NCBI GenBank assembly: GCA_900088475.1
Contig: FLMG01003186.1
Location: forward strand, 1-43,812
Origin: Hyphochytrium catenoides
Taxonomy: Eukaryota > Protista > Hyphochytriomycota
Reading direction: 5' to 3'
DNA: 43,812 nt
Position numbers and translations under genes: made by a program. The stretch's first letter is position 1; each line of letters opens with the position of its first letter. This document shows, piece after piece, positions 1 through 43,812 of this stretch. The notes below the pieces were generated by a model that did not search any database, had not been told where the DNA came from, and saw nothing but the letters and a program-made list of their open reading frames with translations.

Positions 1-1186
1 CTCTCTCTCTCTCTCTCCCTTCCTCTCTTCTCTGCTGTCGTCCCCTCTCCAGTTACATCTCTCTCTCTTTCGCTTCGATCCTGCTCAATATTTCCCTCTA
101 GTTCTACCTCTCTCTCTCTTCCTCACATCCTAGAAGACCACTGGTCCAAGATATTCATTCTTCTCGTTGATCGTCGCTCTATCTCCCTCTAACTTTCCTT
201 TTGTCTACCCCTCACTCTCCCTCCTCAAAACCGTGTCATCTTCTTCCTCTCTCTCTCTCTCTCCTTGCCTTCAGGTCCCTCCTCCCTCCATGTTGCCAAC
301 CATGGCAGGTGCTGTCCTCCTTGTATCTGGCTCTTGGAAGCTGCTCTTGATGAAGCTTCTCTTCCCCACATCATCGGCTGTCGCCTTGCTGCTGCCGCTG
401 TGTTGTTATTAGCAAGAAGGTCGCTTCTTTTCTTTCTTCTTCTGTCGAGGCTGCCGGCGTCATCATCAACCTGAGCTTGTGATATAAGATCATGGCCATT
501 GAGAGCGGAGGGAAGGTGGGACACCACTGCCGATCAACTCTTCGCTTGTCCTTTCCTATCGTTTCCTACCTCAGCACTCAATGATCAGCGCATGCTTTCT
601 AATAATAACACCCTGCTGCGACTCTATCTGGAGCTTTGACCACTGACCAGCAAACGGGTGATGATGATGCCCTGATGCCACTCGGCAGAACCTTAGATTT
701 GGGCATAACCCGCCCAGCGTCAACTGAAGATTTTGAAGCTCATTGTTCTTTTGTCACCACACTTCTGCTCTTCTTCGCAGTCCACAAAGTTCCACTTCTC
801 TTCCTCTCCTAGCGGCAGTGGAAAGAGACCCATTCTCTCGCACTGTTAGATAGTAAAAAGCTAGTGGCCGAGCAGGAAGATAAGGCAGTATTGAGTCTCG
901 ACTTGACGGTTGACTGGGGTTGAGGTGAGCATCGAGCGAAGACACGGAGAGTAGTTCTGAGGGAAACAGGACTGACGGTGGAGCATTACACGGACCGAGC
1001 AGCGCATAGGTCGTTTGTCTGTGGCTGGCGACCTTCAGTCTTTACTCACTTCTTCTTCTCGAGCTAGCATTTCTCACGCACTTCTCCCGGAAGTACTTCA
1101 AAGATTCAGAAGAACACTCTCCCGGTTGTCCTAGGAAGTGAGAGGTGGACGTGATGAAGAACTAGATATCATCCTGCCTTTCATCA

Positions 1187-2668
1187 ATGGCTAGCAGGAT
1201 AAGGCCTTCTTCTGCTGACCGAAGGAGCAAGGGCACCGTCAGTGACAAGAGTATGGCGACACTTGAGAGAAAGGATAACACTTCCCTTGTCTGCCCTTAC
1301 CCTTACATTGCCCCGGACTGCACAGAGACCTACGCTTCTGTCTGTGGGACTTACAAGGTGCAACAAGCCTTTAGTCTTCTCGCAGGGATCATCCTGCTCA
1401 GTTGTCAACTCTTTCAACTCTCCCAGGTGTACAAGCAGAGGAAAAGAGTAGGGGCTACACTCCACTTCATTGTATTCTCTCTCCTCTTGCTCTCTGCTCT
1501 GTGCATCTTCCTCAGAGGACTAGATCCTGCGGGATACGATGACACGATCCCTTTCTTTCTTATCAACCTCTTTGGGTACACAGCCAGCGCCGCTCTATAC
1601 ACGGTCAGCACTCTGATCATACTTCTTTGGGACACTCTAATTCGCTGCTACCAGAAACAGCTCTTCAAGGTCTCCAAATGGACTCTGTCTCTCTCTGTCT
1701 TTCTGGTCACAGCGATTCTGTCTATCCATTATGCCTTCGTAGTCGTCAAGTCAGCAGATCCAGTGGATGTGAAGCCGAACACTGCGGTTGGCCTAGAGAT
1801 TTCTCTCGTGGTTCTGGATGTCTTCTTTATCGTATACATCCTGCATCGAGGATTTGAGCTAGACTTCGTTGTCTCCAAGTATCAGCGTCAGTACGGGGAG
1901 AGAGACAGGAACACTCTTATTTCCTCTGATGAGACTACGGGAGGAGGAGATGGAAGTGGAAGAGGACAGAGGAGCACTCTAGATGGGTCCTTAAACCCTG
2001 AGGAGAATAGAAGCGGAGGAAAGGAGCAGAAAAGCTATTGGCAGAGAGCCGTGTCCCAGTTGAAGTTCTGGGCGTCCAACCTGATCGGTCCGCTCTACGT
2101 AGCGGTCATGCAGACCTCTAAAGTTGTAAAGGTCGTCCTGTCGCTGTGCTTTCTCTACGTAGTGGTCCTGGTGTTCGATGTCTATTCTCTCTGTCTGGTC
2201 CTGGCTTCAAGGCAAACCTCATATTGGAAAGCTTACAACTCCTGTGTGAGCAACCGTGATATGACCGTCTGTGCAGCCCGTTTTGAATGGGAGACGAGTA
2301 TCGTTTGGCAGATTGGCATGGTGATAACTTGCACCATAGTCTTCTGGGGTAAGTTTAAACCTCAAAGTCCAGACGGAGAGGAAGAAGGGGTTGTTGAGAG
2401 AGACGGTCAAAGAGGCGGAGTATTAGGAGCAACCGTACCCAAGAGGCCGAGGCTGAAGCAGGGTAAGGGAAAGGAATTGGAGAGTGGTATGACTGTGTTC
2501 TCCCTTGAAGGAGGGGGAATAGCTTCACAGTATGCCGCCATCCTTCGTTTGAGTCCTCAGATCTACGAAGTGGGGACGCCTACAGAGACTGAGGTGATTA
2601 CTGCTACAATGTATGGACTCTTCCCTGACAGAGACACTCCTCAGGAGGTGTCCTTGGGTCGCATGTGA
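1187..2668 (+). CDS. Intronless orphan seven-transmembrane (GPCR-like / THH1-TOM1-TOM3-like) membrane protein, 493 aa
   Basis: Long uninterrupted ATG-initiated ORF with seven hydrophobic segments (AFSLLAGIILL, HFIVFSLLLLSALCIFL, FFLINLFGY...LIILLW, WTLSLSVFLVTAIL, ISLVVLDVFFIVYIL, VVLSLCFLYVVVLVF, IVWQIGMVITCTIVFW). It has a long polar loop between TM5 and TM6, an LDPAGY motif after TM2 and a polar C-tail. Family call is tentative. Confidence 0.7.
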   Translation: MASRIRPSSADRRSKGTVSDKSMATLERKDNTSLVCPYPYIAPDCTETYASVCGTYKVQQAFSLLAGIILLSCQLFQLSQVYKQRKRVGATLHFIVFSLLLLSALCIFLRGLDPAGYDDTIPFFLINLFGYTASAALYTVSTLIILLWDTLIRCYQKQLFKVSKWTLSLSVFLVTAILSIHYAFVVVKSADPVDVKPNTAVGLEISLVVLDVFFIVYILHRGFELDFVVSKYQRQYGERDRNTLISSDETTGGGDGSGRGQRSTLDGSLNPEENRSGGKEQKSYWQRAVSQLKFWASNLIGPLYVAVMQTSKVVKVVLSLCFLYVVVLVFDVYSLCLVLASRQTSYWKAYNSCVSNRDMTVCAARFEWETSIVWQIGMVITCTIVFWGKFKPQSPDGEEEGVVERDGQRGGVLGATVPKRPRLKQGKGKELESGMTVFSLEGGGIASQYAAILRLSPQIYEVGTPTETEVITATMYGLFPDRDTPQEVSLGRM

Positions 2669-3708
2669 TCTAGATCACTAAGCACAGGTGCTCGAGACAC
2701 TAGGACAGACCATCAGCTTTGAAGATGTCAGTCTGATTTTCAACTATTTATTAATATACCAAGAGGAAAGTTCCTCGTTTTTCTATCACTCCTGGATGCC
2801 CCTTTCTGGCGGCCTTGAGAACAGAGGTCAGGATGAAAGCTATAGGAAGACTGCCGGAGTGGTATAGCAATAGCAGATAAAAAGGCTACTCTGAGTACTA
2901 TCGACTCACATGCCCTTAACTTCCTAGGAACATCCTCAGGCGGCGCTGCTACGCTGCGAAAGGCTCATAGCAGTAGCAAGGAGATTGCTGTCCCTCTTCA
3001 GCATGTTCTTAGCAAGAGATCCTGAGCTCAGAGTATTCACCTTCCGACCCCTTCCCCACGCTCTATAGTGCCACCCTAGACGAAGTGGAGGACTATCCTC
3101 GTTAGAGGTCTTTCCCGCTCCGCCTAAAGCCCTTAACAAAGCCCTGATCCCGAGACTATGGCTCTCTGCATCTGGCTTTGGCTAGGCCTGCTTCTACACG
3201 CAGCAATGACCCCAACGAGCCCGCTTCCTCATAACTCAGAGAGTATTGACCTCTGAGAAGCACCATGAAGCCCATGGCTGCACGCACGCCCATCATTATC
3301 ACAGGTCAGAGGCACCGATGAGCCCACGACGGAGGAGCTTTGAGAGTCCAATAACTTCTGCATTCCCTCAGACTTTGCCGCATCCTCCAACCCGAATGTT
3401 AGAGGTATCTCATATTAGTGATCCGAACCTATAAGCGGTAGATATTCGGCCTTAATATATAGAGTTATTCTGGATCAGCTCAATGTAAGAGTGAAAGAAC
3501 TTGAAGGTTTCGTTCGGAATCTTTTTTTGATGGCTTCTGAGCGCTTGCTGATGAAGGTCTCCAGACCAGTACAAAGAGCCAGACAGGAGACAGAAGAGAG
3601 CTTTCCAGAGCCCTCACAGAGTTCGTTTGGCGCTCTAGCGAAGCTGAAAAGAGAAAGCGGGGTACAGAGCGGGCGTCAGGCATATATTGAGCTTATCACC
3701 GTGGTACA

Positions 3709-4983
3709 ATGTTGCTTCGCGGGGCCAGACAGCAGCTGCGGAAGGGCGGAGCCTTCCTCAGCCGGAACAAGTCCACGGTTTCCATTTTCAAGGATGTTCC
3801 TATGGGACCTCCAGATCCCATCCTTGGCCTTACAGAGGCCTTCAGGAAAGACTCTGACCCTCGGAAGGTGCTGTTAGGCGCAGGGACTTACAGGACAGAT
3901 GAGGGCAAGCCTTATGTCCTCCCATCAGTCGCTACAGCGGAGAAGCAGTTAGTTGAGGAAAGAGGATACAAAGAGTACGCCCCAATTCACGGACTGCAGG
4001 ATTTCATTGATGTCTCCCTGAAGTTCGCTTATGGCGATGAATCCGCACCCCTGAATGAGAAGAGACTTGCAGCCGTGCAGACCCTGTCTGGGACTGGTGC
4101 CTGTCGCCTTCTAGGAGAATTCTATGCCAAGTTCTATGGCAAGAACTATCCAATCTACATGCCAAACCCTACCTGGGGCAATCACATCCCTATTATGAAA
4201 AATGCAGGCCTAGATGTACGCAAGTATGCATACTATGACCCTAAGACCAAGGGACTCGACTTTGGCGGGATGATCAAGGATATCAGACAGGCTCCGGAGA
4301 AATCTATTTTCTTACTTCACGCATGCGCCCACAATCCCACAGGAGTCGACCCTAATCTAGCCCAATGGCAGGAGATCTCTTACGAGATGATGGCCAAGGG
4401 GCACATTGCCTTCTTTGACTGCGCCTATCAGGGCTTTGCGAGCGGTAATGCCGATGACGATGCCGCTGCGGTGAGGATGTTCGTGAATGAGGGCCATCAG
4501 ATCGCTCTTGGACAATCCTTCGCTAAGAACTTTGGCCTCTATGGAGAAAGAGTGGGGGCACTAAGCTTCGTCTGCCAGGACAAGGAAGAGGCTCAGCGAG
4601 TACTCTCTCAGCTGAAGCTCATCATCCGACCAATGTACTCTAACCCTCCTGTACACGGTGCCAAGATTGTCACAAAAATCCTGAATAACGAGAAGCTTAC
4701 CGCGCAGTGGCACGAAGAGTGCGCGGGTATGGCTAACCGCATCATCTCGATGAGGAAGCTTTTGAGGGAAGACTTGGAGAAGACGGGCTCTCAGCTGAGC
4801 TGGGAGCACATCACTGATCAGATTGGCATGTTCTGCTTCACAGGCCTGACTTCACAGCAGGTTGACCGTCTGCGAAATGAGTATCACATCTATATGACAC
4901 AGGACGGCAGAGTTAGCATGGCTGGAGTGAACTCTAGCAATGTCGGCTATATTGCTGAAAGCATCCACGCAGTCACAAAGTAA
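3709..4983 (+). CDS. GOT2: Aspartate aminotransferase, mitochondrial (PLP-dependent class I), intronless
   Basis: Hallmark AAT motifs PPDPILGL, GAGTYRTDEGKPYVLPSV, QTLSGTGA, PTWGNH, HACAHNPTGVDP, FFDCAYQGFASG, QSFAKNFGLYGERVG (PLP Lys), IRPMYSNPP and QIGMFCFTGL. The Arg-rich, acid-free N-terminus MLLRGARQQLRKGGAFLSRNKS fits a mitochondrial presequence. Confidence 0.96.
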   Translation: MLLRGARQQLRKGGAFLSRNKSTVSIFKDVPMGPPDPILGLTEAFRKDSDPRKVLLGAGTYRTDEGKPYVLPSVATAEKQLVEERGYKEYAPIHGLQDFIDVSLKFAYGDESAPLNEKRLAAVQTLSGTGACRLLGEFYAKFYGKNYPIYMPNPTWGNHIPIMKNAGLDVRKYAYYDPKTKGLDFGGMIKDIRQAPEKSIFLLHACAHNPTGVDPNLAQWQEISYEMMAKGHIAFFDCAYQGFASGNADDDAAAVRMFVNEGHQIALGQSFAKNFGLYGERVGALSFVCQDKEEAQRVLSQLKLIIRPMYSNPPVHGAKIVTKILNNEKLTAQWHEECAGMANRIISMRKLLREDLEKTGSQLSWEHITDQIGMFCFTGLTSQQVDRLRNEYHIYMTQDGRVSMAGVNSSNVGYIAESIHAVTK

Positions 4984-5358
4984 GAAGGGACAGCGAGGAA
5001 AAGAGGATAGGAGCTACTAACTGCATCTCCACAGTCTTTGACATGGGAACGATGTGGCTTGATAATAAAAATTAGATCTAAGAACCATTGGTCATGGCAC
5101 CCATCCTATTCAGACTGCCCTCTTTCCCAGCTTGTCAAGGCAGGCATCTTCTAAACAAGAGCCGAACATAATCAGTAGTAAGCTTGGATAAGGAACAGCC
5201 TAGAGCGCCTGGTAAATGTTTTGAATGATTGTATAGCCAGAGAGCTATAGACGGACAGTAAGGTCAATCAGAGGACCAAGAAGGTCGGGTCTTGCAGTCT
5301 CGACTCTCTTCCAGCCGGAGTTAGCCAAAAAACAGTGATAAATAGCACTGTGTAGATC

Positions 5359-8300
5359 CTATTTATCTTCCTGAAGTTTAAAGGGTGCAGTGAAGCCTGA
5401 TGACAGTCGAGCTTGGAGGCCCAGATGACGTAGGTATGAAGAGGAAGTAAGGCGCGAGAGATCCAGAAGAAACTGCTCGTTCTCTCGCATCAGTTGTCGT
5501 TCTTCTCTCTCATCCCGCTTTCCGAAGTGGAAGTGAGCTGCCGCCGGTGCCACGTCCTGCTTTGATGAACCGGCAGAGGAAGGAGGAGCATCGACGTTGG
5601 GCTCCACATCGCTCATTGACAGTGCCATAGCCTAGAAAAGGCAATAAGTTCAGTATGATTAGGGATAAGATTCTTTACGGAGAACTAGGGAGGGAAGTAG
5701 GACTAAACGAGATGACAGAAGCTCTTTCCAGCTGTTCGCCCTCACCTTCGCCAGGGACATTTCTTCATCGACATCGCTTTCCACCTCATGTCCTTCTGGT
5801 GCAGGGCCTGTCAAAGAGTGGGAAGCAGTAGTTAGATGGCTGGAGAGGTATGCCTATCCCTTGTCAGTAGCTATTTACCACCGTCTCTTCTTGGCGACTG
5901 CATCTCAGTCTTAGCTTGTACCAACTTTCCTACCACTTATTCTTCTCAGTCTCTACTTGTGAGCCCTTACCAACTTGCAGTTCTTCTCCACTGAGTCTCT
6001 TATAGAAGAGGATGTATGCCGAGTCCGATATAGAGGTTCGCATCGTGGTTTGAATATCTTCCCAGCTTGTTACCGTGATCTTCAGGAGATAGCACCCGAA
6101 GGATTGCCGGAAGTTAGCACAGTGAAGGTTAAGACAGTGCTGCATAGAAAGAATAGTAATAAAACAAAGGAGACCAGCCGAGAGAATGGGCGACTACCAA
6201 TACGCAGACACAATGGAATACCTGGGTTGGAGGCTAAGATACGTTAGACGATGGACAAACTCACCATTGCATCGTTGAACTTTAACCAAGGAGCGTCACC
6301 AGCCTCCTCCTTATGCAACCCTAAACTATTACTGTGCCGGGCGTAGGCGTAGTAGTGCCCGGAATTGGCCGAAGCTCCATTATGCACAACAATAGCGTAT
6401 AAACCATATGTCCGACTATATCCAGCCGCCGCTCCAGCCTCAGTTAGATGAGGACTCAGCGCCTTGGGAACCTTGTAAAGGCATTTAGTACGACTGTGAT
6501 GGCTAAGGAATCCTAGTTCGTTTTATCCATCATAACTGTCACAGAATCCTCCTTTCTTCAGGGTCAAGCCCACTTGGAGGTTCTCCTGATAGTCTCTCCT
6601 TCTCGCGTCTGATAACGGCACCCTACACATGTCTTACCTCTGGTAGCGTTAATCGGGGGTCAAACTTGACGTGGTGCAAAATCTTCATCGCTCTATTCTG
6701 CTTCCAATCGTACCACATCCGCTTGATAGTCATGATTAGGTGTAGTGGAGGTTCAGTAAGGATGGTGCGGGTCTCGAAGGCTGAGAGTTGGGAACATGAT
6801 GAGCACTGCAGTTTGTTCTCTCCTCCTAGCACTCTTGGCGATACGAGACGGGCCAGTAAGGAATCCACCGTATGACAGGAGACCTAGAAGAAGCGCAGTC
6901 GCTTGGGTAAGCAGTCCTAATCACCTCCGTTTGTTTTTCCATTTTGCTGGTGACTCCCGTACGGCCCTATTGTCTAACTTCTTTCATGAAAACTGACTAC
7001 TCCTATTAGCTGCCTCTATACTATCCTTAGCAAGAGTTAGGGGCATGACTACAGTGTCTCTGCTCCATCCCTCAGCCTACGTACCCTCTCTGAGAAGAGT
7101 TCCTTTCCGTCTTGCCATTCGGTGCCAAAGTCCCTCTTAAAAGCTATCTGAACATAGTTGTCCTTCACAATATTCCATTCACCCTGCTCATGACCCTGGC
7201 TCCACCAGCCTACATAGTCCATTAGCATAGATGGCCACATAGGAGGTTGTAGATCAAAGACAATCTATAAGGGATAGAGATTGAACCAGTACATCAAGTG
7301 GATTGTCCAGAGGACTCAACGCTTACTACAGGATGGCAGTGTTTTCGAATGTAAGATGATGTCGTGAGAGTAGTAAATGAGCAAGAATGATCTCCATTAC
7401 TTCCTACCTTTTGCCATTGAAAAGCCAGAGTCAAAGGCAAACTCACATGGGAATCGCACCTCGGTCCGGTTTTGTTCTCCTGCTACTCAATTTTAGCAGT
7501 GAGAGACATGCTCAGAAAAGTAGAACTCGAGGAAACCCTCTCTCAACGCTAACGAAACTTAAAGCGTAACAAAAGACGACCTCTGAGAACAAATGTCTTA
7601 CCCCATAATCCTGTAAAGGTAGATCCTTCGCCGCCAGCACCGTCCTGTCCTGCCAGGGGCGTCAATACGCCAATTATCTTTCCTGGCATATAACCTTGGG
7701 CGACAGAGTCATATGTGCCCTCCAAGATTCTGCCCTCCGCTCTCTCTACGGCATACAATTGAAGGATGCCGACGCTGCTTGGGTATTGTCCGTTCAGCGG
7801 ATGAGGCATAGGAGGTCTCTCAAGTGGGGCTCGCCTAGAGACGCAAAGTACAGGTCGTTCGAGACACCCAGGGGAGGGTTAGTGACGATATAGAAAGAAT
7901 CGAAGAGGCTAAGAGCGGCATAGATGGATCAGAGATAAGAGAGGCCCTCACCTATAGCAGAGATACAACCCTTTTCCTCCAGCCCCCGAGTTCAAGTTCG
8001 CATCCATCCCTAGTGGAGTCTGAGAAAGTTTCGTGAAGCCGGGTGGCAGAGTCTAAAGGAGCATGAAATGAAGGTTAGCAACCTGCAAGACTTAGAAATG
8101 AGGGTACGTCAATTTTCACTCCCAGGACAGAGTGCCAAAATAAGTTCATTTTGACGAAGGGTAAGGAAATTCTCCTCCCACAGACGCTCATCAACATACT
8201 GTGTGGCTTTTGGTAGACTATCCAGTTCCATACCTCCTTCTCAGGCCAAATGATAGAGATGTCCATAATGTATTCGGATTGCTTCTTAGAAGCAGAATTT

Positions 8301-11300
8301 AACGACGACTTCCCTTCCACCCCTCCGTGTTGTTGCTCTGCCCTCCGATAACAAATAAAGATGGGTATGCCTGAAGTGCCTGCATTAAGATTAGCGCTCT
8401 CTCCTCGAGGCGTCTCGTAGACAGGGATAAACCCTTCCGGCGGTGTATCTATTTCTCCAAAAAAGATCTATTCATATGAGAGCCGACGCATTAAAGGCCG
8501 ATAGCGACGAACCCAGAGAAAAAGTATGGAAGAGCACAAGATACAGTGAAGAAGTGACAAAATGCTATTTCTAAAATGCTGGTAAGCGAGGAGTAGACAG
8601 GGTCGTTGTTGCTAGTTCATTGAGGCCCAGAACTAGTATGACTGGGACCAGATCGTGGCTAAGGCACTGTTCAATTTAGAAGCGCTGAGGACAGGAGTTC
8701 GGGTTACTGACCCCTAGATCCTGGATAGGAACTCCATCTGCGCTCCTCTGGACACACACGTATAGCGATTCGCCCCCTGAGTACAAGGAAAAGAGTGTTA
8801 CTTATTTAGTAAGACTGAGAGGAAGAAGGGCACCCAGACAATGGGGAGAATAAAGCTACGAAGCAAAAGGGTGCAGCTTTGGATAAGTTGGTCTCAAAGA
8901 ACAGAGCCATACCCTCATTGACATCTCCCGAGGCACCGCCCACAGTTGTCTTAATGACTTCGAAACCCTTCGGCACAGGGTCTGCTCCCTTGATGACGGA
9001 AACTGCAGTGACAGGAGGCTTAAGAGACACTTCCTGTAGGTAGGAAGAACGGGGGGAACGCAGCTGTCAGTAAGAGAGAATCTGACAGCGAGAATAGAAT
9101 GACAAGCCAAGAGCCCACCAAGATAGCTATAACAACTAATAGGGATAAGTATGCTTGAGTTGAGAAGCTGTCTTTGATTAGCAAACCTTGGTACTTTGTT
9201 GGGCGGCTATAACCGCACTCTGCTGCGTCGCCACGTCATAATATCTTCCTTCCAGCAGTACCAAGTTATCTTGCAGCCGCATGCGGAAGCGAAGGCCCTG
9301 TGCCACATGCGTCAAGGGGGAGAAGTCAGAAGGCATAAGGAAGGACTGACAATGAAGACAGTTGATCCGATACTTAGAGTCTACTCAGACAGTGATGTTA
9401 GAAGTGATGATGGTAGGCGATTCAGGAAAGAAGGGTTTGCTCGATAGCATAAAAAGAAACAACACTTACTTGTGGCCTTTTGGACTTGTCGTCAGTCCAT
9501 GTTCCAATCATCTCCCACTCCCGTGGCTGGATGGACATTGCCACTCCCCTGATCTTTGCATTTGTTCTTCCAGCCAGGGAGCCTACACCATACCCCTCAA
9601 GAGTGAACCCTAATTCCAAGCTAATGAAGGTGGAAGAATATAGTGGAACAATCGAAGCGAACACGGATAACAAATCGAAAAAAGATCAGGCGAATAGAAC
9701 ACAGATGTTACCTTGGAAGTGAATGGCCACTCCTTTGCTAATCTCATTAGTAAACTTAACCACTCTTCGATTTCGCTCGGCCTTTTCGTCACCTGGACAA
9801 ATGAAGAATAAGAATCAAAGCAAAGATGGGCAAAGTCTTTGCACAGTAACGCCGGCCCCGTAATAAAGAAGGCCATGTCGGCGAAAGGTCCAAAAAGGGA
9901 AGTAAAGCAGGTGATCTACTGCTTTTCCGGAAGGTGGTTTGATGACCTACTTCTCCAATTTCCAAGAACATCTGCCGGCCCAGCAGGCTGCACAACGTCA
10001 ATCCACTCGTACTCTTGATACTTTGGGATCTTGCGTGGTGCCCTGAAGACGTCGATTACGTAGAGGGGGCAGCCACTCCCTGTCATGGTAAAGAGGAGAT
10101 AAGACGGCCTAGATTGAGTCCTTCTGTACGAAAAGAACCCGTACGCGGAAGGATCAAGATACTGATGGAGATTTGTAAGACAAAATGCGCCTTTGGCCCA
10201 GCGAAAGCGGGAGGAAAAATGGGCACCAACCTCTTCTGACAGCCAGAAGTTTTCCCTCCTGAGTCTTTGGACCGATGACCTCAAAGCCATCCTGCCTTGC
10301 CTTTGGTACCTCCTCAGATGCGAGCAACCGAATATCAGTGATTGGGGCCTCTTGGCCTCCGTCAGAGTAGGAGAGGTATAGCTGATCGCCTGTTTTGGCA
10401 GCGTTAGGGAGCTGGCAGTGAAAAATCTATCGCTGAACGGCGTTAAGCCCCACTTATCGATCCCCAAAAGGTACTTAGCAAATTATGGGCGCAATCGCTA
10501 CAGAGAAAGTGCAAGAGGGGTTGACTGCTACCCAGGAGGTGCCAATGCCGGGCTTGGACAGAAAGAAAAATCCCTGTGCTTGAAGTGTTACTTTACCAGG
10601 GTGAAGATTAACATTGTCGTGCACTATCTTGTAGCCTGGCAATCCCTCCCGAACCGCCTTGAGGTCACGAATGGGTAGATCTGAGCGGTAACAAAGGAAG
10701 ACTTTGGTGCCTAGCCCGAGAAAGAGAGCACAAGCGGTAGAGGTGGCAGTTAGTAAGTCAAGCATCTCATAACGACGACGGAGGAAGTGAGTGCCTATAC
10801 TAGGGATAAGCCCTAAGACAACCTAACAGTCTTCATTTTTAGCCTCTTATCTACCTCAGCCTCTACAAGAAGGGGTTCGCATACCTTGACCTTGGTTGAG
10901 GTCGACTCGAACTTGTCTGAACCCATCTGGCACTTGCTGGTCCCCAAAGATGACCTGCAGGTATGGATGTTAATGTGTGAGGCCCTAAGTCTATAAGCGA
11001 GGCTACACGGGTGGTGATGGATAGAATAGGCTTACAATCTAGCGACACTACCTGAATGTCCGTGATCGGGGACTCCCTATTACTCCGTCTAAAGAAGAGG
11101 TAAACCTGATCTGCAATGCTACAGTGAATAAGGACAAGGGTGACGTTGATTAGAAATTGGAAGGTGCAAAGAGACCTAGTCGTAAGCCCTGAGATTGGGC
11201 CGATTACCGTCCTCCTTGGTTTATATTAGTCCGGATACATTCATAACCTGAGAGCAATGGGACCGGATCCCCGGATTTGGCTGTTTTGATGGCTATCTCT

Positions 11301-14300
11301 GTTATTGGTTCCTTGCCCTCAGTCCGTGATACACAGAGGAAGACGTAGGGAGCACCATCTCTGTCCTTGTTCAGGTTATAGTTCAATCTGGTATGAGAGC
11401 AACAGCGCGATAAGGGAAGCGCCACTTCCTCTAACTCAATTTTTGGAAAAAGGTAACAACAGGAAGGATTTCACAGAGACAGACAACTAGTTCCAAAGCA
11501 AAGAGCCAATGAGCTTAGGTGGGGCAAAGCCACTAAAAGAGGTTCGTGAAAAAACAGCGCCGTTGGTCTATGATTACCGCTCATAGTCAGGCGGCGTCTG
11601 GATGTCCTCCAACTTAGAACCACTAACAACAACCAGGTCGGTTATCGCCGTGTAACGCAGGTCCAGCATGTTCAACATGAGTTCCCAGAAGTACTCCGTC
11701 TAGAAAAGATGGGAGAATGTAGAGCGAGGGGAAGCGACGCTCAGGAACTACAAGCTAATAAGACGACAGAACAGGTAGATGGGCTCCAAGGACGGTAAAT
11801 AGTGGGGGAACGCGGCAAAGATCTTTAGTGTTAGAGAAGCATTGACGTGAATCAGACGAGGACGCTTGAGACATGACATAGAAGAAAGAAGCCTATGCGA
11901 AGGAAACTCAAACAGGAAGATGGAGGCCGCAGCTCCATGTCTGCCATTTCATCTTATAAACAAAGAGCAATACAGAGCCTTCCTGCTACCTTCACTGAGA
12001 CATGATCACAACTCTTGCACCGTAGTGCAGTGGCTTGATTTCCTCCGAAGATAGAGCGGAAGGCGTCTGGTAGGTTCGATGCCCTGAACCCGAGCTCGAG
12101 TTGGTCCACCAAAAAGTTTGCAAAGTCTGAAACGTCCTGTTGACAGATAGTGTGAGTAAGAGTCGAGGACGGTACTCAGAGGGGAGACCGGATGAGAGCC
12201 TCGGTTACGTAGAGGCCAAGAGATTAGAGTGGGCAGCAAGGTTGAAGGGATAGACGATGTAACCGGCAAACCCTCTAGACTCAGGGTATACTTTGGAGAT
12301 GGAATCCGGGGCGCTACAGGACTAGAGATGAACAAGAACCTGTTGTCTCCCCTTGGGGAACTGATCCGGAAGAATGAGCTGAATTTCGTGCGATGGCGTC
12401 GCCTTTCTCTGGCTAAATAACAAGCGAAGGAATAGCCGGCGGATAGCGACGAAGAACTGCAACTTCCCCTCCAGATCGTCTAAAGCTTCTGCATGCTGGA
12501 TGGCTTTCAATAAACACCTGGTGAGGGAGACATTGCGGGTACAAATGCGTGGCCTAGCACACGAGAGCATGGACTCCAAAAAATTTGGGAAGGGAAGGTA
12601 TAGGTAGACATCTGACTGCGAAACCGAAGGGATGATTGCTATTCTACTCACCGTCTCGAAAATCGTCTGTCATAAAGAGCGCCTGGAAGAGGGAGTTCTG
12701 ATAGCAAATATTGGTCAGGTCTTCCTTCATATTGATGAGACCCGTCAGTGAAGCAGACGAGGCGGAAGAGCCGCGGAAGTGTTCGCTATCTCGAACGAGA
12801 AGGGACGACCATCTGCCAGAAGTTTCTCCTACAAAAAGTGGAAGTGAAAGAGTCAGAGGGATTAGGAGAGAGCTTATCGAATAACGCCATTGACTTTGTC
12901 TCAGCAGGATTCGGTCTAGGGGACACGGGGTTACCTTTGAACCATTTCCCGTCAAACTTAGAGCAATCTTCTGCGAACGCCAGCAGAACGGCGCTCCTAG
13001 CTCCTCGAGTCATCTACAGGACAAACAGATCAGCTCTGAGGCAGACGACCTTTTAAGGGAATAAGGGAGAAAGCGGCTACTCGGGCTGTTACAAATAATC
13101 AAACGATCAAATTAGCCTTAGAATCGAGGTGGAGAAACAAGAGAGAAGGAAGCTTGACACGGGTCAAAGCATAACAAAAGGTAGTACCTTCGTCCATGCA
13201 CCGCCTCTTTCTCCTGCCTACCTGTTGAAAACTGCCAAGCAGTACCCATCGTCCATCCTGTAGCCGGGCAACCCCTCGGAGTAAAGCACTAAGGTTCATG
13301 ACGTTCCGACCTTCCATTATCTGAGGATGTAGAGTTAGGGTCGGTCGGCTCTCTCAAGTATGCCCTTTTGTGCGTAGAACATTATATCCTTGATTCCTTA
13401 ACTGGCTTGTGCATTACCTCGCCGAAGGATGCTGCCCCAACGTCTAGCTGCATGTTCCCCGCGGTTGCTTCCCATCGACCTTTAAAAGGTGGGCAAGGGC
13501 CTCCTTCTTCGTCCTCAGTCATCATCCTCTCGTCTGAGAAGAGTCGCAACTTCATGGCCTCCAACTCTTGCCACATACCATTTCCAGAAGCTTCTTTTTG
13601 CGCTCCTCCACGGTCAGAAGAAGTGGTGATGGGATGGGCGTCCTGGACGACCTCATGCTTGTCTTCTTTCCTGGTAAAGTTCACAACAATCTTAGGATCG
13701 CCGCTAATCTTGGACGTCCCGAAGGACACGTAGGCGAAACGGTTAGAGCTTAGGGTGGAAATAGACTGACATGCTGTCTTGGTCCGTCGCTGTGGGCGTT
13801 GCAGGAGGCGCGGAAGAGACGTGAACGGCCCTTTCAGAGTCGCAGACAGCACATCGGGAAAGACTGCCACTATTGATAACAGTGCAAGTACTGCAAGCCC
13901 ACTCTGTGAGAAAGGGCGAAGAATAAGATATTCGCAATAGACTTCCTACTCTTCTGATGATAGTAGCTCTCACTTACCGACTTGGGCGGCTGGGATATCG
14001 GTTTGAGCGGCTGGGATAGCTGTCTCTTGACCGGGAGCTTTAGCTATAGACTATCGGTCCCGAGAAATGAGGAACATTAGATCTGATAATATCCCATATG
14101 GTCTGAGCTAACGCAGAATAGGGTTGCCAAGAAAGAAAGAACTGCAACATGAACAGCTCCATTCACTCAGGCCCGAAATACACTCTGACAATGTTTGCTA
14201 CCCAGAGCTTTAATAATTGTTGAAAATAGTACGGAGTAGTAGTTTAGAGAGAACTCTCACCGCCGGCCTTGGGCTACCGCATACAGAGCACGTGGAAACT

Positions 14301-17300
14301 TCCATAGGGTTCCGCAAAGTGCAGGCCTCACAAGACCATTCTCTGAACGTTTTCCAGTGCAGGCCGCAGGGACGGAAAAGCATTAATTCATCTACCCTGT
14401 GAGGCTTCTGGGCGAGGATGTTTGCTTACCTTGCTATTTCCGGGACTGGGACCAAAGCAGACGCTAAATCTACCGTCTGATCTGATGATAAAGGTGAACC
14501 TTGACCACAAACAGAGCAGAACGAAGCGGTCCGATTGTTTACCACGGTGCAGCTTTTACACCGCCATGCTTGAACGGCAGAGGAGAGGGAGGAGAGTGGA
14601 GGTTCAAACGAAGAGACCGTAGAATGAGGAACCCCTGCAATCGCCTTGCACACGCTGAGGGCAGTTCCACACAAGCATGACCCTTCGGGGTCTCCAATGT
14701 AGATGAGGTCGTGTCCATCGTGGCAATAACGAGCACAAAGCTGGCAGAGCCCTGGGCCCTGGCACATATGGGAGAACATAGAGAGGGGGCGAGACAGTAA
14801 CGAAGAGCGATCAATAAAGGAAGAGACGTCAAGCGGTTTATATTGCTGGCTGAGTGGTGTTTTTACCTGAATAATGTTGCAAGTCCTACAGCCGTAATGC
14901 TCAACCTTTCCTTGAACTCTCTCTGGGTCTTTCTTCGAACAATATACTAACTCCTGGCGGTCATGAACGGATGAAACGGCCTGTTCCTGTCCCTTCACCG
15001 CCCCTGTCCCAATATCCCGTCAAGCGATCAGAATAAGAACCAAGCTTTCAATCCAAGTGGTGGAACCATTTAAGAACCTTCAAGCTCGCTTACCATAAAG
15101 CTCCAGCAGAGGAAAGCCTTCTGTAGCTGTGTCCGCAGCCCCACTTCTGCAAGGTTCATGAAGAGATAGTGAAAAGGGTTAACCAGCTATAACAGAATAC
15201 TGGCATGCCTATAGAGCTACATCTATGCCAGAGCCAACTTCACCACCTCTAGCGTGTCGTCACCCTTAGCTCGAACTCGCTGTCTATCAACCTGTCTTCT
15301 TACCTGCCGCGGAAGGACCAAGATGTAAGTGCGAGCGAGGGCATCGTCGAGGCCAATGGACCTATGGTGCTCTCGTTCTTGAGGAAACCATGACCTGGCG
15401 CAAGACAAGCGATGCCTAGACGAATACTATCCATCCCCTCCTTCAGGCGGAGTAGGGAGAAAAGATCAAGAGGGATATCCCAATGCAGATTCTCTCCCAC
15501 GGAAATGAGTGATAAATATTGGCGGCGATCGTATGCCCATCTGACCTGTTAACGGCAGGCGGATGAGCAAGCTAATACTATTTGATTTGTGATTCTACTT
15601 ACCTTCATCTCCCCAGGAGAGGGTGGTAGGAGAACCGAGGAGAGTCTTCCTAGAGAGTAGAAGCGGCCGGATTCCTTCGGACTCGATATTCGCAGAGAAA
15701 TGGTCAAGACACCACTGCGTTCCAAAGATAGCAGCAGAAGGAGTACTGGATCCTCAAGACATGTGCTTGATGAAGAATAATCCAGAGGGAATCCAAACTT
15801 TTGGCTAGAGGTGAGAGGGACGGAGAGAGGTCGAAGGCCCCAGCAGGAGGTGTTGGCAAGAAGAATGCCGACGCAGAAAGGAGAGATTGGGGAGCATGGA
15901 TATTGAAGGCTCAAGGATGTATCGAACCCTTCCGCCATTCTTAATCTCCTTTTATGCCAGATAGCAGATCCCAAGTGGATGAAAGGACTCTGGCTTTCCT
16001 CCCCAGATAGGCTCATTACACATCTTCCGGTACCGTCCTCAATCCTTACCCCAGAGGTGCACAGGAAGTCTTCATTGTGCTTTTGAAAATGCCCAGTCAC
16101 TGGGAGTGAGCGAAAGTGACCAAGAGGAGGTTCATCACTAGGGTTTATCCTGTACAATCCAAGTTATTACATTTGACGCAGATGAAGCGGAAACAAGAGT
16201 AAGTCGATAGGGTAGCAGTAGGATCCATGGCAATAAGCGGCCCCCTTACTCAAAGCTGATGAACAGAGGCAATAAGGTTAATCTCAAAGCAAGAAATGCT
16301 GCATAGTCAAGCAGAGCCCATACGTTGATCACACATGGCAGTCTTTAAGAACCAGGTCACCTCCTCAAAGACATTACCTATATGCGAGATGGTGGAAGAG
16401 CACTCCGTGATTGCCAAAGGGTGTAAAATCAGCTAAGAAGCAGCTCGAATCTAATAATGGCCAATATCCCAGGAGGCCTGGCATTATTCGGGTAAGTCGG
16501 TACGATCGTATGGCAGAGCAGACCCTGCATGTCCCGGATGCTCCACCAAGAGGCATTGTGCAGGGAGAGAATGAGAAGCGTTCGGTTGGAGTTTACCTGG
16601 TTCGTCACCCCGTTTAGCTCTCCTATTATCTGTACCAATCTCTTCAGCAGTCCTGCCTCCTTTCCAGACCGTAAGCTCGCACAGAGAACCCGTAAAGCAC
16701 CTTTCAGGCACCCAACCAATCTCGGTTTCCTGCTCTTTCAGGCTAGGAAGGCCCCCTAGAACAAGGGGAAATGAGGACATGTTCTGTCGTCTTGCTACGG
16801 GTATGTTCCCTTGAACTTTTCCATCCACGTAGAGCATGAAGCTACTGTCATTGCTTTGGAATGAGAACGCGACATGCGAGAAAGCTCCCCGGGAAAGCGA
16901 CACGCTGGAAGTCATAGAGGTTGATTGCTCTTTTCCCCCTACGTGAGCAAGTACTGGAGGGTTTGCGAGCATTGTCAAGGTAATTACAAGCAGAAATAGG
17001 AGGAGGAGCAGTCTTGACAAACCTCGAAGGTCGCCATCGAGTTCTATCCGCCACTCTTCGGTGCTGATAATAACTGATCCTCCTAAGGTTTCTTGTGGTG
17101 CAACACGGATTGTTCATATCGTAAGACAGATATAAAGAAGAGTGTGCGCAATTGTGGCGCAGTGCAGAAATGCGTCAGTGAAGGGGAAACATGTCAAGGT
17201 GGTACTGGACGGTGGTGGTGACTGGTATACGGAGTCAGTAAGTTGTATGTACCAAGTGAGGTAGATGAGGTTTAGCAAGGTACTTGTAGTAGAGTAAGAG

Positions 17301-19914
17301 AGATGGATTGATCACCCTTCTAGTATGGCTATGGATAGCTTTCTCACCGTCTAATGGCAAAATCCACAGCTCGACTGTCCAAGACTCAGCCCCAAGAGCT
17401 TGCATTAAGGCCCTGTCTATCACTATACAGTCATCTGCTCCTCCTCTAGGCGAATAGACCCCAACATCTCGAAGGCTGCCTCGTTCTCCTCCGACATTCA
17501 TACGCATGTCATTTTCCAGGGAAAAGCCAATCTTTTCCTCCGCTCTTTTTGCAAGGAAAACTCCTCTGCTATCTCCCTTGCTCCAGATCCCGGTAGCTCG
17601 CTGCCCGAGAGGATCGATGAACAGCGAGCAAGGGGAAAGGACAGATGACTGGATCAGGTAGAACAAGCCAGTTTCAAAGACCGACCGCTATGTAGCGAGC
17701 ACCAAAGGGCAGCAGGGTCCAGCGGAGTAGATGCGAATATATGTAGAGCGTCGAGTTCTGGCTGACCGCAAAATTCGGAAGATATAGAGCTTACCCGATC
17801 GACGGAGATAATTGACTGTGTCGGAGCGGCTGTGTCACACACATGGCACCTTTTGGCATTCCCCGGGTTCTCCGCTGTGCAAGATCTGCATGTCCATGGC
17901 AATGCCATGGATCCGCTACTTGATTGCCCTTCGGCAGTGGAAGTAGAAAGCATGGAAGCCTTCCCGCCATCTGCCTTCTCATCACCCTCGCCTCTATTTT
18001 GGACCTTTGCCTTTTTCGATAGTTTCCATAGTGCTTCCGCGGACCAGGTGGCTGCCTTACCTGCCTGCCAATGGGTGTCGACAGGCCGAAAAACAAATCC
18101 TTCCATCTGTTAAGAAGCTAGTTAGAGAGCGTACGATTTGATGTCAAGCCACATTGAGGGCAGGGGAAGATTGAAGTCGGCCCTAATGTACAACAGTAGA
18201 GCCCAGGGTCTAGGTTACCTCAATTACTTCTGAAGCATCAACTGGACCTTTAATAGTGGCTCGGACCTCAGCTCCGTAACACGAGCTCACAGACCGCAAA
18301 GTAATGGGAGCTCCGGCAATCTGACAGTTCACAATCGTTAATACTTCGAGAGTAGTTAGAAGCGAGTGTTAACCCATAAAATGCTAACATAGCCTGAATA
18401 AAGGGGGTTGCATAATGAAAGCGGATCGCCTTCACAACCGCTGCAAAAGTAGCGGAAGGCAAATAGTACCTAAAGGAGAAAGTTAGGAGTTACCGTCAGG
18501 TAACGAGAGTATTGTACCTGGTGAGAAGTGGGAGTACCCTCTTCCGGCTCCCATCGGCCCTCGGGCCAAGGTAGTGGTCTCTCAGCGTACTGACCCTGGG
18601 GCCTATGCCAGGAGAAGCTCCGCAATGTTTCCTCCATTTCCTTCCCAGTCTTCCTCCTCTGCTCCCTCATTAGTTTCTGGTAGAGCTCTCGAAGACCTGT
18701 CCTCTGGCCTCTATGGAGGTAGAGAAGAGTCTGCAGAAGATCAGCCATGTCCGCCTGGTAGGCGCTAAACTGATCCCATTGAACTATAAGACCTATCATG
18801 AGCGGGTAAGAATAGTGCTTCTCTGGTTTTCTGCGTCCTTTACAGCTGGCTACCGCGTTAAAGAGCATCATTGGTACGCTAAAGTTTGGGCATTGAACTA
18901 GACCCTTCTTGTTCTCTCTCCTCTTATCCTTCGTCTTCTCTCTGTCGTTGCATCCGTCGGGTCACAAACGTGAGCGGTACTATGCCTCTGGCATATTGTA
19001 CTAAGTCGCATTCTCATTCCCCTCCTTCTCATGAATGGCTTCAGCTACCACTCACCTTGTGGTCCTTTAGTCCCTATTACAGCGAACAGAAGCTCGTGGC
19101 TAGCAACCAGCAGGTCTGGTGAATGCTGATACCCAAGAAGGCACTTTCGGAGTAACGGGAGACAAAGCGGTCCTGCCATGGGTTCAGGGCTCAGGTTCTG
19201 CACCAAAACACGGACCATGGTCTCCGTGAGTAACTTCAGCTGCAGAAAGAGCCTGGCTCGAGGACAGACAGGATATTGTTAACTGCTTTTGCGTAACCTC
19301 GAGGCTCCGGGCGTTGAAGTATCAGGAAAGAGTGACTGCCAAAAAAGCGAGTGCCCAAAGCACACCATCAGGTACAGCACAGCAAAAGACAGAGAGCGTT
19401 GGACAGGCTTAGATATAATACGCCATACCTCGCCTTACAGAGCTCGTCTATGACAGCTGACATGAAGCTCAGCGCTCCCGGACAGTATTGCCCCTCGCCG
19501 CGGAGAACAAGGAATGGTAAAGTGTGCGGAGTGAAGATCTCATGGACCTCAGGCTCTTCAGACACCAATAGCGCAGCCGCTACCCGCAAGGTCTAGGGAA
19601 TGGGGGAATGGTCATTAGAGAAGGACGGAAGTACTTGCTTCATAAGTTTCCTGTGATGATGAGATCTTTCCATGTAGATAGTGCCCGGTGTGCCTCTCCG
19701 TCTGCCACCACCGGTTTATCTCCCCTTACTTGTCTAAGTGGTCCTCTGAGACTTTTACCTCTGGCTCACGGCTATGAAGCTCGTCCACCACCTGCCACCA
19801 GGAGCCTCTGTCATCCTGGCTCACTGTTTGATGCTGGCTATCTCCGTGGCACTGGACTGCAGCCTTAAGGGTCTGCGCTAGGGCCTCCTTAAGCAGCTGG
19901 AGGTGCTCGGCCAT
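5359..19914 (-). CDS. Giant multi-exon ubiquitin carboxyl-terminal hydrolase (USP35/38-like) with NZF x4, LamG, L-type lectin, UBR-box, MABP and UIM modules
   Basis: USP motifs in order on the minus strand: Cys box TGLINMKEDLTNICYQNSLFQALFMTDDFR (~12660-12745); GRQQ|DVSDFANFLVDQL; IFGG...RCKSCDHVS (~12000); CSSC...EPPLHLIMTIKRMWYD...KILHHVKF (6637-6883); His box VVHNGASANSGHYYAYAR...WLKFNDA (6265-6410); AYILFYKR (~6000). Exons from 12136 down to the stop at 5359 join in phase at GT-AG sites. The 5' exons were only partly traced and the ATG at 19914 is the best candidate. Confidence 0.85.
7950..11660 (-). other. MABP (MVB12-associated beta-prism)-type repeat blocks inside the USP gene
   Basis: Spliced translation gives nine repeats of consensus PITDI.V.....P.G[FY].......N[LI]N.G.....[YF]LCY.R, e.g. 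SPITDIQVIFGDQQVPDGFRQVRVDLNQGQGTKVFLCYR and YIMDISIIWPEKETLPPGFTKLSQTPLGMDANLNSGAGGKGLYLCYR. Six lie at ~10000-11660 (the last two degenerate) and three at ~7950-9030. Confidence 0.8.
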
Positions 19915-20726
19915 AGTTACGGACTTAGTTCACCGTCAAAGGCCTGGAAGTGCTGTGCGGGGCTGCTAACAAACCAACGAAGCAGGCTATGCCTCGCACT
20001 TCCCCCTAGCAGACGAGCAATGCTTCTTCCCATGCATAGAAGCCAATTTCCACTCCTCAGATGCTTCAACCCGTATCCTTCGTAGCTTCTAAGCCTGCCA
20101 ATGGGCGACGAGAACAGGGGAAAGCACCAGAAAAAGGAGGGTATGTCGCTACGAAGCTGTTGGCAGCTCTTGCTAGGAAGCAGGGCGCAGGGGGACACGC
20201 CAAGCCAGCAGGGAGGAGGGCAGGATTCTTCCCTTTTCGCATCTTTTGTCTTCTCTTTCCTTTCCTTTCCTTTTTAGAGTTGAACAGACCTGAGCTGTGC
20301 TTCTTCCAGACCTGGGGGAGGTGTGGAAACGGGCTCCATCTCAGAGCTCCTCCTGGACGATAGTGTGAAGCGTTTTGCTGTGATGATGAAGCTGCTTGCT
20401 GCTGATGATCGCGGGATCTTGGCTTGGGAGCAGCAATTGGCAAGTCATGGAAGTGAGGTCTGCAGACAGACAGTGTGAAGAGTGTGATGGCACGGTCACC
20501 TAGCTGGTGACCTAGTGGTCGACAGAAGAAGATAAGAAGACCACTTGCCACCTTGAAGAAGTAAAGGAGAGCTACACAGGACCGTCTCTGTGACAACTTG
20601 ATAGTGCTTTATACTTTATATCGGAAGCACTAGCTTCCACTTGATCTATTGCAGTCTCAATTGTAGAGATCACTCAGTTTAAGCTCCCAAAGGGGATACA
20701 TGTTTACTTCTAAGCCTTCTGCAATC

Positions 20727-21896
20727 CTAAACGATGGCGGCTGATGGGTCTAGGGTCACCGGGATGAGCTCCATCGTCATGCCTGCCTTTGTACAGAGAG
20801 CATGCACTGTCCCTCGATATTTGTGTTCATCACCCAAACTAGCATAGATAGGCAGCAGCATTTCTAGCAAAGCGATTTCCGCTTCTTCTCCTCCACACAG
20901 CGCCACTGCCTTGGCTCTACCAAAGTCTTGCCTGTCAAGGTGAAGTTCCATTACCGTCCTAAAGCTAAACAGATCCGTCAGGCGAAGTAGCAGTCAGTCA
21001 GTCAGCAGGGAAAAACGTCAGGCAACCGTAGGAGGACTTACGTCTGCAGACTGGGCTTCACACCCAGATCACTCATCAGGCAGAGAAGCACTCTCATGTC
21101 AGGAATGTCTGGCATTTTCTTGAAGCACTTCAAGAGACTATTAAATGTTGCAGTGTCCGGCACCAGACGATCTGCTATCATCTGCTCAATGAAGCTCTCC
21201 AGTGTCATCGGAACGTTTGGAAATTTCGCGCCGAGCGCCGGTTTGGAACGCTCCGCCCACCTGTAGCCCATTTTTTAACCCAATGACGGCATTTAGCTAT
21301 CCTTTGATGGAACCTACCTCTGATGCGTACGGGCAACGTGCCAATAAGTTCGCAAGCTCAAAGGCACTTCTGCCCTTCGCATGATCTTGCGGATACACTC
21401 CACCGCCAAAATGTCACCCCTTCTCTCCAATGCTTGCAGCAGAGCAGTAAACGATTCCTCCCTTGCGAGGCCAAGGCGAGCAAGTTCTTGGAGGACCTGG
21501 AGCGCTTCTCCGAAGCTAGCCCGCTCTATTGCAGCAGTAACGAGAGCTTCGTAGGTGATCAACAGGTTAGGACTGCCAGGGACTGCAGCTAGGTGCACCT
21601 TATTGTCAACCCTGCTTGCTTGAGTGTCAGATTGGTTGTCTGTAGAAGGCGAGTAGTAAGGACTGTCGTTACCTGTCGCATTCGATGCGCCGACTTGGCC
21701 GCCCGTCCGGTCTTCCGGACATAGAGGCGTCGTAACTGTCGGCCGTAGTAAAAGCGATGAAGTCCTTCTCAGTAGGTTTTGCTAGCTGCTGTACCGGGAG
21801 GGTTAGGGCTCGTCTACCGTCGCTTCCTGGAAATAGTCTCGATCCTAAAAGACGGCGCGGGGACCACCCGCATATCCCCCGACTGAGAATCCGCAT
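20727..21896 (-). CDS. Pentatricopeptide-repeat (PPR) protein, probably mitochondrial, 4 exons
   Basis: PPR-like motifs MIADRLVPDTATFNSLLKCF...MSDLGVKPSLQTFRTVM and TYEALVTAA...ALQVLQEL. Three GT-AG introns join in phase. The N-terminus MRILSRGICGWSPRRLLGSRLF resembles a mitochondrial presequence. Confidence 0.75.
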
Positions 21897-23371
21897 AATA
21901 TCCACTGTGGCCCTTTCTGCACCTTTACCCGGTCGTGTTGATGACTCTACACTGCTTTCCAAAGTCAAATCCTCTACAGCCTCACAAGTGTGCTGCACTT
22001 TTTAGATTGAGATCTCTGGACAGATCCAGGGAGAGCGGCGGCAACTATCAAACACTGTAGAAGGGAGGACTGATGATGTGGGGTGCCAGCCTTGTCCTGT
22101 CGAGGATTAGCCTTGCGTCTGTCGCAGCAGCAGCCGTGGACTAAAGGTATAAAGTTCTTACTTGTGCAGCCGAACCCAGCCATTGAAGAAGCTGAATCAG
22201 TGTGATCAGTGGGAAAGAAAGAAGCCATCGCCATTTTGTACGCCCACAAGCTCGTGCGCTTGGCTTTAACCCTCATATCCCATAGATTCCTTCTGCAGCG
22301 ACGTGGGTTTGACTGTTCGCGTGAGGAGTTCCGAAAAAAGTAGTTTGTAACGCAAAAGTATATCCCTGGGCATTACTACGAAGCAGATGTCCCAGAACTC
22401 GAGGGCTTGTGACTTGGGCAGACAGACATATTATTATTTGTGAGGATTCAAGTCCAAGGAGTTCAGAACCCCGGAGGACATCGTCCTTTCGTCCTCTAAC
22501 AATAGACAGGGGCGAGGGGCGTAGCATGGCATGTTGACAAGAGGTAAAGGAAGACTCCAACAGGACCAACAACTAGCCATCGTTCGAGCTCAACTAAGAA
22601 AGTTCATAAAAAAAGAAAGAGCTTCAGTAGACACCTACTTTCGATGGGTGGACTGTGTCGACATTCAGTTACTGCAGTCTTACGGAAGCTCAGGATGATG
22701 CTGGGATCTAGTTCGCACTCGTACAAGTATCAAATTATTTGCTGGGTTAGATGACACGACGGTTCAGTGAACGTTGATTAGCAGCTATATCCTAGGTTGA
22801 TGTCCGCTTGGCGGGGCACCACCATGACAGGATCTCAACAAGGTGCCACTTGAATAATGATTACATAGACACTTAAATGCCATAGCCCAATATGGGAGGT
22901 TCATGAGGTGCAGGAGGTATAGAGATCTCATGGCTACTATTATGAAGGTAGATAAGTCAGTACCGACAATTCTCACATCCATGGTGGTGGGACATCGTCC
23001 CGATGCCACTTCCTATTCTAGCACTGATTTAATCCTCCATCCCCTTGATACGCACTAGTTTCCATCTCCTCATTTTCTTCCAGAATCCAGACAGACGCCT
23101 CATTGTCAAGTCATAGGTGTGCTTCCTCGTTAGCTCCAAATAACATCCTAATCATCGGTCATCATAGAGCCTACCGATGTTGGGATTCCTGCCAGGGCTC
23201 AGTGAGCCTTGACCGCCAGGGAGGTCATCGTCTAGGGTAAAAGATGCGTGGTATCTACTGATTACTATATTAACCGGCCGGAAGTAGATTTGTCAATCGC
23301 TGGACCGATCAAACCTCCACAGAAATTGCCGAATGAAGGAGAAAACTTCTCCTTGGCCTCATAGTTCCGAA

Positions 23372-25334
23372 CTAGCCGTACATGTCGTCATCATTGCCAG
23401 CATTTCCACCTCCTCCAGCACCCCCTGAGCACATAGTAAAGGAATTTTCAGTTTGAAAATACGCGAAAAATGTGTTCATGTTGCTTTCACTCACCTTGTC
23501 CACCGGGTGCAGGAGCAGCATCCCAGTCAGCCATAGAGTCCATTAAAAAGTTTGCAGCCAACGCCTCATTCTTGTCACAGGCAAGATAAGCCTGTAGAGC
23601 CTCACTACGGTCAAAGCCCAGCTCAGCTAGCCTATTGATGGCTTCGCTCTCCTCCTGAGTAAGCTGTATGGTCACAGGCGTAGGTCCACCCAAACCTCCT
23701 CCCCCGCCGCCGCCAGCAAGCGAGCCTAGCATTTGCTGCATAACCTCGGGAGGCATGGTGGCCATCATCTGCGTAATCTGCTGTAGTTGTTCGGGAGTCA
23801 TACCTAGGGAGAGATAAACGAGGACGAACAGGAGTAGGATAGGGATTAGCCTCTCAAACGGCTAAGGCCGTCGCGTAACAGGCAAGGACAAAACTTCTCA
23901 CACCATAGATAAGATGAACTCGACTGAGATATGAAGAAGAGATCGCGAAGAAACTTTGAACTGCGCACAAGGAGCAGCCCCCTCATACCGAGAGCTGCAG
24001 CCATCTGTGTACGCTGCTCTGGAGGCATGCCCTGAATCATAGTTAAGAGCTGCTGAGGGTCCATTCCTGCATCCCCTGGGAGCCCTGCTGCAGGTGGAGC
24101 CCCTGATCCTGGTTGTGTAGGTCCTGTGGAAGAGGGAGTAGCTGTCGAGCCTATCGGCTCATTTAGCATCCTAACGAACTCTTCCTGATGTCTGTGGATT
24201 AGCTGGAGCAGCTCAGGGTCCTAATGACGAGAAAACATTGGTAATGGTGAAAACCTCATTGCCATATCTCTTCTCATAGTCTGGCCGTTCCCCCTTCTTA
24301 GCTTTAGATAGGTATTGCTTACCCTCTGTCCAATCTGCTGAAGGACAGCCGGTAGAGCAGCAGGATTGGATTGGACCAGCTGTCGCAGGCTGTCTATTTG
24401 AGGGTGTCGTCGGAGCTCCTCGAGAGCTGAAGCGTCCCCAGCAGCTGATCCTCTATTTGTAGGTGGAGCAGGAGCACTTCTGGATGTTTCTGGAATACCG
24501 TTCATCAGATACTCTACAGCGCGATCGGGATTGTTGAAAGCTGCAGCTAGTGCAGCCCGGACCTGCAGCCAGGCGAGTTTAAAGGCGGCAAGGCCAGTGA
24601 TGCCACCATAAGACCCTTTCAATCACCAAATCATTCGGTGGGCATCTACCTGGTCCTCTGGAAAGCCCATATCAGCTAGCTGTCGAACAATGGCAGGATC
24701 CTGCATGCAATTGAAGGAGTTAGGTAAGGTAAGAGACAGTAAAAGTCAACAAGGCGAGTTTTCGAACGCACCGCTGCTCCGACTCCGGTGGCAGTCGTGG
24801 AGGGTGTCGAGGTTGATGGTGCTGCAGAAGAAGCTGAAGGTGTTGTCCTGCGAGGTGAAGCTGGTCTTGGTGCTGCAGGAGCTGCAGCAGGAGTTGGAGC
24901 CGGAGCTGCTGATGGTGTAGGGGCTGGAGCTGGTGCAGGGGCAGGAGCCGGAGTTGCAGGCTTTGCTGCACCTGCTTTGGGCTAAAAATATAGAAAATAA
25001 GGTGGTGCGCGCGAGACAAGTATGCCGCTTTCTCCCTACCTTTGAGACCATGCAGACAAAGAAGTCTGTCTCTTTCACATTGAGGTCCTTCAAAGTTTGT
25101 TCATCCTTCAGAACTTTGCCCGCATGAATGAGCTTTTGCAAATCTGTCTTGTAGCCTTGTTGAGCCTCAATCTTACTTTTCACCTGAAGAACCTATTGAA
25201 TCCGATGGATTACCAAGAAGATAGGTTAGCGTGGTGTAGCACGGCGAGAGAAGAGAGTGTAAGTTCACCGTATCTTCCAGCGAGGCTTCCACAGCAAACT
25301 GTGTGCCGGTGATCGTCTTCACTGTCAGCTTCAT
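23372..25334 (-). CDS. RAD23: UV excision repair / proteasome shuttle protein RAD23 (UBL-UBA1-XPCB-STI1-like-UBA2), 8 exons
   Basis: UBL MKLTVKTITG...QKLIHAGKVLKD...FFVCMVSK; Pro/Ala linker; UBA1 [34 protein letters not shown]; XPC-binding LRQLVQSNPAALPAVLQQIGQRDPELL; UBA2 EESEAINRLAELGFDRSEALQAYLACDKNEALAANFL; C-terminus DDDMYG*. Confidence 0.95.
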
Positions 25335-26105
25335 TTTATTTCTGCCTTACGACTTTCCACTACGTTAGGCGGAGGACAGACTCCCTGAGCACTTGTCAGA
25401 GCTCTGGAAATTCTTTAGTTCTGTCTGGGCTGCGTCACTTCAACAGAGATTGATCAAGCCGCCGCAGATCTTCATCAATCTCAGAAGGTGAAGCCAAGAA
25501 GATCATCGCACCTCAACGAATATCCAAAGAAAGCCATGAATACTATGGAACTGGCAACGCCACACACCCGGGGGCAGCAAGGGTCAGTACTGTAAGGGCT
25601 GTATAGTATCTAGAGCATTCAATTGGCGGTCCCCCCCAGGTCTTGGGGGACATTCACCCGCCAGACTCCACAAACCCTGTGCCTTTCACTCTGCAAGGAA
25701 TCCGTCACTGAAGCTTCTATGGGTTTACAGCTAAGCCCCACGCTAATGCGACTATATCAAGCGAGAGAATCACACAATTGATTTTGAATTACCGGCCTTT
25801 GATTATCTCTGTGTCGCCATCGTGGGAAACTTTCTACTCGTACAGAGGCAGCATCACTTTATCACAAAACTTGTGTGGAGTCTTGAAGTGTACCTCGAAC
25901 TTGCAGAGTGGAACTATGTCTTCATGCGCTGATGAAGCTCGAGAATTTTAGTGTCAATAGCTAAACAGTCAAGAGAAGAGACGCCTCAGTGGTTCATCCC
26001 ATAGTGGTCCGGAGAAGGGGGCAGTTAATCTCCAGATTGATCTTCTTCACGTGCCGGTTCATAGCGTCACGTATCGCACTTCGCACTTGAAGCCGAGACG
26101 GAACT

Positions 26106-27342
26106 ATGTTTAGCACCTTTGACATCAGCAAGTTCAAGTCCAATCTGAAGATGGCGAGCAACCGTATTCAGATTATCAAGACCCAAAGGACGCAGTTGAG
26201 TAAAGCAAGCTTGCGAGAGATCTCTCAACTGCTGGCTCAAGGCAAAGAGGAGAAGGCCAGAATAAAGGTAAGCCAGCCTTTCTCGTCTAGTTATCTGGTC
26301 AGATGGTTCAGCATACGTCCTCTTTAGGTGGAAGGGGTGATCAATGACGACAACAAGTGCGAAGGTTTGGAAATCCTGGCTTTGTTATGCGACTTGCTAT
26401 GTCAACGCGCGGTGAGTAAACTGCTTGTTTCCTCTCCTGCAGTATGGGCTGAACTGTGCTGCCAATACTAGGACCTTCTCAAAGCGGAAAAGAACTGCCC
26501 TTATGACATGAAGGAGGCCGTTTACACAGTCGTCTGGGCAGCTGACCGATCGGGCATTGGCGAGCTGGCTGAGGTGAGAGGATGCCTAACTGCCCAGTCT
26601 TGCCATAGCTCATAGTAGAATCTAGGTCAAACGACAAATCGCTAAAAAATATGGTTCGGACTTTGTGGCCGCGGCAATGCAGAATAGGGAAGGCATTGTG
26701 AACGAAAAGGTTACTCAGAAGCTGAGCATACAGGTACCCATGACCTGTGACGAAGCTGAGGTCAATATATCCTCTAACCACATGGCAGCCTCCTAGTGCA
26801 GCACTCGTTCAACGCTATCTCATGGAAGTGGCAGCAACCTATGGGGTGGCCTGGACCCCCGCAGAGGAGATTCATGACACCATTCAACCTGCAAAGGTTA
26901 GTTTGAAAGAGCCTCCACGATGTCCTGTGTTATTCTGAATCACCCGATATAGGTTCCTCATGGAAAAGATGCCACTATGGCTCCAGCGTCCGGGCTCAGC
27001 TCGGCATGGACTCCTCCTCCCACTGCCCCACCTCCACCTCCACCTCCTCCTGCGGTAAGCACTCCTTCTCAAAATTACGCCGCCATGGTTCTAAAGCTAG
27101 CTGAACTATGACGTAGGCCAACCTGGACCTCTTTAACATTCCTACGGGAATCCCTGGCGCTGAAGCGTCAGCACCTGCTGGTGCCCCGCCACGCAGCCAG
27201 CCTTTAGCAGCTGATGGTAAGCTATAGACGTATATACCACTTTCCATTGGATACAGTCTCACTAACTCTCCGGGCAGATCCTTTACCTGACTTTGACGAA
27301 CTCGAGCAGCGCTTCAATGCCCTTCGACAATCGTTGAGATGA
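26106..27342 (+). CDS. IST1: IST1 homolog (ESCRT-III-associated regulator of Vps4), 8 exons
   Basis: Spliced product includes FKSNLKMASNRI...REISQLLAQGKEEKARIKVEGVINDD...LEILALLCDLL, MKEAVYTVVWAA...ELAEVKRQIAKKYG and PPSAALVQRYLMEVAATYGVAW. A Pro-rich linker precedes the C-terminal MIM DFDELEQRFNALRQSLR*. Confidence 0.92.
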
Positions 27343-27978
27343 TGCCCTGGGGTTATTGCATTCCACCTAGAATATTAGGACACCTACTTATTATCTTGCC
27401 CTTTGACATCTCCACATCTCACATTGAACCTTCCAGATGTGATCATTATCTGCCCACTTCAGGTCTCTTTGATCTAGGGTCAGTTGCTCTTGGAGGCCGA
27501 GCATCAAGAGCTCGGGATCAAGAGCGCGGGGTTCTGATTCCCAACGTTTGCTCTGACATTCTTGGGCATTCCCAAATCTTATTGATACAGATACAGAATC
27601 CGAACTCCTAAAATTAGCCGGGTCCATAATCTACCTAACTTATATTCCTGATTAAGATCTCATTGTAGCAAAATCCGTTACTGTCTCTCCTCCTCCTCTT
27701 GCCACACATCATCAGCGCACACCTTCAACATCAACAGCCACGACGCTGACTGCTGGAAGCCATTCGGCTCGCTCACTTCTTGGTCTTATAGCTTAAAGCT
27801 CTAGATCTCTCTGGAGGAAGGAGGCTTTTGATGGTTGCTACTGCCTCGAGTGATGCCTCGTGGAATCCTGGGCTTGGACTTGGTTCCAGCCTGCTTAGTT
27901 TTAGGCCCGCTTCACTGCGTCTTTGGGGCCCAACTGGTCACATTTCAATGAACCCTTGGGTTGGATGCGCGTAGCAGC

Positions 27979-30900
27979 ATGAGCACAGGTGCTTGGACTT
28001 CCGAGGCATTGCAGCGACAGAAGCGCTTTGAGCTGATCTATAAGACCTTTGTCAACTCTCCGCCGGCTAAGCTTGCCATTCGTGAGAAAAATATCTCCAT
28101 CAAGGAGCCGGAGAAGTACCTTAAGGTAGAGTCCTTCCTCTTCTTAAGGCTATGACTAGGCACCTCATAGCTTCCCGTTCTTCCTTCACTTAGAAAGCCT
28201 GCGCTCCCAAGTACGACGTCAAAGACTCTTTGGTATCATGTGCCCTGCCTGCGGAGCTGTTTGGTCTGGTGCAACAGCAACAGCCTGATGGAAAGTGGCT
28301 CTGGACGACAGAGTTCAGAGAGATCTTTAAGGATGTACTGCCGTACCCACCACAGGGTGTATCAGACTGGAGATGGGCAACAGCGATTGCGCTAGTTATG
28401 TTCAGAAGGTCAGGAGAGAGTTAGAAAGGAGCCCTGGCATGGCCTGGCGGTCCAACATGCCGCTCTATGAGTCGTTCCTGCAGCTCTTTCCTATGCTCTT
28501 GTTTTCCTTCTCCAGTCGAAGGGGATCTCTTTTCATGACCTCACCCTCTGGTCCACTCTAGATATCCTGAGTATTTTGATGGACTGCACGAAGTCTATGC
28601 GAAGGGAACTCGTCACGCGTCCACTTCCATCGTTGACATGGCCAGGGAGATGTTGCCGCCTTGTCCCTGCTCCTTTCCGGTAGGTGAAATATCTCGGCTA
28701 CGTGAACAGCCGGGGGACGCGTACTCTCTCTTCTCTTCTCTTTTGCCCACATCTTTCTTTGCCTTTCGCTCCGTTTGTTTTGATTCTCTTCGTCCTATCG
28801 GTATCCCTTGACGTCTGGCCCCCGCACGGTTCAATGCAACTACAGCCATCTATTCCTAGCCGCTCCAATCTTGGGTCTTCACTAAGTACCGAGGACAATA
28901 CCACTTCTGATTCCGTCAACCAGGGAAGCCCTCCGATCAGTGTTCGGATATCCTCTCACACTGACTCTTTTCTCCTTGTCGTTGCTAGCTGGACCTGGAG
29001 ATGGTCCATCGAGGTGAGTGGCAGCAGTGTGCTGCTGTTGCTGCAAGCCAGGGCCTCGTAGAAGCTACTCCGGATTGGGACGAGTCTTCCGCCGGTCCTC
29101 TTCCTCAGGAACCAGCGGGTATTCAGCTCTCTTACGTCTAACCGAGGGAGATCTTTTAGTAGAGCCTCGCATTTCTCTCTCCCAGCTATCATCTCGCTCT
29201 CCGCTATCACCTTTCTCTTTGCTCATTTTTGGAGCGACCTTCTTCTTAGCCACTCTCCATGTTCCTTACCTAAATCTTTGCCACCGAAGGAGAATCCCAC
29301 GATAGTGCCCTAGAGCAACTTGACAAGCGGATCTTCTCTCTTACGGAAGAAAGAAGGTCAACAACTCATGATAGGACAGGAACAGCTGACAGTACATTGC
29401 TCAAACCTGGCAGACGCGCAAAGTCTATCCGGAAAAGACGAATCAACGACAAATATCAAGGGGACAAGTTTGGGACTGATGTTCTAGACCTAGAGCTTAG
29501 ATTGGCAATCCGCCATCACGCCCACCGGAACTTTCAGGTCTGACTTAACTATCCTCTCCTCTAGCTCACATCTCACAATCCTCGTATCTGAGTTGCTGAG
29601 AGGCGCCCAGAGGTTCCCTTTCATACCTTGTTGCCATTGTCTTGACATCCGCGATTATTAACTGAGATCAGGTGGGTGATAGCGCTCTCTGCCGCTTCCG
29701 AAGTAAGCGAAAGCACGATCGTCCAACAGTTTGTGACAAATGGTTCCCTGTCGAGGTAAGATAGGGCTTCCCACCTTGGCATCGCTCTTCTCTCTTCTAT
29801 CTGGAGTTTGCCTATTCTTTTCCACAGTTCGGCATTTCCTCTCGTCATCCTCTCGGGTCGCAGAGATTGAACTCGACGTTAGCCTTCTTGCCAGTTCTTA
29901 CTCCTGTCCCCTTCAATTTATTCGATACACCTGACGGTTGTGGTTCTGATAAGATTGTCCGAGTCCGGGGGGAGGACGCCTTTGACGTTCAGTTTGTGGA
30001 TGGAGAGAGAGAAAAAGTTTCCTCCGTGCCTTCCCTCCACCTGAAGTTTGATGGAGACAAGGAGAGAGAGCTAGCCGCTGATTATATGGAACAGACTGTC
30101 GAGCATTGGGTCAATCCTACGGCTCCTCCTTCGAAGGCGAGAGTTGACAAAGACAAGGTAAAAAGACGGACGCATCTCATGTATCTTGACCTAGTCAGCC
30201 CATCGTCTTTAGATAGGTCTGATTTTCTCCTCTGCTCGAAAATCTCTCTTGCCTCTTGGCTCTCCACGATCGCTCTCCGCAACTTGAAACGCATGTGACG
30301 CTGGAAACTAGCGGAGAGCAAGAGTGAAGGCACAGCAAGCGGCGGGATCGCTTGACCTCGGCGTCAAATCTATGTCTTCTGGTCTGCAAGCAATAGGACT
30401 GGAACGAAAGNNNNNNNNNNNNNNNNNNNNNNNNNNNNNNNNNNNNNNNNNNNNNNNNNNNNNNNNNNNNNNNNNNNNNNNNNNNNNNNGTTACGAGGAG
30501 GACCTGGCCAAGGTTAGGCCCTTGTTAAAGGAAGCAGAAGCCCTGCATAGGTAAGGAACAGACGATGAATGGGAGCAAATACCCTAACAGTTGAAGAGAC
30601 AGAGGAAGATGGATAGTAAGGTGGATGGACAGAAGGATAAGGAAAGAGTAAGACAGAAATGCAAAATGGATGATGCTTGAAAAGTCGGTGACTGACTCTC
30701 GGCCCACCTTCTGCTGGTTTGCCAGAACTGCTCGCACGGAGTTTGAGAAGTATCGCTCTTTCGATCTCTTGACAAGACAACTCTATGTGGTGGCGCAGCG
30801 GGCTCTAGAAGTGATTGAGGCTGAGACTGAGCGACGCAATCAACCCGCGTCTAAGCCTTTCCTATGGAATGGGAGGAACATTCTCCTCCAGGTAAGCAGG

Positions 30901-31881
30901 TGGCATTGTTAAGGGTGTTGGTCAAGGGAGAGCCGCTCTTGACTAAGTAACGCCCCGTCTTCCGCTAGATTCTCACGGGGCTGGACTTTCTAAAGCAATC
31001 GCAACTGCTGGTAGGGCTCTACCTTTCTTCGTTTTTCCCAATGACTTCGTCATACACCTCGGCTCCTTCAACGCTGTTCTAGTGCACCCTCTCTCGCCGT
31101 ATCATACCTGTCTCCCTTCTTTCACTTATGTGTTACCCGTCGGCATTGCGCCCTCTCTCCTACTCGATCCTCTCGTTTCGGTCGCTTTGTCCTCCTCCTA
31201 CCGTTCTGAATAGTCATTGCCCTGCTCTCTCCTCTACTTATCCCTTCTGGCCACCTCTTCTTGAAGGTGAACTGGTACGGCGCCGACTTCCCCTTTCGAC
31301 GGAATCCATTCATGCGGCCCATCAGCATCGATGAGAGGGCTCCCTCGCCTAGAGAGCCCTCTCCAGTTCGTACTATCATCGACAACAAGACAGTTATGCA
31401 GATCCCCCGCAAGCTCATGGAGGTAATTAGTTCCCTATCCTACTCGATACCATCACCCTTTCTCGCTTCCTATTCTCATCCTTCTGTCAATCTTCCTCGC
31501 TCTATAATCCGTTGTGGAGAACGGCAGCCAATATCTTCTATTGAGGAGCTGCATTTTCTACTGTTCATTTAGCATAGCGTTAGACAGGACGTTTTCCCCG
31601 GGAAGCGTTTGGCCAGAGCTCGGCTGTCGTCTTGTCATTTGTCAGACTAACGCTTCCTATCCACGAAGCCTTCATCAAATCACTGGCTTACTGATTCTCC
31701 TCTCTGTTGGACCCTCTTCTTTAAGATTTATGAGAAGGAGCTAGCCGCTATAAGTGCAATGGAGGAGCGACTAGCTAAGGCGGCTCCTTGGTGGCCGAGT
31801 GCCTTCCACTCTTCGGAGCTCTCCAGACGCTTCAGAGCTGCAGAGCTTGTACTCCTAGAGGAAGAAGAAAGAGCAAAGTAG
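27979..31881 (+). CDS. Uncharacterised multi-exon protein with a Tudor/Agenet-like domain; interrupted by an assembly gap
   Basis: Phase-consistent exons include LVQQQQPDGKW...WATAIALVMF (N-terminal helical module), FQVGDSALCRFR...WFPVEIVRVRGEDAFDVQFVDG (Tudor-like) and KPFLWNGRNILLQILTGLDFL...WYGADFPFRRNPF, ending AAELVLLEEEERAK*. Start codon and some internal exons are uncertain. Confidence 0.6.
30411..30489. other. Assembly gap (Ns); others at 37113-37156, 41234-41309 and 42805-42837
   Basis: N runs in the sequence, mostly in the repeat-rich right third. Confidence 1.
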
Positions 31882-33192
31882 CTCAGTCTAGGATTCGCTC
31901 GGACTGTCTTGTACCAAATAGATTGGATAGACCGTAAGAGGAACAACGTGAGAGCAAAGGCTTCACAAGGTGCCCACAAAACGATCCAGAGCCTGGCTAA
32001 GCAGTGGTTTGAGCGCTTCCTGCCACAGAGTTGAAAGAAGCCATTCCTGAGTCCTGGCAGGGCATTAGGAGCTTTCGTTTTCGTATCACGGTTTTGCTCT
32101 TTGCTGCGGGGCTCCTCGTCTGGCTGAGATGCACGAGACATCTTTACCGTCGGCTTCAAGTATAATCAACGGAGGCGGCTCCAGCTGGTGATGCTTTAAC
32201 TCTCCGAGAAGAAGTGCTCTCGTGTGGGTGTGGGTTTGACACGTGAAGCGACTGTCCTGATCTTCTCTGTATGAAAAAAGGACACGGCAAATCGTTCGTT
32301 CTGCTCGTTACCCTGTTCATACTTGAAAGGCAACCAGGCAAACAAGAGAAGACAAGAAAGACGACCGAGCGCGCGCGCGCGAGAGAGAGAGAGAGAGCAG
32401 GCAGGGAAGTGAGAGCGACAAATTGGACATTAAGGAGCAAGAAACTCGATTGCCCAGGAGTCTAGCGCCAAAGTATTGACAATCCCTAAATCAGCGCAGG
32501 ATGCTTACTAGGACTTGAAAAGATTAATGCGTTAAACTCTCACAGGGTGGCAGGTCGCACCCTGTGAGACACTGATCCAATAGATGCCCACGCACCGCCT
32601 GCGTGCATACATGGCCACAATCTCCTACCTTCACAGAAACAGAGATACGAAGCAGACGAGTCCGCTCAGATCTGTTAACAGGGCTTCAGAAGATAAGCAC
32701 GAAGCCTTTCCGTTCTCAGTTCTCCAAGGAAAGTATTGGGCATCGCTTTGTCGAGCTCGCTCTTCCTCTTCAAGAAGAAGAAGAATCAGAATTATAATGC
32801 GATAAGATAAGGATGATAGACAGCGCTACCACACATATTAACATAGATCATAATGACCCACGGCATTATTCGCCTTCCTTTTCTATTCTGTAGCCGCTAA
32901 ACGCGACAAGATAAGGATTCCTTTGGCTGTTTTTGGCGCCAATTCAGAGATCAGAAACCGATTTCTCAACATTTTTCTCAGTTTATCGAAGGAGAGCATC
33001 TGGGTTTGCTTCTCACTTTTCATAGGACCTTGCGCTTAGATGTGGCCGCCTCTCTCACTTAACATAGAGCCTTGGCACCAACGTCGAGTCTCAGTCTAGG
33101 ACAAGGAGTAACTAGGGTATGACTACGGCTCTTGGATCCGAGGACCCGAGTGCGAGCGAGCAGCAATAGCTAGGCTCTCCGAAGGGAAGGCG

Positions 33193-34782
33193 ATGAGGGA
33201 GGAGGAGAAACCAATTCTCTCTTGCAAGGTTGATAATGCTAAAGCTATCACCACCATCCTCTCCTGCCTGAGCGATGGAAAGAAGGATCAGGTAGCATAT
33301 TGCGACATCACCGAAGAAGGTAAGGAAGATCTAGTTTAGCTTTCCATTGAGGCTACCCCTACTACCCTAGACTGAATGTTCGCAATTTCGCAGGTCTAAC
33401 CTTCTCGGTCATGTCAAGGTCTAAGTCTGTGCAGGTAAGAGAGATGTTAGAACGGGACATTCACAAGTCCGAGGCCTCAGCACTTGCGGTCTGACTTTCT
33501 AACTATTTGGTTTTCCTTCCTTGTCCTCTTCGCCGTCATAGGCACAGTGCTTCGTTCCCAAAGCGCTCTTTCAAGACTATTTATATGGCTTCGACAAGGA
33601 GGCAGAGATGGGGGACGTGCACTGCAAGTTCAGTCTCCCTAGTTTGTTGGACTGTATGAGCATATTTGGACCCTCTAGCCTGATGCAGACGTCACTAAGT
33701 ATGCACTACTATGCGGAGGTAGGTATCCTTCGTCATCCCTCCTAACCAAGCGCAGTTTTCCTGACAAGCACTAGAGGTCTCTCTTTGCATTAGTTTTGGA
33801 AGAGCATGGCGTGATAACAGAGTGCGAATTGAAGACGCTTTTTGAGTCAGATGATGAGGTGAGTGCGCAGAGATTTAATAGTAGGATGGACCCGAGATGA
33901 CAGCAAGTCAAGGACGCCCGGCCGATCTGAACCTTCCCTCGTCTTGACAGTCGCTCTCCTTCTCAAGCATAAATGTGGTTTAGAGTCTCCGTCATCCTGC
34001 ACGCCCGTGCTAATCCCTTGTGCTTTCTTATGTCTGTCCTACAGCGGGAGTTCGCATCCTCATTTGTTAGTGCATTTAGAGAGTCGCCAGTCTGCGGAAA
34101 GGCGATATTCAAGTCTCTAAGCCTCAAGGAAGCCATCAGCGAGATTTTTGAGTTGCCCGGCGCCGCCTCGATTCATCTGGCTTTGTCTCCTAAGGAGCCG
34201 AACCTTAGAATAGCAATCTATGGAGAGTCGAATTCCTGCTTCTTCGATTTCCCAAGCACGTCACCGCTCTTTGTCGGCTTTGAGTGGTAAGAGTCATTAA
34301 CAGAGTGCCGTTCCTTTCCTTGCTCTTCAGTCTTATGTCCGCTTCTCTTCTGTCTTCATGTCAACTTCTTGTCTCTCTCTGTCTGTACGTCTGTCTCTTC
34401 ACTCTCTGTTCTGTCTATCATTTTGCCTGCCTGTCTGTCTCTCGCTCTGCCTCCCTCTTTTTCTACACTTCTGAGCGTTGCATAGTTCGTGACTCTGTGT
34501 TGCTGTCTAACCTTACGGACGTCCTCCCTGGATTCTCTTCTTCTATCGACAACCATCAGCACTGAGAAAATAGAAGCAAAGTACCACGTCGCTGCTCTTT
34601 TGCATGCCTTCAAACCGCTTCACGCCGCTTCTGAAACGTTTCTACGTACCAACGAACAGAGCATTCTCTCCATCCAACACCTGATAGAAATTAGCAGCGG
34701 ACAGAGATGCTTCATAGACGTTCTTATCTCTCCTGAGATAGATGATGAGGGGACCGACGAGGATCAAAGCAGCCTCTACTGA
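33193..34782 (+). CDS. RAD1: Cell-cycle checkpoint protein RAD1 (9-1-1 PCNA-like clamp subunit), 6 exons
   Basis: Rad1/Rec1/Rad17-type motifs after splicing: SCKVDNAKAITTILSCL...ITEEGLTFSV...KSVQAQCFVPKALFQDY, SLLDCMSIFG, LVLEEHGVITECELKT, LKEAISE, LSPKEPNLRIAIYG and KPLHAASETFLRTNEQSILSIQHLI, followed by an acidic tail. Confidence 0.88.
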
Positions 34783-35517
34783 CCAGCTGCAAATCGTGAA
34801 TGGCTTTCACATCGTCCTTTGTTGGAATCTTTGCTGTCTCTTCTTCTTTTGCGGAAGAAGTGGTTCAACGAGCACTCAGAAGGGAAGCCGCCAGCACTTC
34901 TAAGATGTCTCTTTGGCGAGGCGTTGTACAGGACTCCTGCTAGCTTTCTGCAGGAGCAAATGGATCAGGCCAAGGCGCTCCAGGAAGGTAACGGCTACGA
35001 CTGTTCATTACTCAGTCTCGCTGCCATAGCAGCTACATAGCGGCAGACCTCCTGACATTCCCTTCCGCGCCGAGGTCCGCAAGCGCCTTAAAGCTTCATT
35101 CCAAGGATGGCCCACACACTGCAGCTGAAGGATATTTGTCATCGCGCAGGCAGAACGGCTGGCTTTCTCTCCTATGATCATACATAAATAATGGCTAACT
35201 CTATTCGTCCGTCCTTCTCTCCCCTGAGTACTCCGTTAACAGCCCAAATGTGTGTTCCCCGTGGCACCGCTAACCTCTTGGTGCAAAGGCAACTTCCTTT
35301 CTAGAGTGATAACGACACTTCAATAGCACAAGGACGTCTCTTGCGCGCTGGTGCACCCTCTCGTTCTGGCAGGGCCATTTGACTCTCCGATGTCCATCCG
35401 CCACAACCTTTCCCTCCCTCTTTGAAAGCTGTTGCAGACCTTCTATGTTTTTATCATCCCTTTTCGGATAATCAGTCCCTTCTTTCCCAGTGTCTCTCCT
35501 CTTCCTTGTGTCTCTCC

Positions 35518-38176
35518 TTAGAGGAGCTGTTGAACGTCAATATGTCCCTTCGGACTTGGCGACCGTCTTGGGTCGCCGTCTGTGGTCCTGCTCGTCTCTC
35601 CTCCTTTGGTTTGCCCTTCTTTGGCTCTGTCTCCTCCCGCTCCTGATCCTTCTCCCATACTGTGGGAGCCGACATTGGCGATTGAGGCTCTTCTAGTCTT
35701 GCCCTTCTTGATCTCTGCTTGCTTTTGATACTGCGTGACCAGCTCAAAGAGTCTGTACCTCTTATCTTTGGGGGTTGAAACTAGCTGGACATCTCGACGC
35801 TTATCATAGCGCTGGAGGTTCTCCAAGCGGTTCCTGGCAACCTGTGTAAACCAAAGGGAACCAAGGAACAAACCAAATTGAAGAGCAAGACACGGAGGCG
35901 ATTGTTCGTCAGAGCCGTTCCCAAGCTGACGACGCTGAGAAGGAATAGAGTTTCTACCGTGGCCAATTCGTCATAGATCTCTGGGAAGTCGACTGTGAAC
36001 TGCAAGAGATGCTTCTTAGAGAGCACATACAGCTCACAGTTAGGGCTCAGCACCACCACCGACGCGTTTCGGCAAGGTGTCAGCAGGCACCCTATCTCCC
36101 CAAAGTAATCACCTTCAAACAGGATGTAGAGGTCCAGGAAAGGGGCATAAGGAAGGCAGAGAAGAATGAAATAAGGGCGTGCTCAAGGCGGCCTCTGCAA
36201 CTAGACGATAGGGATCACAGAGACAGGAAAAAACCAAGCAAAGGAAGGCCACGCGAATCACCAGCGAGCTTCACAAGGGTAGGGGAAAGGGGACAAAGAA
36301 GGAAATAAGCCATAACGCGAGAGAGACTGCGGAGAATGGGGAGAGAAGGACTTCGCAGAGATGATCTGTGGGCATCACCAGGATTGAGGATTTTGATCTG
36401 TCGTTCTGACTTGACGATTGTCACCTGACCCTTGGTTAAGAAGTACCTGAGGGACAGGCATTAGGTCACCGCAACGGGTTCTTGGGCGATGGAGAGAGGC
36501 GTCGACAGTGGACGTGCAAAGATCAATCAGGTGACTCAAGGCCGAGATTGGCCCAAGAGAAAGAAGAGAATAGGGGAGAAAAAGCGGTGTCCAAAGAGAG
36601 AAAGACGGTCAGAGTAGATGGGACAAGGATAAAGCCTGGACCGATTATGCCTGCCATTCAATAACAGAAGTGCAAGATACTAGAGAGGATGCTATAGACA
36701 CAGCTGAGTCAGGATGAAAACGAGAGAGACAGAAGAAGGGACATACACGGAGAGAAAGAAGCAGAAAGAACAGGGCAAAGACTGACATTTCATCTGCGTA
36801 TGCACCCTCCAAACAAATGAACTCTCCCTTGTGAGAGACCATCGGCTGGAGCACCACGACCATCGATGCGATGCAGTGCGGTATCTTCTGCTTGAAGAAA
36901 GGAATCTTCGCAATCAGCTCTTTATCTATGTAGAGAACCTGGGAGGGAGAGATTATCAGCCTAAAGAAACGTAGAACCAGGAAAACGTCCTCAGCTAAAG
37001 AGCGAGAAAGAGATCGAAGTAACCAGAGATGGTGGGAGAGCGAAGCCGGGGCCTTGCTGCCAGAGAGACTGAGAGCTGGGGCGGGGGAAAGGAGGAGAGG
37101 GAGATGGACAGCNNNNNNNNNNNNNNNNNNNNNNNNNNNNNNNNNNNNNNNNNNNNATACTCGAAGTGATTCCGCACCTTGGATGCCAGGGCATGAGGCA
37201 GATGCGCATCTCTAGAGCGTGAAGAACGACAGACACATAAAAAGGCATTAGTAGAAAGAGAGAGAGACAGAGAAAGGAAAAGGAGAGAGAGAAAGAGAGA
37301 AGAAGCAGCAGAGACTCGGGTTAAATGAAGCATTAGCTGAGAGCCCAGGTAAAGTCAAGGAGAGGCGAGAGAAAGAATGACATATGCGTCAGAGATAAGT
37401 GTTCCAGGACTGTAGAGAGACTCCTGCTCCAAGGAACGTCTCTGACCTGATAAAGTCTGTCACTTGCTGCATCTTCTGCCTCGCCTCAGCGTTCTTAGCA
37501 TCAAAGGAGCTCATGATGGCTGACATAGAACTCACAATATAGGAGAACCACGTAACACCTGGAAAGGAAAGATAAAAGATCAGGATGGACAAGGATGAGG
37601 AGGAGTTCAACCGAGAATCGGGAGAATCAAAATCAGAGAGATGAGCGAAGAGAAAGAGTATAAAAGTAAAGGTTTTAGGAAACAGGAAGCATGCAAGAGC
37701 TTCTTAGTCGTGAGATTAGGTGACGAGGGTAAAGCGAGCGAGAGAGAGAGAGAAAAGAGAGAGAGAGTGATGGGGAGGATCAGCAAAGGTGGAATGCCTT
37801 TGAAGTTGAAAGAGAAGGAGGGGACGCTGTGTGAGAGAGAAAGAGAGGCAAACAGATAGAGAGAGACGGAAGAGACATCGAAAGAGGTAAAGAGCTATCT
37901 TTCTGGCGTTCGAGAGCCAAGGGAACATGTTAAACACTCAGTCCCCGAGCTTGAAAATACTGCAGGAAACCTTACCTATCAACATCACAACGATAGCGAA
38001 GAGCTTCTCCTGCCAAAGGAAGGCGTTGATATCTCCATAGCCCACTGTCGCGAGGCTGGTAGGGACAGCAAAGAGAACGCTTAGACACTCCTACTATGGC
38101 AGGTCAGACCACCCAGAGAGGACGGCCGCAACCGTCCTTGATAAGTAAGCCACTAGACAGTACTCTTAGACCTGTT

Positions 38177-38222
<46 letters not shown>

Positions 38223-39028
38223 TGTGTGTCTCTCTCTGTCTCTGTGTCTGTGTCTGTGTCTGTCTCTTTCTTTCTTTTGTCTTTCGATCTCTCTCTCGCC
38301 CACACTCGCTCTCCATTATTACTTCTTTGGCCTTTGACCCTACTTACGTAGTGACTGTCCAGTAGAGCGCCGCCACATATTTCTCTCCATCTGTCCCGTG
38401 TTCTATCCCATGTTTGACGACCCAGCTCTTTGCCAAGTATTGCCCGTCCTCTCCCACGGCCAGCAGGTGCCAGACACATCCCACCAAGTGAGAGACGAAG
38501 AGCATCCAGAAGGCGATGGAGGCCAAACGAGAAACGCCCTAGGAGGAGGCAAAAGATAGAAGAGGCCCAAACACTGTGAGACAGCATGTCAAGGTAGCAG
38601 CCATAGATAACAGATCAAGATAGATGAAGAAAGAGAGAAAGAGAACGAAAACAGAAGGAGAGAGAGGAAGAAAGAGAAGAGAAAGGGAGCGAGAGATAGA
38701 GAGAGAGAGAAAGATGCGCCTTCGCGAGATGAAAAAGGAGTACGATCCATTTTGGTCACCTGGTGGATATTATAGCTACTTTCTACCCAGTCAACAGTGC
38801 GCTGCACGGCTCCAATGCGGGCAAAGCGCATTAACCGCAGGAAGCGAACCACTTTGAAGATGCGCGGCAGTTTTACCAGGCGACCAACCTGGAAGAAAAA
38901 GGAAGCACGTAGGATTATCACAGGGAGAATGGTAAGCGCTTAAACTATCGAGCGAACAAGAGACAGAAGGGAAAGGAGGGTGGACGAGGAAAAGAAGGAG
39001 AGAGAGAGAATGACAGAGAAAGGGGGGA

Positions 39029-39059
<31 letters not shown>

Positions 39060-40244
39060 GAGAGAGAGAGAGAAATAAAGAGCGAGATATCAGCGAAGGG
39101 CTAGACAAAGACCAATTCAACGAGAGGAAGAACGAAAGAAAGGGAGGGCGGTAGGTGTAAGAGCGAAGAAGATTGAAGGGATCTGCTGGTCTACCTGATT
39201 GAGTCCGTTAAGGCTATTCTCTCCAAGAATGAGCCCTAAAGGAAGAGATGAAGCAACGTCGACGAGGAACCAGGACTGGAGATACTGCCGGGCAATCGTA
39301 GGGAGATGCGTGGTATACTCTCCTAAACGAGAGATAGACAAAAGAGAGAGAGAGGACGAAAGTGACCCAAGAAGCACGTTAAAAGAAGTATGTTCAGCTC
39401 TAGTAGGCTCTAACCCCAACTCTAAGCAGAAGAGTGAGCTTGCCAAGACGACTAGTGCCATATGATTGTTCGCCCTTTCTTCAACAGGCTGCCTCTGTTT
39501 CTCTCTCTGTCGTCTGGCTGCCAGAGAGCCCATCCCCTACCTGTCTTTGCTCGCGGTGCCGTTAGAAAGGTGAGGGGGACATCGAGAATGAAGGTAACAT
39601 CAATCATCGTCTCGAGGGGCTGAAGAGCCCCTGGCGTGTCCACGTCGAAGCCAATTCGATAGGGAACCATCACTCCCACGTAAAGCAGGCACGCGATGGC
39701 TGTGGGCAAGAGAGAAACACAGAGGGAGAGAGAGAGGGTAAGTACGAGAAGGAGGTTCAGAGAGAGAGAGAGTTTGGGCGAAAGAGACAGACTAATGAGG
39801 TTGCCAAACAGGAAGTGGAACAAGAGAAAGAGCTAGCGGGCCAGGGCGGGGCCAACAGGAGAAGGGCCAAGTTGTGTTGACAATAGTACTGAAGCTCCAG
39901 TTCGTGGAGCTGAGAGCATGTCGAAGAGTTAATTCCTCCTGAACTGGAAGCGGAGAGAGAGAGAGAGAGAGAGGAAGAAAATCACACAGCAGGCAAGATG
40001 AAAGAGAAAGAATTAAAGACAGCAGGAAAGAGAGCAAGAGAGAGAGAAAACGTAGCGCGGAAGAAGGAAGTAACTGAGGGAGAGAAGCCCCCCCGAAAGA
40101 GAGAGAAAGAGAGAGTGTTATCTAAGGAAGGGAGAAACGTACACCAGAAGTCCCAATATTTCCTGATTGGACCGTCTGCAGGTAAAAGGTACCAGGGTAA
40201 TGCTGTCTGGAAGCCGTGCACATCTTGGATCAGCAAGACGGAGA

Positions 40245-40302
<58 letters not shown>

Positions 40303-42339
40303 GAAGAACGGGCTACCCGAGCTCTACGCAGATGGAGAAGAGAGAGAAAAACAGGGACACGTCCAAGACAGATCTCGAAAAGGTGGGGAAGAAGAATTCT
40401 TTTCACGCGGAGTCACAGGGAGACAGAGAGCATTGAGCTCACGAAGAGGCAATAACGTGACCAGAGGTAGCCTACCATTGCCGGGTCCGTCCACGTAGAG
40501 GTTTGCCTGAGGAAAGCCTGTCCCTTGGACTTGGACGAGGGAGAATGACGGTTTATAAAGGCACGCACAGAGCCCATAACGGTCTTCTTTGGAGGAAGAA
40601 AGAGTATGTCCCTCTGAGAGCCCGTCTTTATGCCTGAAAGGCGCCGCTGGCGAGTCCTTATGACAGGAGAAGGAGGAGAGTTTGTTGATGCCGATGCCGC
40701 GACATCGTTTGGGATCTCTCCTGAGGAAGGGAGAGACGAAGAGAGAGAGAGTGGCCGACTAGGTGACGGCGGAGACGTAGAGTTGGTGGTGGCGCTGGAA
40801 TGCTGGCGGCCTGCTGGAGGAGGAGATTCCTTGCCACTTCTAGCTGCTAGGAGACCAGCACGCGGAGAGATGAAGAGGGAAGAGGCATGATGAGGACACC
40901 AAGCTTCTTCCCGCTGTTTTGTTTCTCTCTTTCCTGGTTGTTATGCCTCGTCTGGCCTTTGTCCATACTCTTCGGGCTTTCCTACTGTTTCTTTTCCTTC
41001 TCTCTGCTCTAAAGTCCCTTCCCATACCTGCTCCTGCAGTCTCAAAATCGAACTTTGAGGCGGACTCGACCTTCAGGTCCGAGCTCACTCCTGCTGATAA
41101 AAGTTCCGGCGAGCTCCTCACCTTCAGACAGTCAGCGGGATATCAGGCTAAGACGTCCAGCGCAAGAGAAGAAAGGCACAGTCCTTTTCTTCCTTCCGTT
41201 CTCTAGCTCCCTCTGCTTGTAGAATGGCTTCCTNNNNNNNNNNNNNNNNNNNNNNNNNNNNNNNNNNNNNNNNNNNNNNNNNNNNNNNNNNNNNNNNNNN
41301 NNNNNNNNNCTTCTTCTTTGTGGTCTGCCAGTGTGAGAGCTCTAATCAACTCTCCGGCTAGTGTCTCACCTTAGCATCCACTTGTCCTCTCGAATTCGTA
41401 GACTTGGGGCTGCTCATGGGCAGAAATGGATGTAAAAGAGAGCACGAAGCACCGAGGGAAGAGAGAGAGCAACGATTAGGTGGTAGTACGAAGCCAAACT
41501 GGCATGAGTGCGGCCGTACAGGAGAGAAGAGTGAACGAGGGAGACAGAGAGAGAGAAGAGAGAGAGAGGGGGCTTTGGCTCCTACAGAGGAGGCTAGTAC
41601 GAACAAGAAAATGCAAGTACCATAAATGACTTTCAGTCCTATTTGGCTGACCTCTCTCTCTCTCTTTCTTCCTCTGTCTCTCTCTCTCTCTCTCTCTTCA
41701 AGGTCTCTCTACCTCTCACGATGTTGTTTCTCTCCATCTTTCCGTGAGTACCTCTCCCTTTCTTCCTCTCTCCTTCTCTCCTCATGGCTCTCTCCCTCAC
41801 ACTTGTCCTGTCGCATGAACTACCTAGGGGGAGAGAAGCCAAGCGTGGGTCCTTGGAGCTCAGGCACCGGCACAAAGGGCGGAGGTGTGACGACTGCTGG
41901 GCTGACGACGATGTGATAGTTCCTCGAGACCCGCCTCGAGGCGCTGGTGTCAGGGGATAAAAGAAGATTCTCTGCCCCTGCGTTAGCGATTCCTGCCAAG
42001 GAGGAGAGACGACGCTCTCTCTCTCCTCCTGAGGCATGGAAGAAAGTCACAGGGAGAAAGAGACTGTTAGACTTTCTATCACAGTGCAAAGTAAAGTCTT
42101 GATGAGTGGAGTCAAGTCCGAAACGAGCTCTTTCTCTCTCTCAGCGTCGCCATTATTCTGTCTCCTCCTCCTTTACTGTCTCTTCGCCATTATTTGCGGG
42201 CCTCTCTCTCTCTGTCTCTCTCTCTCTGTTTCTTTCTCTGTTTCTTTCTTTCGTTCACTGAACCGTCAGTGTAGGTCTTACCTTGGGGAGAAGCGGCGCC
42301 ATCGGCTTGCGGCGCCACCTTTGCAGAGCTGCCTTCCAT
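35518..42339 (-). CDS. Voltage-gated K+ channel with cyclic nucleotide-binding domain (CNBD superfamily), multi-exon
   Basis: S1 KYWDFW...VMVPYRIGF; YLQSWFLVDVASSLP; S4 GRLVKLPRIFKVVRFLRLMRFAR; S5 SHLVGCVW; pore YVAALYWTVTTLATVGYGDI; S6; C-linker; CNBD IPFF...GEFICLEGAYADEMYFLTKGQV...GDYFGEIGCLLTPCRNASV. The N-terminal exons (ATG 42339, MEGSSAKVAPQ) and the stop are less certain. Part of the C-linker falls in the gap at 37113-37156. Confidence 0.88.
40247..40297 (+). repeat. (GA)n dinucleotide microsatellite, intronic
   Basis: Perfect AG run of about 50 nt inside a channel-gene intron. Similar tracts occur near 38180, 39030 and 41650. Confidence 0.95.
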
Positions 42340-42837
42340 CGTCTCCAAAGGAGCCTCAAAGGCTCTCTGTCTATCGGCCTAGAGCGCCTGCATCAGTGGT
42401 CCCTCTCTTTCTCTTCCTATCTTCTTCTTCAGTATCCTCTTTTTGCTCTCTTCTCTCTCTTTTCCTTATTCTCCTCTCGGAGGTGCAGCGCTGCCTCACG
42501 TGTTATCGCTTTAGAATAGCTAAAGAGTTATATTTTGTGCTTCAGGGTCTGCAAAAGAGAGAGAGAGAAAAAGAGAAAGATTGAGAGAGAAGAAGATGAC
42601 GGCCCAGAACTAGAGCAGAGAGGCAGGCATAAGGGCCCCGGAGAGGAGGGAACGGCTGTAGTCGTACGACCCTGTCCGCCAAGAGGAAGGAGGGCGGCGG
42701 GAAGCCGCATGAGGGAGTCTGCGATGACGGTCCAGAGAGAGAAGGATGGAAGGGAGAAGAAATGAGAGACATGGTTGAGGAATGGGTAGAGGAAGAGGAG
42801 AGAGNNNNNNNNNNNNNNNNNNNNNNNNNNNNNNNNN

Positions 42838-42877
<40 letters not shown>

Positions 42878-43154
42878 GCACATTATCTATGACAAAGGGG
42901 CTTCTGAAAGGTCAAAACACAACCCCGCACGTAACGCTCTGCGTTTGATATCAAACTGAGTTTGGTAACCCATCCAGTTCTTACTCAACTTAAGACTCTT
43001 TACAAAAAGTATAGTGGGTTTGCCAAACAAATGTGTGAGGCAGCTACGTCCGAGGGGGTTACAAGATTGCTGGCCCTAGTAGACAAGTGGACCACCAGTG
43101 CCTACAAAAGAATGGGAACTTCAAAAGAAGATAGAAAATGGGACAAATCTAGGA

Positions 43155-43284
43155 AGGGAGAGAGAGAGAGAGGAGAGAGAGAGAGACAGAGAGAGAGGAA
43201 AAAAGAAAGAGAGAGAAAGAGAGAGAGAAAGAGACATTGAGAGAGAGGTGACGCCGCAGAGAGAGGAGAGAGAGAAAAAGAAGA

Positions 43285-43363
<79 letters not shown>
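43155..43363 (+). repeat. Imperfect (GA)n microsatellite cluster
   Basis: Extended AG/GA-rich low-complexity tract. Another run extends off the window end from ~43782. Confidence 0.9.
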
Positions 43364-43364
<1 letters not shown>

Positions 43365-43779
43365 ACGAGTTTATTGGCAAGAATGGTAGGAAGAGAGACT
43401 GACGGGATGGAGGTGGTGCTGAGAAACGACCAGGAAAGCTATGATAATCTACGTCCTGGCTACGTGTCGCCAGTGATCGAAGAGCCGCCGCGAAGTCTTC
43501 TTTTCTCCTTTTTATGTTTATATAAAGGGAAGCTCAGCGCTAAGAAGAGCTCTGATCTCTTCCCTTGCTTCGAGGACTCCTTTCCTCTCGGTGTCTATTC
43601 TCTCTGCCACTTTTCAATACTTCTCTCTTCCTCTTGATGACTCCTTGTTGGCCATTCTATCCCCTTCGTCAGCTCTGCTTATTATGCTCAATGTTGGGAG
43701 ACAGAAAGACTCGCCGCCAGCAAGAAGAGACAGAAGGACGAGTAGCAAAAGAGAGAAAGAGGCCGAACGGCGCGAACAA

Positions 43780-43812
<33 letters not shown>

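What the first reader, a model, noticed from the sequence alone, without database searches (positions are those of the whole stretch)
6637..12136. USP catalytic domain split in frame by a ~700-aa insert carrying three MABP beta-prisms
Seen in sequence: after RCKSC...TEYFWELMLNMLD (the E.F..L.L box), about 17 phase-consistent GT-AG exons encode nine MABP-type blades plus other modules. The catalytic domain then resumes at VDSLLARLVSPRVLGGENKLQCSSC, so the two CxxC halves of the USP fingers zinc site are separated. Established: this junction is a known USP insertion point (USP4/11/15 carry a UBL insert there), and MABP domains of MVB12A/B and DENND4 bind acidic phospholipids. Inference: a deubiquitinase whose catalytic core is directly tethered to, or switched by, endosomal or other acidic membranes. 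I do not know this architecture from any characterised protein.
Basis: partly seen in the sequence, partly recalled or inferred. Interest (0 to 1): 0.85.

Follow-up and report, generated by a model that had tools for sequence, protein, structure and literature searches.

The report
USP deubiquitinase with inserted MABP prisms
This is a real, intact gene for a ubiquitin-removing enzyme whose catalytic domain is interrupted by three probable membrane-binding beta-prism domains, but the design was described in Phytophthora in 2010 and is found throughout oomycetes, so this is a new member of a known, still untested family.

Summary
On the minus strand, 19 GT-AG exons between 12136 and 6638 join in frame. 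Seventeen of them carry a 695-aa insert between the two CxxC pairs of the USP fingers zinc site.

My spliced model (1,228 aa) aligns in one colinear BLASTP segment (E = 0, 33-39% identity, about 1,120 aa) with proteins of Saprolegnia, Aphanomyces, Phytophthora, Lagenidium and others. In Saprolegnia, most of the insert and the C-terminal USP half lie in one uninterrupted ORF.

The insert is MABP prism, MABP prism, beta-barrel, MABP prism, beta-barrel.
- Prisms 1 and 3 match solved MABP domains by sequence profile (E 2.5e-15 and 2e-5).
- The divergent middle prism matches only by structure. The three solved MABP structures named here are the only chains of 48,161 with Z >= 8.
- In an AlphaFold model of the closest orthologue, the two USP halves reassemble (USP35, Z 34.6, 303 of 317 residues).

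The architecture is not new. De Souza and Aravind (2010) reported two MABP domains inserted in the DUB domain of P. infestans PITG_02561. One public record is already named "RanBP2-type, UBR-type, ubiquitin specific protease, MABP".

Membrane tethering is a reasonable inference and is untested. No RNA evidence was available. Verdict: new member of a known kind, with a third MABP prism that sequence searches miss.

The parts
11661..12757 (-). N-terminal half of the USP catalytic domain. It holds the Cys box (catalytic Cys codon at 12706-12704, in a family-specific GLINM-KEDLT-NICYQNS box), the QQD box, the first zinc CxxC (12019-12008) and the ExFxxLxL strand. Exons: 12828-12652, 12503-12340, 12136-11990 and the first part of 11699-11578.
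   Evidence: Pfam UCH on exons (below cut-off for these exons), profile positions 5-27 and 90-140. Conserved in the orthologue alignment. Coordinates. The acceptor at 12503 is the least certain junction.
10658..11660 (-). MABP beta-prism 1 (blades 1-3, model residues 236-386). Cys is present in the last strand of blades 1 and 3, as described for eukaryotic MABP domains.
   Evidence: An orthologue-only HMM hits the window protein at 198 bits. The profile of this region hits the beta-prism of Mpf2Ba1 (8b6v) at E 2.5e-15 in three stretches. hhalign against prism 3 gives probability 98.7%. The model shows 3 x 3 strands.
9785..10657 (-). Divergent MABP beta-prism 2 (blades 4-6, model residues 387-505).
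   Evidence: An orthologue-only HMM scores 97 bits on the window protein. The profile gives no significant PDB hit, and hhalign to prism 1 reaches only 24% probability. By structure, 8b6v (Z 10.9), 3tow MVB12B MABP (Z 9.8) and 2qp2 (Z 9.7) are the only chains of 48,161 with Z >= 8. These three also fill ranks 1, 3 and 4 of the Foldseek list.
9025..9784 (-). Beta-barrel module 1 (Gly/Trp-rich, basic, pI 10.1; model residues 506-616).
   Evidence: Seven to eight strands in both models. It gives only weak matches (Z 6-7) to small up-and-down barrels such as avidins, lipocalins and OMP-like or designed barrels. Charge.
7825..9024 (-). MABP beta-prism 3 (blades 7-9, model residues 617-790).
   Evidence: An orthologue-only HMM scores 160 bits on the window protein. 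The profile hits Mpf2Ba1 (E 1e-5) and the human MVB12B MABP domain 3tow (E 2e-5). Pfam PF10240 (MVB12) hits in orthologues map to model residues 620-765.
7085..7824 (-). Beta-barrel module 2 (Gly/Trp-rich, acidic; model residues 791-930). It leads straight back into the USP domain.
   Evidence: All-beta in the model, with pLDDT mostly above 85 outside loops. Conserved blocks such as GWW and W..(V/I)KDxY(V/L)xI(A/G)(F/Y)K are seen.
5987..6883 (-). C-terminal half of the USP domain. It holds the second zinc CxxC (6805-6794), the His box (His codon 6357-6355), the Asn-Asp of KFND (Asp codon 6273-6271) and AYILFYKR. Exons: 6883-6638, 6471-6265 and 6079-5971.
   Evidence: Pfam UCH at 38 bits on the His-box exon, above the cut-off of 23.9. 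USP35 is the best PDB sequence match for the orthologue's C-half, E 5e-18. Alignment.
5608..5775 (-). UIM-like motif (acidic run, then L-x-x-A-x-x-x-S) spanning the junction of exons 5807-5746 and 5631-5359. The C-terminal tail runs to the stop at about 5359.
   Evidence: The motif (D/E)EE(A)M(L/S)LAKAM(A/S)LSMS is conserved in all aligned orthologues. It fits the UIM consensus by eye only: Pfam gave no UIM hit.
13746..16999 (-). Upstream part of the same gene (context, outside the finding): a LamG-like domain, a UBR-like Cys/His box and three RanBP2/NZF-type zinc fingers.
   Evidence: On window ORFs, Pfam gives Laminin_G_3 at 40.7 bits and Zn_ribbon_RanBP at 34.5, 29.0 and 16.8 bits. Orthologues show the same domain order. 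tblastn colinearity is. I did not resolve the exon structure here.

Best explanation
Shown: window 5359-13320 and upstream, on the minus strand, is one intact multi-exon gene. It is the counterpart, in an intron-rich genome, of the oomycete LamG / UBR-box / RanBP2-zinc-finger / USP protein whose catalytic domain carries MABP domains.

The USP domain has all its catalytic and zinc-binding residues. It is split at the fingers (box 3/box 4) insertion point by a 695-aa block: MABP prism, divergent MABP prism, beta-barrel, MABP prism, beta-barrel. In the predicted structure of the closest orthologue, the block is an excursion from the fingers and the two halves close into a normal USP fold.

Inferred: the enzyme is an active deubiquitinase. 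Its three MABP prisms hold it on a membrane surface, most likely endosomal or another acidic membrane. The N-terminal NZF-type fingers and a C-terminal UIM-like motif capture ubiquitin on membrane cargo, which the USP core then removes. I see the prisms as a localisation device rather than a switch.
For: Gene and architecture:
- In-frame GT-AG model.
- Single colinear HSP with E = 0 to orthologues, and an alignment with no breaks at exon junctions.
- tblastn colinearity on the window.
- In Saprolegnia, the N-terminal USP half plus the start of prism 1 lie in one ORF, and prism 2 through the C-terminal USP half lie in another uninterrupted ORF.
- About 20 representative clusters and 56 homologues carry the whole insert.

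Catalytic competence:
- The Cys, His and Asp/Asn boxes and all four zinc cysteines are conserved.
- The model of the orthologue has pLDDT 86 and pTM 0.73.
- It superposes on USP35 at Z 34.6, rmsd 2.2 A, with 303 of 317 residues, across model range 1..1112.

MABP identity.

Membrane role:
- MABP domains of MVB12 and MPEG1 bind negatively charged lipids (PMC6753088).
- De Souza and Aravind inferred a membrane adaptor role for this very architecture (PMC2881412).

Ubiquitin capture: RanBP2-type fingers score above the Pfam cut-off in the window itself.
Against: - No transcript evidence exists for this gene in this organism.
- The Pfam, PDB-profile and structure results come from orthologues that are 33-39% identical. 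The spliced window protein has no reference and could not be submitted. Its single exons give nothing significant.
- Lipid binding is not tested for any member.
- The three prisms of the window protein are neutral to acidic overall (pI 5.2-6.5). Any binding of acidic lipids would therefore need a local basic or hydrophobic loop, which I could not map.
- When folded alone, the third blade of prism 2 was poorly predicted.
- The UIM is assigned by eye only.
Confidence: 0.6

Rival explanations
1. The gene and architecture are the same, but the MABP prisms and barrels are a recognition scaffold for proteins, ubiquitin chains or glycans rather than lipids. On this view they select substrates or partners for the DUB.
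For: - The prisms carry no net positive charge.
- The same protein has LamG-type (lectin-like) and UBR modules upstream.
- In stramenopiles, MABP is also fused to PNGase/PUG proteins of glycoprotein turnover (unchecked notes).
- In MPEG1, the MABP domain also makes protein-protein contacts between subunits.
Against: Every MABP domain tested so far binds acidic lipids. Its other fusion partners (DENN, Sec7, VPS13, ESCRT-I) are membrane-traffic proteins.
Confidence: 0.22
2. The insert is a regulatory switch. Because it sits between the two zinc-binding hairpins of the fingers, membrane or partner binding by the prisms changes the geometry of the fingers, which grip ubiquitin. That would turn the enzyme on or off.
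For: The insert leaves and re-enters at the fingers, which contact the distal ubiquitin (position shown). A pTM of 0.73 for 1,154 residues suggests fixed rather than floppy domain packing.
Against: In the model the USP core superposes on ubiquitin-bound USP35 at 2.2 A without any ligand, so it shows no sign of a distorted or blocked state. I had no access to inter-domain error estimates or coordinates. There are no experimental data.
Confidence: 0.12
3. The insert exons are not part of the USP transcript. They would be a nested gene, or cassette exons that are normally skipped.
For: Only the absence of RNA data for this organism.
Against: - In intron-poor Saprolegnia, both USP halves are in continuous ORFs with insert sequence.
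- The insert is conserved and colinear in more than 50 proteins.
- Skipping exons 11387 to 7209 would join a phase-2 end to a phase-0 start and shift the frame.
- No start or stop signals appear inside the block.
Confidence: 0.02

Closest known systems
Phytophthora infestans PITG_02561 and its oomycete orthologues. Examples: Saprolegnia parasitica SPRG_04680, Aphanomyces invadans H310_11898, the Phytophthora cactorum 'Ubiquitin specific protease domain' protein, and a record named 'Zinc finger RanBP2-type, Zinc finger UBR-type, ubiquitin specific protease, MABP'.
   Same: - Same domain order: LamG, UBR box, RanBP2/NZF fingers, then a USP domain split by MABP-containing sequence, then a UIM-like tail.
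- Colinear over about 1,120 aa at 33-39% identity.
- MABP domains inserted in a DUB domain were described in 2010.
   Different: - The window gene is far more intron-rich, with at least 26 introns against very few in Saprolegnia.
- It is more compact, lacking several low-complexity loops.
- It is only about 35% identical, so it comes from outside the sampled oomycetes.
- The paper counted two MABP domains and six zinc ribbons. Here the insert resolves into three prisms plus two barrels.
- That PITG_02561 itself is the P. infestans member found is inferred from the matching description, not checked by accession.
Human USP35 / USP38 (catalytic domain structure 5TXK)
   Same: USP35 is the best structural match for the reassembled core (Z 34.6, 32% identity). 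It is also the best PDB sequence match of the C-terminal half (E 5e-18). The Cys-box flank (QALFMT..FR) looks similar.
   Different: I know of no MABP, LamG, UBR or NZF modules in USP35/38. The N-terminal half matches USP47 slightly better. No phylogeny was run, so subfamily membership is open.
USP4 / USP11 / USP15 (UBL domain inserted in the catalytic domain)
   Same: A folded module is inserted between the two zinc CxxC pairs of the fingers, one of the common USP insertion points (Ye et al. 2009, cited in PMC12440824). The D1D2 cores of USP4 and USP11 superpose on the model across the insert (Z about 30).
   Different: Their insert is a ubiquitin-like domain plus a disordered linker, which modulates catalysis. 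Here it is about 700 aa made of five beta-rich domains, with a probable localisation role.
MABP domains of ESCRT-I MVB12B (3TOW), Photorhabdus plu1415 (2QP2), Pseudomonas Mpf2Ba1 (8B6V) and MPEG1
   Same: - A beta-prism with three-fold symmetry, built of three-stranded sheets.
- The P-x-G-[YF] signature.
- Cys in the last strand of subdomains 1 and 3.
- Significant profile and structure matches.
   Different: In those proteins the prism is a terminal or stand-alone domain next to UMA or MACPF modules. Here three copies are embedded inside an enzyme domain. Lipid binding is shown for MVB12B and MPEG1 but not for this family.

Membership tests
USP / UCH peptidase (Pfam PF00443, MEROPS C19) | Cys box with the catalytic cysteine, and a QQD box | tested here: met
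   Window exons match UCH profile positions 5-27 and 90-140, though below the cut-off as fragments. N[IV]CYQNS and GRQQD are conserved with orthologues whose whole-protein UCH scores are 101-146 bits.
USP / UCH peptidase (Pfam PF00443, MEROPS C19) | His box (GHY) and the Asp/Asn box | tested here: met
   Window exon 6471-6265 scores 38 bits against a cut-off of 23.9. H, W, N and D are invariant or nearly invariant in the 32-sequence alignment.
USP / UCH peptidase (Pfam PF00443, MEROPS C19) | Complete fingers-palm-thumb fold formed by the two halves | tested here: met
   Tested on the orthologue P0006, not on the window protein itself. USP35 5txk gives Z 34.6, rmsd 2.2 A, 303 of 317 residues, model range 1..1112.
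USP / UCH peptidase (Pfam PF00443, MEROPS C19) | Deubiquitinase activity | not testable with these tools
   Needs a Ub-AMC or di-ubiquitin assay.
MABP domain (de Souza and Aravind 2010) | Type-I-like beta-prism made of three homologous three-stranded subdomains | tested here: met
   The model shows 3 x 3 strands for each of the three prisms, and these map onto the window residues. In the isolated model, the third blade of prism 2 has low confidence.
MABP domain (de Souza and Aravind 2010) | P-x-G-Y signature on the second strand, and conserved Cys in subdomains 1 and 3 | tested here: met
   Six of the nine window blades fit P-x-G-[YF], and another three have relaxed forms: PPDYE, SGYE, PDGF, PGYK, DGFE, PKGFE, PEGF, PPGF. 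Cys is present in the last strand of blades 1 and 3 and of blades 7-9. Prism 2 lacks it.
MABP domain (de Souza and Aravind 2010) | Significant sequence-profile match to known MABP domains | tested here: met
   Prism 1 matches Mpf2Ba1 at E 2.5e-15. Prism 3 matches MVB12B 3tow at E 2e-5 and Mpf2Ba1 at 1e-5. PF10240 scores 27.1 and 23.5 bits (cut-off 22) in two orthologues and 21.0 bits in a third. The link to the window is through orthologue-only HMMs at 198 and 160 bits. For prism 2 this feature is NOT met.
MABP domain (de Souza and Aravind 2010) | Structural match of the divergent middle prism to solved MABP domains | tested here: met
   8b6v Z 10.9, 3tow Z 9.8 and 2qp2 Z 9.7 are the only chains of 48,161 with Z >= 8, all on model residues 1..117. 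Foldseek E-values alone are not significant, at 0.085 or worse.
MABP domain (de Souza and Aravind 2010) | Binding of acidic phospholipids | not testable with these tools
   Known for MVB12B and MPEG1. The net charge of the window prisms is neutral to acidic, which neither supports nor excludes a local binding loop.
Oomycete-type LamG/UBR/NZF/USP[MABP] deubiquitinase (PITG_02561-like) | Colinear full-length similarity, including the insert | tested here: met
   Single HSPs with E = 0 over about 1,120 aa. The insert alone gives E 1e-99 to 1e-146 against nine orthologues.
Oomycete-type LamG/UBR/NZF/USP[MABP] deubiquitinase (PITG_02561-like) | N-terminal LamG domain and RanBP2/NZF zinc fingers in the same gene | tested here: met
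   On upstream window ORFs, Laminin_G_3 scores 40.7 bits and Zn_ribbon_RanBP scores 34.5 and 29.0 bits. That these exons join the USP exons in one transcript is inferred from the orthologues' domain order.
USP35/USP38 subfamily | Groups with USP35/38 to the exclusion of other USPs | tested here: inconclusive
   USP35 is the top structural hit and the top C-half sequence hit. USP47 is slightly better for the N-half, and USP12/46/9X follow closely in Z. No tree was built.

The most novel reading that the evidence does not exclude
The three prisms and two barrels form one rigid platform attached to the tips of the USP fingers. Docking of this platform on an acidic membrane would set the finger geometry and make the enzyme active only on membrane-bound ubiquitinated cargo. 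That would be a lipid-gated USP, a kind of regulation not shown for any deubiquitinase of this class.
Probability: 0.1. Interest if true: 0.7.

Novelty: new member of a known kind. Interest (0 to 1): 0.3.

Why it matters
The gene adds a divergent, intron-rich member to a deubiquitinase family conserved across all the oomycete groups sampled here. That family has been known from sequence since 2010 but never studied at the bench.

Two points go slightly beyond the published description:
- The stretch between the two recognised MABP domains is itself a cryptic third MABP prism. It is visible only by structure.
- The rest of the insert consists of two small beta-barrels with no family.

If the membrane-tethering idea holds, the family would be a natural example of a USP built to work on a membrane surface. 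Oomycetes, where transformation is possible, would be the place to test it. As a discovery about this window, it is modest.

Tried and rejected
- **RNA evidence.** No RNA run was listed for 6400-12399. A second query of any kind gave only DNA contig holders and metagenomes. I did not use read laying, because DNA contigs cannot show splicing.
- **Pfam on single insert exons.** No family matched.
- **Fragment search.** The search for homologous proteins with one insert exon found no candidate. The length window excludes the full-length kin.
- **Single window exons against PDB.** Mpf2Ba1 came top for exon 8467-8234, but at E 0.39. Exon 11387-11208 gave only noise.
- **Prism 2 by sequence.** There was no PDB hit. 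hhalign to prisms 1 and 3 reached only 24% and 1% probability. Its assignment therefore rests on structure.
- **Whole-model Foldseek.** It aligned only one USP half per hit and could not show reassembly. VIA-align was needed.
- **UIM.** Pfam does not detect it in orthologue tails.
- **The spliced window protein.** It has no reference, so Pfam, AlphaFold and database searches could not be run on it directly. I used orthologue P0006 (39% identical) and local HMM/BLAST comparisons instead.
- **Nested or skipped-exon reading.** Rejected on comparative and phase grounds.
- **Organism.** I did not identify the window's organism.

Full report
**What is in the sequence.** The finding lies on the minus strand of an intron-rich eukaryotic window with about 50% G+C. 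Three-frame reading let me chain coding blocks through canonical GT..AG introns. The resulting model has 27 exons from 13320 to 5359 and 26 introns of 89-290 nt. It has no internal stop and encodes 1,228 aa.

The insert is 695 aa (window 11660-7085). It begins after the strand TEYFWELMLNMLD and ends at VSCHTVDSLLARL. The first zinc pair (CKSC) is at 12019-12008 and the second (CSSC) at 6805-6794. Pfam UCH matches four catalytic exons in profile order: 5-27, 90-140, then, after the insert, 129-180 and 193-233. Only the His-box exon is above the curated cut-off.

**Is the gene model real?** No RNA run could be listed, so I used comparative evidence. A HMMER search of 1.84 billion representatives with exon 6883-6638 returned long proteins that carry the match near their C-termini. 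My spliced protein aligns to them in one BLASTP segment with E = 0. The identities are 39% to P0006, 38% to P0012 (Saprolegnia parasitica SPRG_04680), 36% to P0021 (Aphanomyces invadans H310_11898) and 35% to P0003 (Phytophthora cactorum), over about 1,120 residues including the whole insert.

The multiple alignment has no gaps or loss of similarity at exon junctions. tblastn of the orthologues recovers most of these exons (13 to 17 per query), in order, on the window. In the Saprolegnia genome, residues 1-1508 (N-terminus, N-terminal USP half and the start of prism 1) are one open reading frame. An 815-codon frame covers prism 2 through the C-terminal USP half. The insert is therefore physically in frame with both catalytic halves in a relative, which excludes a nested gene. 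In the window, skipping the insert exons would join phase 2 to phase 0 and break the frame. The least certain junctions are the acceptor at 12503 and a NAGNAG choice at 7479. Neither affects the conclusion.

**What the insert is.** Orthologues show Laminin_G_3, zf-UBR, three RanBP2-type zinc ribbons and a UCH domain in two stretches. Inside the gap they show Pfam PF10240 (MVB12, whose N-terminal part is the MABP domain) at 21-27 bits against a cut-off of 22. These hits map to model residues 620-765 of the window protein.

I aligned each third of the repeat region from eight orthologues.
- The prism 1 profile hits the C-terminal beta-prism of the MACPF protein Mpf2Ba1 (8b6v) at E 2.5e-15, in three stretches.
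- The prism 3 profile hits Mpf2Ba1 at 1e-5 and the crystal structure of the human MVB12B MABP domain (3tow) at 2e-5.
- Prisms 1 and 3 are homologous to each other (hhalign probability 98.7%, E 3e-16).
- HMMs built from orthologues only hit the window protein at 198, 97 and 160 bits for the three regions.

The middle region has no significant sequence match to known MABP domains. I folded P0006:866-2019 with a 32-sequence alignment, which gave pLDDT 86.2 and pTM 0.73. Each of the three regions forms three three-stranded sheets, and these map onto nine blades in the window.

I also folded the middle prism plus the next module alone and searched 48,161 PDB representatives without Foldseek. Exactly three chains reached Z >= 8: 8b6v (10.9), 3tow (9.8) and 2qp2 (9.7). 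All three aligned over their MABP domains. Foldseek placed the same three at ranks 1, 3 and 4, though with non-significant E-values.

Most window blades also show the published P-x-G-[YF] signature. Prisms 1 and 3 have the Cys in subdomains 1 and 3. The two remaining modules (window 9784-9025 and 7824-7085) are Gly/Trp-rich beta-barrels. They give only weak matches (Z 6-7) to small up-and-down barrels.

**Do the USP halves reassemble?** VIA-align places USP35 (5txk) on the model at Z 34.6, rmsd 2.2 A. It aligns 303 of 317 residues, spanning model residues 1..1112, which is both halves across the 766-residue insert. USP12, USP46, USP9X, USP1, USP2 and USP7 follow at Z 30-33. The catalytic Cys, His and Asn-Asp and all four zinc cysteines are conserved. 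The protein should be an active USP.

**Comparison with what is known.** The insertion point, between the two CxxC pairs, is one of the common USP insertion points (Ye et al. 2009, as cited). From my own knowledge, it is the point used by the UBL insert of USP4/11/15, whose D1D2 cores superpose across the insert.

The architecture itself is published. De Souza and Aravind (2010, PMC2881412) defined the MABP domain. [quoted passage not shown] They proposed that MABP domains link associated domains to vesicular membranes.

A search with the insert of P0006 found the family in Pythium, Globisporangium, Phytophthora (including P. infestans), Bremia, Peronospora, Hyaloperonospora, Albugo, Saprolegnia, Achlya, Thraustotheca and Aphanomyces. 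One record is named 'putative Zinc finger, RanBP2-type, Zinc finger, UBR-type, ubiquitin specific protease, MABP'. No paper in the library beyond the 2010 note mentions PITG_02561 or studies the family.

Unchecked notes of this scan list PNGase-MABP, Sec7-MABP and EF-hand-MABP genes in the same genome. These are the other stramenopile architectures in the 2010 paper, so the genome fits that lineage.

**How it probably works.** Shown: an intact USP core, three MABP prisms and two barrels inserted at the fingers, RanBP2/NZF fingers and LamG upstream in the window itself, and a conserved UIM-like motif downstream (by eye only).

Inferred: MABP domains of MVB12B and MPEG1 bind negatively charged lipids through a loop. 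The prisms most likely hold the enzyme on an endosomal or other acidic membrane, while the zinc fingers and UIM bind ubiquitin on cargo.

Caveats:
- The window prisms are not basic overall (pI 5.2-6.5).
- No member has been tested.
- A protein- or glycan-recognition role, or an allosteric role at the fingers, cannot be excluded.

**Verdict.** The structural interpretation is right. The functional one is plausible but borrowed and untested. The claim of an unknown architecture does not hold. This is a new, divergent member of a known family, with a modest refinement: a cryptic third MABP prism and two unassigned barrels.

Noticed in passing
window 9025-9784 and 7085-7824 (minus strand): Two Gly/Trp-rich all-beta modules of about 110-140 aa sit between and after the prisms. 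The first is basic (pI 10.1) and the second acidic (pI 4.8). The first is predicted as a small up-and-down barrel. Its PDB matches are weak (Z 6-7: avidins, lipocalins, OMP-like and designed barrels), so no family is assigned.
   Followed up: partly
window 5608-5775 (minus strand), across the exon junction 5746/5631: An acidic run followed by L-A-K-A-M-A-L-S fits the ubiquitin-interacting-motif consensus and is conserved in all aligned orthologues. Pfam did not report a UIM in orthologue tails.
   Followed up: partly
window introns after 11208, 10885, 10597 and 8913 (minus strand): In four of the nine blades, an intron sits at the same place: just after the N-x-G turn and before the last strand (phase 2 in the first, phase 1 in the other three). 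This suggests the blades multiplied by exon duplication, or that an old intron position was kept.
   Followed up: no
window 12757-12700 (minus strand): The Cys box carries a family-specific five-residue insertion: G-L-I-N-M-KEDLT-N-I-C-Y-Q-N-S, against the usual G-L-x-N-x-G-N-T-C-Y. It is conserved in all orthologues as NM(K/Q)xxLTN(V/I)CYQNS. Its effect on the oxyanion or active-site loop is unknown.
   Followed up: no
window about 13700-13980 (minus strand): Between the third RanBP2-finger block (frame 0) and the long open frame that follows (frame 1, 13945-13385), I could not find a convincing intron. The candidates are only 22-55 nt. The upstream exon structure of the gene remains unresolved.
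   Followed up: no
P0001 (3,205 aa, database protein): The top hit of the representative search is a protein with ten tandem copies, about 321 residues apart, of a segment resembling the C-terminal USP half. It is either an odd tandem array or an assembly or prediction artefact.
   Followed up: no
P0195 (Hyaloperonospora arabidopsidis orthologue): UniRef names this 2,712-aa orthologue 'RxLR effector candidate protein'. Its Pfam domains are those of the LamG/NZF/USP/MABP family, so the label looks like an annotation error.
   Followed up: no
same genome, other pieces (notes s1-352534, s1-357005, s1-331103): Unchecked notes report PNGase-MABP-PUB, ARF-GEF(Sec7)-MABP and EF-hand-MABP genes in this genome. 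These are the other MABP fusions that the 2010 paper lists for stramenopiles.
   Followed up: no

Follow-up and report, generated by a model that had tools for sequence, protein, structure and literature searches.

The window analyzed here, a 43,812-nucleotide stretch of Hyphochytrium catenoides DNA (contig FLMG01003186.1), holds between positions 12650 and 19914 a series of minus-strand ORFs. Read from the N to the C terminus, the predicted product would consist of a helical solenoid bearing QHSP, a first NZF finger, a LamG_3 jelly roll, a second all-beta domain initiated by GYWPLLD, a UBR4/FBXO11-type UBR zinc finger, three further NZF-type fingers, a pre-catalytic segment rich in beta structure, and a Cys box. 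Every string quoted in a first-pass annotation of this DNA was found in minus-strand ORFs where that annotation had placed it, and its four NZFs, LamG domain, and UBR-type finger ahead of the Cys box were borne out (PF00641 four times and PF13385 in Pfam; PDB matches for the UBR-type finger). The gene model was derived from sequence, with exon borders only partly fixed by a listing of splice candidates, and the codon-usage score discriminates coding exons poorly here.

Exons and domains ahead of the Cys box

The N-terminal helical (alpha-solenoid-like) region (18494 to 19914, minus strand) was assembled from ORFs and splice candidates; it comprises at least four exons, with an ATG at 19914. 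LLGYQHSP, which includes the QHSP motif, lies in ORF 19048-19278, and EETLRSFSW, followed by a PLPWPEG motif, lies in ORF 18473-18961. QHSP and PxPWxxG are conserved in three metagenomic relatives from uncultured organisms, each a single ORF: L007 (2,723 aa), L008 (identical to P0001; 2,674 aa), and L009 (3,105 aa). A probable small exon that the first-pass annotation had not listed (18213 to 18368, minus strand) has the top codon-usage score of the region; its best local match in L007, at aa 395 to 415, falls in the expected order but does not exceed shuffles.

Four RanBP2/NZF fingers, all on the minus strand, share the W-x-C-x2-C ... C-x2-C scaffold, as seen by regular expression, translation, and Pfam. 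Finger 1 (17837 to 17896; PF00641, E 1e-4; pattern W-x-C-x2-C-T-A-x-N...C-x2-C) shares 40% identity across 60 aa with the only NZF of L007, and finger 2 (14507 to 14566; PF00641, E 4e-3) also matched the NZF of HOIP (7tv4, E 0.005). Fingers 3 (14279 to 14338; E 1.2e-8, 34.5 bits) and 4 (13842 to 13901; E 6e-7, 29 bits) both exceeded the PF00641 cut-off. In NZFs such as those of Npl4 and TAB2, ubiquitin is contacted by a Thr-Phe/Tyr pair together with a hydrophobic residue farther along. The Thr is retained in all four fingers and a Val stands between the last two Cys in each, but the Phe position holds Ala, Val, Leu, and Val, respectively; the NZFs of L007 and L008 keep the canonical Thr-Phe. 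Ubiquitin binding by the four fingers is plausible but, with the Phe replaced, not assured.

The LamG (Laminin_G_3, ConA-like) domain is encoded by two exons (16597 to 17480, minus strand), with PF13385 matching at 16637 to 16939 (E 5e-10, 40.1 bits; cut-off, 27.6). WTVELWI is found in ORF 17238-17687, and HVAF, LYVDG, and GSLCELTVW are found in ORF 16487-17113. L008 carries PF13385 at the same relative position (aa 539 to 670), and the LamG region gave collinear local matches with the relatives.

Directly downstream, a short exon (16380 to 16475, minus strand) carries the conserved GYWPLLD that opens the second beta domain; GDEPG/LLGYWPL reads across the GT..AG intron (16477-16596) that precedes it. 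L007 and L008 have the same GYWPLLD, and L009 has a shorter YWPL; compared with L007 and L008, the exon reached z values of 5.7 and 6.1 against shuffles. The family-specific domain itself (15304 to 16100, minus strand) has a main exon at ∼15604-16100 and a closing exon at ∼15304-15440 that ends in LTSWSFRG. SAIWHKRRLRMAEGFDTS was located in ORF 15552-16163, a 204-codon open frame, and LTSWSF was located in ORF 15303-15548. The motifs P-V-x-G-H-F-x-K-x-E-D-F-L, G-S-I-W, and I-L-L-x-x-x-S-x-W are common to L007, L008, and L009.

This second conserved domain may be ConA-like, with no family assigned. The first-pass annotation had read it as an L-type (legume) lectin-like fold with possible glycan recognition; that it is a true carbohydrate-binding lectin of the legume or ERGIC-53-like type appears improbable. 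The ten best family-bearing Atlas matches shared their family or clan with an L-type lectin-like top cluster (score, 0.88), but that score is under 0.9 with low recognition, and ten same-family matches also occurred in one third of shuffled proteins. VIA-align matched model residues 277 to 391 to FRIL, ERGIC-53, an Entamoeba legume-lectin-like domain, and the thrombospondin C-terminal domain, but with Z values of at most 5.0, under the tool's stated noise of 7 to 8, and on a model with a pLDDT of 45. The GSAIW and SWSF motifs are reminiscent of L-type lectins, but the GYWPLLD start is just as typical of LamG_3-type domains. With E values as high as 10 allowed, neither the exon, its subranges, nor the relatives' domains matched PF00139, PF03388, or PF18483; the PDB gave no match by sequence or profile, and neither did 1.84 billion proteins searched with phmmer. 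Two AlphaFold runs, which produced a low-confidence all-beta model, yielded no assignment. BLASTP against the ERGIC-53-like protein of the same genome, whose L-type lectins proper are encoded at other loci, returned no alignment. The lectin identity thus found no statistical support in Pfam, the PDB, the phmmer search, or AlphaFold, and glycan recognition was likewise not supported.

The UBR4/FBXO11-type UBR zinc finger (14648 to 14941, minus strand) is probably real. A candidate in-frame intron (14759-14866; GT..AG, 108 nt, 36 codons) splits it, and phmmer against the PDB matched it to UBR4 (8j9q, E 0.007), 9hyf (E 0.012), and FBXO11 (5vmd, E 0.06). The 9hyf entry is a UBR-type protein of 3,861 aa. 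With the intron removed, the C-x2-C-x3-C-H-x2-H-x11-C-x-C spacing over the aligned part equals that of UBR4, and the three-zinc Cys/His pattern of the ∼70-aa UBR box is present over that part. The N-terminal Cys spacing (an 8-residue gap, intron removed) was compared with what we take to be the UBR4 arrangement. No Pfam zf-UBR match was found, plausibly because of the 108-nt in-frame intron and the short halves that it leaves.

The F-F-C-D-C-G of UBR4 aligns opposite G-S-C-L-C-G, with Asp1715 replaced by Leu and Phe1713 replaced by Ser in this gene. UBR2 Asp150 and UBR4 Asp1715 bind the N-terminal amine of the ligand, and UBR4 Phe1713 holds the ligand's aromatic side chain (PMC10687169). N-degron reading by the finger is unlikely because the amine-anchoring Asp and the Phe are Leu and Ser. 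The UBR box proposed from the first reading therefore stands as to its Cys/His spacing and its UBR4/FBXO11 matches, but it has no Pfam match and no amine-anchoring residues, and the N-degron-like recognition attached to it is not supported.

Catalytic exons and the extent of the gene

The Cys-box exon (12652 to 12860, minus strand; donor site at 12651) encodes a pre-catalytic segment and the USP Cys box (TGLINMKEDLTNICYQNS), which reads NICYQNS and has its catalytic Cys codon at 12704-12706. This exon is 42 to 46% identical to L007, L008, and L009 over 61 to 76 aa (z, 19 to 27). Between it and NZF finger 4, one or more exons in an open frame (13385 to 13745, minus strand) show weak similarity to the relatives and matched no Pfam family. 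The Cys box and Pfam UCH matches in exons 11957-12175 (E 6e-5) and 6247-6522 (E 2e-10) place the protein among the USPs (peptidase C19), and a genome-wide scan also lists the window's His-box exon. The MVB12/DUF2464 regions that L007 and L008 carry between the Cys and His boxes match the window at 11195-11413 and 8908-9021. The gene thus combines MABP-type inserts within the USP domain with four N-terminal PF00641 fingers, the makeup of the MABP-inserted stramenopile DUBs.

In L007 and L008, Pfam identified a RanBP2 finger, LamG_3, UBA_4, MVB12/MABP, and UCH; in L009 it identified UBA, UCH, and DSPc. Common to all three and to this gene are a QHSP-bearing helical N-domain, a PPW motif, LamG, and the second beta domain introduced by a GYWPLLD-type motif (YWPL alone in L009), as well as the pre-catalytic segment, a Cys box of the form K/A-D-L-x-N-x-C-[FY]-Q-N-S, and a USP domain that contains an insert. 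The LamG and second beta domain, which the first-pass annotation had seen as an accretion, are therefore not private to this genome but common to distant environmental relatives. The finger complement differs: regular expressions counted four NZFs here, one each in L007 and L008, and none in L009, and no UBR-like motif was found in the three relatives. Besides a single canonical NZF, L007 and L008 each contain a pair of UBA-like domains, one of which lies within the second beta domain. L009 has UBA domains but no NZF, and a dual-specificity phosphatase domain in its USP insert. Where the relatives have UBA-type domains, the UBR finger and three extra NZFs occur here. Since the UBA_4 or UBA domains of the relatives occupy places equivalent to the fingers, the comparison suggests that multivalent ubiquitin binding is the conserved job of the N-terminal arm.

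The uninterrupted ORFs of L007, L008, and L009, with their identical block order, are good evidence for a single gene made up of 12650-19914 and the USP core, as the first reading had proposed. The best local matches of 10 window exons in L007 were strictly ascending (aa 242, 354, 395, 452, 525, 662, 753, 805, 1422, and 1534), seven of them at z values of 2.9 to 25.7 against shuffles; those of exon 18213-18368 and the first LamG exon did not rise above shuffles (z, −0.1 and 1.2). A division into two or more genes, such as a USP of its own preceded by a separate LamG/UBR/NZF protein, could draw on the several exon junctions that have no unique solution. It is nonetheless very improbable, given the single-ORF relatives and the start codons missing from internal exons: the first UBR exon ORF has no Met at all and the Cys-box exon ORF has none upstream of its motif, so neither exon can begin a gene and the latter requires an upstream exon. 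The second half of the UBR finger and NZF finger 2 share one ORF. Also against a division, the coding ORFs of the stretch all lie on one strand with gaps of at most a few hundred bases, and PITG_02561 of Phytophthora likewise joins N-terminal fingers to an MABP-DUB (PMC2881412). We therefore favor, with a probability of about 60%, the reading that 12650-19914 is the pre-catalytic half of one many-exon minus-strand DUB gene, a member of the protist family of MABP-interrupted, PITG_02561-type USPs. The gene would span ∼19914 to ∼5300, with a predicted product probably longer than 3,000 aa.

USP35/38 likeness and proposed function

Among solved USPs, the only ones covered (USP38 lies outside the PDB set), USP35 (5txk) was the top match for three of the four catalytic exons, including the Cys-box exon, and USP9X was the top match for the fourth; E values for USP35 versus the next-best match were 3e-8 versus 1e-5, 1e-6 versus 8e-4, and 0.08 versus 1.5. 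The closeness of the core to USP35 noted at first reading was thus upheld within that set. It had been taken further, to a USP35/38 orthologue split by ∼6 kb of accreted exons and acting in the cytosol to sense ubiquitin, N-degrons, and the luminal glycans that damaged endomembranes expose. The alpha-solenoid N-domain looks similar in size to Usp38-like_N (337 profile positions), and the gene does have ConA-like domains and MABP. We consider this reading unlikely, however. The four N-terminal helical exons matched no Pfam family, PF21246 (Usp38-like_N) included, and PF21246 was absent at E up to 10 from the six-frame genome and from the uninterrupted N-domain of each of the three relatives, at the reach of an HMMER-level search, below which remoter homology could fall. 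The USP35/38 N-terminal scaffold was accordingly not recovered; Atlas features of the equivalent L008 domain indicate generic HEAT/TPR solenoids. Further, the QALFM..DFR likeness to USP35 is missing in the three relatives, the UBR finger has neither the anchoring Asp nor the Phe, and no sugar- or metal-binding residues are identifiable in the second beta domain, whose alignments and models are not reliable.

For the favored MABP-interrupted USP, we infer a mechanism from domain content only. The MABP prisms would keep the enzyme on a membrane, and the ubiquitin-binding finger array would seize ubiquitinated cargo or chains and pass these on to the USP site. Protein docking would be the part played by LamG, the second beta domain, and the UBR-type finger. 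A bolder idea, which we regard as quite unlikely, is that the UBR-type finger is the DUB's own substrate-recognition module and acts with the ConA-like pair, making the enzyme a membrane-bound counterpart of UBR4-type ligases that deubiquitinates cargo chosen by peptide end or exposed glycan. If true, such a reader-eraser design would have no described precedent among DUBs.

Comparison with known systems

The UBR finger has the same Cys/His pattern and spacing, over the aligned part, as the subfamily 2 UBR boxes of UBR4 and FBXO11 (8j9q and 5vmd), and its Cys after C-x-C-G occupies the position of the extra subfamily 2 zinc ligand (PMC10687169). It departs from them in the Leu and Ser at the Asp1715 and Phe1713 positions and in its host protein, which is a DUB and not an E3 ligase. 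Of USP35 and USP38 (Drosophila DUBAI), USP35 is the best match of the catalytic exons among solved USPs, an extended post-His-box loop included, and both resemble this gene in having a helical N-terminal domain ahead of the catalytic domain. Unlike them, this gene has no Usp38-like_N signal, has MABP inserts within the catalytic domain, and places ∼1,500 to 2,000 aa of fingers and beta domains from the N-domain to the Cys box. TRABID (ZRANB1) shares a working principle, in that its N-terminal NZF array recruits ubiquitin chains to the DUB domain; it belongs to the OTU enzymes and its three NZFs have the canonical Thr-Tyr/Phe, whereas this gene encodes a USP whose fingers have Ala, Val, or Leu at the aromatic position.

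Phytophthora infestans PITG_02561, for which de Souza and Aravind proposed a cargo-sorting role in 2010 (PMC2881412), is described as a DUB into which two MABP domains are inserted and whose N-terminal part has six ubiquitin-binding Zn ribbons. LamG, the second beta domain, the UBR finger, and the helical N-domain are not mentioned in that description, the figure of which gives known domains only. Both are stramenopile proteins in which a USP is interrupted by MABP beta-prisms and preceded by several N-terminal RanBP2/NZF Zn ribbons, and the MABP-inserted DUB family with N-terminal ubiquitin-binding fingers is already known from Phytophthora since 2010 (PMC2881412).

Exon structure and environmental relatives of the giant USP gene

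In this window of the Hyphochytrium catenoides genome (61 Mb in 4,759 contigs), genes are split into many short exons and no part of the sequence resembles human DNA. Searches were run exon by exon, by window coordinates, or with the uninterrupted ORFs of metagenomic loci. We found every coding ORF of the stretch 12650-19914 on the minus strand, and ORF translation recovered all the peptide strings quoted in the first-pass annotation in their places. Its four NZFs were borne out by Pfam, ORF by ORF, as RanBP2-type zinc fingers at 17837-17896 (ORF 17657-18109; E 1e-4), 14507-14566 (ORF 14429-15019; E 4e-3), 14279-14338 (ORF 14213-14425; E 1e-8), and 13842-13901 (ORF 13746-13973; E 6e-7), all on the minus strand. 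The LamG call also stood, with Laminin_G_3 exceeding its gathering score in ORF 16487-17113 (minus strand; E 5e-10), and the GDEPG/LLGYWPL junction is a true GT..AG splice across 16596-16477. Pfam placed the USP Cys-box piece at 12647-13009 (catalytic Cys codon at 12704-12706), another USP piece at 11957-12175, and the His-box piece at 6247-6522, each on the minus strand; the remaining small ORFs of the region matched no Pfam family. The codon-usage exon scorer had too little power to define exons. Its top score in the region fell on a 52-codon ORF at 18213-18368 (minus strand), which was absent from the first-pass exon list and is probably an exon. A neighboring upstream gene with helical-repeat-looking ORFs (20730-21781, minus strand) lies about 800 bases from the USP start codon. 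GA/TC dinucleotide repeats and purine-rich repeats abound in the segment 38100-43812 (among them 103 copies of GA at 43158-43363), which is also strongly skewed in GC and AT.

Scanning metagenomes with the His-box exon yielded three long loci with relatives of this USP, namely L007 (2,723 aa), L008 (2,674 aa), and L009 (3,105 aa, ending at the contig end). According to Pfam, L007 and L008 contain a RanBP2 finger (around aa 404 to 498), UBA-like domains, an MVB12/MABP match (around aa 1961 to 2088), and UCH, and Laminin_G_3 scores in L008 only (aa 539 to 670) among the three. In L009, Pfam finds UBA and UCH, and the USP domain encloses a dual-specificity phosphatase domain. This DSPc match (L009:1-9315, plus-strand ORF, aa 2125 to 2240) has an E value of 5.5e-8 and 33.1 bits, slightly below the gathering score of 33.5 bits, and sits inside the catalytic domain at the site occupied by the MABP prisms in the window gene and in L007 and L008; such an insertion would make L009 a fusion of DUB and phosphatase. 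A homologous-protein search with L008 residues 400 to 1000 returned L008 itself and the L007 cluster and no others. Small USPs of about 375 aa were also seen on two very AT-rich metagenomic contigs (L039:7628-8746 and L048:8790-9926; GC 25 to 26%), with small predicted membrane proteins arrayed in rows around them, and their source could be a giant virus or else a protist of very high AT content.

The window exons match the ORFs of L007, L008, and L009 in identical order. In L007, the best matches ascend from the QHSP exon (aa 242 to 264) through the PLPWPEG segment (aa 354 to 390), 18213-18368 (aa 395 to 415), NZF1 (aa 452 to 504), the first and second LamG exons (aa 525 to 610 and 662 to 729), GYWPLLD (aa 753 to 773), the second beta domain (aa 805 to 822), and the Cys box (aa 1422 to 1489) to the QQD box (aa 1534 to 1593). 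Most blocks scored z 2.9 to 25.7 against shuffles, the exceptions being 18213-18368 (z -0.1) and the first LamG exon (z 1.2), and it is very unlikely that ten best matches would fall in ascending order by chance. Several lines agree that 12650-19914 and the USP core form one predicted gene: the relatives are single ORFs, the Cys-box exon has no Met before the Cys-box motif, the second half of the UBR finger shares one ORF with NZF2, the exons lie on one strand with short gaps between them, and the description of PITG_02561, a Phytophthora infestans DUB with MABP inserts, points the same way. A separate gene starting from the UBR exon was considered and rejected, since Met is missing altogether from the first UBR exon and the relatives are single ORFs. 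The relatives, with the same block order in single ORFs, thus uphold the earlier treatment of the stretch as a single gene rather than two or more.

A conserved second beta domain

The domain at 15304-16475 (minus strand), downstream of LamG, had been annotated as a legume lectin. Its 204-codon ORF 15552-16163 found no Pfam match, whole or in parts, with E up to 10, no sequence match in the PDB, and no match among 1.84 billion representative proteins, not even a self-hit; a BLASTP comparison with the ERGIC-53-like lectin encoded in this genome was also empty, and the legume-lectin assignment is therefore not maintained. The exon has no paralogue in the genome. A protein-language-model Atlas did return L-type lectin clusters, at 0.88 and with low recognition; by the tool's own rating this counts as no more than a lead. 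AlphaFold gave an all-beta model for the exon alone (pLDDT 37) and, for the L008 domain with a shallow alignment of six rows, a model of pLDDT 45.5 in which residues 280 to 390 reached 55 to 73. Foldseek found no match with the latter model, and VIA-align reached a Z of 5.0 at best, whereas the tool puts noise at 7 to 8; ConA-like sandwiches made up many of these sub-noise rows (galectins, FRIL, ERGIC-53, CBMs, SPRY, the C-terminal domain of thrombospondin, and a legume-lectin-like domain from Entamoeba). A profile built from four lineages gave only noise against the PDB.

The predicted domain is clearly common to the window gene and its three relatives. The window motifs PVTGHFQKHNEDFL, GSAIW, and ILLANTSCW stand opposite PVNGHFTKRENDFL, GSIW, and ILLQACSWW in L007, and G-S-A-I-W ... 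G-F-D-T-S stands opposite G-A-L-W ... G-F-D-F-S in L009. All three relatives have a UBA-like domain inserted into it, whereas the window copy has no insert; in L007:3571-4794 and L008:2342-3544 the insert scores as UBA_4 (E 4e-11 and 4e-9, respectively), with low-complexity flanks. We rejected the idea that the domain repeats the first LamG, as BLASTP between the two was empty. We read it as conserved and all-beta, and it probably forms a second ConA-like jelly roll.

A probable UBR4-type finger within a deubiquitinase

Pfam gave no zf-UBR match, whether the UBR ORF was searched whole or as halves or the genome was translated in six frames. Phmmer against the PDB, however, aligned this ORF with UBR4 (8j9q, E 0.007), with a UBR-type protein of 3,861 aa (9hyf, E 0.012), and with FBXO11 (5vmd, E 0.06). 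The silence of the profile is plausibly due to a candidate GT..AG intron inside the finger (14759-14866, minus strand), which is 108 nt long, in frame, and stop-free, so that the ORF reads through it. In the aligned part, the pattern C-x2-C-x3-C-H-x2-H-x11-C-x-C has the spacing of UBR4. Removal of the intron brings the upstream C-x2-C to 8 residues from the next Cys, which we take to be the UBR4 distance as well; the UBR4 numbering that we assume fits the residues named in PMC10687169. Given the PDB matches to UBR boxes and the UBR4-like Cys/His spacing, a UBR4/FBXO11-type (subfamily 2) finger is probably present.

In UBR4, Asp1715 and the Phe1713 backbone hold the N-terminal amine of the ligand; the equivalents in UBR2 are Asp150 and Phe148 (PMC10687169). 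These positions are Leu and Ser in the window finger according to the UBR4 alignment, which makes it unlikely that the finger reads N-degrons in the known way. The annotated UBR box survives as a probable UBR4/FBXO11-type finger, for which the N-degron recognition ascribed to it is unlikely. The UBR/NZF piece had no match in a scan of metagenomes, and neither the UBR/NZF2 ORF nor the LamG ORF retrieved any protein in homologous-protein searches, whose length window shuts out oomycete orthologues for exon-sized queries. We know of no description of a UBR-type finger within any DUB; should this one prove to bind a ligand, an eraser would have reused a ligase-type recognition module, which would be unusual.

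Catalytic core, ubiquitin binding, and comparison with known DUBs

The gene had been placed on a USP35/38 scaffold. Compared with solved USPs, the His-box exon was closest to USP35 (5txk, E 3e-8, versus 1e-5 for USP36), as was exon 6626-6883 (E 1e-6, versus 8e-4 for USP47) and, weakly, the Cys-box exon (E 0.08); the best match of the QQD exon was USP9X. Since USP35 comes first for three catalytic exons, the predicted core is USP35-like within this limited set of solved USPs. Usp38-like_N gave no signal on the window exons, the genome, or the contiguous N-domains of L007, L008, and L009. The Atlas linked the N-terminal domain, in its L008 version, to generic HEAT/TPR solenoids and nothing more specific. 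QHSP is conserved in all four proteins. The resemblance of QALFM..DFR to USP35, seen in the window gene, is missing in the relatives.

Of the Thr-Phe pair, all four window fingers retain the Thr, and the Phe has given way to Ala, Val, Leu, and Val; the later hydrophobic residue is Val in each finger. The single fingers of L007 and L008 have the canonical Thr-Phe. At the sites of the window NZFs, L007 and L008 have UBA-like domains and L009 has UBA domains only. In PITG_02561, six Zn ribbons that bind ubiquitin occupy the N-terminal part of a DUB into which two MABP domains are inserted (PMC2881412). The UBA domains at NZF sites and the six ribbons in Phytophthora argue that multivalent ubiquitin binding would be the property for which the pre-catalytic arm is selected.

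Giant MABP-inserted USPs have, to our knowledge, never been studied experimentally. A role of this family in endosomal cargo sorting was predicted in 2010 (PMC2881412). We propose that the enzyme is probably anchored to a membrane through its MABP inserts, as suggested then for the family, that ubiquitin on cargo or in chains would be bound by the array of fingers, and that the UBR-type finger, together with LamG and the second beta domain, may serve for docking. The earlier idea of glycan and N-degron surveillance received no support. The gene has no bearing on any long-standing open question; it offers concrete modules, each of which could be expressed separately for tests.

An MABP-inserted DUB with N-terminal ubiquitin-binding fingers is an already known kind, predicted in 2010. 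What is new, judging from sequence comparison, is a conserved layout ahead of the catalytic domain (solenoid, LamG, GYWPLLD or second beta domain, and pre-catalytic segment) that the window gene has in common with its environmental relatives, together with the swapping of ubiquitin-binding modules among lineages, which have NZF arrays in this gene and in Phytophthora but UBA-like domains elsewhere, and, probably, a UBR4-type finger inside a DUB in the window lineage. The window gene is likewise an MABP-inserted DUB with N-terminal ubiquitin-binding fingers of the PITG_02561 type, with four fingers in place of the six Zn ribbons of PITG_02561.
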